A DNA stretch of 64,000 nt from Octopus vulgaris. Taxonomy: Eukaryota. The notes under the pieces were generated by a model. The model saw only the letters and a program-made list of their open reading frames with translations, had not been told where the DNA came from and did not search any database. The DNA lies in NCBI GenBank assembly GCA_951406725.2, contig OX597823.1, forward strand, positions 39,060,001-39,124,000, written 5' to 3'. The position numbers and the translations under genes were made by a program. Of this stretch, positions 1-64,000 are shown piece after piece; position 1 is the stretch's first letter, and each line of letters opens with the position of its first letter.

Positions 1-1589
1 AATCTACCCCTTCCTGACATTCTTGTTTTTAATTTATCTTGTTCAAGAGAGGCAAACTGCAGTATGTTTCACTAAGGGAGTTACTTTTGTGATGTAGCTC
101 CCTTAACTAAAGGGAACATTTTTTTCCTCTTATCTAAAAGCCATTAAAAATTCTTGTCTGGAATTTTGGGTGGATTTGGAACAAAGATTCTTGAATGAGT
201 AGATTTCCTTTGATTCCCCAAATACCATTATAGCTTTATCAGTCTTTAACACCTGGACCAACTTCAAAATTCCTTATTTAAATTCATTGGCATTTTGCCA
301 AGTCATAACTTTTTATGAATTCTGTCAAAGGAATCTGGTAAGAAAATATGGTTTTCAAGGAGTGATAAGATTAGGGAAGTATTTATATTTTAAAGGTTTA
401 CTCAAACGTCTATGTAACAGCATACCTGCTGTTCCTATCTAATTATTCAAATTAACTAATGCTCTGCAATGTAAATATCTGATATATTATTGATAAAGAT
501 AAAAATATTTAAAGTCAACATGCACACAAATTTAACTTTTGATATTGTAGACCCTTTTAAATTTGCTTTGGTTATTTTATATTTTCAATTTCATCTCTTT
601 TTCAATAATATCGGTAATATTTTCTTTATAATTCCTCATGTAGTTGTAATTAAAATGTAATTTAAAGAAGAAAAATCATTGATTAGGAATGGAAAGTCGC
701 AACTGCAAAGATTACTTTCTGTAAATTTTTCTCTGAGTGCAACAAACATTTCATGTTCCCTCTCTGGTAGAGAGGAAGGGAATATACTACTTATATTATA
801 CTGTAAACCAGTCATGTGAATACTTGGGTTAAAATCTGTAGCTTTTCAAGTTTGCTCTTTGGCAAAATCTTTCCTGCAGCTCTCAAAACTATGTGCAAAG
901 GTCTTGGCATCAATTTCTTTTAGTCATACAGCTTTGTTTCTGTTTATTCCCAGAAGCAGATAACAAAAACACCCTCAGTTCATGAAAGCTTGTTTTGATA
1001 AATTCTTTGAAGCAGTTCCAGACACTGCTTTCATCTGGACATGTTTCCACAAGTACTCTCATACTTGAACTGGCAACTGTGATTTAAGAATACAAGGCTC
1101 TGCAATTACGTTTGGTGTAGCATGATCCTCCAATGATCAAATTTTGAGGGTTTTGTATGAAGTTTTCTAATAGCAGTCTCATTTGATTTTTGGTGTAAAC
1201 TGGCAGAAAATTACATTAAATCATGTTGGTTTCAAAGAATTTTTTTGCTGTTTGCATTTGTTCTACTTTATGCTTTAATCCCAATTTAATGTACAAAAGT
1301 AACACTTTAACTACTTAGGTACTATCATTGAAAAACCAAATTCATTTAGTTTAATGAGAATTGCGTTACTACCAAACAACTTTAAGTTCAGTGAAGGTCT
1401 CTTTTTTGATACTGACCTCTATGAAACCATCCTTGGTTCTACATAAATTTTGTTTAGTGTTCTAAATTAAAACCTTTCAACATTTCCTGTTAACTTCAAT
1501 TTCTTATTGAAACCTTAATACAAATTGTCATTCACTCAAGCAACTTCTCAGCACGTGAACAGTGTGTACAATAAGATTATTACTATTAT

Positions 1590-1990
1590 GGTAGCAAGCT
1601 AGTTGAATCATTACCACCTCAGACAAAATGCTTTGCAGTATTTCTTCCATTCTGAGTTCAAATGCTACTGAGGTCAACTTTACTTCTTTATCCTTTTGTG
1701 GTCAAAATACCAGTGGTGATACCACTGGTGTCAGTATAATCAGCTCCCTAAGTTTTCTGGCCTCAAGCAAGAACTTAGAACCATTATTAAGGGCAATGCA
1801 CTAACAAAATCATTAACACATTGAACGAAATTCTTAGTGGCATCTCTTTCAGCTCTTTTCTTCTGAGTTCAAATCCTAACAGTCACCGTTCATCCTTTCA
1901 TAGTCAAAGCATATTTAAGTACTGGGATTGTTGTAATCAACTAGTCTTCTCCAAAATTGCTGTCCTTATGCCAAAAATTTGAAGCCAATA
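1590..1990 (+). mobile_element. Two tandem degenerate copies of tRNA-derived SINE family B
   Basis: Each has the motifs aaaatgctt...ttctgagttcaaat...catccttt...ggcctt, shared with the copies at 56816-58275. Confidence 0.7.
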
Positions 1991-2251
1991 TTATTTTATG
2001 TGGTATTTCTTACTTTCTAACTGGTACAACTATAGCTGTAAATATCTTCCCAGATTTTGGGAGTGGTAATTGAATGAGTATAAAGGTGAATGTTTCACGA
2101 TTTTCCTGTCACACATATTTTCTGGTTTATGAGAAGTTGACTCATGGACAGAGGATTAAACACTTCCAGCCTTTTGTGTATGTCTTTATTTTTGTATTAT
2201 AATAATAATGAATCACAATGGCAATGTGAACAAGACTTTAGAGATGTATTG

Positions 2252-2640
2252 CACAGGCTCGGCTGTGTGCTTAAGAAACTCATTTTGCAATCGTGATTTT
2301 GGGTTCAGTTCTATTGCATGGCACCTTGGGCAAATTTCTATTATAGCCTTCAGATTGGAGTCTGGTTCACCAGACCTCAGTCAAATCGTCCAACCCATGC
2401 TAGCATGGAAAGCGGATGTTAAACGATGATAATGATAGCTAATGTTTTGTGAGTGAATTTGGTAGATGAAACCATAGAAGTGTGTGTTTCTCCCCCATCA
2501 CTGCTCAACAACTGATGTTTGTTTACATCCCCATAACTTAATGATTTGTCAGAAGAGACCACTAGAATAAGTACTGAAGTTTTGTTCCTTTAAACCCTTC
2601 CAGGTGGTACCCGAGCATGGCCAGTCATGATTGAAGATAC
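2252..2640 (+). mobile_element. Degenerate SINE family A interrupted by an RTE 3'-end fragment (about 2350-2435)
   Basis: SINE motifs ggctgtgtg...gggttcagt...ggcaccttgggcaa. The insert ends ccaacccatgctagcatggaaagcggatgttaaacgatgat, as in the RTE 3' ends. Confidence 0.7.
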
Positions 2641-3311
2641 ATGTACTAAAATCTAAATTTGTTTTTCTTTATTTTCATGTTTAAAGAATTTAAAATTAAA
2701 AAAGACGAACATTTTTTATGCTTTATGAAATAAGTTTTTCATGTGTGTTTAGATGTGAGAAGTCATATTGAACTTGTACCAACACTTCAGATTCTGCTGA
2801 GGTTACTTTTAGTGTGTGTAAATTATTTCTGGATTGTGGAAACTGTGTGGAAGCCTTTTGAATGTTGGGCTCTGTTGACCTAGTTTTAAAGATATCCTGA
2901 TGTGTTGCTTTCTACCATATCGAATTACCTTTCTGCCTCTACTGCCACTACTTTTCAAGACCCTGCAAAGAGATCTCAGGCATTACTCTTACCTCTAGTC
3001 ATAAAATATTGTACTCTAGTTTAGTTCTGTTTTGAGGGCTTTATTACATTTTTCTCATCAAAAGGAAAAACTGCAATATTTTTTGTATTTAGTACAATCT
3101 TTCATTAGAATTTGTTTATTCTAGCTCCTCTACTATACATTATTTTTCAATTATTCACAAATGATTAATCATAATACTGCCCAGTGAACTACTCTAGTTC
3201 TATATTATATTCTTTATTTTATGTCTGCCAATGTTATAGTTTGTATGATATGCCATATTTCTTCTGTGTTTTCATAGAAATACTAATTTTCATAACCTTT
3301 TCTGTTTCCAG

Positions 3312-3410
3312 GATTTCGCACTTGGGATGTGGAAGCCGCTGGAGTAGACATAAACGAGGAAGTCTCTCAGATTGCCAACAAAGGTGCTTTGGGTGAAGAA
3401 GGTCCTTATG
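3312..3410 (+). CDS. futsch: MAP1/futsch internal coding exon (99 bp, phase 1/1): (G)FRTWDVEAAGVDINEEVSQIANKGALGEEGPY(G)
   Basis: Acceptor tttccag at 3311 and donor gttagt at 3411. It splices in frame to the exon at 13297 (G|GT GAA AGA). The peptide resembles the MAP1/futsch N-terminal 'G..sWD....d..eE......GEE...GER...Y' segment. It is not shown in this frame in the ORF track. Confidence 0.88.
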
Positions 3411-4299
3411 GTTAGTATCAAGAATTTAATTCTTTGGCTTTATGAAGGATGAATTCTTTTTTTGTTGCTAGTTTTTGGTTTGTTTACAATAGAATTTAAT
3501 GGAAATCACAATTAACTGTTGTCAACTCATTTTGAGATATACTAACTTTTATATTACTAAAAGCAAGTTGGTCTTTCTCACTGCACTCTTGTTTTAATTC
3601 AATAGCATTTAAAAACTAGACATTTTAATATCAAAACTAATCAGTTTGATAGTTTTTCTCATTGGTTTTTCCTTTTTTTAATTTCTAATGAAAATTTCTT
3701 ATATTCAAAAGCATTCTGTTATACGCTTTTTATGTCTTTTTAGACTTGATTTAAACTTAGCTTGGTGCTAAAACTTTCCTTACCAAATTTCTAATGGAAT
3801 GCATTGGCTGTGTTCAATTAACTTTGGAAACAATCAAAATTTTATAAGAATTTAGTAAAATAGCTGTATTTAAGTCACTTGTCGAGTTATATTTCTAAAA
3901 CAATTTAAATTTAATAAAGCTATGACTGGAGATTTTCATTAAAATATCTTATAAAATTAGTTTTCTATGGTAGGACCAAAGGTGATCTCAGATTGGTTGG
4001 CATTGACACCACAATATTAAGTTTATAAAGGTGTGGTGTATATGTTTTACACAAGGATATACTGATATATAAAACTAGTTACCTCTCTTTAGAATTACTA
4101 GAATAACCAAGATAGCATTGGCTATAAATGTTTAGTCATCAGTACGTATTTAGTCTTGTTCCAAGCTCATGCACAATCAATATCTTACCATTGTTTAATT
4201 TTACAGCAAGACTAAATGCATACAAATATGATTCCAATCTTAGAACAAGCTTGTTCTATTTAAATTTGCTGAATCCTACAGCCTTTTCCAACTTTTGAA

Positions 4300-4335
<36 letters not shown>

Positions 4336-6429
4336 TTGAGGTATGATGGCTATGAGGTGAAGTTACTAGGTGATTGACCAAGTATAAATTTGAATCTTGG
4401 CTGTTATTTTGGACCATTTTGAGCAAGGTACCTAACTCTGTCTACTACAGATTCACTTGATTGAATGGTAGAACTTGCTCCATTTCTATTTCTGAATAAT
4501 TGTCAGTGGAATGAGCATCTTGCTGTAAAACATGAAGCAAAATGAATGTGATAAAATTCCCCCTTTTTTCTATTCTTCGTTTCTTTCTCTAAGACTATTT
4601 GTACAAATATCCAGATTTTCAAACTCTTTAACTCTGATACATTTAAAAAAAAAAAATACTTAAAATGTAAAAGAAATTACATAGCAGATAGTCAGAACCA
4701 TAACACACTAAGTAATTGAAATGTGTTGTTGGTGCCATTCTAATAGATTTACTAATAATTTATCCATCTTTTAGGCATAGAGATTCCAATGGAGACAATT
4801 TAGCTCAGAGGATTATCTTAATATAATGGAATCAATTTAAATTTTCCAGATTTTTGACTATCTTCATAAAACTACTCAGTTTAATGTTAAAATGCTTTGC
4901 AGAGAATTACCTAAATATAATGAAACTTACTTGGAGTTTAACAATTTTTGAGCATCTTTATAAACTACCCAGTTTAATACTAAAATGCTTATCTAAACCC
5001 TTATTGACATGTAAACTCTTGCTGACATGGTACCTTTCTCAAGATTGGTTGCTATTTTCAAAATGTAATCCAACTATGCTCTAAGAAAAACAAGTAGAAT
5101 ATTTTTTTTGTTTTCCTTCCTTAACAGTCAACTCTTTTGGACCCCCCAATGCAGGTAAGCTTAGTCAGATACTTACTGTATTTTGCATGCTGCCAGTAGG
5201 TCTTAATTCATCTTTTCACCCCTCTGTTAAATGTGTCACTTTTCTCTCCCATATTCCATAGTTGATTTAGATCTGTCTTTGACTCTTTCTCTTCCCACCA
5301 ATACCTGTCAGCATTGCAAGACATCAGAAACAAGCTGATACTTGCATACTGACATACAAACAAACACAAGGCTGTTGAAATTTACTTTTAATTTTGGTTC
5401 ATTCCTCCTTTGGATTTAAGACATAAAGTCTTAGACTTTATCATTGGTTACTTGAAATCATTGATACTTCTCAGTGACAGTGTCTTTTTATTCTGGCAGC
5501 AAAATAAAACTTCTCAATCTGCAAAACCTATTAGCTAAAGAAGCACTAAAGTGGATTAATATTATAACCAGACATGTGATTTAAGTGACTAGAAAGACCC
5601 AGTTTTTACTAATGATACATTGCTGCTAATAATAATTCTTTCTACTATAAGCACCAGAGCCTGAAAGGGGTGGGGAAGTCAATTACATCAACTTCAGTGC
5701 TCAACTGGTACTTATTTTATCAACTCCAAAAGAATGAACGGTAAAGTTGACATCAGCAGTATTTGAACTCAGTGTGTAAAGCCAAAAGAAATACTGCTAA
5801 GCATTTTGTCCAGTGTACTTACAATTCTGCCAGCTCACCACCCTAACAGGGATTAGAAATTTGAATTTCAAATTAAGGGATTATAAGAGAAAAGTTGCGT
5901 AGAATTCATTTTTTTTTTTAATTACAAAGTTCTTAAAATTTCTAGTAGGTGGTAATCATATGGCATTATTTCATTCTTTTTCAAAATTATCAGCATGACA
6001 TGACTTGTGGCTTATTATTCATTTAATGAAATGAGGCATTTCATTAAAGAGGGGAAATAATTACAATCTGGAGAAAATTCATCCAATGATCCTTCTTCAC
6101 CCCCATCTCCCTTCATAGTGTTAGTAGTTTAGGAATCTGGGGAAAATTTTCAGAAACATATTTAACATGCATAATCACATAGTAACTAAACACATGAAGT
6201 GATATGACTAATGACTGGATAGCTGAGGACTTGCTAGAATTTAGCTAAGTTCAGTTACCTCCAAGACATTAATACTAAAAGAGAAAGTGTGCTGCTGCTA
6301 TACAATCTAAGAACATTGATTCTGCTTCCAGCAAGGTGGAGTATTAAGCCACCATAATGTCTTGTTATATGACTAGAAAAACCAAAATATATCTTGGTGT
6401 ATTACTCATCCTCATTTCAAACCTTTCTC

Positions 6430-7600
6430 TCTCCCTCCCCAAACTACAGTTAGGCTTTCTTGTTTTCTACAGTCTTCACCTAATTCTGTTTACCATTTCT
6501 CAAACTCATAATTATATATGCTTCTGTCAATAATTCCATCACAGTTGCTGCCCGCTTTGCCTCCATTTTCACTTTGCGCGATAAACACCTGAAAATTCCT
6601 CCCATATTCACTTTTCTCAAGGCCCTACCTGCTGGGCTATCTTGCACACAGTTTCTGTGGTAACACCTCTAACCATGTGTCTAGTTGGGTAACCAATCTT
6701 ACTGCATTCTTTTCTTGGATAAACACTTCATTTATTATTTCTCTAGCTATATAACTCAAGATCTACTGCTATCACTGTTGTCCATCAACTGCCCACAAAT
6801 GCTGTATTTCAATGATATATGCTCATAAATGATACCTCCTTATTCTTGTTGAGCAAATGTATTGGGTATTTTTTATTTGCAATCACATTTGTGATTTCTC
6901 ATCATTAACTACTTCAGAAAAAAACTGTTGTGGTTTTTGTTTTATATCAACAAACCTATTTGCTGCATAGCACAAGAATCTACTAGAAAAGTAGCCTTTG
7001 GACTCCTCTCTCCTGCTTTCCTTTGTGGCAGTTTCCTCTTCATCCACATTCCATTAACTCTGATATTCCTCAATTCAGTCATGTCACTCACATTCTTCGT
7101 CTACTAAATACTAGTTATTAATTTCATTCTGGTAGAGGTATCCTTTGCTCCTTGGCCTTTCATATATAGGTTTCATCCATACACTTGCATTACTTTCACA
7201 AACAGCTTCAAAATGTGTGTGTACATACACACTTTAATGGCCACACATGTGCAATGTATGCATTTTGTTCGTTCACTGATTTACTGCAAGTCATACATAG
7301 ACAAATGCAACAACTTGTCTCCAATCCCATTCCAATGGGAATGGAATCTATGATATTGTGTATGTGGTCAGTAATGTTTACAACACAAGTGCTGCTAGTG
7401 TTGTAATATATTGATGTGTGTGTGTACACATGCTTGCTTTCAACAGTCATGATATACATCAAGTAAAACATCTCTAAAAAACAGCCTACCTTGAAGTTGC
7501 TACAAATGTATATCATTCACGTTGATCATATGTTTGATAACAATGCTATGATGGCTTCTGAAAGACTGTCTTTCTTTTTAAGCCCACAAATTCTGCTCAA
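6430..7600 (-). mobile_element. Very old LINE reverse-transcriptase remnant
   Basis: Broken minus-strand peptides such as NGIGDKLLHL.SMY resemble non-LTR RT segments. There are many stops and the boundaries are approximate. Confidence 0.35.
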
Positions 7601-7792
7601 AACATCTGCTGATCCTTTACAAAGCACAAATGTACCACATATTGGAGTAATGGTCTGAGTGAAGGTGAGAGGTAACATCTACTATACACAAAGCTTCTGG
7701 AAAGCGCTTAAAAGATGCTATTCCTTTGTACACTTCGTACAGTCCTCACACTCATTTCAGGAGTTTGCATACAACCATAGTGAAATTATTAA

Positions 7793-8000
7793 CCCTTTGT
7801 TATATTTCTGAAATACACTGCTGCCTTTGTTTTAATCAATTGAGAGTAATGAAGAATTTGGTTAAATAACATCATTATTGAACTGATGTTTGGAACAACT
7901 AATTAACATGAAATTGTAATGAAAGATTTTAATTTAAATCACTTTAAAACAGGAAGTTTGTATTATAGAATCTTGTGGTCTTAAGTTAGTATCAAAAGGG
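7793..8000. mobile_element. piggyBac-like MITE
   Basis: TTAA-CCCTTT...AAAGGG-TTAA termini. Related copies lie at about 3775-4010, 43620-44255 and 49670-49892. Confidence 0.7.
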
Positions 8001-11000
8001 TTAAATTATGAAGCAAAAGTACTTTAGTTTTAGCCACCTGCCATCTGAGTTCAAATACTGCTGAAGTCCTGTTTCCATTTCTCTTGGGTTGAAAAAAAAA
8101 TATAGTACAGGTAAAGTACTGGGGTAAGTTTATTATACCCACCCCAGTTTGGTGACCTTGTACCATTGTTGGAAATCAATTTGCCACTAATGATGCTGTA
8201 CCTCCAAACTAGCTAGCATCTTACAATCCCTTTTAGTTTTTATTGTCTCATTACCAAAATCTGGTACCCATTTCTTTATCAAATCTTCTCTCCTCAACAC
8301 TAGTTTCTTTTGATTCCATTAATCCTTACAGGCATCGACCTGCAGAAAATGGAGTTGAATATTGATTAGTAGATACTAAAATAAGATTAAATTGAAGAGT
8401 AATTTGAAAATTAATTCAGAGAACTGCTGCACTCTGTTTACAATAAATGGAGGAAGGAGCTTTTACTCCTCATCAGATACAAATATATTATAAGAACTAC
8501 CATAGTGTTACAGTAGAGGTTTGATCCATAGGAGAATCAGTAATGATATAAAAATTTTAATCTATATTGAAAGAAACCATTCTGGTTGACAAAAGTACTA
8601 AACATTCATCTGCATTTACAATTGCATTAGCCTGTTTGGTACTGAGATATCATCTTGGTCGCTTTATATTTAAACTCTTAGTTACTGGCAAAAATATATT
8701 GTGGCCAGGTAGCTCAACGTGTACATATTTTCAGTCATCTCAGTAACAGTGAATAGATGTGTTCTTGAAGAAAACTTTTCCAAAACATTGTGTGTGTGTG
8801 TGTATACACACACTATATTTACTTATGTATCAGTAAACCCCCAGGTTTTGCAGTTAAAAATCAAATATAAAATAGTGTGAATTTTATAACTTCCACTTTT
8901 CTTTGTATGGGTCAGATGGAGTTTGAGCTAGATTTTTTTATGGCCAGATACCCTTCCTGTCACCAGCCTTCGGATGCTTTCCATCACCAAACATGTTTTT
9001 GTGGAAATGAATGACAGTGACAAGTCTTTTTCAACCATTATATGATGTGAAGATAAGGAGACACAAGCCTCTTTCAGTTTTCGTCAACCAAATCCACTCT
9101 TGGCTTTGATTGGCCTTAGGGCTATTGTAGACACTTACCTAAGATCACATAGGGGGATTGAACCTGAAACTACATGGTTTGGAAGCAGCTATCTCAACCA
9201 AATAGCCATGTTTGCACCTATAACCATAGTGAGCTAATCTAAATCAGTATCAAAATGCATAAAATTCCTTGTTTGAATTGTATCAACATTTTTAAAGGTG
9301 CCATATTGTGTCAAAAATGAAATATTCATGTAATAATATATCCTGAAATTTAGTTTGTTGTATGTTGAAGACAATGGATAAAGTCTCATATTCTGGAACA
9401 TTCCCCTTTTCTTATCTCTTATTTGATTCTTATTCTATTTTAAAAGATAAATTCTTTTAAGTTTATTCCTCTGTTGTAAATCTGATCTTTTTGTAATTAA
9501 ATGAACTCAGTTTTTTCAGTTCCTCAAAAGTTCAATTACTGCTTTCAAATTTGGTTTTGCTTCCATTGTACCCTATTATTTGTCCTCTTTTAAAAACAAA
9601 AAAGCCACAAATTTCTACAGCCATGTATCTATTAGTCTGGTGCGTTTTGTGTATATGTTGTGCATCTTTCAAATGGTTGCTATAGAAATTCGCATCAGAT
9701 TTAGGAGAAAAAAACAAACAAAAAATGAAAGGTAATTATGTGAATAAATCTGATTTTTGTGGAAATCTGTTTAGATCCTAAACCTGGACTTTGACATGTG
9801 GGTTTTCAATTTTATTTTATTTATTTTTTTTATCAGCTACAGATTTCTTTAAACTGTGTCAGTGCATCAACAACTAGGGTTAGAAGGAAGAATCATGTTT
9901 GGTTGTTCATATTTTAAATTTTACATGCCTGTCACTGTTCTATTGTATTTTAACCTCTCATCCCCTAGCATAAAGCTACTTGCAAACTTACTTGGTGATC
10001 TCGCTAATGCCAGTGCCACATGAAAAGTAACTGGTATACTCTATGGTTAGCAAAGCAGACTTTGGAGTTTGCAGTTCTCTGGCTTGCAAGCTCCTATCAA
10101 ATTATCCAGCCCATTCCAGCATACAGACAATAAATGATCATGGTGATGGTTGGCATAGAGAAAGAACCTTGTTTATCTACAAAGTTAAATTCTAAGACAA
10201 AGTACCAGGGGAAATGTTCAAGCAGGCTCCATCTTGCATGATAAAACAAATGCCAACTTATTATTCAGACAACATCAAAAGTCAAAAAGAATTATACAGC
10301 AGGAAAAGGAGTCAGTTTTGATTCATTTTCAGCAAGTTGATGATTCTGATCATCCTCAATCATAGACTTCACCATATTCCCTGAAATACTGAAAAGGAAA
10401 TCAATTAAATTTGCAATAATATATATATACATGTCATCAAAGCAACATAGGAATGTTGAAAGAGCATATTTTTCTAATACTAAAATCTAACTGTACAAAG
10501 AGAGATGTAATGCAGAGTTGAACTGGGGAAATGGGAGATCCTGGCTGGTCATGATGAATGTAATTCAACTTCTGTACTTAACAACTTTGTCACCCAAGAA
10601 AGGTTCCTTATTCCCCCCCCCCCGCCCCTTCCATGTTATTTTTTACTAATGATAGGCTCTCACCTTCAGGAGTTTAGAACATTTGCATGCTATTGAACAA
10701 TTTATCAGTCATTCAGTTTTTACATCCCTATCATTGTCATCATTCAGTCTCATGGAATCTTACTGCTTGATTTTTTACTCTTCTACAATTATTGGTACCT
10801 TGTTCAACCTTTGTCATGCAGTTCTGAAAGTGAACATTAATTGTCTCATGATTGTAATATATGTGACTAGATTAGAAGAGTGCTAAAAGCCCTTAATTAG
10901 AGAACAATATAAAAGCTAGTTAGTGGCATCACAAATTTTGAGTTAACTAAATTATCAAGTAACATTGGTTGGCTCAGTTTGAGCTGACTTAACTCCTCTC

Positions 11001-12199
11001 ATTTTACATATAAACTATAATTCTAAGACGGTTTGACAGGAGCTTGTTGAGCCAGAGGATTGTGCCATGTTTCACTGACCCCCTTGACTGAAGATGAGAC
11101 TAATATTGAGTATATGTATTGAATAGAATTTCATTTTGATTATCATTCTGGGTGAGATTAAAGCAGTTTTTATCTTGGTGTGAGTTGAACTGTAAAAAAA
11201 AAAATATTTCTCTACGAAAATTATTGTATCAATTAGATTCAAAGAAAGGGCGTGTGGTCCTCATTTTAAGGACTTAAGTTTAATGAATTACCTAATAGTC
11301 TATAAAGTACCATAAAGGAGTTATTCTTGATAGTGTGAAGCACATTAGCTGAGAATTAGTCTTACAGTACTGCGTTTAGATTCCAAACCACATTCGTATT
11401 GACTTTATCTTTCGAGCTCTCTATGGGCATACATAACTGTGGAATTAAAAAAGTTATCCTTGAGGATAACTTCCTGCCACCAGTCTTGAAATCTTGGATA
11501 CTGTTATTCTTCTTGATGCCATTTAAAAAAAAAGTATCAACAAATCGCTATTGATTCAGAACAAATGACTTTAAACCTCATCAAGAAATCAACATTTAGG
11601 TATTCCTTGTTTCATTCTATTCGCTTGCTTTTCTCTCTCTTATTATCGGTGTCATTTTCATTGTTATTTATTGCCATCATACTCATTTCCAAGCTACCAA
11701 TATTACAAATTTTTATATTTTAAAATAATTGTCTCTCTCTATTAAACATTGTCACTGTTTTAAAATTGTTGTCATGATTATTCCAAGTGAGTTGTTTTGC
11801 TTATTTGGTGTCATTATTTTTCTGAAATGATTTTTTTCATATCAGCAATTACTTTTCATATAGGAGTTAAAATGTTTATAGTTGTGGTATAGCCCAGTTG
11901 AGCCCTGGTAGAAAGTAGAACTTATTAAGGCAGGTACATAGGTAGTCATTTAGACAACTAAGAGTGATCCTACTTTTCAAAATTAATCAGCTGCTTCATA
12001 ATGATTCAATAGGTTTTATAGTACTGTTCTTTGGAATATGAACATAATTTGTTGAAATTTTGCCTGTAATATAACCATATTCTGACAATGCACTTACAAA
12101 GATATGTTGATTAAATTTTCTATCGTCATCATCATTTGATGTCCGTTTTCCATGTTGGCATGGGTTGGACGGTTCAACATTGACTAAGAATTATTTTTT

Positions 12200-12920
12200 C
12201 TAAATTTAACCTAAGGTCAGCAATTTTGAGTGAGGGGTGTCAATTACATCAACCCTAGTACATTTACTTTATTTTATTTACCCTGAAAGTCCAGGTTGGC
12301 CTTGGCAGAATTCGATCTCAATGTAAAATCAGAAGAAACATCACTCCGGGTTCAGTCCTGCTGCATGGCACCTTGGGCAAGTGTCTTCTATTGTACCCCT
12401 CGGTCAACCAAAGCCTCGTGAGTGGATTTGGCTGACAGAAACTGAAAGAAGCCCATTACTTACGTATGTGTGATTGTACCCCCACCATTGCTTGACAACC
12501 AAAGTTGGTGTGTTTACGTCCTTGTAAATTAGCAGTTCAGCAAGAGACAAACAGAATAAGTACTAGGATTACAAAGAATAAGTCCTTGGGTTGAATTGTT
12601 CAACTAAAGGTGATGTGCCAGCATGGCCACAGTCAAATGACTGAAACAAGTAAAAGAATAAGAGCATTTTGTCCACCGTGCTTATGATTCTGCCAGCTCA
12701 ACATCTTAATGGTTTCAAATTTTGGCACAAAGGCCAGCAATGTTCTAGGAGCTGGTAAGTTGATTACATCAACCGCGGTGCTCAACTGGTACTTATTTGA
12801 TCAACCCTGAAAGGATGAAAGGCAACTTGACAGAATTTGAATTGTGATCATAAAGGCAGACAAAATGCCTCAAAGCATTATGCCCAGTTTACTAATAATT
12901 CTGCCTACTCAACATCTTGA
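12200..12920. mobile_element. Nested SINEs: family A (+, about 12343-12664) inside or next to family B copies (-)
   Basis: The family A body and taaaagaataagag tail interrupt a reverse family B copy. A second reverse B copy spans about 12710-12915. Confidence 0.7.
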
Positions 12921-13296
12921 TAAGTCATTTTCACAAATAGGTTATTGTCTCATTGTTGATGGTAACTTCAGTGCTAAGCATTTTAGTATTTGTGTGGAAG
13001 GGAGTAGCTTTTTGGTTTCCTGTTTGAAAGTGGGATTTTCTTGAAGAGGTTTTTACTTAGCTTCTGTTTTAATATTTGAATGAAAATGATGTCTCAACAT
13101 CTTATTTTGAAGCAGTAACTATTTTATTTGAACTAAACATTTCATTGAGAACAAACTGGGGTTGAGTGGAAGGTGTAAGTCATCTTTTGTATTTTGTCAA
13201 ATTTATGATCTTAATATATTGTTTTTAAGTTTTTGCTGATTTAATTTGTAAGTTGCTTTTGTTCTGTCTTACCTGTACTGCATTTGTTTTTTGCAG

Positions 13297-16200
13297 GTGA
13301 AAGAGTGCTGCGTTATAGTTCTACCACTTTGTCTGTGGAAGCATTGATAGCACCTCAATCAACTACTGTGAAAAGGTCTTTGAAAAACTTCCTTGGAGCC
13401 CCTGTTAAGTACCATCACTTAATATATGCAGGTCATGTCTTGCATGGCTCTGGAGAATGGATCTTGCAAGATGCCCCGTTTTCCTTTAGCAGTTTTGCTG
13501 CAACATTGAAAGATCCTGATGTTGAGAATGCTTTAAAACAACAAGAGGAAGGTATATTAAATATTCATTGTTTTGCAACTGGAGAATGGAACAATGCAAA
13601 CCTCTCAAAGGTTGGAAGCAAAGTTCTTCAAATTAATTTGAACCCCGAGGATAAACTTTCTGATTTGACTGGTGTTTTGCAATTTAGCACCTACCTGTGC
13701 AATTATGTGAAATGTAGGTCTCTAAAAGAAATGCTTCGATCTTCTGATGTTGTTGGTAATATCAGATTCAGCAAACCAACCCTGTACGTGTTCCCTGGTT
13801 GCCAAGGAGACTCTGCCTTGTTTGGAATCAGTGGTTTCAATCTATTAGTAAATGGTGGCTACAACAAAAAGGCTTGTTTCTGGGATTTCACTCGTCATCT
13901 TGACCGCATTGATGCACTCTTGCTCACACACTTGGGTATTGATAACCTTTTTGGTATTAATTCAGTCTTACATCGCAAGAGCATTGAAAATGTGCACCCA
14001 GAGATAGGCCATGTTTACTTCAATGCCCCAAAGGGTAACCGGAACTCACAAGATGAATCAGAATTGGACGGAAAACCATCAGCAGATAGTTTACTGATAA
14101 ATCTTTCTAATGAAGGAGATAAAATTACTGACTATGTGCGACAATTAAGACAAGTTGTTAACTCTTGTTCTCGACCTGCAACTTCTCCACAGATTGATCC
14201 AGTGAATCTTTATCATAAAGTTGGCCATGGATCTCTGGATATGTACATCATGAATCCTGTCCAAGACAGCAAAGAATTAAAGGAATTTTATCAGCAATGG
14301 AGTAAACAATCAATTCAGGTGAATGGGTCTCAATGTCCACTCCCAAACATGTTGTCCATATGTGCACTTTTAATCTGGCGACCAGCTGACCCATTAGAAA
14401 AAATTACTCGTATATTTTTCCCTGGGAATGCTCCTCAACACAAAATCATTGAAGGTCTTGAGAAAATGAAGACCCTAAATGTGTTGAAGTTTCCAAAGTG
14501 CTGTGATAAAGATCTGAATGCCCCAAAAACTGCAGTAAAAAAATCTGCACCATTGAAAGCTACTAGGACTACTTCAAAACCATTGGCTAGCAAGAGCGAA
14601 CCAATTAAACGTGAAGCTAAGGTTGAAGTGAAATCAAGGACATCACTTAGCAAAACTACCAACAAGGGATTGAAAGATGACACTAATAAAAAAACTAGCA
14701 AAGCAAAAGAAAAGGGTGATAAACCAAAATCAAGCAATAGTGTCTCACCTAAAATATCGCCTCCCACTGAAGTGGCTCCTTCAGCTCAATCTCCTTTGGA
14801 TGGTGTTCCTGCTATTTCTGAACCAGCTGCAGTGGTTAAAGAATCTCCTCCTGATCTAGTCCAGAAAGATTCTAATCTACTTGTAGATTTTGGCAGTACA
14901 CCTGCAGAAGCTCCTGCTTCCAGCCCTGCCTCAGATCCTTTACTTGATCTGATTGGCCATCCTTCAATGAAAGCTGAATCTGAACAATCAATGAATGCAA
15001 CTTCACCTTGTCTCATGAACAACCAATCACCTGAGCCTTTGCCAGACCCAACTCATGTGGAGAGAGATGCTACAGCTGAGCCTGAAGATGACCAACTTGG
15101 CAGTAGATTAAACATGAAACAAATGGAGGATATGGGTATTTATGATGACCTGATGGGTCATGCTCAGCGTTCTGATGATGCAATTGAAGCTGACAAGATT
15201 GTATCGTCTGGTTCTGAAGACAAAGGGTTTGATGAAATGGAAGAAGTTCAGCCAGAGTCACTACCAGAACCTGATTTGGTCCTTGAGAGCCAGCCTATTC
15301 AATATGATGATTCAAGGCATGGGTTTTCTGGAAACGAGTCAAGGGACATAACTGCAGACCTTCTTCCAAAACCTAAAACTTTACCTGAAAGTGAGATTAC
15401 TCCAGAAACAGCTGCTCCAGTTGAAATGAGTCCTGAGAGAGAACTTTCTCCTCCACTGCCCATGGATTCTTGTATGTCAACATCTATGTATGGTAGTTTG
15501 ATGGAGCCAGCCTTGCCATCACAGGCTGAGGTTTTGCAGAATCTCCAAGATGATATTTCAGAAGAAAAAACAAAAGATGACTCAATCTCAGAAGATTGTT
15601 CTGAGATTAAAGAGAACCAATTAATGCCGGAATGTGAAGAACTGTTGTCTGAGAAACCGCAAGATCTCTTTCCATCTGATCAGCCTAGTTGTGAGGCCAG
15701 CTCTCCAGCTTCTGGGAGATTCTCTCCTGAACACCAGAAGCATGATGCTGGACTAGAATCTCAAGATTATGAAAGTCAAGATGCTGAAGTTGAAGGTCAG
15801 CGTGCTGGTACTGAGTCTCCCTCGTTTGAAGGTCAGCGCTCAGGTACTGAGTCTCCCTCGTTTGAAGGTCAGCGCGCTGGTACTGAGTCTCCCTCGTTTG
15901 AAGGTCAGCGCGCTGGTACTGAGTCTCCCTCGTTTGAAGGTCAGCGCGCTGGTACTGAGTCTCCCTCGTTTGAAGGTCAGCGCGCTGGTACTGAGTCTCC
16001 CTCGTTTGAAGGTCAGCGCGACGGTACTGAGTCTCCCTCGTTTGAAGGTCAGCGCGACGGTACTGAGTCTCCCTCATTTGAAGGTCAACGTGACGGTACT
16101 GAGTCTCCCTCATTTGAAGGTCAGCATGCTGATTCCAAATCTCCCTCATATGAAGGTCAGCGCTCAGGTACTGAGTCTCCTTCGTTTGAAGGTCAGTGCA

Positions 16201-18209
16201 CAGCTACTGAATCTTCAACATTTGAAAATCAGCGTAGAGGCACAGAGTCCCCAGAGTACCAGAGGGAGCACTCTGACACAGAATCTCCAGAGTATGAAAG
16301 AGAGCACTCTGGCACAGAATCTCCAGAATATGAAAGGCAACATGCTAGTGCTGAGTCGCCAGTGTATGAGGATGAGCATGCCAGAAGTGAGTCCCCAGAA
16401 AGAGAACATGCAAGTGAGGAAGCCTTAGGTCACAGGGAACAGCATGACATGGCGGACAGTCCAGAAGAACAAGAAAGTACATCTGATGACCATTTGTCAG
16501 ATCGAATCAGTCCAGAGAGTAATCACGAAGAGATGCATCGTGAGACTGAGGAACTTGATGAACGTTACAGTCCTGAGGGTTATGAGGCTGAACAAGACTT
16601 TGGTGCTGCCTCACAAATGGAATTTCATGAAAAAGATGAAGACAAGGAGAACCATGGTCCGAAAGGTAGTATGCATCAGTCTGATAGTGGTACAGCCCTT
16701 GACCAGTGTGATGAAGCAGACAAGCAAATACATGAAGACCAAATTGATGATGAGGAAGATGAAGATTCTTCTGAAGTGGCTTCCCAACCTGAAACTAATG
16801 AAATGGCAATGGACTGGGATGAAAAAGAAAGAAGTCCTGAAGGCCAACACTTTGAAGAGCAACAAGATCATGTTGCAGCAGCAGTAGAACACATGACTGG
16901 TGCTAAAGATGATGCATCTTCAATACCAGCAGCTTTTGAAAAGGATGAGACTCCTCAACATGAGGGTGAAGCCAAAACAATGGAACAACCTGTGGATGTA
17001 CATCAATCTCACAGTGGTGAGTTCTCTAGTGAAGATGGGTTAACTGCTGAAAAAGAATTGGAAGATAGAGATGATACTGACTCTATTGATGGTGGTACAC
17101 CTGATGATGAAAAAGATATTGATGAATCTTGTGGTTCATCTAAACAGTTGTCTGAACAATCAGCTGCCGCATTTGGCTTGAATACCAGCAACTTGTCACC
17201 ACTGGCACCACCATTTTCTCCAAGTAATCAATCTTTTGATCCTTTTGGTCAACAAGGGAATGTTTCTTATATGGGAGGACAAGCTGCTAATTTTGAAGGC
17301 TTTAATGCTGATGCTAAACCATTTGAACCTGCTGATGAATGGGGGAAACCCATGAATCTCCCTAGCCCTCCACCACCTGAATCGAAAAAGCCAAATGGCG
17401 TAACTGCTGCAAGGAGCTCAACAACATCAACAATGAAATCTAGAACAACTCACTCAAAATTAGATTCGAAGACCACTGACAAAAAGTTAGCTGACAACAA
17501 AAAGACCGAGACTAAGAAACCAACAACTTTAGGAAAATCTAAACCTTTAACAGAACGAAAGACTGCAGCAAGCAGCAAGCCTGAGAAGAGGTTGGCCAAT
17601 GGGGATGCAGATCTGAAGAGTAAACCAAAGACTTCGGCTACTAGCTTGGATAAAAGATCATCTTCAGCAACTGCTGAGAGGAAACCTTTGACAAAATCAC
17701 GTCCTTTATCTTCCACAGCAGTTAAAGATATCAAGACTACAACCAGTGTTTCAAAAACGGAATCAAAGACCAAACTGTCAACAACCAAACGTCCGACTTC
17801 TACCACTAGTGGGAGCCGTACTTCTCCAGCCTCCAAACCTGCTCCTCCTTTACCCCCTCACACTACATTCTATGTAGACTTGACATATATTCCTAACCAT
17901 GGTGATCCAACATCAAGTGATATTGAATTCTTCAAGAGGATTCGAGCCCGTTACTATGTGCTAAGTGCCCTCTCGCCAAACCCTCAAATATTAAATGCTC
18001 TTCTGGAAGCCAAACAAACCTGGGAAGACAAAGAGCTGGAAGTTACAGTTATTCCAACATACGATAATGAAACATTAAGACATTGGATGGGTTTACATCG
18101 CGACCAATTGACTGATCTGAAGATTGATGTGGCCCCTTCTGCCAGCCGTTGCACAATCCAGTTACAGGATCACGAAACAAGTTGCTCAGCTTATAGACTA
18201 GAGTTCTAG
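13297..18209 (+). CDS. futsch: Microtubule-associated protein 1 family (futsch/MAP1B-like), giant terminal coding exon
   Basis: The exon lies within the 1641-aa ORF, with acceptor ttttttgcag at 13296. It has the N-terminal MAP1 block (KPTLYVFPGCQGDSALFGISGFNLLVNGG...CFWDFTRHLDRID, LYHKVGHGSLDMY, RIFFPGNAPQ), a Lys-rich basic region, an acidic middle, a WGKPMNLPSP motif and the light-chain C-terminus (YVDLTYIPNHG...EFFKRIRARYYVLS...VTVIPTYD...CSAYRLEF*). Confidence 0.95.
15791..16400 (+). repeat. Coding 36-bp minisatellite (12-aa EGQRxGTESPSF), about 17 units
   Basis: Nine near-identical units (15791-16114) are followed by about 8 degenerate units grading to xxEHxxTESPEY. Confidence 0.95.
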
Positions 18210-21000
18210 ATCAAGGAACTGCCCTTTCACTCTACTCACCTTTCTTCTCGCCTTAAACATGGCTAATGGACTCAGTTTGTCTCCATGAAATTTCTCCCCA
18301 CTTGTTTTCATCAAGCCCCTTTCCCCCCACCTCTTTGTGAACAAGTGAGACAATTAAAAAATTATTATTATAATAAAGGCTTTTTTTAATTTCCATTGCC
18401 TTTCATTCCTCCCATTCTAACCTGTTTTGCTGAGAAGGATCTGAGAATTTTTCTCAGTGAGGGGTGTATGGGATGGAATATGCTTTTCTTTTGAAATGCT
18501 GTTTAATTTCGGTAAAATGTTTGGTTCTTTCTACTGTTATCAGTGAGAAAGATGAAAATTACTCAGGCCGTTACTAAATGCAGGAACCTGCAGTAAGGCC
18601 TACATAATTTTAATAATAATAATGATAATAGTCTTCAAGTCAAAATGCTATGTTGTCATGTCTATTGCTGATCAATAAGAACCTACCCCATTCCCTGCTA
18701 CTTTCCCTTACAACCAAATATTAGCCCCCCGTCTCCTCCACACGTGTCCTGCATTGGTGTCACAATGGCTTTTTTGGCTGTCTAAATCCACTGGCTGGAA
18801 AATTTAACAAACGCATTAAATTAAAAAAAAATATAGAAAGACAAAAAAATAAATATTGACAAATTTTGAAAAATATATTATTACTGAACAGTAATAACAA
18901 AAAAATAATGAAGAATAAAATGTTTAAGTAAATTTAATTCTGGACAAAGTGGTTTTTTTTTTTTTTTTTTTGGACGCTGTTTTAAAATGATATAATAAAA
19001 ACAAAATAAGGCTTTCAACTGTATCATGGAAATCACAATCCCATGTCTTTGATACAACCAGCTGTTATTTATTTATTTTATGTTTTTTTTATTTATTTTT
19101 TCCTCCATTTTACCCTTGTAATTTTTTGTTTTTCTTGTTTGCAAAAAATGTCCTTTGCTGCCACCTACACTTGATCCCATCCCAACCCAGCTCCATGCCC
19201 AACATCTTTCTCCCTCTCATCTTTCTTCACTGCTGCTATGACTACACACACATACACCCATGCATGTGTTAACAGACCACTGCTTTTTCATTTTAGTGTA
19301 GAATATTTCTCTTCTGCTAAACTGAATTTCATTCTGTGCTTCATCTTTCAGATTTTCTCTTTGCTTTTTAATCTTTCTACCTCTCTATATATCTGACCCC
19401 ACTCCCTCTCTCTTTGATGGCAATCATTACTGTTGGGCTTTCGTGTTTTTTGTCTTTTACTCCACAGCTAAGGTAGAAATACAATGCTGTCTCTGAATAT
19501 TTTTTTACAATACAATCGAGAAATTCAATAAATTGTGATATAATTTCCTCTGTGTTGCTTGTCTAGGTTTATTCTTATAATTTATTTTTTATTTAACAAT
19601 AATAATGCTCTCTTTGTCCCCGAATATAAAAATAGTTATTGCAATATCAAGTTTGCATTTGTGTATCTTAAATATTTTCTAGTTGTCCTAACATTGAATT
19701 TAATGTTTTATGAGTTAACTGCTTATTAATTGTAACATACCTGGAGATGCAGTTTTAATTAAAACCAAATTTAACTAAAACTGAAGTTTTTGTTTCTCAT
19801 AGTTAGGATTATTGGTTCTTTATACCAGATTCACACAAGAATGACTGCTCTTATGTTAAAGCTAATTCTAATATTAAAGTTCATGATGATTATCTTGATA
19901 ATGATGATCCTATTATTTAAAAATGATTCGGTTGAACAAATTACACTGAAGAAATTAAGATTTTTTTTTATTTCAATTTTTTTTTTCTTCAACACTTTAA
20001 ACTGAAACTTACAAGGATGGGCAAAATTATTCACTTGTTTCAAGAGCAGCAAGAAATAACTAGGTGATGGGGAGCCCTGCTCAAGGAAAAATAAATAAAT
20101 AAAAGCAACTCTGCTTTGAGCTTTTTAATTAGCAATAGTTTAAAAAATATATTTTTTTAAATGATTAAACAAATTTAAATGTTAGATTATTTTCAGAGTT
20201 TATTATTTTGTTTATTTAAACATTCTCTCTGCTTTCTTGCCGCTAAATCTATACTTTTGGAATGTGTTGCTATTTATTGGACAGAATTTTTCTGTTTTCC
20301 AAACTTTTTTGATTTCTTTACATCATTTATTCTATATTTTATCTTATTTTGTATTTTTAAAATTTTAAAAAAAGTATATCTATATATACATTGTTGCTCT
20401 AATGAAATGAAATAATAAAAATCTTAAAAATCACATGTATGCTGGTAAGTATGTGCACAGGTGTAAAAACACATGCACACTTGATTGGCTGACAAATTTC
20501 CTTTTACTATTTTGCATTCAAGAAAGGCAACTACAGGTGGTCTCTTTCTGCTCTCTTTCTTTCTGTGCTCTCTCAACTATGTATATGCATGATTATGTAT
20601 GGCTTAACTTGTGTGTTGTTTGCCTAGTAAAGAGCAGTGCCTTGGTCAAATTGTGTTCACACTGCTTGCTAAAGAGCAGTTTATCTTTACACACACACAT
20701 ATACAAAACACATATGTTGCTCATGTAAACCAACCTTTTCAGCTCACCAATAAAGGATTTTGCTCTCCTATTTATTTTTTTCTTACTGGTGAAGTTTTCA
20801 TTTTCTTAGACTGGCTTTTGCTGATTTCTACTTTATTCTTTGGTTATTCTATGCTGCATTAATGGACAAACTCTAAAATCTAGTTCAACTTAAGTTTGGT
20901 TGTGTAGATTCAGTGCCAGTCTCAACTGTGTAAATTGACAAGCTGTCTGCTGGATTGCTATTTAATAAACAAAATAACTGATGTAAGAGTCAAATGTTTA
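18210..21000 (+). other. Probable long futsch 3' UTR
   Basis: A U-rich stretch after the stop codon with no recognisable SINE and several AATAAA (e.g. 18372, 20964, the latter followed by U-rich sequence). The end is uncertain. Confidence 0.45.
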
Positions 21001-22024
21001 GCCATTCAAACTTGTTACTTATTTTCTCTGACCTTACAGTCTGTACAAGAATAAGTTGGTCAAAGCCATTTTTTTTTCTTCAAAGTATCAATTTGTTATG
21101 CAAAATCCATTTAACTTGTAGGTAAATATATTGAGTAATTCATCTTGATTTTGAAGTAGGTGAATCTTTATTTCTGAAATTCAACCAAAACTGGATCAAG
21201 AATTTGTCTTGTGATGCTTTTGCTTAGGATTGAGGGACTCGGTGTCCGATAGAGAAATGCAATAGTGGTGATTTATGGAAAACCTAAAGGAGAAAATCTT
21301 TTAACTGCATTCTTCAATCATTAGAGATGATACCTTCATATGGTCAAATTGCTAGATATAGCACCCAAAATCTTCAAATTACTTGCTACCATTTTGAAGA
21401 CAGGAAGAACATATCAAAGATAGTTTTTTTGTGCCTACAGAGATGGTAGCCATAGTTGGACTATTAAAGCTGGGTTGCCAATAGCTAGCTATTCCTTTCT
21501 TTTCTGTGACATTAGATCATGAACAACTCTTGGTGACATGTCGAGCACCTTGTGTTAAGGAATTTTTTTGTATAAGAATACAGAAGTGATTTCTCTGTTA
21601 CCTTCTTTAAGAGTCTATCTTTGATATGTTTACTAAACCTTCCTTGGCACAAAACATATGAATCCTGCCTGGATTTTATCCAAGTCTTTAATTCTGCCAG
21701 TCCATTGCCATAAACGGGTAGATACTGGAAGGATGAAAGACTAAGCTGGCCTTTTTAAGTTCACAACAAGCAGTATAAAGCATTTTGTCATTTCATCTTC
21801 AATTATTATTAAAGAGAAATATAGCCAATTTTGCTAAGGTTTGTTTTTTCTATGAAGAAATTTTGGTTATTTTGCCAAGTGGGATATCAAATTCGGACAT
21901 TTGTATGAAATCTTAAAATAAGCATTGTATTTAAGGTCATTCTTTTGAGTTCAGTGAAAAGTAGCAGTAGAGCACTGGGGCTAGTCCCCCACTCCACAAA
22001 AAAAAAAAAAAATTCAGAAAGGAT

Positions 22025-22720
22025 TATTGGTTTCAAATTATATCACAAAGCCAGTTCCTGGGAGGGGGCAAGTTGTTTACATCAGCTCCAGTGCTCAACT
22101 GGTGCTTATTTATTGACCCCATAAGAATGGAAGACAAAGTTGAACTCAGAGCATAAAAAAAAAGATGAAATGCTAAGTGTTTTGCCTGGCGTGCTAACAA
22201 TTCTTCCAGCTGATCACCCTAGAAAGGACAGGACTGTTAGCATGTCTGACAAAATGCTTAGTGGCTTTTCTTCAGACTTTTCATCCTATCAGGGTTAATG
22301 AGTGCTAAGATCAGTTTATTAGACTATTGTTGCTGCCCGAAATCTTCAGGTCTCTTGTTTAGAGTAGAAAGGATTATGATGGTGGATTGACAGAATCAGA
22401 GAATTGGATAAAATTCCTTGCAATCTATAATTAGGGCTCTATACATTTTGAGTTATCAAATAGCTCCATCCCTTCAGATTTGCTGACCTTGCACATAAAT
22501 TAGAACCCATTAGGGAAGTGGATTAACAGCACCAGTAAAGCATCAAGTAAAATGCTTTGTGGTATTCCATATTTTTGTTTTGAGTTCAAATCCTGCTTAG
22601 TTCAATTTTTACCTTTTACCCACCTAGGTCAATAAAATACTGTACCAGTGAAGTGCTGGGGTTGATTTTAACTTAACAAACCCCTGCTATTCCAAGTTTC
22701 TGGCCTTGTTCCCATGTTTT
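22025..22720. mobile_element. Cluster of degenerate SINE family B copies
   Basis: One reverse copy (about 22030-22220), then forward copies with aaaatgctt, gagttcaaat and ggccttg motifs. Confidence 0.6.
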
Positions 22721-25700
22721 ATTATTGTTAATGCTTACTCATCTGTTAGAAAATGAGAGTATGTTTCTGCTGGATTCACTCCTATAATCTACTGTAGCAA
22801 GAATCCTGTAATAGAATTCCAAAAACATTAGAAATAACTAATATCATTGCCATTAGGGGAAGTAGAATCATTAAATTATGGTTTGTAATAGAACAATTTT
22901 GTTTCAGTTTTGTAAGTTGATTCTCTGAGCTGGGATGACATTGTTTTGACCCAATGTAGTAATTTCTAGAAATTGGAAAATCTACTAATAGAGATCAGTG
23001 AGGAGGAGAAAGCCATGGGGTTTCTAATCTAGTGTGATGTCTTAATTTGTCTTATTCTCTTTTGTATTTAATCTGATTTGGTTGGGTTTTGTTTAGTAAT
23101 GTCTTATGAATTACTAATCACTTCTGATGATTCATGAGGCCTTGAACTTTTAGAAGAAACATCTATATAGTGAAGTAAAAACAGCATGAATGAAGTTAAC
23201 TTGATTTATTTCCTGGTAAAAGTAAAATGTTAATGGACTTGACTCACCACCACTAAGCTAAACTACAAATTGATTTCTGGTCTTTTAGGGTCATTGTGCA
23301 ACTTGAGCAACAGTTTTTTTTTTTTTTTTTTTTTTCTTCTTTATGGATAAGCAGTTGCCCATACTGCCTTTGTTGTCACTGGTGTTACTGTCAGAATAGG
23401 GAGATCTACAGATACATGACATTCAATACTCTGACAGTTCTGCCAATCCACTGCTCTGAATTGGGTCTTTTTTCTCTTTTTCCTCCTATTGCTGCGCATG
23501 GTCTAGTGGTTAGGGTGTTGCACTCACGATTGGAAAAGTGTGGTTCCATTTCCCAAACTGGTTGATGTGTTATGTTCTTGAGCAAAACATTTCATGTTCA
23601 CTCAGCTGTAAATGAGTAAATCCTGCAATGAACTGGTATCCTTGTTCAGAGGTGGAATGTCACTTATACACCATGGAAACTGGGTAACCAGCTCAATGAG
23701 TATTAGGGCTTGAAATAGTAATTACCCTTTTTTTTTTTTTTATTACCTCTTGCTTTCCCCTTGGTGGAATTTAAATGCAGAGAGTCTTGTTAAATACCTA
23801 AAGGAATTCTATCGACGGCCTAGTCACTTATGTTTCCCCTGTGATAATCCATTGACAATAATTACATATACTACAAAAAATTTCACTATTTGGATTTGGC
23901 ATATTTTTAAAAGAGCCATTCATAATCGTTCATATTCCTCTAGGTAAAGAAAATTATTTTTAGTTAGTTTTACAGAGATTTAGATAACCAACTTAGAGTG
24001 GTTGCAATATATATTACAGAGACAAGCACTTATTGATAAAACGGGTATGGATTGTCTAAAGAAAATTACATTCAGTTGTAGGGAGACTACTTTTCCCCCA
24101 CAATAGGAATCGAGAGAGCATTCAGTTAAGCAGCAGGGAAATGAATACTCGACCACAGTAAGGGTTCAGAGAGCACTCAGCTAAGCAGCAAGGAGACCAT
24201 TATTTATTATTCTAAAATGGAGGCTTAAAATTATAAGATTGATATGTTTCTACATTCTGCAATGGCCATCAATATGGTTGGAGGATAAAAACCGAGAAGC
24301 AAATTTCTTTTTCAGGGTTGTCTCTGAGAATAATTTTTAAAAAATGGAAACAATGATTTCACAAATTGTACATAAATTCACTCAACATTGTTTTGATTTT
24401 ATCCAACGAAGTCAGAGGTTAAGGATAGCATACTTTTTCCGTACCTGTTAGTATTGATGTTTACAGGAGGGAATTCTAGAACGTTGTGACTTGTGGGGGA
24501 AGGATTAACCCTTTAGCATCTAAACCAGCTATATCTGGCCAAAATATTCCTTCTGGCCTCATACTTACCCTATAATGTCATTCTAAATATATACGATCAC
24601 AAAGGATTAAGGAAGTTGGGTAGATAAATAAATTGTAGATGAAAGAAAGCTCTGTAGGTTGAGGTATAAGAACAAAAGGCAGTAAATCTAATGGCCTGTG
24701 GTTAATATGCGTCAGTCACTGAGAAGTAAATTGATTGTGATATCTTACATTTGAGATATACGAGCTGTGTATTGTTCATCAGCAGGAAATGTGAAATAAA
24801 ATTGTTCTGGTGTTGTTGGAAGAGACATTATTTAGTCCCTGGTCTTCCTGATCAGGCATATAATCAAAGTATTCTAGTTGTAATCATTCTGTATTTTTAT
24901 TGGTTGCATTATCTAATGTATCCTTAAGTTAAACCAGGATGTGGTTTAAGGGAAGTTTGACTGTTATTTCAAGCAAGTTGAGTGACTAGAAACTTGTCAT
25001 TGAAAAATATGTATTTGAAAACTTAATAGAACTAGCGCCGAAATGGCTTAAGTGTGTGAGAAGGCCATTAACTCATGGAAAGAGGGTTATAGATATGAGG
25101 AACACCAGCATGAATAAAACACCTATAATGATTGAGTAATTTGATAAAGAAGTTCTGACTGAAAAGATTTAGGATTCACAGATCCTCAACATAGACAACT
25201 TAGCTGTGCTAGATCAACAAAGACTTTGCAAATGGTAAGGAGATAAGCGTTAGTTTTCCTGAAGTTGTTGGATAAAGAGACTGCTTGATGTCAAATGTGA
25301 GAAAATACATCTCCATTAGATCTTGCTCCATAGAAACCATGCAGGAAATCACTGGAGGAATATAAAAGAAACTGAAAACAATAAAAGGTTGTTTTTTACT
25401 GTCTTCAATGTCGTCGAGGTATTGGAAATGGGGTTGAAAATGGAAATTTGGAATTGGAAGAAAGCTTAATGATATTATCTGCAAGTGAGCTATCTTGACT
25501 GAAGAGAAGCAAGCCAGAGGATTCCACAAAGAACCCAAAGACCTTACTGTGATGTTATCCATAATTTAAAAAATGGTTCATCATGATTACTATTTTGTTT
25601 TTCATCATCATTATTTTAATGTCCCCTTTTTGAAGCTTGAGTAGATGGAGGTTACTAAGGCAGACTTTCTATGACTGGATACCCTTCCTGTTGCCAACCC

Positions 25701-26715
25701 TCACCTATTTCCAAGCAAGGTAATATTTCCTTATAGCCACAGATTATTAGTAATGAATAATACTACTTGTATGACACTCATTTACAGCTATCATACAATG
25801 TCAACACTAGGAGACACAAATATACACCCACACGTACATGTATATATTACATATATATGTATATATTTTATATATACACACATACATCAGGCCTCTCTCA
25901 TTTCTGGTTACCAAACCCATTCACACGGCTTTGGTCGACCAAGAACTATAGTGGAAGACACTTAGCCCAAGGTGCCATACAAATATTTTAATTTAATATG
26001 TGAGCTGCATGATGATGTCACAAGTGCTGGTAACAATACATACTGCAAACTGGTTGGTGTTAGGAAGGGCAGCCAGCCACAGAAACCATGTCAAAGCAGA
26101 CGATTGGAGCATCTTGTAGTCCTTGGACCCATTGGAGTCTATCAAAATCTTCCCAACTCATGCCAACATAGAACATGGATGTTAAATGATGATGTTGATA
26201 CTATATAGATACAGCCAGCCATTGCTTGCAAATGAGTATGACCTGTAACTTATATCCTACTTTCATTAGTTGCTTTAGATGCCTTTGTAATTACATAGAA
26301 GCAAAGATATTCACATGGTTTCCTCACTGTTAATCTAGAAGAATATCCAGGATGTGGTAGTTAGAGGGAGAAAGGGTTGCACCTGTACACAGCTGCTACT
26401 CATAGCTGAATGGGCTGGACAAACATATAATGAAGTATCTTGCTCAAGGACAATATACCACTTTGTTCAGGCATTGTAATCACAATCTAATCATCAGGAA
26501 TGTACACCCAGACCACTAGGCCACATTCCTATAGTAACAGAATGAATAGAGAGTGATTTTTTTTTTCCTAATCTTCCAGATTTTCCGTTACATTTTATCA
26601 GTTTATGTACAATGACAACTACAATCTTATTTTCAAAATTAAGCATTAATAGGCACAGGAACGGCTGTGTGGCTAACAAGCTTGACGTGTGCGTGTGTAT
26701 ATATATATATATATA

Positions 26716-26977
26716 TTGATAAAAATGGTAAGACAACAAAAGAAAGAAAGAGACCTCGATATTATGTAAATAGAGGAATTTATCTGTAAATGTAATAAGT
26801 GACAATTATTCAGTAGCCAAGATAAAATTCAAGTTTCGGAAAAATGCTATGTAAAATTAAATTTTTCTGATGGCCGAATAACTGAAGAGATGGCGGCGTG
26901 GATTTTCACCTCGACATCCGAAACTCAGAGTTTTATCATGGCTACCGAATAATTGTCACATATTACAGTTACAGATA
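26716..26977. mobile_element. Penelope-like pseudo-LTR remnant with inverted arms
   Basis: Imperfect inverted repeat (26781-26840 vs 26917-26977) between (TA)n runs, containing a hammerhead-like core. Confidence 0.55.
26878..26936 (+). ncRNA. Degenerate type I hammerhead ribozyme-like motif
   Basis: ATAA-CTGAAGA-[GATG...CATC hairpin]-C-GAAA-CTCAGAG-TT-TTAT. Stem I is ATAA/TTAT and stem III is ACT/AGT. There is one extra base at the stem II base. Confidence 0.5.
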
Positions 26978-27149
26978 TATATATATGTTACAGTATTGAC
27001 TGCACATACCCAATGTATGTGTTTTGCTTCTTTGCCTGTATGCTGCGGTTTAGCATGGTGGTTATGATTCGCTCAAAGCACTGGATCTTAAAACACCTGG
27101 AAATTATAGACAGGCAGGACAACTTACCCCTATATATATAAAGAATCAG

Positions 27150-27575
27150 CTGGGCAAAGTTTTGTTGGTAACAAAAGGCCCCTCCCCCAATGAAAAGCAG
27201 ATGGCAGTGAAACATGGATTGTAACTGCTGAGGATATGTAAAGGCTTGAAATAAATGAAGCCAACATGCTCTGTTGGATGTGTAATATCATTGTACATAT
27301 GTGACAGAATGTAAATGATTTAAGAGGAAAATTTGTATTAGAAGCATCAGATGTAGTGTGCAAGAGAAAAAACTATGTTGGTCTGGTCATGTGGATGAGG
27401 ACAGCTGAATAAAGAAGTGCAGATCACTTATTGTGTAGGGAACCTGCGGAGAAGGCAAACCCAGGAAGACATGGGACAAAGTGGTGAGAAATGATCTGAT
27501 GTTGAGCCTCACAGAGTTGACAAGGGACAGAGATTTCTGGTGATTTGCTGTGCTTGAGGAGACATGCCAAGCTAA
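27150..27575 (+). mobile_element. Degenerate RTE LINE 3' ORF fragment
   Basis: Homologous to 30750-31160 (ggcagtgaaacatgg...aaatgaagc...ggatgtgtaat...gtgcaagaga). Confidence 0.75.
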
Positions 27576-29461
27576 GTCATGGCCATACATACAGGCTTGT
27601 TCTTTAGGGCAATGCACCCCACCTCCCACACATGCATGCATAATCTGTCCTCTGTCAAAACTCACCCACAATCCATCTTCCCAATATTCCATTTCCTGCC
27701 ACCCATGATCCCCACCTAGTGCAGGCCATCTCCACACCCTCATATATCTACTGTACCCCACCCAGTCACTCCAGTTTCTCTAACCATCGCTTGGTCATCA
27801 CCTCTTCACCACTGCTAATATTACCCCTTCACTCTTTTAAAACAACCCCCTTCTGTACCAGTTATATTTCCCTCACTGTACCCTGTGGATAGGTACCCCT
27901 CAGAGCATCCCCAACACTATCTGTTTCTCTAACTCTATCTCTCCTTTCTTTTCCTACTGGGGTTAAAGAGTAAAGACCCCCTTCAGTCATGAATGACTAT
28001 GGGATTGCACCTAGAAAGTTACCCTATGAGGCACAAATCCAGGCCTTGCAAGTTATATTGCAACACCCAATGGTGTTGGTATCACATAAAAAGTACTCAA
28101 TAGACTCTGTAAAGTGATTAGCGTTAGAAAGGGTGTCAAGTCATAGGAACCATGCTAAAGCAGGCAATGGAACCTGGTACATCTCTGGTTTGCCAGTTCC
28201 TGTCAAACCATTCAACCCATACCAGCATGGAAGATGGACATTAATTGATGATGATGATGATATGTGTATTTGTGTCTGTTTGTTTGTACTCACCATTACC
28301 ACTTAACAATCAGTGTCTGTTTCTTTACCTCCCTATAACTTAGCTGTTTGGCAGAAGAAACCAATAGATTAAGTATCAGACTTTAAAAAACACACACATA
28401 CACATAAGTACTGAGGTTGACTTGTTCAACTAAATCCTTCAAGGTGGTATCCCAGCATGGCCACAGTCCAATGACTGAAACATGTAAAAGAAAAAAAATA
28501 CAAATGATGTAGTTTGTTATGCTTTTCATTAAATATCAAATAGTTATAACACTAAGACAACAGGTATTGAGTCTTGCATGGTGTATAGGATGTCAGTAGC
28601 GATTTGACTTTAGTAAAAAGAATGATTGGTGTCTTTAACTTAGTTTTAAAACAAAGCAATGATATTTCTATTGTTTAGCTTTTACTGTATTATGTTGAGT
28701 GTATTTCCAGGATGTCATGCTTTCAAACTCAAGTGGGTTCCTATTTCCTGCATGATGCTTCTTAGAAAATATATCACACCCAGAACAAACATGCATTGCA
28801 TTGTCAGCTAAATTCATTCGTTTTCTTCACTTGGCACTCCATCATCATCATCATCATCATGTCAAAGAAGATTTATTGAAACATTAAAAGCAATATACAA
28901 TAGGATATTTTCTGTTTGGCTGCACCTATGGAAACTTCAAACTTAAGTGAAAATTTTAAAATTTCGTGTATTGATGAATCAGTGATAAAAACATGTGATT
29001 TAGTAAAACCTGCTTCAGCTGACGAAATCACAAAGTTATGTTTTGTAATTAAATAATGTTAATCTATGCAAAAATGTTGACTCACTTCCACTGACTGACT
29101 ACATAGACTGTATCTGTGGCCAGTTTCTTTCTTGTCCATTACACAATGTTGACTTAGAGTCATTCATTCATTCATAGAAATTATTCACTTCCGATGAATA
29201 AATTTTCAATCTTTTTCTTTATTTTGCAGTGAAACTCTAGCTTCAGGGAATAACAAAGTTCTAGGTGGATATGTTATGACTGGGTGTGTGTATGTGTATT
29301 TTTGTAACAAGTGTGGATGTAGTAATTGTACATACATACATACACACAAACACACATACGCACGTACACACCAGGCATACATACATACAAACATACATAC
29401 AGACAGACACACACACACACACACACACACATACATACATACATTCATACATACATACAAT

Positions 29462-31562
29462 GTACTTCTCTTTCGGTATGAAAGACTGCTGAACGTGGAG
29501 AATTAATGGGAGGAGGAAAGCCTGCCAAATGTTGACCCAATTGAGGGACCAGCTATCCAAATAGACAGCACCTTGGTAGACAAAGCAATTAAGGGTATGA
29601 AGCCAGGAAAAACCCCCGGCCCATCAGGAATCACTGCTGAGATACTTAGAACATTTGGTGGTGTGGATTATGACCTAGTCACCCATATTGTAAACCAGGT
29701 AGTTCATGATGGAGTCATACCCATGACTCGTGTAGCAGCACCATAGTCAACTGCTACAAGGGTAAAGGTGATGCTTTAGATAGAAATAACTACAGGGGTG
29801 TCAAACTGCTGGATCAGGTGATGAAGGTTACGGAGAGGATCATAGCCCAACTAATTAGGGAGAGAGTCTGCTTAGGTGAGATGCAGTTCGGTTTTGTGCC
29901 AGGTAGAAGCACCACTGATGCTATATTCCTGGTATGGAAACTGCAGGAGAAATACCTAGCTAAAGATAAACCCCTATACTTGGCATTTGTAGACATGGAG
30001 AAATCCTTATCTGGTGAGCGATGCAGAAACTGGGGATTGACAAATGGTTAATAAGGGCTTTACAGGCCCTATTCAGAGATGACATTAGTAAGGTTAGGGT
30101 TGGTAATGAGTATAGTGAAGAATTTCAGGTAGAAGTAGGGGTCCACCAAGGATCAGCTCGCAGTCCCCTTTTATTCATCATAGTCCTCCAAGCAATAACA
30201 GAGGAATTGAAGACAGGTTGCCCCTGGGAGCTCCTCTATGCTGATGACATAGCTCTCATAGCAGAATCATTACCAGAGCTAGAGAAGAAATTTCAGATGT
30301 GGAAGCAAGGTTTAGAATCAAAGGGCCTTAGAGTCAATGTTGCAAAGACCAAAATTCTAGTAAGTAGGAAGGCAAACACATCACACACACCTTCACACCC
30401 TGCTCAATCTGTAGAAAAGGTAGGTAGAACCTCCATAAGATGAACCCAGTGTAAGTTATGGACACATAAGAGGTGCAGCAACATCAAAGGAAGATTAACC
30501 GGAAGATAGCATATTCATGTGCGGCAGATGCACAGGGGCAATAAACACCACAAGATGCTCAGAAAACAAATTTCATCACATGCCAGGGGAGAAACTAAAA
30601 GTAGTTGATAGCTTTCACTACCTAGGTGACCAAGTCTGTAGTGTGGGTGGATGCTCAGAGAGTGTTACCACTAGAATAAGAATAGCCTGGGCAAAGTTCA
30701 GAAAGCTTCTACCCCTACTAGTGACAAAGGACCTCTCGCTCAAGTTGAAAGGTAGATTGTACAATGCATGTGTGTGAAGTGCCATGCTTCACGGCAGTGA
30801 AACATAGGCCGTGACTGCTGAAGACATGTGTAGACTCAAAAGAAATGAAGCTAGCATGATCCACTGGATGTGTAATGTCAGTGTGAACACATGGCAGAGT
30901 GTAAGCGCCCTGAGAGAAATGTTGGACATAAGAAGCATCAGATGTGGTGTGCAAGAGAGACGTTTGTGTTGGTATGGTCATGTACTATGGATGGATGAAG
31001 AGAGCTGTGTGAAGAAGTGCCACTTCCAAACAGTTGAAGGAGACCCAGGAAGACGGGATGAGGTAATGAAGCATGGCCTTCAAATGCTGGGCCTCACAGA
31101 GACAATGATGAAAGACCAAAACCTCTGGAGATATGCTGTGACTGAGAAGACCCAGCAAATAAAGTGAGTTCACAGCTGTAACCTATACCAGTGTCACATA
31201 ACCAGCACACATAAAAGTACCTTGGATCGTAGGGCGACATGCTATGCTTGAGGAGACCTATTGAGTCAACTACATCAAAATCAAAATCAAATGGAAATTG
31301 TAGTTGTGATCCCCATGTCAGTAGCATGTAAAAAGCACCAACCAATCGTGGTTGTTGCCAGCCTCCTCTGGCCCCTGTGCTGATGGCACGTAAAAAACAC
31401 CCACTACACCCTCTGAGTGGTTGGTATTACGAAGGGCATCAAGCTGTAGAAACACTGCCAGATCAGACTGGAGCCTGGTGCAGCCTCTTGGCTTCCCAGA
31501 CCCTGCTCGAACCATCCAACTCATGCTAGCATGGAAAACAGACCTTAAACAATGATGATGAT
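29462..31562 (+). mobile_element. 5'-truncated RTE-clade LINE (disrupted RT, 3' UTR, (GAT)n tail)
   Basis: RT motifs QFGFVPGRSTTDAIF, LYLAFVDMEK, GVHQGS..SPLLF, ELLYADD, FHYLG, RL.WYGHV. It has frameshifts and stops, and ends catgctagcatggaaa...gatgatgat. Confidence 0.92.
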
Positions 31563-32049
31563 ATATTTTGTTTTTTTATTTGGTTTGCAAGACACTTTAT
31601 ATAAATTCGTGTGTTGAAGCATATTTTGTTGTGTCTGGGGAGAGTCATTCTGTTTTAATTAACACACTGGTACAATTTCCACTCATCTATATTTTTTTTC
31701 CTAAAATTTTCGTTGCTTCTCGCAACCTCTTCAATAAGTTGTTGACTCTGTTATTGGAGAAGTGTGTGGTGCAATTAAGTAACAGTTGTCTGTATGTGGG
31801 TGTCTGTGTCTGTGTGTGTACTTGTGTGTGCACGTGTATGCCAAAAGTATGTGAGTGGTGTTAAGTTCAGTTGGAGGGAAAAAAATCTAGTGGCTTGAAA
31901 CTCAATCTGACTTTATGATATATGTACTCTTGACTAATTTTCTGGATATTATTTGATGAAGGGTTTGTTTAGTACCTAAATTACAATTAAGTTGAATATG
32001 GGGTCATTACAATTTGGAAGGGGGCTTTCAAAATTCTTTATGTAACTTC

Positions 32050-32480
32050 ATTTAGCCTCTCTTTCTTATTCTTTCTCTCTCATCTCTCTCTGTCTGTCTT
32101 TTCTTTCTCCCTCTCTCTCTCTCTCTTTCCCCTTTCTTTTCTCTCCCTCATTTCCTCTCTGACTTTCTCCTCCTATCTCACCCCATTTCTCCCTTTTCTC
32201 TCTTTCTCCTTCTCTCTCGCCTCTTTTTCTCTTTCTTTTCCCATTTGTCTTTCTTCCTCTCTTCCTCATCATCCGCTGTCTTTTTCTTCTTTCTCTCCTC
32301 TTCTTCATCTTTCTCCCTCTCCCTTTTTCTCATCCTTTCTCTCTTTCATTCCCCTCTGTCTTTCTTCTTACCTTCCTCATCATACTCTGCCTTTCTCTTC
32401 TTTCTTTCCTCTTCTCGATATTTCTCCCACCCTCTTTTTCTCCCCTTCTCCTTATCTCTCTGCGCTCTCTGTCTCAATCT
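32050..32480. repeat. CT-rich low-complexity tract
   Basis: About 430 bp that is almost entirely pyrimidine on the + strand. Confidence 0.9.
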
Positions 32481-33479
32481 GACCTAAAAAAATGAAATTC
32501 CCCATCCAGTCACTAATCTCGACCACTTTACCACTTCTACACTGCAGCCACCACCTACAAGAGTACCTCCTCCATACAAACTCTACATGGAGTCCTTTAA
32601 GTGATCATCCAACATGCTTGAAATAACGGCCAAACTACACTCTACTATTAAAAATAAAATACAAGACACTAAACATTTTTGAAAATGGGATGGTCATGGC
32701 TGGAACCTATGTATACTAGAACTGCTACCACCAGCATAACCACCACTACAACTAATTTCTGTAGCACTTTTATTGACTTTAAACATTAAACAAAATGGCA
32801 AGGAGCTCAACAAATATAAATTTGACCATCTTTAGTTTAATAATGATTTCTTTGGTAGCTCTTCCAGACATTGAGGGAAGCCAATATTATTTTGCTTTTT
32901 TATGTAGATTTGTAAAACAGTTTTTATTTTAACCTGTTTTTAAGTGCCTCCCTTTCTAGTTTTAGTTTAGCCCATGTATAAGTTGCTCCCAGTGAAGGTG
33001 CATGGCTAAGTGGTTAGGGGCTTTCAGTTCATAGTCGAAAGGGCATGAGTTCATTTTTTTTATATGTAGATTTGGAAAACAGTTTTTATTTTATTTTATT
33101 TTATTTTTAAATGACATATAGCATTAAGAAACCCTACGGAGAGATGAACAGCTGTAGGTCTTCAGAGAAGAAGTACCCCCACCTTATCCATGGAAGTGTC
33201 TCAGCTCTTAACTCTTTGTATAAAAGGGACCCACTGCATCCAATTTTTGACTCCTGGATGCTCTGCTCTTGTCCCATTCTGTACACTAGCATAGCTAGAG
33301 ATGGACAGAGGGTGTGGTCTGGCACTTTTATGGGGATAGCACCACTTTTGGGTTTGCTGTAGGCAATATGTATTTTTTGTGGGGGCCTGGAGGGACGGTG
33401 GCAAACTGAAAGATAGCATATAATCTAGCTAAACTAGTGATTCTGCACCACCCACTCTCTTCATTGCAACTGTCCTGGA

Positions 33480-33745
33480 TAGTTAAGGTATCCCAGGGCC
33501 AAAGTACCTTGGTTGTTGTAACAAGTTCAGTCTGAAAAGCTTGTTAACTGTGGAGTAGAATATGTTTTTTGAAATTTCCTTACATTCCTCCTTCACCGGA
33601 TCCAGCTGGAAGTTTCCTCAGCTGCTTCAGTCATTGCCTTAAAAGCTCTGCATTTCTTTTCTTCCAGAAAGTCAATGACTCCTAGCATGTGTCTGTGTTG
33701 CTTTATTTGGTAAATTCTGGATTAAATAAACTCAACAGGATATCA
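33480..33745 (-). mobile_element. 3' remnant of an RLE-type non-LTR element, possibly Hero clade
   Basis: The minus strand reads YPVE...LSGRKEMQRAFKAMTEAAEETSSWI.*RR, resembling the PVEVG...AE..S.W.W.R ORF terminus of Hero-type elements. Confidence 0.45.
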
Positions 33746-33845
33746 AAGAACAATGAAGAGATTCAATGGACGAAAACATTCCAGATAGTGTCCTCTTCCT
33801 GTTACTGCTGCTGCCTCTGTCTTTTCTATTGTGTACTTTTCCTCT

Positions 33846-34011
33846 ATGTATTGTCATTGTCATCGTCATCATCATCATCATCATCGTTGTTGTTGTTGAC
33901 ATCATGATCATCTTCCTCCTCATCATTATCGTTACTGTTGTTGTTGTCATCATCATTATCGTTACTGTTGTTGTTGTCATCATCATCATTATCACAATCA
34001 TCTTCAACATT

Positions 34012-34043
<32 letters not shown>

Positions 34044-34221
34044 TCTCATCATTTTCTTCTTCATAATTATCATTAATGTCATTGTCACCTTTGTCATTGT
34101 CATCGTCATCATCATCATCATCATCATCATTGTCATTATTATCATTATCATCATCATCATCCTCATTATAATCATTGTCATCATCATCATCATCATCGAC
34201 GTAAACATTATTATCATCATC
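33846..34221. repeat. Compound (CAT/ATC)n trinucleotide microsatellite
   Basis: Read directly. It explains the poly-D/I/M ORFs. Confidence 0.95.
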
Positions 34222-34419
34222 CACTTTTCTATGCCAACACGGGTCAAACATTTAGGCAAATTTTCTATGATTGGATGCTCTTCCTGTTGCCAACTCTCAC
34301 CAGTTTTCAAGTGTTTCCAAGTTAGGTAAAATTTTTCCATGACTAGACATGTTTGTATAGAAGATCAGAAATAAAGGGTACCTATTGTATGACAGTGACA
34401 CTCAATTTGGCAAAGAAAC

Positions 34420-34860
34420 ATGCACATACACACATACCTATGGGTTTTTTTCAGTTTCCATCAACCATTCTATTCACAAGGCTTTGGTCAGTCAGGAGCT
34501 ATCATAGAAGACATTTGCTCAATGTGCCATGCAGTGGGACTGAACCTAAAATCATGTGGTTGAGAAGTAAACTTCTTACCACACAGCCACGCCTACATCT
34601 ATAAAGAGAAAGAAATTCTCTTAAAGTAATCCCCATTATATTGGTTTCAAATTGTGGCACAAGGCCAGCAATTTCCAGTGAGTGGGGATAGTCGATTATA
34701 TTGATCTCAGTATTCAATAGGTATTTATTTTATCGACCCTGAAAGGATGAAAGACAAAGCTGACCTCAAGGCAACTTGAACTTAGAATGTAAAAATAGAT
34801 GAAATACTGCTAAGCATTTTGTCTGGTGTGCTAATGATTGTGCCAACTTGCTGCTTTAGT
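34420..34860 (-). mobile_element. SINE family A 5' half (about 34420-34600) and family B copy (about 34640-34860)
   Basis: Reverse-complement matches to both family consensus motifs. Confidence 0.75.
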
Positions 34861-35581
34861 AATCTTCATTATATTAGCACAAAGTGCTATTTGCATAATT
34901 CTGTGCTTTGGCAATGATACCAACCCATATCTCCCAGATCTGGCATATGGCATTATTGCTTAAATGCGAGATAGCTGAGTGGTTTGTTATGATTGTACTA
35001 GTATGGTCATATGATGCGTATGGTTGAAGAGGGCTGCATAAACAAGTGCTGATCCCTAAATGTCCAGGGAACCTATGGAAGAGGAAGACCTAGGAAGATG
35101 TGATGAGAAATGATTTTCAGATGTTGAGCCTCACAAAGGACTAAGATGATTCGAAATTTGTGCTTGAGAAGACACATCAGGCTAAGTAAAATCAAGGCAA
35201 TAAAGTTACATCTTTTATGTTCATGCCGATGACAGCCCCTTCCCCCATAACCCAAATACCTCTCTCATTTAACAACAGCAATATAGGAATCTCAAATGGA
35301 TGCAACTTTAGGACATTTTTCTATAACGTGATTGTAAATTTTATTGTGCAAGAGCCTAAAGATTAGTATGACTTTGCCGATCCTTTAAACAGTATTTAAA
35401 TGAAAACTTATAATTATATAACTCAGATTTCAATTTTGTTTTGCAAGCTCCTGTATAATATTGTTTTTTATCATATGTTCTTACAGAGAGCATCCATGCT
35501 CCATGCTGGCATGGGTTGGGTGGTTTGACAGGATCTGATGGTCCCATCAGACTGCTCTGTGCTCCAATGATTTGTTTTAGC

Positions 35582-36485
35582 ATAAAAGGCCTCTCACTCA
35601 TAGTAAAAGGCAGACTGTATGATGCATGTGTACGTACAGCCATGCTACATGGTAGTGAAACATGGGCTGTGACTGCTGAGGATATGCGTAAGCTCGCAAG
35701 AAATGAAGCCAGTATGCTCTGATGGATGTGTAATGTCAGTGTTCATAATCGACAGAGTGTAAGTACCTTGAGAGAAAAGTTGGACCTAAGAAGCATCAGT
35801 TGTGGTGTGCAAGAGAGACGTTTGCACTGGTATGTTCATGTGACGAGAATGGCTGAAGATAGTTGTGTGCAAAAGTGCCACACCCTAGCAGTTGAGGGAA
35901 CCTGTGGAAGAGGTAGACCCAGGAAAACCTGGGACGAGGTGGTGAAGCACGACCTTCGAACTTTAGGTCTCACCAAGGAAATGACTAGAGACCGAGACCT
36001 ATGGAAGTATGCTGTGCGTGAGAAGACCCGACAAGACTAGTGAGACCATAACCCGTGGCCTCTACCTGGTATGTAGCCAGTTGACTTATACATAGCTTTC
36101 CTTCTTGGGACACAAAACTCCACTTGTGAAGACCCGTTGAGGCAAGTGAAAATCAAAGTCAAAATCAAACCAAATCAAATCAGATATCAGAAAGCAGAAC
36201 CAAAATCGAAGTTGATCAACATCAATGGAAATTGCAGCTGTGATACCTGTGCCGGTGACAAGTAAGCAAACCATCCGATCGTGGCCGTTGCCAGCGCCGC
36301 CCCGACTGGCCTCTGTGCCAGTGGCACGTAAAAAGTACCCACTACACTCATGGAGTGGTTGGCATTAGGAAGGGCATCCAGTCGTAGAAACACTGCCAGA
36401 TCAGACTGGACCTGATGCAGCCTTCTGGCTTCACAGACCCCAGTTGAACCGTCCAACCCATGCTAACATGGAAAGCGGATGCTAA

Positions 36486-36522
<37 letters not shown>
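35582..36522 (+). mobile_element. RTE LINE 3' portion with (GAT)n tail
   Basis: KGRLYDACVRTAMLHGSETW...GRGRPRKTW, then the same 3' UTR as the 29462 copy. Confidence 0.92.
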
Positions 36523-36524
<2 letters not shown>

Positions 36525-37719
36525 AATACCAATCACTTTACAGAGTGTATTGGATGCTTTTTTCACGCCACCAGCACCATTCAAGTCACTATGCAGCTTG
36601 CTGGACTTAAAAGTCTGAGTGGTTAGGGGAAAGTTTTATGCTCAGAGAATAAGGAGTTGACAGGAATAAAGCATGAGAGAAACGGTTGGATCAAAACAGG
36701 TTTCTCATTGCAGAGAAATGCCAGGACTACTCAGAACACAACGAGCTAGAAGCAATGACACTGAGCATTTTGTCTGCTATGCTATTCTTTTTAATTTAGG
36801 CATAAAGTCAATAATTTTGAAGGGATAAGTTTAGTCAATTCCATCAACCCAGTACTTGAAAGGTTCTTTATTTTAGTACTTTATTAAATCAACACCTAAA
36901 GGGATGAAAAATATAGTTGATGATAGCAAGATTTGGACTCAGAATGTAAAGAGTTAAAAGGAATACTGTAAGGCATTCTATTCAACACCCTAATAATTCT
37001 TGAATCTCAATAATAATAATAATGGTTTCTAACCTTGGTATGATAACCTTCAGTATTTGGTAGGGACCTGTATTATTTACATTAAAATAGTGAAAGACGA
37101 AGTCAACCATATACACGTGTGCGCACACACACACACACACACACATAATACATAAAAATGTGAAGTTCAACCTTGCTTGCTTGCAATGTTACACAGCCAA
37201 ACTGGTGAATAATGGGAAAATATTTTGAAAGTAAAGTACCTCTGGAATGTGAATATGAATGGAATAAAGCAATTTTTGCATAAATCAGACCAGAAGTTAT
37301 TGAGATATACAGGGTTTTGGGGTATAAATACCCAAAACGGCGCAATATGGGAAAATACTCTGAAAATAACTTAATCCTGAAAGGGAAGAAACTCTGACCT
37401 TTCCAATAGACACATTATAATGGGTAAAATACTTTTCAATGAAAATGACTTAAAAAATATGGTAAATATTTTGTAAAAGACCCGTTTGTAATCTCAGTGT
37501 GAAATAGATTTTTCCATAGGTTTCTTTCGAGTGCATTCAACATATTTCACCTCCAAAGATTTGGCTGCTACTTCTAGCATGCCCTGCTACCACGTAACTG
37601 CTATTTGCGATAAAGAACCCGAAATACCTGTTATGTTGTAGCAGGGCATGCAGAAATAGCAGCCAAAAATTTCCTTTTCTAGGCAAAGGAGCCGTTTACT
37701 TGTGATGGTACGATATATA

Positions 37720-38035
37720 GCGTCGAGCTTACGATTGTGAGGTTGTGAGCTCGAATCCCGGACCGGGCTGCGTGTTGTATTCTCGAGCAAAACACTTTAT
37801 TTCACGTTGCTCCAGTTCACTCAGCTGTAGAAATGAGTTGCGACGTCACTGGTTCCAAGCTGTATCGACCTTTGTCTTTCCCTTGGATAACACTGGTGGC
37901 GTGGAGAGGGGAGGCTGGTATGCATGGGCGACTGCTGGTCTTCCATAAACAACCTTGACCGGACTTGTGTCTAGGAGGGTAACTTTCTAGGTGCAATCCC
38001 ATGGTCATTCATGACCGAAGGGGGTCTTTACCCTC
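37720..38035 (+). mobile_element. tRNA-derived SINE family C with a CORE-like segment
   Basis: B-box-like gagctcgaatccc, then gagcaaaacacttt...ttcactcagctgtagaaatgag. Related copies lie at about 23490-23730, 26370-26530, 27960-28045 and 48085-48390. Confidence 0.7.
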
Positions 38036-38037
38036 TT

Positions 38038-38040
<3 letters not shown>

Positions 38041-38072
<32 letters not shown>

Positions 38073-38324
38073 TAGACTACCTGTGACCCATTGTGTCACT
38101 GGAGAAGTCTGAGTTTCCCAGCAGTGGAGTTTTGTTTCATAGTGCTTCTCTCTCTTCTCTCTCTTTTCCTTCAGTTGTCACATCCTCAGTGATTTCAATG
38201 TCGCATCCATTGAAAGCATGTGAAATAACATAGAAAACAACAAAAAAAAAAAACCTATGAAACAAAACTCCACTGCTGGGAAACTCAGACTTCTCCAGTG
38301 ACACAATGGGTCACAGGTAGTCTA

Positions 38325-38356
<32 letters not shown>
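38041..38356. repeat. Perfect 102-bp inverted repeat with 112-bp spacer
   Basis: 38041-38142 is the exact reverse complement of 38255-38356, including the (AT)8 and GT-run lengths. Confidence 0.95.
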
Positions 38357-38763
38357 CGTACCACCACTGCTTATATCACTCTGAGATATTTAGAAATTTA
38401 ATATTTCTATTTTTTGTGATCAGTGGATTTATTTCACTGGAATTATATATGTTTACAAGGTCTAGACAGGCATCTGCAGCTAGCAGGCCATACTACTTCA
38501 GACTGATGACGAGCAAGACTCAGAAACATGTCTCTAAATGCAGGCTTAGCTGGATGGGGGTGCTTGTCTCCCCCTTACAAACATAAGGACACAAGAAATG
38601 TGTCAAGGCCGACAGGAAGCGTTGATGCTTCCTAGGGCTAAATAGCAGTGGTCTGATTCCCTTTATGGGACTGTCATGCTAAGTTGACAGTATACAACTG
38701 CTCTATCATACCACCACTGCTTATATCTCTCTGAGATATTTAGAAATTTAATATTTCTATTTT
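38357..38763 (+). mobile_element. Non-coding Penelope-like/retrozyme-like unit with terminal direct repeats
   Basis: A direct repeat of about 55 bp (taccaccactgcttatatc.ctctgagatatttagaaatttaatatttctatttt) at 38359 and 38709 brackets a minimal hammerhead motif. The unit is flanked by (TA)n. Confidence 0.6.
38497..38538 (+). ncRNA. Minimal type I hammerhead ribozyme-like motif
   Basis: ttcAGA-CTGATGA-cGAG caaga CTCa-GAAA-CATG-TC|TCTaaa. The core is intact, stem III is the palindrome ACATGT, and the predicted GUC cut is after 38532. There is a C.A mismatch at the stem II base. Confidence 0.65.
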
Positions 38764-38794
38764 ATATATATGTAAATGTGCATCTCTATATCTA

Positions 38795-39003
38795 CAAGAG
38801 GGTGCTGAAAAGTTCCTGGCTTTTAGGGTATTGTGAAAGGCCTTCCTGGAGGCTCAACTTTCCAAGTTCTTTTATAAGGCTTAGAAAAACTGAAGGACCA
38901 TTGAGATAAGTGTGTGAATCTGAAAGGGGAATATATTGAATGAAATCATAATTAACTTGCATTTTCTTTTACCCAAAGCCAGGAACTTTTCAGCACCCTC
39001 TTG
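38795..39003 (+). mobile_element. Mariner-derived MITE
   Basis: Perfect 29-bp TIR caagagggtgctgaaaagttcctggcttt with a TA target duplication. An internal remnant reads GLEKLKDH*DKCVNLKGEYIE*, like a mariner transposase C-terminus. Confidence 0.9.
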
Positions 39004-39016
39004 TATATGCAAATAT

Positions 39017-39093
<77 letters not shown>

Positions 39094-39799
39094 ATACTGT
39101 ATAGGTTGTTAGGGTAAATCCTACTTATTCTTGAAGCACATCTGCTTGTTCTAGTATTACAATCCAATATGTAGTCTCAGTTGCTGAGTTCTTTGTATAC
39201 ACACACACACACATACATATATACAGAGAGAGAGGAGGGGAGAGGGCGAAAGAGATAGAGGTAAGAAGAAGTGTGTGGCTTAGCAGTTAGCATGTTAGTC
39301 CTCATACTCATAAGACTGTGGGTTCAATTCCTGCACAAAGCACGTGGTGTCTTTGCGCAATCAATACCAGCCAAGTACCAGTGCTTCTCTCTCTTTTCCT
39401 TCAGTTGTCACATCCTCAGTGTTCTTCTGGGTCAAGGAGAGGAAAGCCAAGAGATTGTCCTGTGTCTATTCTCAATAACAAAACCACTTAAAACACTCAA
39501 AACAATTACAAAAAACGTGGTGCAAGCTTCCGGGTCAAACTAGCTTAAGATTGACAGCATTGTATGTATGTATATATATGTATATATATAAATATATTTA
39601 TGTATATATGTACTTGTCATCATCATCATCATTATTGTTTAATGTCCACCTTCCTTTCTGGTATGGGTGGGATGGTTTGACAGGAGAAGAGCCAGGCAGA
39701 AGCCTGCACCGGACTTCTGTGACTTTTGGCAGGAATTTTTTGGCTAGATGCCCTTACTAACACCGACAACTCAGCAGAGTAGACTTAGTACTTTTTACA

Positions 39800-39832
<33 letters not shown>

Positions 39833-40304
39833 TACACACACATGTAGGTATGTATTCCAACACTGTGTTTCAGCTTTACTTATCCTTTTTTCCAGGCTGA
39901 TAAAATAAAATAACTATATTTGCTGCTATATAAAATGTATTTTTCTTCTCCCCCAAAATGTTTCAGAACTCATTCTGGGTCCCATATACGAAGTTGGGTT
40001 TCTCAGCTGTCACATCCTCATGGTTCTTCTGCACCAAAAACTTTTATTTTTTACCTGTGTGGTAAGAAGCTTGCTTCCCAACCATGGTTCTGAGTTCAGT
40101 CCCACTGTGTGACACCTTGGGCAGGTGTCCTCCCCTATAGCCTTGGGCCGACAAAAGTCTTGTGAGTTGATTTGATAGACAGAAACTGAAAGAAGACTGT
40201 TGTATGTATTTATATATATATATATATATATGTATGTATGGTGTCTGTGTTTATCCCCACACCATTGCTGTTGTGTTTATGTCCCTGTAACTAATCAGTT
40301 TGTG

Positions 40305-40438
40305 CCAGTCACGAGGCCAAACATCCGTGAAAGTTTCATCTAAATCCATCCAGTGGTTCTTGAGATATCTTGTCCATTGATAAACAAACAAACACAACTG
40401 AAAACAATACCTCCGCCTTTGTTAAGGTGGAGGTAATA
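40305..40438 (+). mobile_element. Helentron-associated (HINE/DINE-1-like) element 3' end
   Basis: aagtttcatctaaatccatccagtggttcttgagatatc, an (AAAC)n tract, then the terminal hairpin tacctccgcctt-tgtt-aaggtggaggta (40408-40435). Confidence 0.6.
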
Positions 40439-40910
40439 AATTGATCTATAAGAGGAGGTAATTCTCTGGCTTAAGTTATACCTGCTAGACACTTAATTCT
40501 TCAAATCCTAACATTTCTTCCAGAATTTGTTGTTTTATGAGATCCTTACCTTTAATTATTAAATAATTGTTTTACTAAATAAGTAGCAGACATAATATTG
40601 AATACCTCATTCTTAAGGATCGCATCACATTCCAGAGAACAACAGTTATGAAGTGGTTTCAAAAAAATGGAATAAATGGAATCGGGAATTTTGTTAAGCC
40701 ATTGGATTTTAAGATATCTGTTACGACTGTTACTTATATTTGCTCTTATACATATGTAGCTTATCTCTTGATTTTCTGTGTAAATCACAACATCCATACA
40801 TAATGAGTATCTATACTGTGTTTGATGACATACGAGATGCACTTTTTTTAAAGACAAAATGTCTCAATGATATTGTCTGGTTCCTATTTCGGAAATTGGT
40901 CCTATAGATA

Positions 40911-41321
40911 TACTCTTTACTCTTTTACTCTTTTACTTGTTTCAGTCATTTGACTGTGGCCATGCTGGAGCACCGCCTTTAGTCGAGCAAATCGACCCCG
41001 GGACTTATTCTTTGTAAGCCCAGTACTTATTCTATCGGTCTTTTGCCGAACCGCTAAGTGACGGGGACGTAAACACACAAGCATCGGTTGTCAAGCAATG
41101 CTAGGGGAACAAACACAGACACACAAACACATACACTTATATATATATACATATATACGACAGGCTTCTTTCAGTTTCCGTCTACCAAATCCACTCACAA
41201 GGCATTGATCGGCCCGGGGCTATAGCAGAAGACACTTGCCCAAGATGCCACGCAGTGGGACTGAACCCGGAACCATGTGGTTGGTTAGCAAGCTACTTAC
41301 CACACAGCCACTCCTGCGCCT
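40911..41321 (-). mobile_element. Full-length young SINE family A
   Basis: tRNA-like head (tggctgtgtggtaag...gggttcagtccc), CORE-like cttgggcaagtg segment, internal microsatellite and (GTAAAAGA)n tail. CpGs are largely retained. Confidence 0.9.
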
Positions 41322-41442
41322 ATAATATGCATTTATACGCAAAAATTTTTTTCATGAATATGCAGTGCTGAAAATGGGGTGCGTGTAATATACCTAACAT
41401 GTGTGTGTGAACACATGCTGTATGTATGCATATATGTATGTA

Positions 41443-42710
41443 CAGGGGTTAGACAAAATAATGGAAACATGTAACATCATAGCATCATAATTTTGAAATA
41501 TCTATAAAACTGTCAAAAGCTTGTTTATTTTTGTGTCTTTTGAATTATTATTAATATTGCTTAATATGTTTTGCTAAAAGTACTGTTTCTTTTCAGATAT
41601 CATCAGAAAAAAGTAATTAAAATTTATTAAAATGACAGATCTATTGGACTTTCAAAGCGGTCAAATTGTTGGTACTCATATGGCAGGTGCTAGCATAATG
41701 AAAACAGATGAAATGTTTGGTGTATCAAGAAGTACTATCTTGAAAGTAATGACAGCCTTTGAGAAAGAGGGAAAAACCTCCTTGTCGAAACAAAACTCCA
41801 GAAGAAAGCCAAAACTTTCAGGTAGGGACTGTCAGACTCTTACGCGAATTGTTAGGAAGGATCACAAAAGTACAGTTCCCAAAATTACTACAAAGTTTAA
41901 TGACTACCTCGAGAACCCAGTTTCCTCAAAAACTGTTCACTGGGAGCTGCACAAAGCTGGATTTCACGGGAGGGCTGTAATCAGAAAACCACTACTTTCA
42001 AAAACAGATGTTGCAAAACGTTTAGAGTGGAGTAAAAAACCTACATAATAGGTCCCTTGAGCAGTGGAAGAATGTTATTTTCTCAAATGAGTCATCCTTT
42101 ACCTTACTTCTGACCACCAGCCAAGTATATTGTGGAGACAGCCAAAAGAAGCATTTGACCCAAACTGCCTTCTTCCATCTGTTAAACATGGAGGAGGATC
42201 TGTGATGATCTGTGGGGTCTACATCTTGGAAATCTTCCAGCCCAATGATTTCCATTCATGGTAGAATTAACAGTGAAGACTATTTAAGCATTTTATCTAT
42301 TCAAATTCATCCTATTGTTGCAGAACTGTTTCCAGAGGGAAACGCAATCTTTCAGGATGATAATGCACCAATTCACATAGCTAAATTTGTTACTGAATGG
42401 CACGAAGAACATTCTGGTGAAGTTGAACGTCTTATCTGGCCACCACAGTCCCCAGATTTCAATATCATTGGACATTTATGGTGCATTTTAGAAAAAGAAG
42501 TAATGAGTCGATATTCTCAACCATCATCACTACAAGAACTGGAGACTGTGTTAGCAGAAGAATGGATAAAAATTCCTTTGGAAACAATTCTAACTTTGTA
42601 CGAGTCCATACCTTGTAGAATTCAAGCTGTAATTACTGCCAAAGGCGGTCCTACCCCATATTAAAATAAATTTGTTCGAAATTTTAGGCGTTTCCTTTAT
42701 TCTGCCCCAA

Positions 42711-42716
<6 letters not shown>
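41443..42716 (+). mobile_element. Tc1-like transposon with pseudogenised transposase (41632-42664)
   Basis: TA-CAGGGG left TIR and a degenerate right TIR at about 42688-42716. There is an HTH region and DD34E triad remnants VIFSNES (D>N), FQDDNAPIH and SPDFNIIGHLW (E>G), with stops and frameshifts. Confidence 0.92.
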
Positions 42717-42752
<36 letters not shown>

Positions 42753-43759
42753 CGTGTACAGGGGTGTTTGTATGTTTATGCATGGATGGATGGATGATTT
42801 GTTTGTGTGTGGTCTGATCTGTAGTAAGAATCTATGGTTTTTGCAATCTCTCTAATTCCGGCGAGATTGATGTAACTGAAACATCGGAAAGTCAACGACT
42901 CTTCGGAAAAAAAAACCAAAAAAAAAAAAACTCATGTGTGAGGATTTCTTGTACCCTGATGTTACGGGACAGAACAACTGGGTGTAATGTTCATTATAGG
43001 GCTTGGGATGAACAGAGCATAGTGAACAGAGAAGTAGAGACGTGGTGTTATGACTACACACACCTTCTGGAGACTCTGTAATAGCAACAGAGATGACAGA
43101 ATGAGGAAACAAATTTAATGATGTTACTATCTTCTACTAATGTTGAAGAAACTTATCATTGTTCGCTTTTAAGCTTAAAAAAGTAACATTTTCTTCTGCG
43201 AAATTAGTTCTATGTAATTTAATTTTTTAAACTATAAATATTTTATTACTTTAAAATACGTATTAATGTAAGGAAATTATCAAAACAAAAAAAAAAAAAT
43301 GCATTGATGTAAGGGAAGTAATTCAAATGTCTTAACTAGTTATTTCCCTTGTTCTTTCGCATGAATCAGTTAAACATCGTTGATATATTAGAATCAAAAA
43401 TAAAAATTGTCTTGATTAAATTGAACCAAGAATATAAAAATTGTTCTAGTTAAATCATGCGAGAAATTAATTTTATTTTTCATTAAGAAGTAAAGATGAA
43501 TAGGGAGCTGCCTGTCTTAAAGAAGAGATGATAGGAATTTGCTTGAAACAATATAGTCATTTCTTATAGTATTCCATAGATGGTTCCTGTATTTTGAATT
43601 GTCCCTAGTAGATACCCTGTCGCATATTCATTATCTCACTAGGACGCTTAACTATTTTGAACTTGAAATCGCTCTTAGTTTTATGATACAAACGTCCTAT
43701 TTTAAAGTGATTTAAATTGAAACTTTCCATTAAAATTTATGTTCCAAATACCAGTTTAA

Positions 43760-44147
43760 GGATCTTTTCGGTTTGAACGGCAATTTTTTCTAGCTGTGTC
43801 ATATGAAATTGCCACCCATAATTATGACCCTAGTATCGATCTATTGCATTTCACTCTGTTTTAGGGTTAGGGTTAGGGGTGGGGGAAGGGTATCTTTTTT
43901 TCTTCAGAAATGTAAATAAACCCAAATCTGTTTCTTAAACGAGGGACATTTTCATATGGCACAGAATGTTTTCACCTCAATAGACGTCATTGATTGGTTG
44001 AAATTGCAGAAATTGAAGGAAAAAAAGCAACAAAACGCCAAGAGAAAAAGATGTTTTATAAACACATTCTACCAGTATACGAAGTTTAAAAGTGTTTAGT
44101 TACGGGGAAATTATTTTAAAAAACTGCCGTTCAAACCGAAAAGATCC
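43760..44147. mobile_element. Non-autonomous DNA transposon (Merlin-like), 9-bp TSD
   Basis: TIR ggatcttttcggtttgaacggca / tgccgttcaaaccgaaaagatcc and TSD ccagtttaa (43751, 44148). It is inserted in a piggyBac-like MITE and carries an internal (TTAGGG)3. Confidence 0.85.
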
Positions 44148-44590
44148 CCAGTTTAATAATGCCAAAATTATTTTAATAAATTCTTAATTATTTTCAAAAT
44201 TAATTGAAACAAATACAGTGTATTTCAAAAAAAAATATGACAACAAACAGGTTGAAGAGAAAATCAGTCTTGTTGATTAAAACTGTTAACATTGATGGAT
44301 ATCTAAACCAGTGCTCAACCATTTCTCCAAGAAACAACTAAATATAGCACTGGATTCAATAGAAATCACACTTCAATTATGTGCACAACTGAGATTTTAT
44401 CCAATGAACAGCAACTGTTCACGTGATAATTTGGTGGTTTGACTAGAATTTTATGTGAGCAAGGCCTACAAATACAGCCAAATTGAGCACCAAAAATTCA
44501 GAGTGTCTTGAGCTGAGTTGGTATACACTCCACTAATAGCTTTTTTTCACAACTGCATATTCAACCTGAAATGATTACAGAAGAAGACAT

Positions 44591-45541
44591 GGATCTTTTT
44601 GCTTTGACCGGCAGATTTTCAAAATAATTTCCATTTAACTAAACACTTTTAAACTTCGTATACTGGTAGAATGTGTTTATAAAACATCTTTTTCTCTTGG
44701 CTTTCTTGAGAAAATTCTGTAGTTTGTAAGATATTTCTAAGATAAATTATGGGTGACATTTTCATATGACACCGCCAGAAAATGTAGTTTACACTCTATG
44801 GCAGAAATCGTTTTCACCTCAATAGACGTCATCGATTGGTTGAAATTGCCAAAATTGAAGAAAATATCTTACAAATATCTTTCAAACTACAGAATTTTCT
44901 CAAGAAAGCCAAGAGAAAAAGATGTTTTATAAACGACGTGCAACCAAAAGAATACCCTCCATCAGGCATTTGCCATATTCTGAACGCCTTACTTCCCTGG
45001 GCATGGACACATTGAAACTCCGACATCTGGCAGCTAACTTGGCAGACACCCATAAAATTATCAACCATCGTACAAACAATAACTCTGAGCTCCTTTTCAA
45101 ACTCCACCCATCTAACAACCGTGGATATATTTACAAAGTCAGAAAACAACACAGCTCCCATGACTTTAGGAAACATTTTTTCACGCTGAGAGTTGCTGAA
45201 GCATGGAACAAACTGCCAGTATCAGTTGTTAGTTGTCGGAGCACTGCATCCTTCAAAACTTCCATGCTTTCTGAGATTTGCCAACACTACACCTGATTTT
45301 CTCCCCTCCATACACACACAAGCATGTATCTGACTCATGCATTGTTCGCTTTCCAGACATTTGTACATTACTGCATGTGCTTTATATGCACTGTCTGACA
45401 AGTTGTGGTGCACCTGAGCACTGTATACAATAATTTCATTATTATTATTATTTAAACACATTCTACCAGTATACAAAGTTTAAAAGTGTTTAGTTACATG
45501 GAAATTATTTTAAAAATCTGCCGGTCAAAGCGAAAAGATCC
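44591..45541. mobile_element. Second Merlin-like element, 8-bp TSD, interrupted by a CR1 fragment
   Basis: TIR ggatctttt.gctttgaccggcagatttt with long subterminal inverted arms. TSD gaagacat/gaagacac. Confidence 0.85.
44935..45452 (+). mobile_element. CR1-clade LINE 3' fragment with (ATT)n tail
   Basis: RRATKRIP...YSERL..LG..TL..R...FFTLRVAEAWNKLP, with a short duplication taaac on both sides. Confidence 0.9.
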
Positions 45542-47087
45542 GAAGACACACCATGGCACCTGAATATGTATTTGATATGTAAAAATTAGATCAAATGTTG
45601 AGTTTCTAACAAAGACATTCTGTACATATCATATGTTATTCTATCTGAATGTTTCCATTAATTGTATTGCATGAACCCTTTACTTATTACTGTAACAAAT
45701 AAATTATTTTTCAATACACAAAGAAGCCTTCATAATTAAACAGTAATATTTATTTTTTTAAAATTATAATTAATTCTTCCTTCTTTTTTTCCATTTATTA
45801 TAGTTTTAGTTTATTATAATCTGAAATATTTTTTCAGTGATATATCTAATACTTGGGTGGGTTTACATTCAGTTTCGTTGGGTTTAGTCTTTATAAAATC
45901 TATTAATTCACAGATAAACACAAACTCGCAAACACACACACACTCACACACACATGTACACATATTCACACACATACATGTACGTGTTCACACACATACA
46001 TGTACGTGTTCACACACATACATGCACATGTTCACAGACATAGACTGAATAAGTAAACTTCTACATTCTGTTATGATATCATATTCCTTTTTGTCTCTTG
46101 ATGGTTAAAACATATATATACATAAAGAAAAAAGTATATAGAGACAAATGAAACTGCACAGCTTTATTCCAGATTTATGTATGTACATGCATACATATGT
46201 ACATACATACATATGTACATACATAACATAGATAGATAGATACATACATACGTACGTACGTACATACATACATACATACATACATAAGTAGTAAAAGATT
46301 ACCCCAAAACGATTACCGGTTTGTTCTCAATTATACATACATATATATATATGTATATATATATGTATATACATATGTGTGTGCATGCATGTGTGTGTGC
46401 ACGCGCGTGCATGAATAATACACATAGACACATATAAAAAAAATAAAGTTTAGGCGATAATCTTAGTTGGAAGATATATATACAACAAACTTTACACACA
46501 TCACCAGGGTACATTCAGGTATTCCTATGCCATCATATATAAATATAAGCACTCACACACACACATTAACACATGTGCATGTATACATACACACCACACT
46601 CATGCAATAAAAACTAATATATATATTATCCGTGGTTGCAGGAATCATAATTTCAAATAATTCGATCTTCAGCTTTTCAACAATGACACAGATTTCATCA
46701 TAATATTCTGGAATAAAAAATAAAATATCAAATAAAATTCATAATAAATCATTAAGAAATATTTTAATCATAATATTAATGCAGTTATGAAATATCAAAA
46801 TAGCTCATATTAATCTGCGATAATCTTCTATAATGCTGGTATTAGATCGGTAGAATTGGTAGAACATCAGACTAAATGCTGTGCAGTATTTACTTGTGAT
46901 AATTTATGTTTACAGTTCAATTCCCTCTGAAGCCTACTTTGCTGATTATCCTTCTAGAATCAATAAAATAAAGTACCAGTCATTATTCAGTTATATTTCA
47001 AAGTTTTTTGCCAATAAATAAAGAGCCAGTTTCTAACCTAGATTCAAGGCTCCTTCATTGGAATTTCAACATCAACAGGGTATATAT

Positions 47088-47091
47088 GTAC

Positions 47092-47125
<34 letters not shown>

Positions 47126-47156
47126 ATGTATGTATGTATGTATGCATGCATGCATT

Positions 47157-47204
<48 letters not shown>

Positions 47205-47300
47205 TAGGTAGGTAGGTAGGTAGGTAGATAGGTAGGTAGGTAGGTAGGTATGTATGCATGTATGTATGTATGTATGTATGTATGTATGTATGTATGTATG
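47088..47300. repeat. Compound microsatellite (GT)n(GTAT)n(GCAT)n(GCAG)n(GTAG)n(GTAT)n
   Basis: Read directly. Confidence 0.95.
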
Positions 47301-47307
47301 GAACAAT

Positions 47308-47725
47308 GGGCAGAGAAACTCTTGAGAGTCAGCAGCCATCCAATAAATGTCTTAAGGCTGTATCATGCGCGGGGACATAGAAATAATTGGACTGAATACC
47401 CGATTGCGCGGTTAAACCATTGGGAGTGAAGGACTCCTAGCCTTTGTTAGGGCATCCTTCTAGGAGAAGGTAACTCAGGTAACTGGGATAACTCCGACAT
47501 AGAACCTGCGGCTCAGTGGTTACCGATGATGTTGACTTGTTCTTCTTTTCAGATTATGGCTGCTGTTGCTTAGTGAGTGAGATTGACTCAGTGCACAGCC
47601 TTTCCTCACTTTAAAAAAAAATCTTCTTGCACAGGCATTGCACGATAACAACATTGATTAAGCTTTGTGCAACGGCCATACTCGATAACGAGGGGGCAGC
47701 CACCATGTATATGTATGTATGTATA
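47308..47725 (+). mobile_element. Non-autonomous RTE-related repeat (5'UTR-like body with (TATG)n tail)
   Basis: Homologous to 54640-54916 (-). The segment ttagggcatccttctaggagaaggtaactc resembles RTE 5' UTR motifs. Confidence 0.55.
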
Positions 47726-49160
47726 GATAAGTGTGTGTGTATATATGTGTGTGCCCCCTTTATCCCCCTTTCCCAAAGGTCTGCTGCTTATGTTGAAATA
47801 ATGTCCCCAGTGAATAAACAATGGATCTTATAAACTAAGATTTACATTTTACTACCTTCAATGTTTCTACGATTTCTTAGATTCTGTTCCTTTACATTTT
47901 GAGTTCAAATTCTGTTAAGGAAGACTTTAAAATACCTTCTTCAAGGAACGATAAAATAATCATTTGCTGGGGAGACGTAAATTAACTCCATGCTAATTAT
48001 TACCTTTGGGTCCTTGTGCCAATGTTAGAGATTTTTACAATTACATTCCTTTTTGCTACAGGTACCTCTACTGGCACACCATCAATTATGACTACAAGGG
48101 TTCCAGTTGATCCGATCAATGGAACAGCCTGCTCGTGAAATTAATGTTCTAGTGACTGAACACTACACATGATATATGTACCCTTAAAATAAATCTCAGG
48201 GAGATTCAGTGTGATACAGATTGTGACAAATCGGTCCCTTCGCGTTACAGGTACAACTCATTTTTTTCCAGCTGAGTGGACTGAAACAATGTAAAATAAA
48301 TTGTCTTGCTCAAGGACACAACATGTTGCAGGGAATTGAAACCATGACTTTATGATCATGAGCTGAATACCCTAACCACTAAGCTAAGAGCTTTCTTTTG
48401 CTTTAGGTACAGGGCCTGAAAGGAATAAGTCAATTACATTAATCCCGGTGCTCAACTGGTATGTATTTCATCAACCCCATGAAAGGCCAAGATGAGCTTA
48501 GTGAAATTTGAACTCAGAATGTAAAAACAGACGAAATGTCACAAAGCATTTTGCACAGTGTGCTAACAATTCTGCCAGCTTGCAGTCTTAATCTTTGCAA
48601 TTAATATTAATTCTGCAGCATTACAAATGATGAAATGTTGAATTTAATTCCACCCTATTCCTAATAATATTTGTCTATTTTCCCCGGATGTTTCTTTTAC
48701 CCTTTAGCATTCAGATTACCCTATAAAATAAATATTAATGACAGAAGCAGTATTTATGCTAAGAGGTAATATTTATTTACACTTAAACGTGAGCAATCTG
48801 TTAGAACAAATTATACTGTGGTAGATACCATGAGAGAAACTCTCATATTGGCTTTTGGTGCAAAATGCAAGCTTGTTTATATTGCTAGTGGGGAGATAAA
48901 TCCCCACCAATTCCAGCACTGAGACCACTGATTTCAACCTACCTTGGTCTCATCAGTGATGGATGGTGAACTGCTAGAGATAACAGCAACTCATCTCCCC
49001 ACTAGCGATATATAGAAAATTAGTGTCTGAACAGGTACTGGTGTTTCGATTGGCCAGTGGTTTTGTTAAACAATATATATTAGTGACACATCTAATGCTT
49101 TTTCATTCATATTGTTTTTAATTAATTATACATTATCTCGTAGCTTTGAAATTTGAATGA

Positions 49161-49581
49161 TATTCTTTTATTCTTTTATTCATTTATTTGTTTCAGTCGT
49201 TTGACTGTAGCCATGCTGGAGCACCACCCTGAGGGGTTTTAGTTGAACAAATTGACCCCAGGACTTATTTTTTAAGCCTAGTACTTATTCTATCAGTCTC
49301 TTTTGTTGAGCCGCTAAATTACAGGGATGTAAACACACCAGCACAAGTTGTCAAGCAGTGGTGGGGGGACAAACATGGACACAAAGACACACACACACAT
49401 GTATACATATATATATAAACGATGGGCTTCTGTCAGTTTGTCTACCAAATCCACTCATAAGGCTTTGGTTGGTCCGAGGCTATAGTAGAAGACACTCGCT
49501 CAAGGCACCACACAGTGGGACTGAACCCAGAACCATATGGTTGGAAAGCAAGCTTCTTACCACACAGCCAAGCCTGTGCCT
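49161..49581 (-). mobile_element. Full-length SINE family A
   Basis: Colinear with 40911-41321. Confidence 0.88.
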
Positions 49582-50101
49582 GCATTGTAGAATAGGTGGG
49601 AAAGGTTGGATCAACCTGTTTGAACATAAAACCAGTAGAAAATTTGGGCCAAACATGTTAAATGCTACAAGGTAAACACTTTTGATTTCATCCCACCTGG
49701 TTCTATGATACAAAATTCATGCTTTAAATTGATCCAAATTAAAACTTTCCATGAAAATTCTATGTTGATTTATGTTTGAAACACCAGCTTAATAATAACA
49801 AAGTTATTTTTACTAAATTCTTCATTATTTTATAAATTAATTGAAATAAAGCCTGTGTATTTCAGCAGAAATATGGTAAGAAAAGGGTTAAAGTTATCTA
49901 GGTGATCCCTTTTGAGAAGTACAGCTCTGTGCAGTCATTCATACTGATAGAAAAAGCAAGGAAATTCCTATCCAGTCACACACTGCAATTTAAAAAAACA
50001 AAAAACAACGCAACGAATAATAATGAGAGTTGATGATATACAAAAGAAGAGATGGTCACAGGTGGAATGTCTTTATGTATTTGATCAGATCTGAATATCA
50101 A

Positions 50102-50190
50102 TACCAGCACCAGCACCAGCACCAGCACCAGCACCAGCACCAGCATCAGCACCACCAACAACAACAACAACACCAGCAGCAGCAACAACA
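50102..50190. repeat. (CCAGCA)n/(CAA)n/(CAG)n microsatellite, with a second (CAACAG)n tract at about 50470-50530
   Basis: Read directly. Both lie within about 530 bp downstream of the receptor stop codon. Confidence 0.9.
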
Positions 50191-50630
50191 TTTATTGAAC
50201 AAAAACACCTAAAGCTCCACGATGCTCTGGCAGGGGGTGGTGGCGACCCCTGTTGTACTCTTTCGCTCCAACTTTCTTTCACTCTTTCTTCCTGTTTCTT
50301 GTCCCCAACTTCCTACGCAACCACTGAGCCTGGATGCACATTCATCCATCCGTCAATGCTCTCAGTGTCGGGGGTTGACCTGCTTTCTCTTCTGCGGGTC
50401 TTATGAATAGCAAAGGACCATGTTTCAGACTTCTCCCATCTTGTGAACTCTTGGATGAAGACCGTTTGCTCAACAGCAACAACAGCAACAGCAACAGCAG
50501 CAACAACATCAACAACAATAACAAACTACAACTATTTAATAAAGAATAGCTGAGGGTATTTGTGAATTTAGCAGACTGTTGGTGGTATATAAACATATAC
50601 TACAGCTCTGTAGAGAAAAGATATATTTAC

Positions 50631-50965
50631 TTACGTGGTTTTATCTGAATAAATGAATTGGTCTGATGTCTTTCGTGGAGAAGAACTATTGTTTTTTTGA
50701 GTCTTGCCAGAGATCCTTCTAGCATCAGAAATCCTTCTAGATTCAGAGATCCTTTTAGGATCAGAGGTCCTTCTAGAATCTCTACGAACACTGCCTAGTG
50801 ACAGCCGTTCTGTCTCAGTAGTAGCAGCTACTTCCACTCTGTGGTGGCGCAAGCATTTACATGGCAAGACATTGGAAATGTAATTTCTATTGAAAATCAG
50901 GTAAATCCATGGATTAGTGCAGCTGTTTAGACATGCCATCAGTAGAATTACTACGACACCAGCAT
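50631..50965 (-). CDS. CTR2: Cephalotocin receptor 2, TM7 and C-tail exon
   Basis: Acceptor tttag at 50966. The phase-1 join gives ...DETVVG-N-AGVVVILLMACLNSCTNPWIY, where NPWIY is typical of the OT/VP receptor family. Stop TAA at 50633-50631. The spliced product is 422 aa from the ATG at 53404. Confidence 0.92.
50707..50778 (-). repeat. Coding 18-bp tandem repeat x4 in the receptor C-tail
   Basis: + strand units: ccagagatccttctagca, tcagaaatccttctagat, tcagagatccttttagga, tcagaggtccttctagaa. Confidence 0.9.
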
Positions 50966-51077
50966 CTAAAAATGTTGGAAATATAGAAGAAGAAAAAAGT
51001 TAAAAAGGAATATCAAAATCAAAATTGGAATAATGGAATAAATTGAAAAATAAAAATTATTTCTGGTTGCTGTAATT

Positions 51078-52425
51078 CCTTCAGGAAGATAGCCTTGCTC
51101 AATCTGTATAAAAGCCATGGGTAGAAACTCCATATGATATACCTGGTGTAAGCTATGGACACACAGAAGGTGCAGCAATATCAAAGGAAGGTTAACCAGG
51201 AAGATAGTTTTTGTGTGTAGCAGATGCACAGGGGCAATAAACACTGAAGATGTATAGAAAATAGATTCCATCACATGCAAGGGGGAAAACTGGAAGTAGT
51301 TAATAGTCTGTAGTGGGGGTAGTTGCTCTGAGAGTGTAGTGGCTAGAATAACAATAGCCTGGGAAAAGTTCAAAGAGCTCCCACCTCTACTGGCAACTAA
51401 GGGCTTCTTGCTCAGGATGAAAGGTAGACTGTATGAGGCATGAACTGCCGTGCTACACGGCAGTGAAATATGGACCATGACTGCTGAGGACGTGCAGAGG
51501 CTTGAAAGAAATGAAGCTAGCATGATCCACTGGATGTGTAATGTCACTGTGCATATACAAGTGTAAGTGCCCTGAGAGAAAAGTTGAACTTAAGAAGCAT
51601 CAAATGTGGTGTGCAAGAAAGACAGCTGCACTAGTATGGTCATGTGTTACATATGGATGAAGACAGCTGTGTGAGGAAGTGCCACTCCCTAACTGTGGAA
51701 GCCACCTGTGGAAGAGGTAGACCCAGGAAGACATAGGACGAGGTGGTGAGCCATGACCTTCGAACATTGGGCCTCACAGAGGCAATGACAGGAGACCAAG
51801 ACTTGGAAATATGCTGTGATTGAGAAGAGCCAGCAACTAAATTGAGATTGCAGCCATAGCCTATGCTAGTGTTGCATATCCGGCCCATTTAAGTGTACCC
51901 TTGATGTGCTGGCCTATATGATATGCTTGAGAAGACCTGTTGAGTCAAGTAAACCCAAAATCGTAGCTGTGTCCAGTGCCCCTTGACTGGCTCCTGTTCA
52001 AGTGGCACATAAAATGCATCACCCGAATATGGTTAATGCCAGTGCTACCTGACTGGCTCCTGTGCCAGTGGCATGTAAAAAGCACCATCTGAACAAGGTC
52101 AATGCTAGGTCTGCCTGACTGGCTCCCGTGCCAGTGGCATGTAAAAGGCACCATCCGAACGTGGCTGATGCCAGTATCCCCTGACTGGCTCTCATGCCAG
52201 TGGCACGTAAAAAGCACTATCCGAATGTGATTGATGCCAGCATGGCCTGACTGGCCCCCATGCCAGTGGCACGTAAAAAGCACCATCTGAATGTAGCTGA
52301 TGCTAGTATCCGCTGACTGGCTCCTGTGCCAGTAAAATGCACTATCTGAACATGATCGATGCCAGGCCTGGCTGACTGGCTCCCGAGCTGGTGACATATA
52401 AAAAGCACCCACTACACTCTCGGAG
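51078..52425 (+). mobile_element. RTE LINE fragment filling most of the receptor intron, antisense to the gene
   Basis: Colinear with 30390-31400 and truncated at both ends. Confidence 0.9.
51984..52425 (+). repeat. 66-bp tandem repeat x7 in the RTE 3' UTR
   Basis: tgactgg unit starts at 51984, 52050, 52116, 52182, 52248, 52314 and 52373. Confidence 0.92.
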
Positions 52426-52470
52426 ATTAGAATTAGTGGAAATAAATGGAAGATGAAAAATGTTACTTAC

Positions 52471-53404
52471 TTCCAACAACTGTTTCATCAAACAGCCACC
52501 AGATCTGAGAGACAAAAAACGGTGACCAGCATATTATGTATGTGACTATCACAGCAAATGTAAGTTTCACAGAGTTGAGTTTTGCTTTGGAAAAACCATG
52601 CACTGAATGTGTTCTCAAGATTACTCCCTTTTTTTTCCGTCTCTGTGGATAACGAGTGTTTGCGTCTTTTTTAGTTTTAATGGCATGTCGATATTTTGCC
52701 CATATTGTATAGCAGATGGAACCATACGTGAAGAACAGAATCAAGATTGGGATGAGATAAAGAGCAAAAAAGATGTATAAAGCATAAGCTGTGAGGACCC
52801 AAGCAGGTTCAAAATGAACCCAGCAGTCATAAATGCCACTTCCTTCATTTACCTCTTGCATTTGAAACAAGATTGCTTGCGGGATGCTAAAAATGGTAGC
52901 AATTGCATAAGCTATAAATATCTTACAATACACCATGCATGGAGTCCAAGTTTGGTTAGAGAGGGGATGACAAATTGCTCGATATCTGTCAACAGCTGTC
53001 ATGATTAAGATATATGTAGACAAGTATAATGAAAACATCTGAGCATATTTGATGAAGCGGCACATGGCATCACCAGCCATAAATCGAAATGTGATGTCCC
53101 ATATAAGCTGTGGCAAAATGTTAAAGAAAGCAACTATGAGGTCTGCAATACTCAGGTGCAATATAAACATTTGCATACGACGAACCTTTTTACGGCGCCA
53201 TAAAAGGACCAACAGAACACAAAGATTATTGATAATTGCCAGAGTGAAACATGTACCCAACACAGCAATTTCAATTTTGACAAGTTTTTCATCTCGAATT
53301 GGATGGCTGCTGTTTGTGTTGTTGAGGAAGTCTGTTGTTGGTATTGTGCTTTGTGTATAGAAATCCAGGAAAAAACCTGATGGAGACGTACTTTCCACTT
53401 CCAT
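52471..53404 (-). CDS. CTR2: Oxytocin/vasopressin-family GPCR (cephalotocin receptor 2), TM1-TM6 exon
   Basis: Class A motifs: HLSIADL, LPQLIWDITFRF, DRYRAICHP, YDCW, CWSPFF. The acceptor ttttgcag at 53408 lies 3 nt before the ATG (53404), so an upstream exon is expected and may add a few residues. Donor gtaagt at 52470. The symbol is from recall of the Octopus CTR2 sequence. Confidence 0.9.
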
Positions 53405-53535
53405 TGTCTGCAAAAGTAAAAAAAAAAAACATAAAGCAATTTATAAATTATTTATAAATATAACTGAAAGATTGGTCGATTGTTATAGAAATTAAACACA
53501 CAGACCAAACAATGAAAATCACATATATATATCGT

Positions 53536-54160
53536 AGGCACAGGAGTGGATGTGTGGTAAGTAGCTTGCTTACCAGCCACATAGTTCCAGGTTTAGTCCC
53601 ACTGCATGGCACCTTGGGTAGGTGTCTTCTGCTATAGCCTCAGGCTGCCCAAATCCCTGTGAGACAGAAACTGAAAGAAGCCCGTTGTGTATATATATGT
53701 GTGTGTGTGTGTTTGTCCGTCCAACATTGCTTGACAACTGATGCTGGTGTGTTTACGTCCCCGTAACTTAGCAGTTTGGCAAGAGACCGATAGAATAAGT
53801 ACTAGGCTTACAAAGAAAAAGTCCTGGGGTCGATTTGGTAGACTAAAAGTGGTGCTCCAGCATGGCCGCAGTCAAAATGACTGAAACAAATAAACAAATA
53901 AAAGAATATATACATATATATATATATACATATTTATATACATATATATATATAAATATATATACATATATATATATATACATATTTATTACATATATAT
54001 ATATAAATATATATATATATAGGCACAGGAGTGACTGTGTGGTAAGTGGATTGCTTACCAACCAGATGGTTCTGGGTTCAGTCCTACTGTGCAGCACCTT
54101 GGGTAAGTGTTTTCTACTATAGCCTCAGGCCAACCAAAGCCTTGTAAGTGGATTTGGTAG
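53536..54160 (+). mobile_element. Two SINE family A copies (53536-53907 full length; 54021-54160 5' part) separated by an AT microsatellite
   Basis: Both have the aggcacaggagtg head and the family body. Confidence 0.88.
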
Positions 54161-54639
54161 TCAGATTTAAAATATTGGAATTCATCATCATTATCAGCTA
54201 CCACTACCATTATCAACACTGCCACCACCACCACCGCCACCTTGATACTTAAAATCTCAGGTGAGTATAAGTAATCAGACCATAAGAAATATAAGCCTTT
54301 TACTCCCTCTTCCTCCCACTTATCATCTCTATGAAATGGTGAAGTTATGCAGCAGTGTCAAAATAGAGTGAGCTTTGCTCTTCTCTCTACCTAACAAACA
54401 ATACCACGATTATTTCAACTGTCATTGCTACAGTTTCTATCAGTTTACACTGATGTAGTAGCATTCTTTTAACACATCTTGTTGTTGGGTTAACAAACAA
54501 CAGAGCCTTTGCGGGAGTAAGATATAGAAAAAGGAGAAAATAGTATCAATAGTTTAGGTAATCTATATTTTACTGAGTCTTTATCTACTACCTACATATA
54601 TGCCTGCATACATTCATACATACATGCATACATATACAT

Positions 54640-54916
54640 GGTGGCTGCTCCCTCGTTATCGAGTATGGCCATTGCACGAAGCTTAATCCCAATGGTTTAA
54701 CCGTGTGATCGGGTATTCAGGCTGATTATTTCTATGTCCCTGCGCATGATACATCCTTAAGACATTTATTGGATGGCCGTTGACTCTCAAGAGTTCCTCC
54801 GCCCTTTGACGGGTTTTGTTTTTCATCCCACAGGGTGTCCAATAAACACCTGGTAACATGTAACCCAGTACAACCTGTTGCATGGTTGGGTCGTTGGCGA
54901 CTAAACCGGCAACCCC
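54640..54916 (-). mobile_element. Internally deleted copy of the RTE-related non-autonomous repeat
   Basis: It matches both ends of 47308-47705 with the middle missing (junction gcttaa-tc-ccaatgg) and sits in (CATA)n. Confidence 0.65.
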
Positions 54917-54934
54917 ATACATATACATACATAT

Positions 54935-55017
<83 letters not shown>

Positions 55018-55128
55018 CATGTATGTATGTGTGTATGTACATACGTACGTATGTATGTATATATATATATTTATATATATAGTGTACTGTTCCATGATGG
55101 TAAGATCAGCAAAAAAAAAAAAACACAA

Positions 55129-56046
55129 TAAACACAATATTTGTTTTTATGTGCTACTATTAGTTTCATGTACTGAGAACATGCCAAATAGTGTCTTATA
55201 ACATGTCATGTGTACCACTACAATCATCAGACACTGCTCATATGGCATAATGAACTAAAAATGAGACAAGAGATAAAGTGAGAAAAGGTGAGAAGGAAGT
55301 ATATATAAAAGGTGGAAGATTGAAAAACCAGAAAATAAAAAAGAAATCAGAAATAAACAAAAAAGGATAATAAGAATTATTTCCCTTAGACCGTAAACTA
55401 TAATGCTGAAAAGATTGTCGCTGAGAGCTTAAAGCCTACACAATTCAGTGAGAAAAGCACTTTCCAATTCATCAACAGGAACTTAAGCATATGCTTACAA
55501 CCGCTGAAAATTTTGGATCTAGAGTTCAGCAGTGAGTCACAGTTTTTAAATCTGAGTTCTTTCAGCTACACATAGCTTACATTTTTTTGATTTGTAAACA
55601 TAAGATGTGGATTTTCCAACTATTTTCCATGTGTGGTGTGGCGTTTGATTTCAAAACCCATACATGACTAGCCAACTTAGTAGCTATACTTTTGTGTCAG
55701 TGTCAGAAGGAAGATATGTTGGTTAGCATAGTGATTTTTGAAGTTGCCTTCACATAGTCTGATGTAGTTCTTCTTATCTGGTTGTGTTATCATCTAGCAT
55801 TGCTGTAACCTCTGCCTCATATATGCTGGTCAGGTAGACAGGTTCCTGGGTCTCAACAGTTACGACTGAGAGTAGGCTCTTGGTGTTGATCTTGTGTAAT
55901 GATACTCTTCATATAGGGGCAGCAGTTATATCGTAATTTCACTGAGTACCTGTTAAATATTTTCTTGTATCTGTGTACCTGTACTATTTGGCATGTTCTG
56001 AGCACATGAAACTAATAGTAGCACATAAAAACAAATATTGTGTTTA
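55129..56046 (-). mobile_element. 5'-truncated Penelope-like element, Naiad-type GIY-YIG, bounded by 64-bp inverted repeats
   Basis: Minus-strand peptides KKIFNRYSVKLRYNCCPYMKSII, IYEAEVT...KNYIRLCEGNFK, ATKLASHVWVLK, WKIVGKSTSY...KKCKLCVAE and LLNSRSKIFSGCKH.LKFLL. The arms are 55129-55192 and 55983-56046. Confidence 0.8.
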
Positions 56047-56319
56047 CTAAACAATATATATATACGTATATAGGTAGATAGGTAGATATAAGTGTGGGTT
56101 GGTGTAAGGAATGACAAAAATATTCCTCAACAAATTCCATCTGACCCAAGCAAGCATGAAAACTGGGCATTAAAACAATGAAGTGATGAGGATGGAATAT
56201 TACCAGTATAGATCTGGGAAGACCATAGTTTAAAATAAACACTTGATGACTATAAGTAATGGTTATTTGTAACATTCACTGATATTCACACTGATATTCT
56301 AAACAGCTTTTAATTTTTT

Positions 56320-56620
56320 AAAATTTTTATCAGAATGGCTTCTTTAATCTGTAGGTTACTGATGTTATAGTCTATTGCCGTAACGGTGAATATTATATCC
56401 TTACTCATATTCCTGTAGTCTCAAGGTATTTGTTGAAAAGTGATGTACATGTGTGCTGTGATGTTCTTTGATTCAGATGTGTAATTGCTGAATTATGTTG
56501 CTGTCAACATAGAATTTGTTGCATTTGGTACATTGGTTCTGATATATAATGTAAATGTATTTATGAGATAAAGCTCCAGCATACATAAGTTTTTTGTTGG
56601 TGAAGAGACATATCTTGCAT
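56320..56620 (-). mobile_element. Second Penelope-like GIY-YIG remnant (CxxC type)
   Basis: IIYQNQCTKCNKFYVDS...QLHI*IKEH...NISNLQIKEAILIK. Confidence 0.7.
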
Positions 56621-56815
56621 AGACATTTTCATGAGAAGCCTTTGAGCTGGCTGGCTGTATATCTTGTCCTTTTTAAATATATGGCCATGATTATAGTGGA
56701 GGTTGTGCTGTTGTTGAATTGTGATAACTTTAGAAACAGATGTTGGAAAAAGTTTTTTCCAGTTCTTCTGCTTAGGAAGCTGAAGTCACTTAAGTATTAT
56801 TAGAATGCTGCTGAA

Positions 56816-57000
56816 AGGCTGCAAGCTGACTGAATTGTTAGCATGTCTTTACCTTCTAAGTTCAAATTCCACCAAGGTCAACTTTGCCTTTCATCCCTCC
56901 AGGGTCAATAAAATAAGTACCATTTGAGTACTGGAGTCAATGTAATTGACTTAACCTCTTCCAGGAAATTTCTGGCCTTGTGGCAAAATTTGAAACCATT
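56816..57000 (+). mobile_element. SINE family B with an apparent 15-bp TSD
   Basis: attattagaatgctg occurs at 56796-56810 and 56998-57012. Confidence 0.8.
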
Positions 57001-57247
57001 ATTAGAATGCTGGGTATTATTAGAATGAAACGGGTATTATTGTACCCTGCTTCTCACTATCTACTCCTGCTACTACATACAATTCTATCTGTCTATGTGT
57101 ATTATGAGTAAGCATTATCTTGAGTTCAAGGACTCGTAGGGCCAGTTACCCATTTCCATGGTATTTAAGTGATCAAGATCACAAGATTCTTCCTGAATGG
57201 GAATGCAGTCATGAATGCAACGCCATAAACACTTGATAATGTACCTT

Positions 57248-57736
57248 AAGGCAGCGAGCTGACAGAACCATTAGCATGCTAGGAAAAATGGTTAGTGGCA
57301 TTTCGTCTGTCTATGTTCTGAGTTCAAATTCAGCTGAGGTTAATTTTACCTTTCATCCTTTTGGGGATCAATGAAGTAAGTACCAGTTATGCACTGGGGT
57401 CAATGTAATCTACTAGTTCCCTCCCCTCAAATTTCAGACCTTGTGCCTATAATAGAAAGGATTGTTATGAGATGGCTTTAAGGTGGCAAACTGGCAGAAT
57501 CATTAGTATGTTGGGCAAAATGCTTAGTTGTATTTTGTCTGTCTTTATGTTCTGAGTTCAAGTTCTGCTGTGGTCAACGTTGCTCTTCATCATTTTGATA
57601 AGTACAGTTAAACACTGGGGTTGATGCAATCGACCTTTCCCTTCTCCCAAAACTGTACAAAGTACAAGTAAAGTGTTGGGGTCAATACAATCAATTTACC
57701 TCCTCGCTATAATTGTTGGCCTTGTGCCAAAATTTG

Positions 57737-57776
<40 letters not shown>

Positions 57777-58275
57777 TATTATTATTATTATTATGAAGGC
57801 TGGACAAAATACTTAGCGGTATTTCGCCTGTTGGTATGTTCTGAGTTCAAACTCTACTGAGGTCAACTTCACCTTTCATCCTTTCAGCATCGATAAAATA
57901 AGTACCAGTTAAACACTGGGGTTGATGCAATCGACCTTTCCCTTCTCCCAAAACTGCTGCCCTTGTGGCAAAATTTGAAACCACAACCACCATCACCACC
58001 ACCACCACCACCACCACCACCACCACCATCACCATCATCATCATCATCATCATCATCATTATTAAGGCAGTGAGCTGGCAGAACTGTTTGTACACTGGGA
58101 AAAATGCTTAGTGGTATTTTGTCTGTCTGTATATTCTGAGTTCAAATTCTACTGAGGTCACTTTGCCTTTCATCCTTTCAGGGTTGGCAAAATAAGTACC
58201 AGTTGAGTATTGGGGTTGATGTAATTGACTTACCTCTTCCCCTAAAATTGCTGGCCTTGAGCCGAAATTGGAAGT
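57248..58275 (+). mobile_element. Head-to-tail array of four SINE family B copies with CAT/ATT/CAC spacers
   Basis: Heads (aaggcagcgagctg-like) at about 57248, 57480, 57796 and 58064. Confidence 0.88.
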
Positions 58276-58698
58276 TATTTTTATTATGTAGAGTATTGTC
58301 CCTCAGGCTTTTCATTGATATTCATTATCAGTTTCATCAAGGATAAACATTATTATAAACAGCGACCCGATGCAGGTTCACTGGTAGGATTTGAACATGT
58401 ATTGGTGACATTAATTAATCAATTGTGCAACAGAGCACATGTCTCTCTCCCCTCTCTTCCTTCTCCCAAATTAGGCAATTACATTTATTTATATTTTGTG
58501 CTATATTTTGACTGTGTTGTTATCTCTTTAATTAGTTAATTAATTAGTATAGCAGGACATTAATATAAGATGTGGAGTGTAACTTGTTCTTGTCCTGTTC
58601 TTCTTATTTGTCATTGGGTCTGGTATGATCACTGACCACTGGCTAGGACTGATAAAAAAAAAATATCATTGTCTGCCACCACTGCTGCTGCCCTACCC

Positions 58699-58773
58699 AT
58701 CATCATCATCGTCATCATCATCATTGTCATCGTCATCATCATCGTCGTCATCGTCGTCATCGTCGTCGTCGTC

Positions 58774-58832
<59 letters not shown>
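58699..58832. repeat. (CAT/CGT)n microsatellite
   Basis: Read directly. Confidence 0.95.
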
Positions 58833-58833
<1 letters not shown>

Positions 58834-59376
58834 TATGTCTTCGCAAATAACAAAGGAAATCAATACAAATACACAGTCACTAGATTCACAAGAAATAAGA
58901 GCCAAATCTCTCCTGACTCACATCTTACTATAAAGGACAATCTGATGTATAAAAGGACGGATGGTCATGGCTCTAAAGACTTTAGGTAATAAGTCTATTC
59001 AATCAAGTATGACCAAGGACAACACAACAACAGCAACAGAACTTCTCCTCCTCTCTTCCTATCCCCTCCTCATTTCCTCTCCTCTATCTCCCCTCCTACC
59101 CAACCAACCTTCTCTGTGTCATTGTCTTTGTCATCTGTCTTCCTCATTGTAGTCACTGTTGCCATTGTCCTTCATTTGGTGTTAATTTCAAATCTGGTTA
59201 TTCCATTTCATGAATCACTCTAGAGGGATGGTAGGAGGAAAGAACGTACTTTTGTCTCACCCACCATAACTGCCACCACCACCACCACCACCACCACCAA
59301 AACCACTACCAGGTGTGTGACATGATAATCAGTACCAATGTAATATGATGAGAAAAACCACTGGTACATACATACA

Positions 59377-59406
<30 letters not shown>

Positions 59407-59408
<2 letters not shown>

Positions 59409-59811
59409 CTCTTTTACTCTTTTACTTGTTTCAGTCATTTGACTGTGGCCATGCTGGAGCACCGCCTTTAGTCGAGCAAATCGACCCCGGGACTTATTCT
59501 TTGTAAGCCCAGTACTTATTCTATCGGTCTCTTTTGCCAAACTGCTAAGTGACAGGAACTTAAACACACCAGCATCGGTTGTCAAGCAATGCTAGGGGGA
59601 CAAACACAGACACACAAACACACTCACACATACATATACATATATATACATATATACGACAGTCTTCTTTCAGTTTCTGTCTACCAAATCCACTCACAAG
59701 GCATTGGTCGGCCTGGGGCTATAGCAGAAGACACTTGCCCAAGATGCCACGCAGTGGGACTGAACCCGGAACCATGTGGTTGGTTAGCAAGTTACTTACC
59801 ACACAGCCACT
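59407..59811 (-). mobile_element. Young SINE family A copy
   Basis: Nearly identical to 40911-41321. Confidence 0.9.
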
Positions 59812-60104
59812 ATACATACATATATAATTAATTAAAAAAGAGAGATAAAAGATAAAGAAAAAAACCAAAAAAACAAAAAGAGGACATAGCCCAAGCAGTG
59901 TATTAATATGAAGCTTGGAGAAGGAAATGAGTAGTTGTTTTACGTTTTGAGCATAGCGCTTCTTCGGAAACAAGAAAATCAGGAAAGTCCAAAGAGAAGG
60001 AGGAAGAAAGATGAAAAAATTATCCATGTGCAGTTACATATCTGAAGTGACTGGAAGTAGAAGGGGAAACAGAAAGTGCTTTCTAGGATTGGAGAGTGTG
60101 AAGA

Positions 60105-60578
60105 TGGTGTGTGTGTGTATGTGTGTGCGTGTGTGTGTGTGTGTGTGGTTGTGTGTGTGTGTGTGTGGTACCGTGTGCATGTGTGTGGTTGCATGTGTGT
60201 GTGTGTGTTAGCATGTGTATGTGTGGTATTAATTCTATGTGTGTGTGAGTAGTCTGTGTGTACATGTGATGATCTGGAGTACTGTTGTCTTCATGTATAT
60301 GTTTTTGTGTGTGTATTTGTGTATAAGTACAGGTGCACAGTTTAGGTGAGAAAGAGAAAGAGAGAGAGGAGGGAGAGAGAGAAGGAGAGAGAAAAAGATA
60401 GAGAGAAAGAGAAAGAGAAGGAGAAAGAGGGAGAGAGAGAGGGAGAGAGAGAGGGAGAGAGAGAGAGAGATTATATGGAAACAAAACACCCAAAGTTAAA
60501 CATTCCTTTGATACATGATGCCAACATATTGTCGGTAACAACGCATATACTCAGACATAGACACACAGATACATACAT

Positions 60579-60613
<35 letters not shown>

Positions 60614-60645
60614 ACACAAACACACCACACACACACACACTCACA
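60105..60645. repeat. TG-, GA- and CA-rich microsatellite region
   Basis: Read directly. It explains the HT/VC/ER/SL ORFs. Confidence 0.9.
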
Positions 60646-60776
60646 GGTGTTGTTGATAATGTTTAATCTCAGGTAACAACACATATATACACATATAGAT
60701 ATACATAAAAAATAAGATTGAATGAAAATAGGCATGACCCCTCGAGTAACAGTGTACAGACTTGTATTGTTATTAC

Positions 60777-60832
<56 letters not shown>

Positions 60833-60836
<4 letters not shown>

Positions 60837-61932
60837 GAAAGCCTCTCAGATAGTTCTTAATTACCGGTTATTCTTTACTTGAAAGCAAGCAACAACAAAT
60901 CAGCAAAGGTTTCAAGTAGTGCCTTCTCCTGTGACTCAAAGAGACAATACTCTCCTCAGAATGTGAACTGTATCCAACAATGCTGTCTTCTGGATCGGAC
61001 CTGACAGCAGCTCCAATATTCTTAATACGTTTTTCAAAGCTCTTGGAAACTGATCCTAATGCTCCAGTTACCACCAGTATACCATCACTTTCCTCTTGCC
61101 CCATAACTTCCCTATCTTGTTCTGCAGTGGCTGGTATTTCTCAATCTTTTCTGTTTCTTTACTTTTCACCCTCAAATCCCCTGGTATTGCAGCATCAATT
61201 ATATTTACTTCTTTTTCATCTTTTTGGATGAGCATGATATCTGGTCGTTTTGCATCTATGACTTGGTTGCACTGCATGTTAAAATCTCAGAGTATCTTGT
61301 AATGTTTGTTTTCCCTTACTCCCTCTGGTTTGTGTTCATACCATTGTTTGGCTCTCTTGAGGTTTGCTTTACTGCACAACAGCCAGTAGACATATTTGAC
61401 CACATTGTTGTGTCTCCTTTTATATTCGCATAGTACAAGATTACAGCACTCACTAACAATATGGCTTATACTTTCTCCCTACTCAGAGCACATCCTACAC
61501 TGTGGCAAGTCAGTGTTTTAATCAATGTGATATTTAGAGTAGTTTGTTCTGAAAGCTTGTTCTTGAGCGCTTCACACTAATGCCTCAGTGGGCCCTTTTA
61601 AGTCTCCTTTCTGCAGCTATTGTCAGGTTCTATTCTAATCAATCTCATCTTTATTCTTCAAGGACTGACTGTGCATTTTTTTGTCCTACCAAATTTTCTT
61701 TATCTGCTCTCTCTGGACTTTCTTAGATCGAACTGGATCTGCAGCTTTGTTCACTTTTAAGGTTCCTTGCATTTTCACTGCTTCAATCATTTCTTCTTTA
61801 CTCCCCTTGACATACCAAGCCAGGCTATTCTCCACTTCCCTTACACAACCTTCACAACACACTAATCCCCGTCCTCCCTCCCTCCTATTTACATACAATT
61901 TTGACACATTACTCTGGTGATACCAGGACTGA

Positions 61933-61933
<1 letters not shown>
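60833..61933 (-). mobile_element. 5'-truncated R4/Dong-type non-LTR retrotransposon (restriction-like endonuclease)
   Basis: KLYVNRREGGRGL, CCHC knuckle CRMCSE*GESISHIVSEC, YKRRHNNV, RPDIMLI...IIDAAIP.D...KETEKIEKYQPL and VVTGALG. It has (TAA)n on both sides. Confidence 0.88.
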
Positions 61934-61984
<51 letters not shown>

Positions 61985-61987
<3 letters not shown>

Positions 61988-63188
61988 GAGTGAGAGAGCA
62001 GTGCATGCCAACAAATATACAAAACCCAGTATACCCATTATGACTACCTGTCTCATAAGAGCACACCAGGTTCATACATCATGACCATGTGTGTAACATG
62101 GTGATCTCGTATCAAGATAAACAGTGCATGGCCTGGCAGATGGGACCCAGTTAGAATGTTCTTCAGGTTAAGTAACTCATCCCACTCAGATATCCCTAAA
62201 TAAGGGTTGTTTAAAGATATTGAACAAAACACCCATGTTTCCAGGGGTGAATTATTCAAACCCCAAAGATTTCCTCTCAACACATGGCTATGATGCTCAC
62301 CCACTACTTCTGCTCATGATCAGAGATGCATACATCATCAGCCACTGAGAGACATGCTCAAATAATAATAATAATGAAATTATTGTATACAGTGCTCAGG
62401 TGCACCACAACTTGTCAGAAAGTGCATATAAAGTACATGCAGCAATGTAGAAATGTCTGGAAAGTGAACATGCTTGTGTGTGTATGGAGGGGAGAAAATC
62501 AAGTGTAGTGTTGGCGAATCTCAGGAAACATGGAAGTTTTGAAGGATGCAGTGCTCCGACAACTAACAACTGATGCCGGCAGTTTGTTCCACGCTTCAGC
62601 AACTCTCAGCGTGAAAAAAATGTTTCCTGAAGTCATGGGAGCTGTGCTGTTTTCTTACTTTGTAAATATGTCCACGGGTGTTAGATGGGTGGATTTTGAA
62701 GAGGTGCTCAGAGTTATTGTTTGTGCGATGGTTGATAATTTTATGGGTGTCTGCCAAGTCAGCTGCCAGACGTCGGAGTTTCAATGTGTCCATGCCCAGG
62801 GAAGTAAGGCGTTCAGGATATGGCAAATGCCTGATGGAGGGTATTCTTTTGGTTGCACGTCGCTGAACAGCTTCCAGACGATTGATGTCCTGGGCAAGAT
62901 AGGGGTTCCAGACCGGTGATGCAAATTCCAGGTGAGGTCTTACCGTAGCTATATAAAGCCGCAGATAGATAGCCGGAGAGCGGCTCACAAAGGATTTGGT
63001 GAGTAATGCCAAGACACCCTCAGCCTTCTTGACAATTGGTTAAGGTCAAGCAACTGACTAGCAAATCTATGGTATTGAGCAGAATATTTGCTGTAACCTG
63101 TCTTTTACACCAAGACAAAACATGTACATGATAACACTTCCAATCAGTTAAGATCAGAAGCCATGAGAGCCTCTGCCTGGTATTGTAT
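61985..63188 (-). mobile_element. Unclassified interspersed repeat with (AAT)n tail, split by a CR1 insertion; second copy at about 63726-63975
   Basis: tattgagtgagag...gccca.tatacccat...gataaacag is shared by both copies. No coding similarity was recognised. Confidence 0.6.
62361..63033 (-). mobile_element. CR1-clade LINE 3' fragment
   Basis: LYIATVRPHLEFASPVWNPY...LEAVQRRATKRI. Same family as 44935-45452, with an (ATT)n tail. Confidence 0.92.
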
Positions 63189-63189
63189 C

Positions 63190-63460
63190 TTGGCGGCACC
63201 TGTGCCGGTGGCACGCGTAAAAAGATTTGAGCAAGGTCATTGCCAGTACCACCTGACTGGCCCCCGTGCTGGTGGCATGTAAAAAGCACTCACTACACTC
63301 TCGGAGTGGTTGACGTTAGGAAGGGCATCCAGCTGTAGAAACTCTGCCAGATCAAGATTGGAGCCTGGTGCAGCCATCTGGTTTGCCAGCCCTCAGTCAA
63401 AATCGTCCAACCCATGCTAGCATGGAAAGCGGACGTTAAACGATGATGATGATGATGATG

Positions 63461-63462
<2 letters not shown>
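63190..63462 (+). mobile_element. RTE LINE 3' UTR fragment with (GAT)n tail
   Basis: Matches 36240-36520. Further 3'-end fragments lie at about 9980-10140, 26010-26200, 28040-28262, 35485-35560 (-) and 39620-39800 (-). Confidence 0.85.
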
Positions 63463-63507
<45 letters not shown>

Positions 63508-64000
63508 CATCATTATTATTATTATCATTATTATTAATATTTCATTTGTTTTTACATTCTGAATTCAAATGCCACTGAAGCTGACTTTGCCTTTTAACCT
63601 CTCAGAGCTTATAAATATCAATTGAGTATTGGGATCAATGTAATCAATTTAACTTATCCCTCGAAGTTGCTGGCCTTGTGTTAAATTTGAAATTGTCATT
63701 ATTGTTATTATTTTGGGTTTGTTATTATTGAGTGAGAGTACAGCACATGCTATCAAAGTGACCTAGGGTACGAATATACGAAGCCCAATATACCCATCAT
63801 AACTACTCACCTGATAAGGGTATATCAGGCACATTCATCAAAACCATATGAATGTGACATGGTAACCTTTTATCAAAATAAACAGCACATGACCTTGCAG
63901 GTGGGGTCCAGTTAGAATTTTGTCCAGGTCGAGTAGCTCAGCCTGCACAAAAGGTCCCTGAATATAGGTTCCTTAAATCCTTAAAAATGTTTTAGCTCGA

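What the first reader, a model, noticed from the sequence alone, without database searches (positions are those of the whole stretch)
17187..17333. Two PAM2-like (PABP-binding) motifs in the MAP1/futsch protein
Seen: SNLSPLAPPFSP (17187-17222) and EGFNADAKPFEP (17295-17330) sit in a disordered region just before the conserved WGKPMNLPSP motif and the basic light-chain region. Established: the PAM2 consensus xx(L/F)xxxAxxFxP binds the MLLE domain of cytoplasmic poly(A)-binding protein (ataxin-2, Paip1/2, Tob, eRF3), and tandem copies occur in several of these. Both peptides have the hydrophobic-3, A7, F10, P12 spacing. I do not know of PAM2 in vertebrate MAP1A/B. Inference: this MAP1 may directly tether PABP-coated mRNPs to neuronal microtubules, a candidate device for axonal local translation.
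Basis: partly seen in the sequence, partly recalled or inferred. Interest (0 to 1): 0.72.

Follow-up and report, generated by a model that had tools for sequence, protein, structure and literature searches.

The report
Cephalopod MAP1 with PABP-docking motif
The octopus microtubule-binding protein MAP1/futsch carries a short peptide, kept in all seven octopus- and cuttlefish-group sequences examined but missing from most other animals, that matches the motif proteins use to dock on poly(A)-binding protein, so it likely gives this cytoskeletal protein a weak, untested handle on mRNA particles; the second peptide reported is a poorer match.

Summary
Both peptides are real, in frame, and lie in the large last exon of the Octopus MAP1/futsch gene (identical to O. 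vulgaris CAI9728991). They are not equal. Motif 1 (SNLSPLAPPFSP) meets the published PAM2 definition at every defining position (21 of 20,000 shuffles match), is predicted disordered, and is present in 7 of 7 coleoid entries, though below the Pfam cut-off. Motif 2 fails position 5, occurs only in the 5 octopod entries, and its F-x-P belongs to the family-wide FDPxxxWGxPxxLP anchor. Other molluscs lack the motif: there this segment is an NPF cluster (67 of 86 proteins; 0 of 6 coleoids). PAM2-like motifs recur at the same site in Priapulus (three copies) and, as looser matches, in one annelid and one gastropod. Best reading: a lineage-variable docking segment of MAP1 that in coleoids likely binds an MLLE domain (PABP, or UBR5 or the octopus poly-MLLE proteins). 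Binding, cleavage site and any role in axonal translation are untested. I found no report of PAM2 in MAP1; a fly MAP (Map205) with PAM2 is a recalled, unverified precedent.

The parts
13297..18209 (+). Large last coding exon of MAP1/futsch (splice acceptor AG at 13295-13296, stop 18207-18209)
   Evidence: ORF; sequence; contigs of 4 of 4 runs leave the window sequence at 13296 and continue with the upstream exon; upstream exons at 3302-3409 and 5127-5159
13297..13700 (+). MAP1B N-terminal domain, part in this exon (PF23415)
   Evidence: E 4.3e-29, residues 17-152 of P0001
13719..14519 (+). MBL-like domain (PF25281)
   Evidence: E 5.3e-87; coordinates
14520..14759 (+). First basic stretch (23 K+R in 80 aa), likely heavy-chain microtubule-binding region
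   Evidence: composition; function inferred from the MAP1 family (recalled)
15810..16330 (+). Acidic 12-residue repeats (TESP-containing, 13 copies), approximate ends
17067..17123 (+). Conserved DSIDGGTPDDEKDID block, unexplained
   Evidence: 18 of 19 positions invariant in 6 coleoid rows; DS[IVL]DG in 36 of 92 spiralian proteins
17187..17222 (+). Motif 1, PAM2-type (L3 S4 P5 A7 F10 P12); best MLLE-ligand candidate
17238..17246 (+). Single DPF tripeptide, where other spiralians have an NPF cluster
17295..17330 (+). Motif 2, imperfect PAM2-like (Ala at position 5), octopod-only, overlapping the anchor
17322..17375 (+). Family-wide anchor F[DNE]P-x-WGxPxxLPxP, predicted ordered island
   Evidence: F[DNE]P precedes the W in 87 of 92 spiralian proteins; pLDDT 72-73 against 43-56 just upstream; 65 and 52 against 32-38 in P0066
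17376..17849 (+). Second basic stretch, likely light-chain microtubule-binding region
   Evidence: 38 K+R against 13 D+E; function inferred
17850..18206 (+). Conserved folded C-terminal MAP1 domain
   Evidence: 113 of 119 positions invariant in 6 coleoid rows; pLDDT mostly 70-97

Best explanation
[quoted passage not shown] Shown: sequence, frame, splicing, match to the PAM2 definition, conservation pattern, intact MLLE contact residues in octopus PABP. Predicted: motif 1 is free and disordered, while the anchor that supplies F10 and P12 of motif 2 is ordered. Inferred: Leu3, Ala7 and Phe10 of motif 1 enter the MLLE pockets as in eRF3 and Paip2, at modest affinity (Ser4 and Pro9 are not the preferred residues); motif 2 is a later, weaker, octopod-only second site at best; the segment is a variable docking hub where most spiralians show NPF motifs and a few lineages show PAM2. 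The link to axonal local translation is the least supported step.
For: Motif 1 fits Kozlov and Gehring's definition at positions 3, 4, 5, 7, 10 and 12, chance 21 of 20,000. It scores 18.0 on a matrix built from the 7 PAM2 hits of this genome, inside their leave-one-out range of 14.4-32.4. It is present in 7 of 7 coleoid entries, 10 of 12 positions invariant against 4 of 21 and 8 of 24 in the flanks; the two positions that vary, 8 and 11, are ones the paper calls exposed or unconserved. Priapulus MAP1B-like P0186 has three strict matches just before the same anchor; 0 of 20,000 shuffles reach three. Outside coleoids a widened pattern hits 6 times in 26,474 pre-anchor residues and 0 times in 361,991 other residues (shuffle mean 0.26-0.52, maximum 4 in 300). 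The octopus PABP MLLE keeps all 17 contact residues named in the paper. Motif 1 has pLDDT about 46-49.
Against: Pfam PAM2 15.3 bits, below the cut-off of 20; no Pfam match for motif 2; the own-genome PAM2 search did not return this locus among its 7 matches. 68 of 1094 12-mers of the disordered region are as conserved as motif 1, so conservation alone does not single it out, and positions 1, 2, 6 and 9, which PAM2 leaves fairly free, are invariant too. 224 of 225 non-coleoid proteins have no strict match. The widened pattern (Asp at 4) was chosen after seeing P0025 and P0085; one of its 6 hits (P0247) is in the cluster of P0025 and three are in one protein; P0186 was retrieved with a query that contained the motifs. 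Glu9 is preferred and both motifs have Pro9. A real PAM2 can be dispensable, as in Upa1. No tissue or localisation data.
Confidence: 0.5

Rival explanations
1. The motif is a true MLLE ligand but its partner is not PABP on mRNA: it recruits the ubiquitin ligase UBR5/HYD, or the octopus poly-MLLE proteins, and so controls MAP1 turnover or scaffolding rather than translation.
For: MLLE also occurs in UBR5. The genome has 59 MLLE matches, among them an intron-split one on C3 whose sequence context looks like UBR5 to me (inferred), a second PABP on C10, and 54 matches in an array on C5.
Against: PABP is usually the abundant cytoplasmic MLLE protein (recalled); the C5 array is covered only patchily by contigs in 3 of 4 runs; the motif also occurs in decapods and Priapulus, where the array was not examined.
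Confidence: 0.15
2. The peptides are remodelled NPF/DPF-type aromatic-proline motifs that bind something else (endocytic EH or adaptor domains, or MAP1's own folded core), and the PAM2 likeness is incidental.
For: The same segment holds 111 NPF in 11,224 residues against 2 in 53,340 elsewhere in the disordered region; NPF binds EH domains. Both octopus motifs and three of the five outside matches have Pro-Phe at 9-10, unlike 7 of 7 genome PAM2 hits. Motif 2's FEP is the family anchor, predicted ordered.
Against: Coleoids have no NPF at all (0 of 6); shuffles that keep NPF, DPF and FDP words intact do not produce the observed matches (mean 0.52, maximum 4 against 6); motif 1 keeps L3, S4, P5 and A7, which an NPF-type ligand would not need.
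Confidence: 0.2
3. Chance match in a slowly evolving Pro/Phe-rich patch, with no function.
For: Sub-threshold Pfam score; about 6% of 12-mers in the region are equally conserved; a 0.1% per-protein rate over a whole proteome would yield some such matches (inference).
Against: Flanks have diverged while the motif has not; recurrence at the same site in Priapulus.
Confidence: 0.15

Closest known systems
MAP1/Futsch family (MAP1A, MAP1B, MAP1S, Drosophila Futsch, C. elegans MAPH-1)
   Same: PF23415 and PF25281 domains, long acidic disordered middle, basic stretch and conserved C-terminal domain.
   Different: Carries a PAM2-type motif that 224 of 225 non-coleoid homologues lack. No protein named as vertebrate was among those examined, so absence in MAP1A/B is not tested here.
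PAM2 ligands of the PABPC1 MLLE domain (eRF3, Paip2, ataxin-2, Tob; PMC2854688)
   Same: Motif 1 has L3, S4, P5, A7, F10, P12 in a disordered segment.
   Different: Ser4 and Pro9 rather than Asn4 and Glu9; below the Pfam cut-off; the host is a structural MAP, not a translation factor; binding unmeasured.
Ustilago Upa1/Upa2 (PAM2 proteins linking mRNPs to endosomes; PMC4466420)
   Same: PAM2-type motif in a protein that ties mRNPs to a transport scaffold on microtubules.
   Different: Endosome-borne rather than a lattice-binding MAP; the Upa1 PAM2 is dispensable.
Drosophila Map205 / grasshopper Blackjack (recalled, not verified)
   Same: As I recall, an insect microtubule-associated protein listed with a PAM2 motif and tested for MLLE binding as a peptide.
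   Different: Not a MAP1-family protein, as I recall. The papers were not held and searches did not confirm the claim.

Membership tests
MAP1/Futsch | N-terminal MAP1B_N plus MBL-like domains | tested here: met
   101.5 and 291.8 bits, above the cut-offs
MAP1/Futsch | Conserved C-terminal domain after a basic stretch | tested here: met
MAP1/Futsch | Cleavage into heavy and light chain, and its site relative to the motifs | not testable with these tools
PAM2 (motif 1) | Hydrophobic 3, N/S 4, P/V/T 5, A7, F10, P12 | tested here: met
PAM2 (motif 1) | Pfam PF07145 curated cut-off (20 bits) | tested here: not met
   15.3 bits, E 0.016 on a 27-residue piece
PAM2 (motif 1) | Lies outside folded domains | tested here: met
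   pLDDT about 46-49, no secondary structure
PAM2 (motif 1) | Conserved above its flanks in orthologues | tested here: inconclusive
   yes in coleoids (10 of 12 against 4 of 21 and 8 of 24), but 68 of 1094 12-mers do as well, and it is absent in other molluscs
PAM2 (motif 1) | Binds MLLE, F10-dependent | not tested
PAM2 (motif 2) | P/V/T at position 5 | tested here: not met
   Ala; the Pro-to-Ala change lowered Paip2 affinity 5-fold
PAM2 (motif 2) | Hydrophobic 3, N4, A7, F10, P12 | tested here: met
   matrix score 11.0, below the leave-one-out range
PAM2 (motif 2) | Free, disordered Phe10 | tested here: inconclusive
   F10 and P12 begin an island of pLDDT 72-73; contacts are not reported
MLLE partner (octopus PABP, G000:C23) | Peptide-contact residues of human PABPC1 MLLE | tested here: met
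   17 of 17 named residues identical by offset from KITGMLLE
EH-domain ligands (NPF) | Asn-Pro-Phe tripeptide | tested here: not met
   0 NPF in 6 coleoid proteins

The most novel reading that the evidence does not exclude
The pre-anchor segment of invertebrate MAP1 is a swappable cargo-docking hub: NPF motifs tie microtubules to endocytic EH proteins in most spiralians, and coleoid cephalopods (and, separately, priapulids) exchanged them for PAM2, making MAP1 a direct, static anchor of PABP-mRNPs on neuronal microtubules and a molecular handle on axonal protein synthesis in cephalopods.
Probability: 0.25. Interest if true: 0.75.

Novelty: new variant of a known kind. Interest (0 to 1): 0.48.

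Why it matters
If motif 1 binds PABP, a structural MAP1 would link mRNPs to microtubules directly, without motors or endosomes, in animals whose giant axons are a classic system for local protein synthesis (recalled). The test is cheap: one peptide and one 85-residue domain. The NPF cluster in other spiralian MAP1s is a second lead, for which one search found no report. The ceiling is limited: PAM2 motifs turn up in many proteins, can be dispensable, and the motif is lineage-restricted.

Tried and rejected
Complex prediction of MLLE with motif 1 was not available: no verdict. The ESM Atlas gave no usable hit for residues 1300-1380. The PDB sequence search with the motif region found nothing and with the C-terminal part only one unrelated weak hit. 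The search for shorter homologues returned 1 protein, not a cephalopod-type sequence; the search with the Priapulus region returned 42 proteins, 4 of them new, and no further strict carrier. No RNA holder is listed on record for the stretch; run X14 does not cover the motifs; no changed letters appear over the motifs in 3 covering runs, but contigs drop rare variants, so RNA recoding is not excluded. Rejected: two equivalent tandem PAM2s; a pan-molluscan motif; the anchor FDPxAEWGxP as a PAM2w variant (Trp one position early, Ala not constant). Literature searches: PAM2+futsch 8 papers, PAM2 motif/MAP1B/MLLE 100 (20 listed, none with MAP1B), PAM2+octopus 1, Map205+PAM2 0, Map205+PABP 1, PAM2/Blackjack/PABC 111 (15 listed, none with Blackjack), futsch+NPF+Eps15 3, and two broader ones; judged from listings, none reports a PAM2 in MAP1/futsch. 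Subscription papers are not covered. The scan's earlier notes held nothing on this locus.

Full report
Observation. The stretch lies in the longest ORF of the window, 13245-18209 on the + strand. The two peptides translate exactly as reported. The protein has the Pfam MAPB1_N and MBL_MAP1B domains and is identical at 1636 of 1636 residues to O. vulgaris futsch P0234, with 9 differences from O. sinensis P0002. Contigs of 4 of 4 laid runs (RNA by guess) leave the genomic sequence at the acceptor at 13296 and continue with the upstream exon, whose peptide maps to window 3302-3409; in 3 of the 4 runs one contig spans both motifs without changed letters there. The motifs are therefore coding and on a spliced transcript; tissue is unknown.

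Anatomy. N-terminal folded domains, a basic stretch, a long acidic region with 12-residue repeats, a conserved DSIDGGTPDDEKDID block, motif 1, one DPF, motif 2 overlapping the anchor FEPADEWGKPMNLPSP, a second basic stretch, and the folded C-terminal domain. In a model of residues 1270-1654, motif 1 has pLDDT about 46-49 with no structure, the anchor 72-73, and the C-terminal domain mostly 70-97. In a natural 1010-residue homologue the anchor is again an island (65 and 52 against 32-38 around it). These are moderate values and contacts are not reported, so docking of the anchor on MAP1's own core is inferred. Where the heavy/light cut falls is not known here.

Are they PAM2? Kozlov and Gehring (PMC2854688; parts 1-2 of 4 of the text read) define position 3 as Leu (sometimes Pro or Phe), 4 as Asn or less often Ser, 5 as Pro, Val or Thr, 7 Ala, 10 Phe, 12 usually Pro, with Glu preferred at 9. 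Motif 1 meets all defining positions; 21 of 20,000 shuffles of the protein do. Motif 2 has Ala at 5, a change that cost Paip2 5-fold. Pfam scores motif 1 at 15.3 bits, under the cut-off of 20, and does not match motif 2. A matrix from the 7 PF07145 hits in this genome scores motif 1 at 18.0 and motif 2 at 11.0; leave-one-out scores of the training motifs are 14.4-32.4. The intronless PABP on G000:C23 keeps all 17 MLLE contact residues named in the paper.

Conservation. Among 232 proteins (best-listed hits only), a strict ELM-like pattern (recalled) hits motif 1 in 7 of 7 coleoid entries (the window, O. sinensis, O. bimaculoides, Argonauta, Sepia pharaonis and two unnamed entries that group with them) and motif 2 in the 5 octopod entries only. 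Motif 1 is invariant at 10 of 12 positions in 6 rows, against 4 of 21 and 8 of 24 in its flanks; but 68 of 1094 12-mers in the disordered region reach 10 or more. The F-x-P of motif 2 is the family's F[DNE]P before the anchor Trp (87 of 92 spiralian proteins), so half of that match comes free. Of 225 non-coleoid proteins only one has strict hits: Priapulus caudatus MAP1B-like P0186, with three, 109, 75 and 50 residues before its anchor; 0 of 20,000 shuffles give three. The second Priapulus MAP1 (P0222) has none. With Asp allowed at position 4 (chosen after seeing them) an annelid-clade protein (P0025, and P0247 of its cluster) and a caenogastropod-clade protein (P0085) join: 6 hits in 26,474 pre-anchor residues, 0 in 361,991 elsewhere, shuffle means 0.26 and 0.52. 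That tree used 100 rows, about half with the C-terminal part only, and was used only to place these two proteins. No protein named as vertebrate was examined.

What other animals have there. In spiralians the segment is an NPF hotspot: 111 NPF in 11,224 residues against 2 in 53,340; 67 of 86 non-coleoid spiralian proteins have at least one, 0 of 6 coleoids and 0 of 26 mostly arthropod proteins. NPF is the EH-domain ligand (PMC4569317, passages). The segment thus looks like a motif hub whose content differs by lineage. NPF is often preceded by Leu, Phe or Tyr (30 of 112), which supplies positions 3-5 of a PAM2 and offers a short path from one motif to the other (inference).

Mechanism. Most likely motif 1 is a modest-affinity MLLE ligand. 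With MAP1 on microtubules through its basic stretches (family knowledge, recalled), this would put PABP, and perhaps its mRNA, near the lattice; motif 2 may add a weak second site in octopods. I put MLLE binding by motif 1 at about 0.65, PABP as the relevant partner at about 0.5 overall, and a real role in axonal mRNA anchoring at about 0.25. Rivals are another MLLE partner (59 MLLE matches in this genome, 54 in one array), an NPF-derived ligand for something else, and chance. A cautionary case: the PAM2 of Ustilago Upa1 is dispensable (PMC4466420, outline and section 8).

Known versus new. The gene is an ordinary annotated futsch. I recall Map205/Blackjack as a PAM2-bearing insect MAP, which would make the general idea precedented; I could not verify it. 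No supplements were consulted.

Verdict. Observation confirmed; interpretation partly supported. One good, coleoid-restricted PAM2 candidate and one weak one, in a variable docking segment with a parallel in Priapulus. New variant of a known kind; interest 0.48.

Noticed in passing
G000:C5:130386180-130419010 (L101-L104), minus strand: Five long frames of tandem MLLE domains without RRMs (54 Pfam matches at a 273-base period), resembling the C-terminal end of the C23 PABP; patchy contig cover in 3 of 4 runs and a join to outside sequence at L104:7098 in two runs. Already noted by the scan (e1-8666990).
   Followed up: partly
P0186 (Priapulus caudatus XP_014678495) residues 1244-1315: Three PAM2-type motifs just before the MAP1 anchor; one scores 25.4 on the octopus matrix, better than either octopus motif.
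   Followed up: partly
P0008-P0092, the 130-200 residues before the anchor: Cluster of NPF motifs in bivalve, gastropod, annelid and nemertean MAP1; a possible MAP1 link to EH-domain proteins.
   Followed up: partly
window 17067-17123: DSIDGGTPDDEKDID block, 18 of 19 invariant in coleoids, with DS[IVL]DG in 36 of 92 spiralian MAP1s; DxxD-G resembles a caspase site (recalled). 33 of 92 carry RDS[LIM]E[RK].
   Followed up: no
window 17322-17375: Anchor F[DNE]P..WGxPxxLPxP, found in 205 of 231 homologues and duplicated in several gastropods and insects; function not identified here.
   Followed up: partly
window 15810-16330: About 13 copies of an acidic 12-residue Ser/Thr-Pro repeat in the MAP1 middle region.
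   Followed up: no
G000:C10:102744835-102746817 (L016), G000:C2 (L019), G000:C21 (L018): A second intronless PABP and two divergent MLLE-like frames in the same genome.
   Followed up: no
model mb43e1546f4ba (P0066): The best PDB fold match of a mollusc-type MAP1 is chain 4b of the mouse sperm central apparatus (9ijj, 30% identity, E 7e-11), possibly a MAP1-family chain.
   Followed up: no
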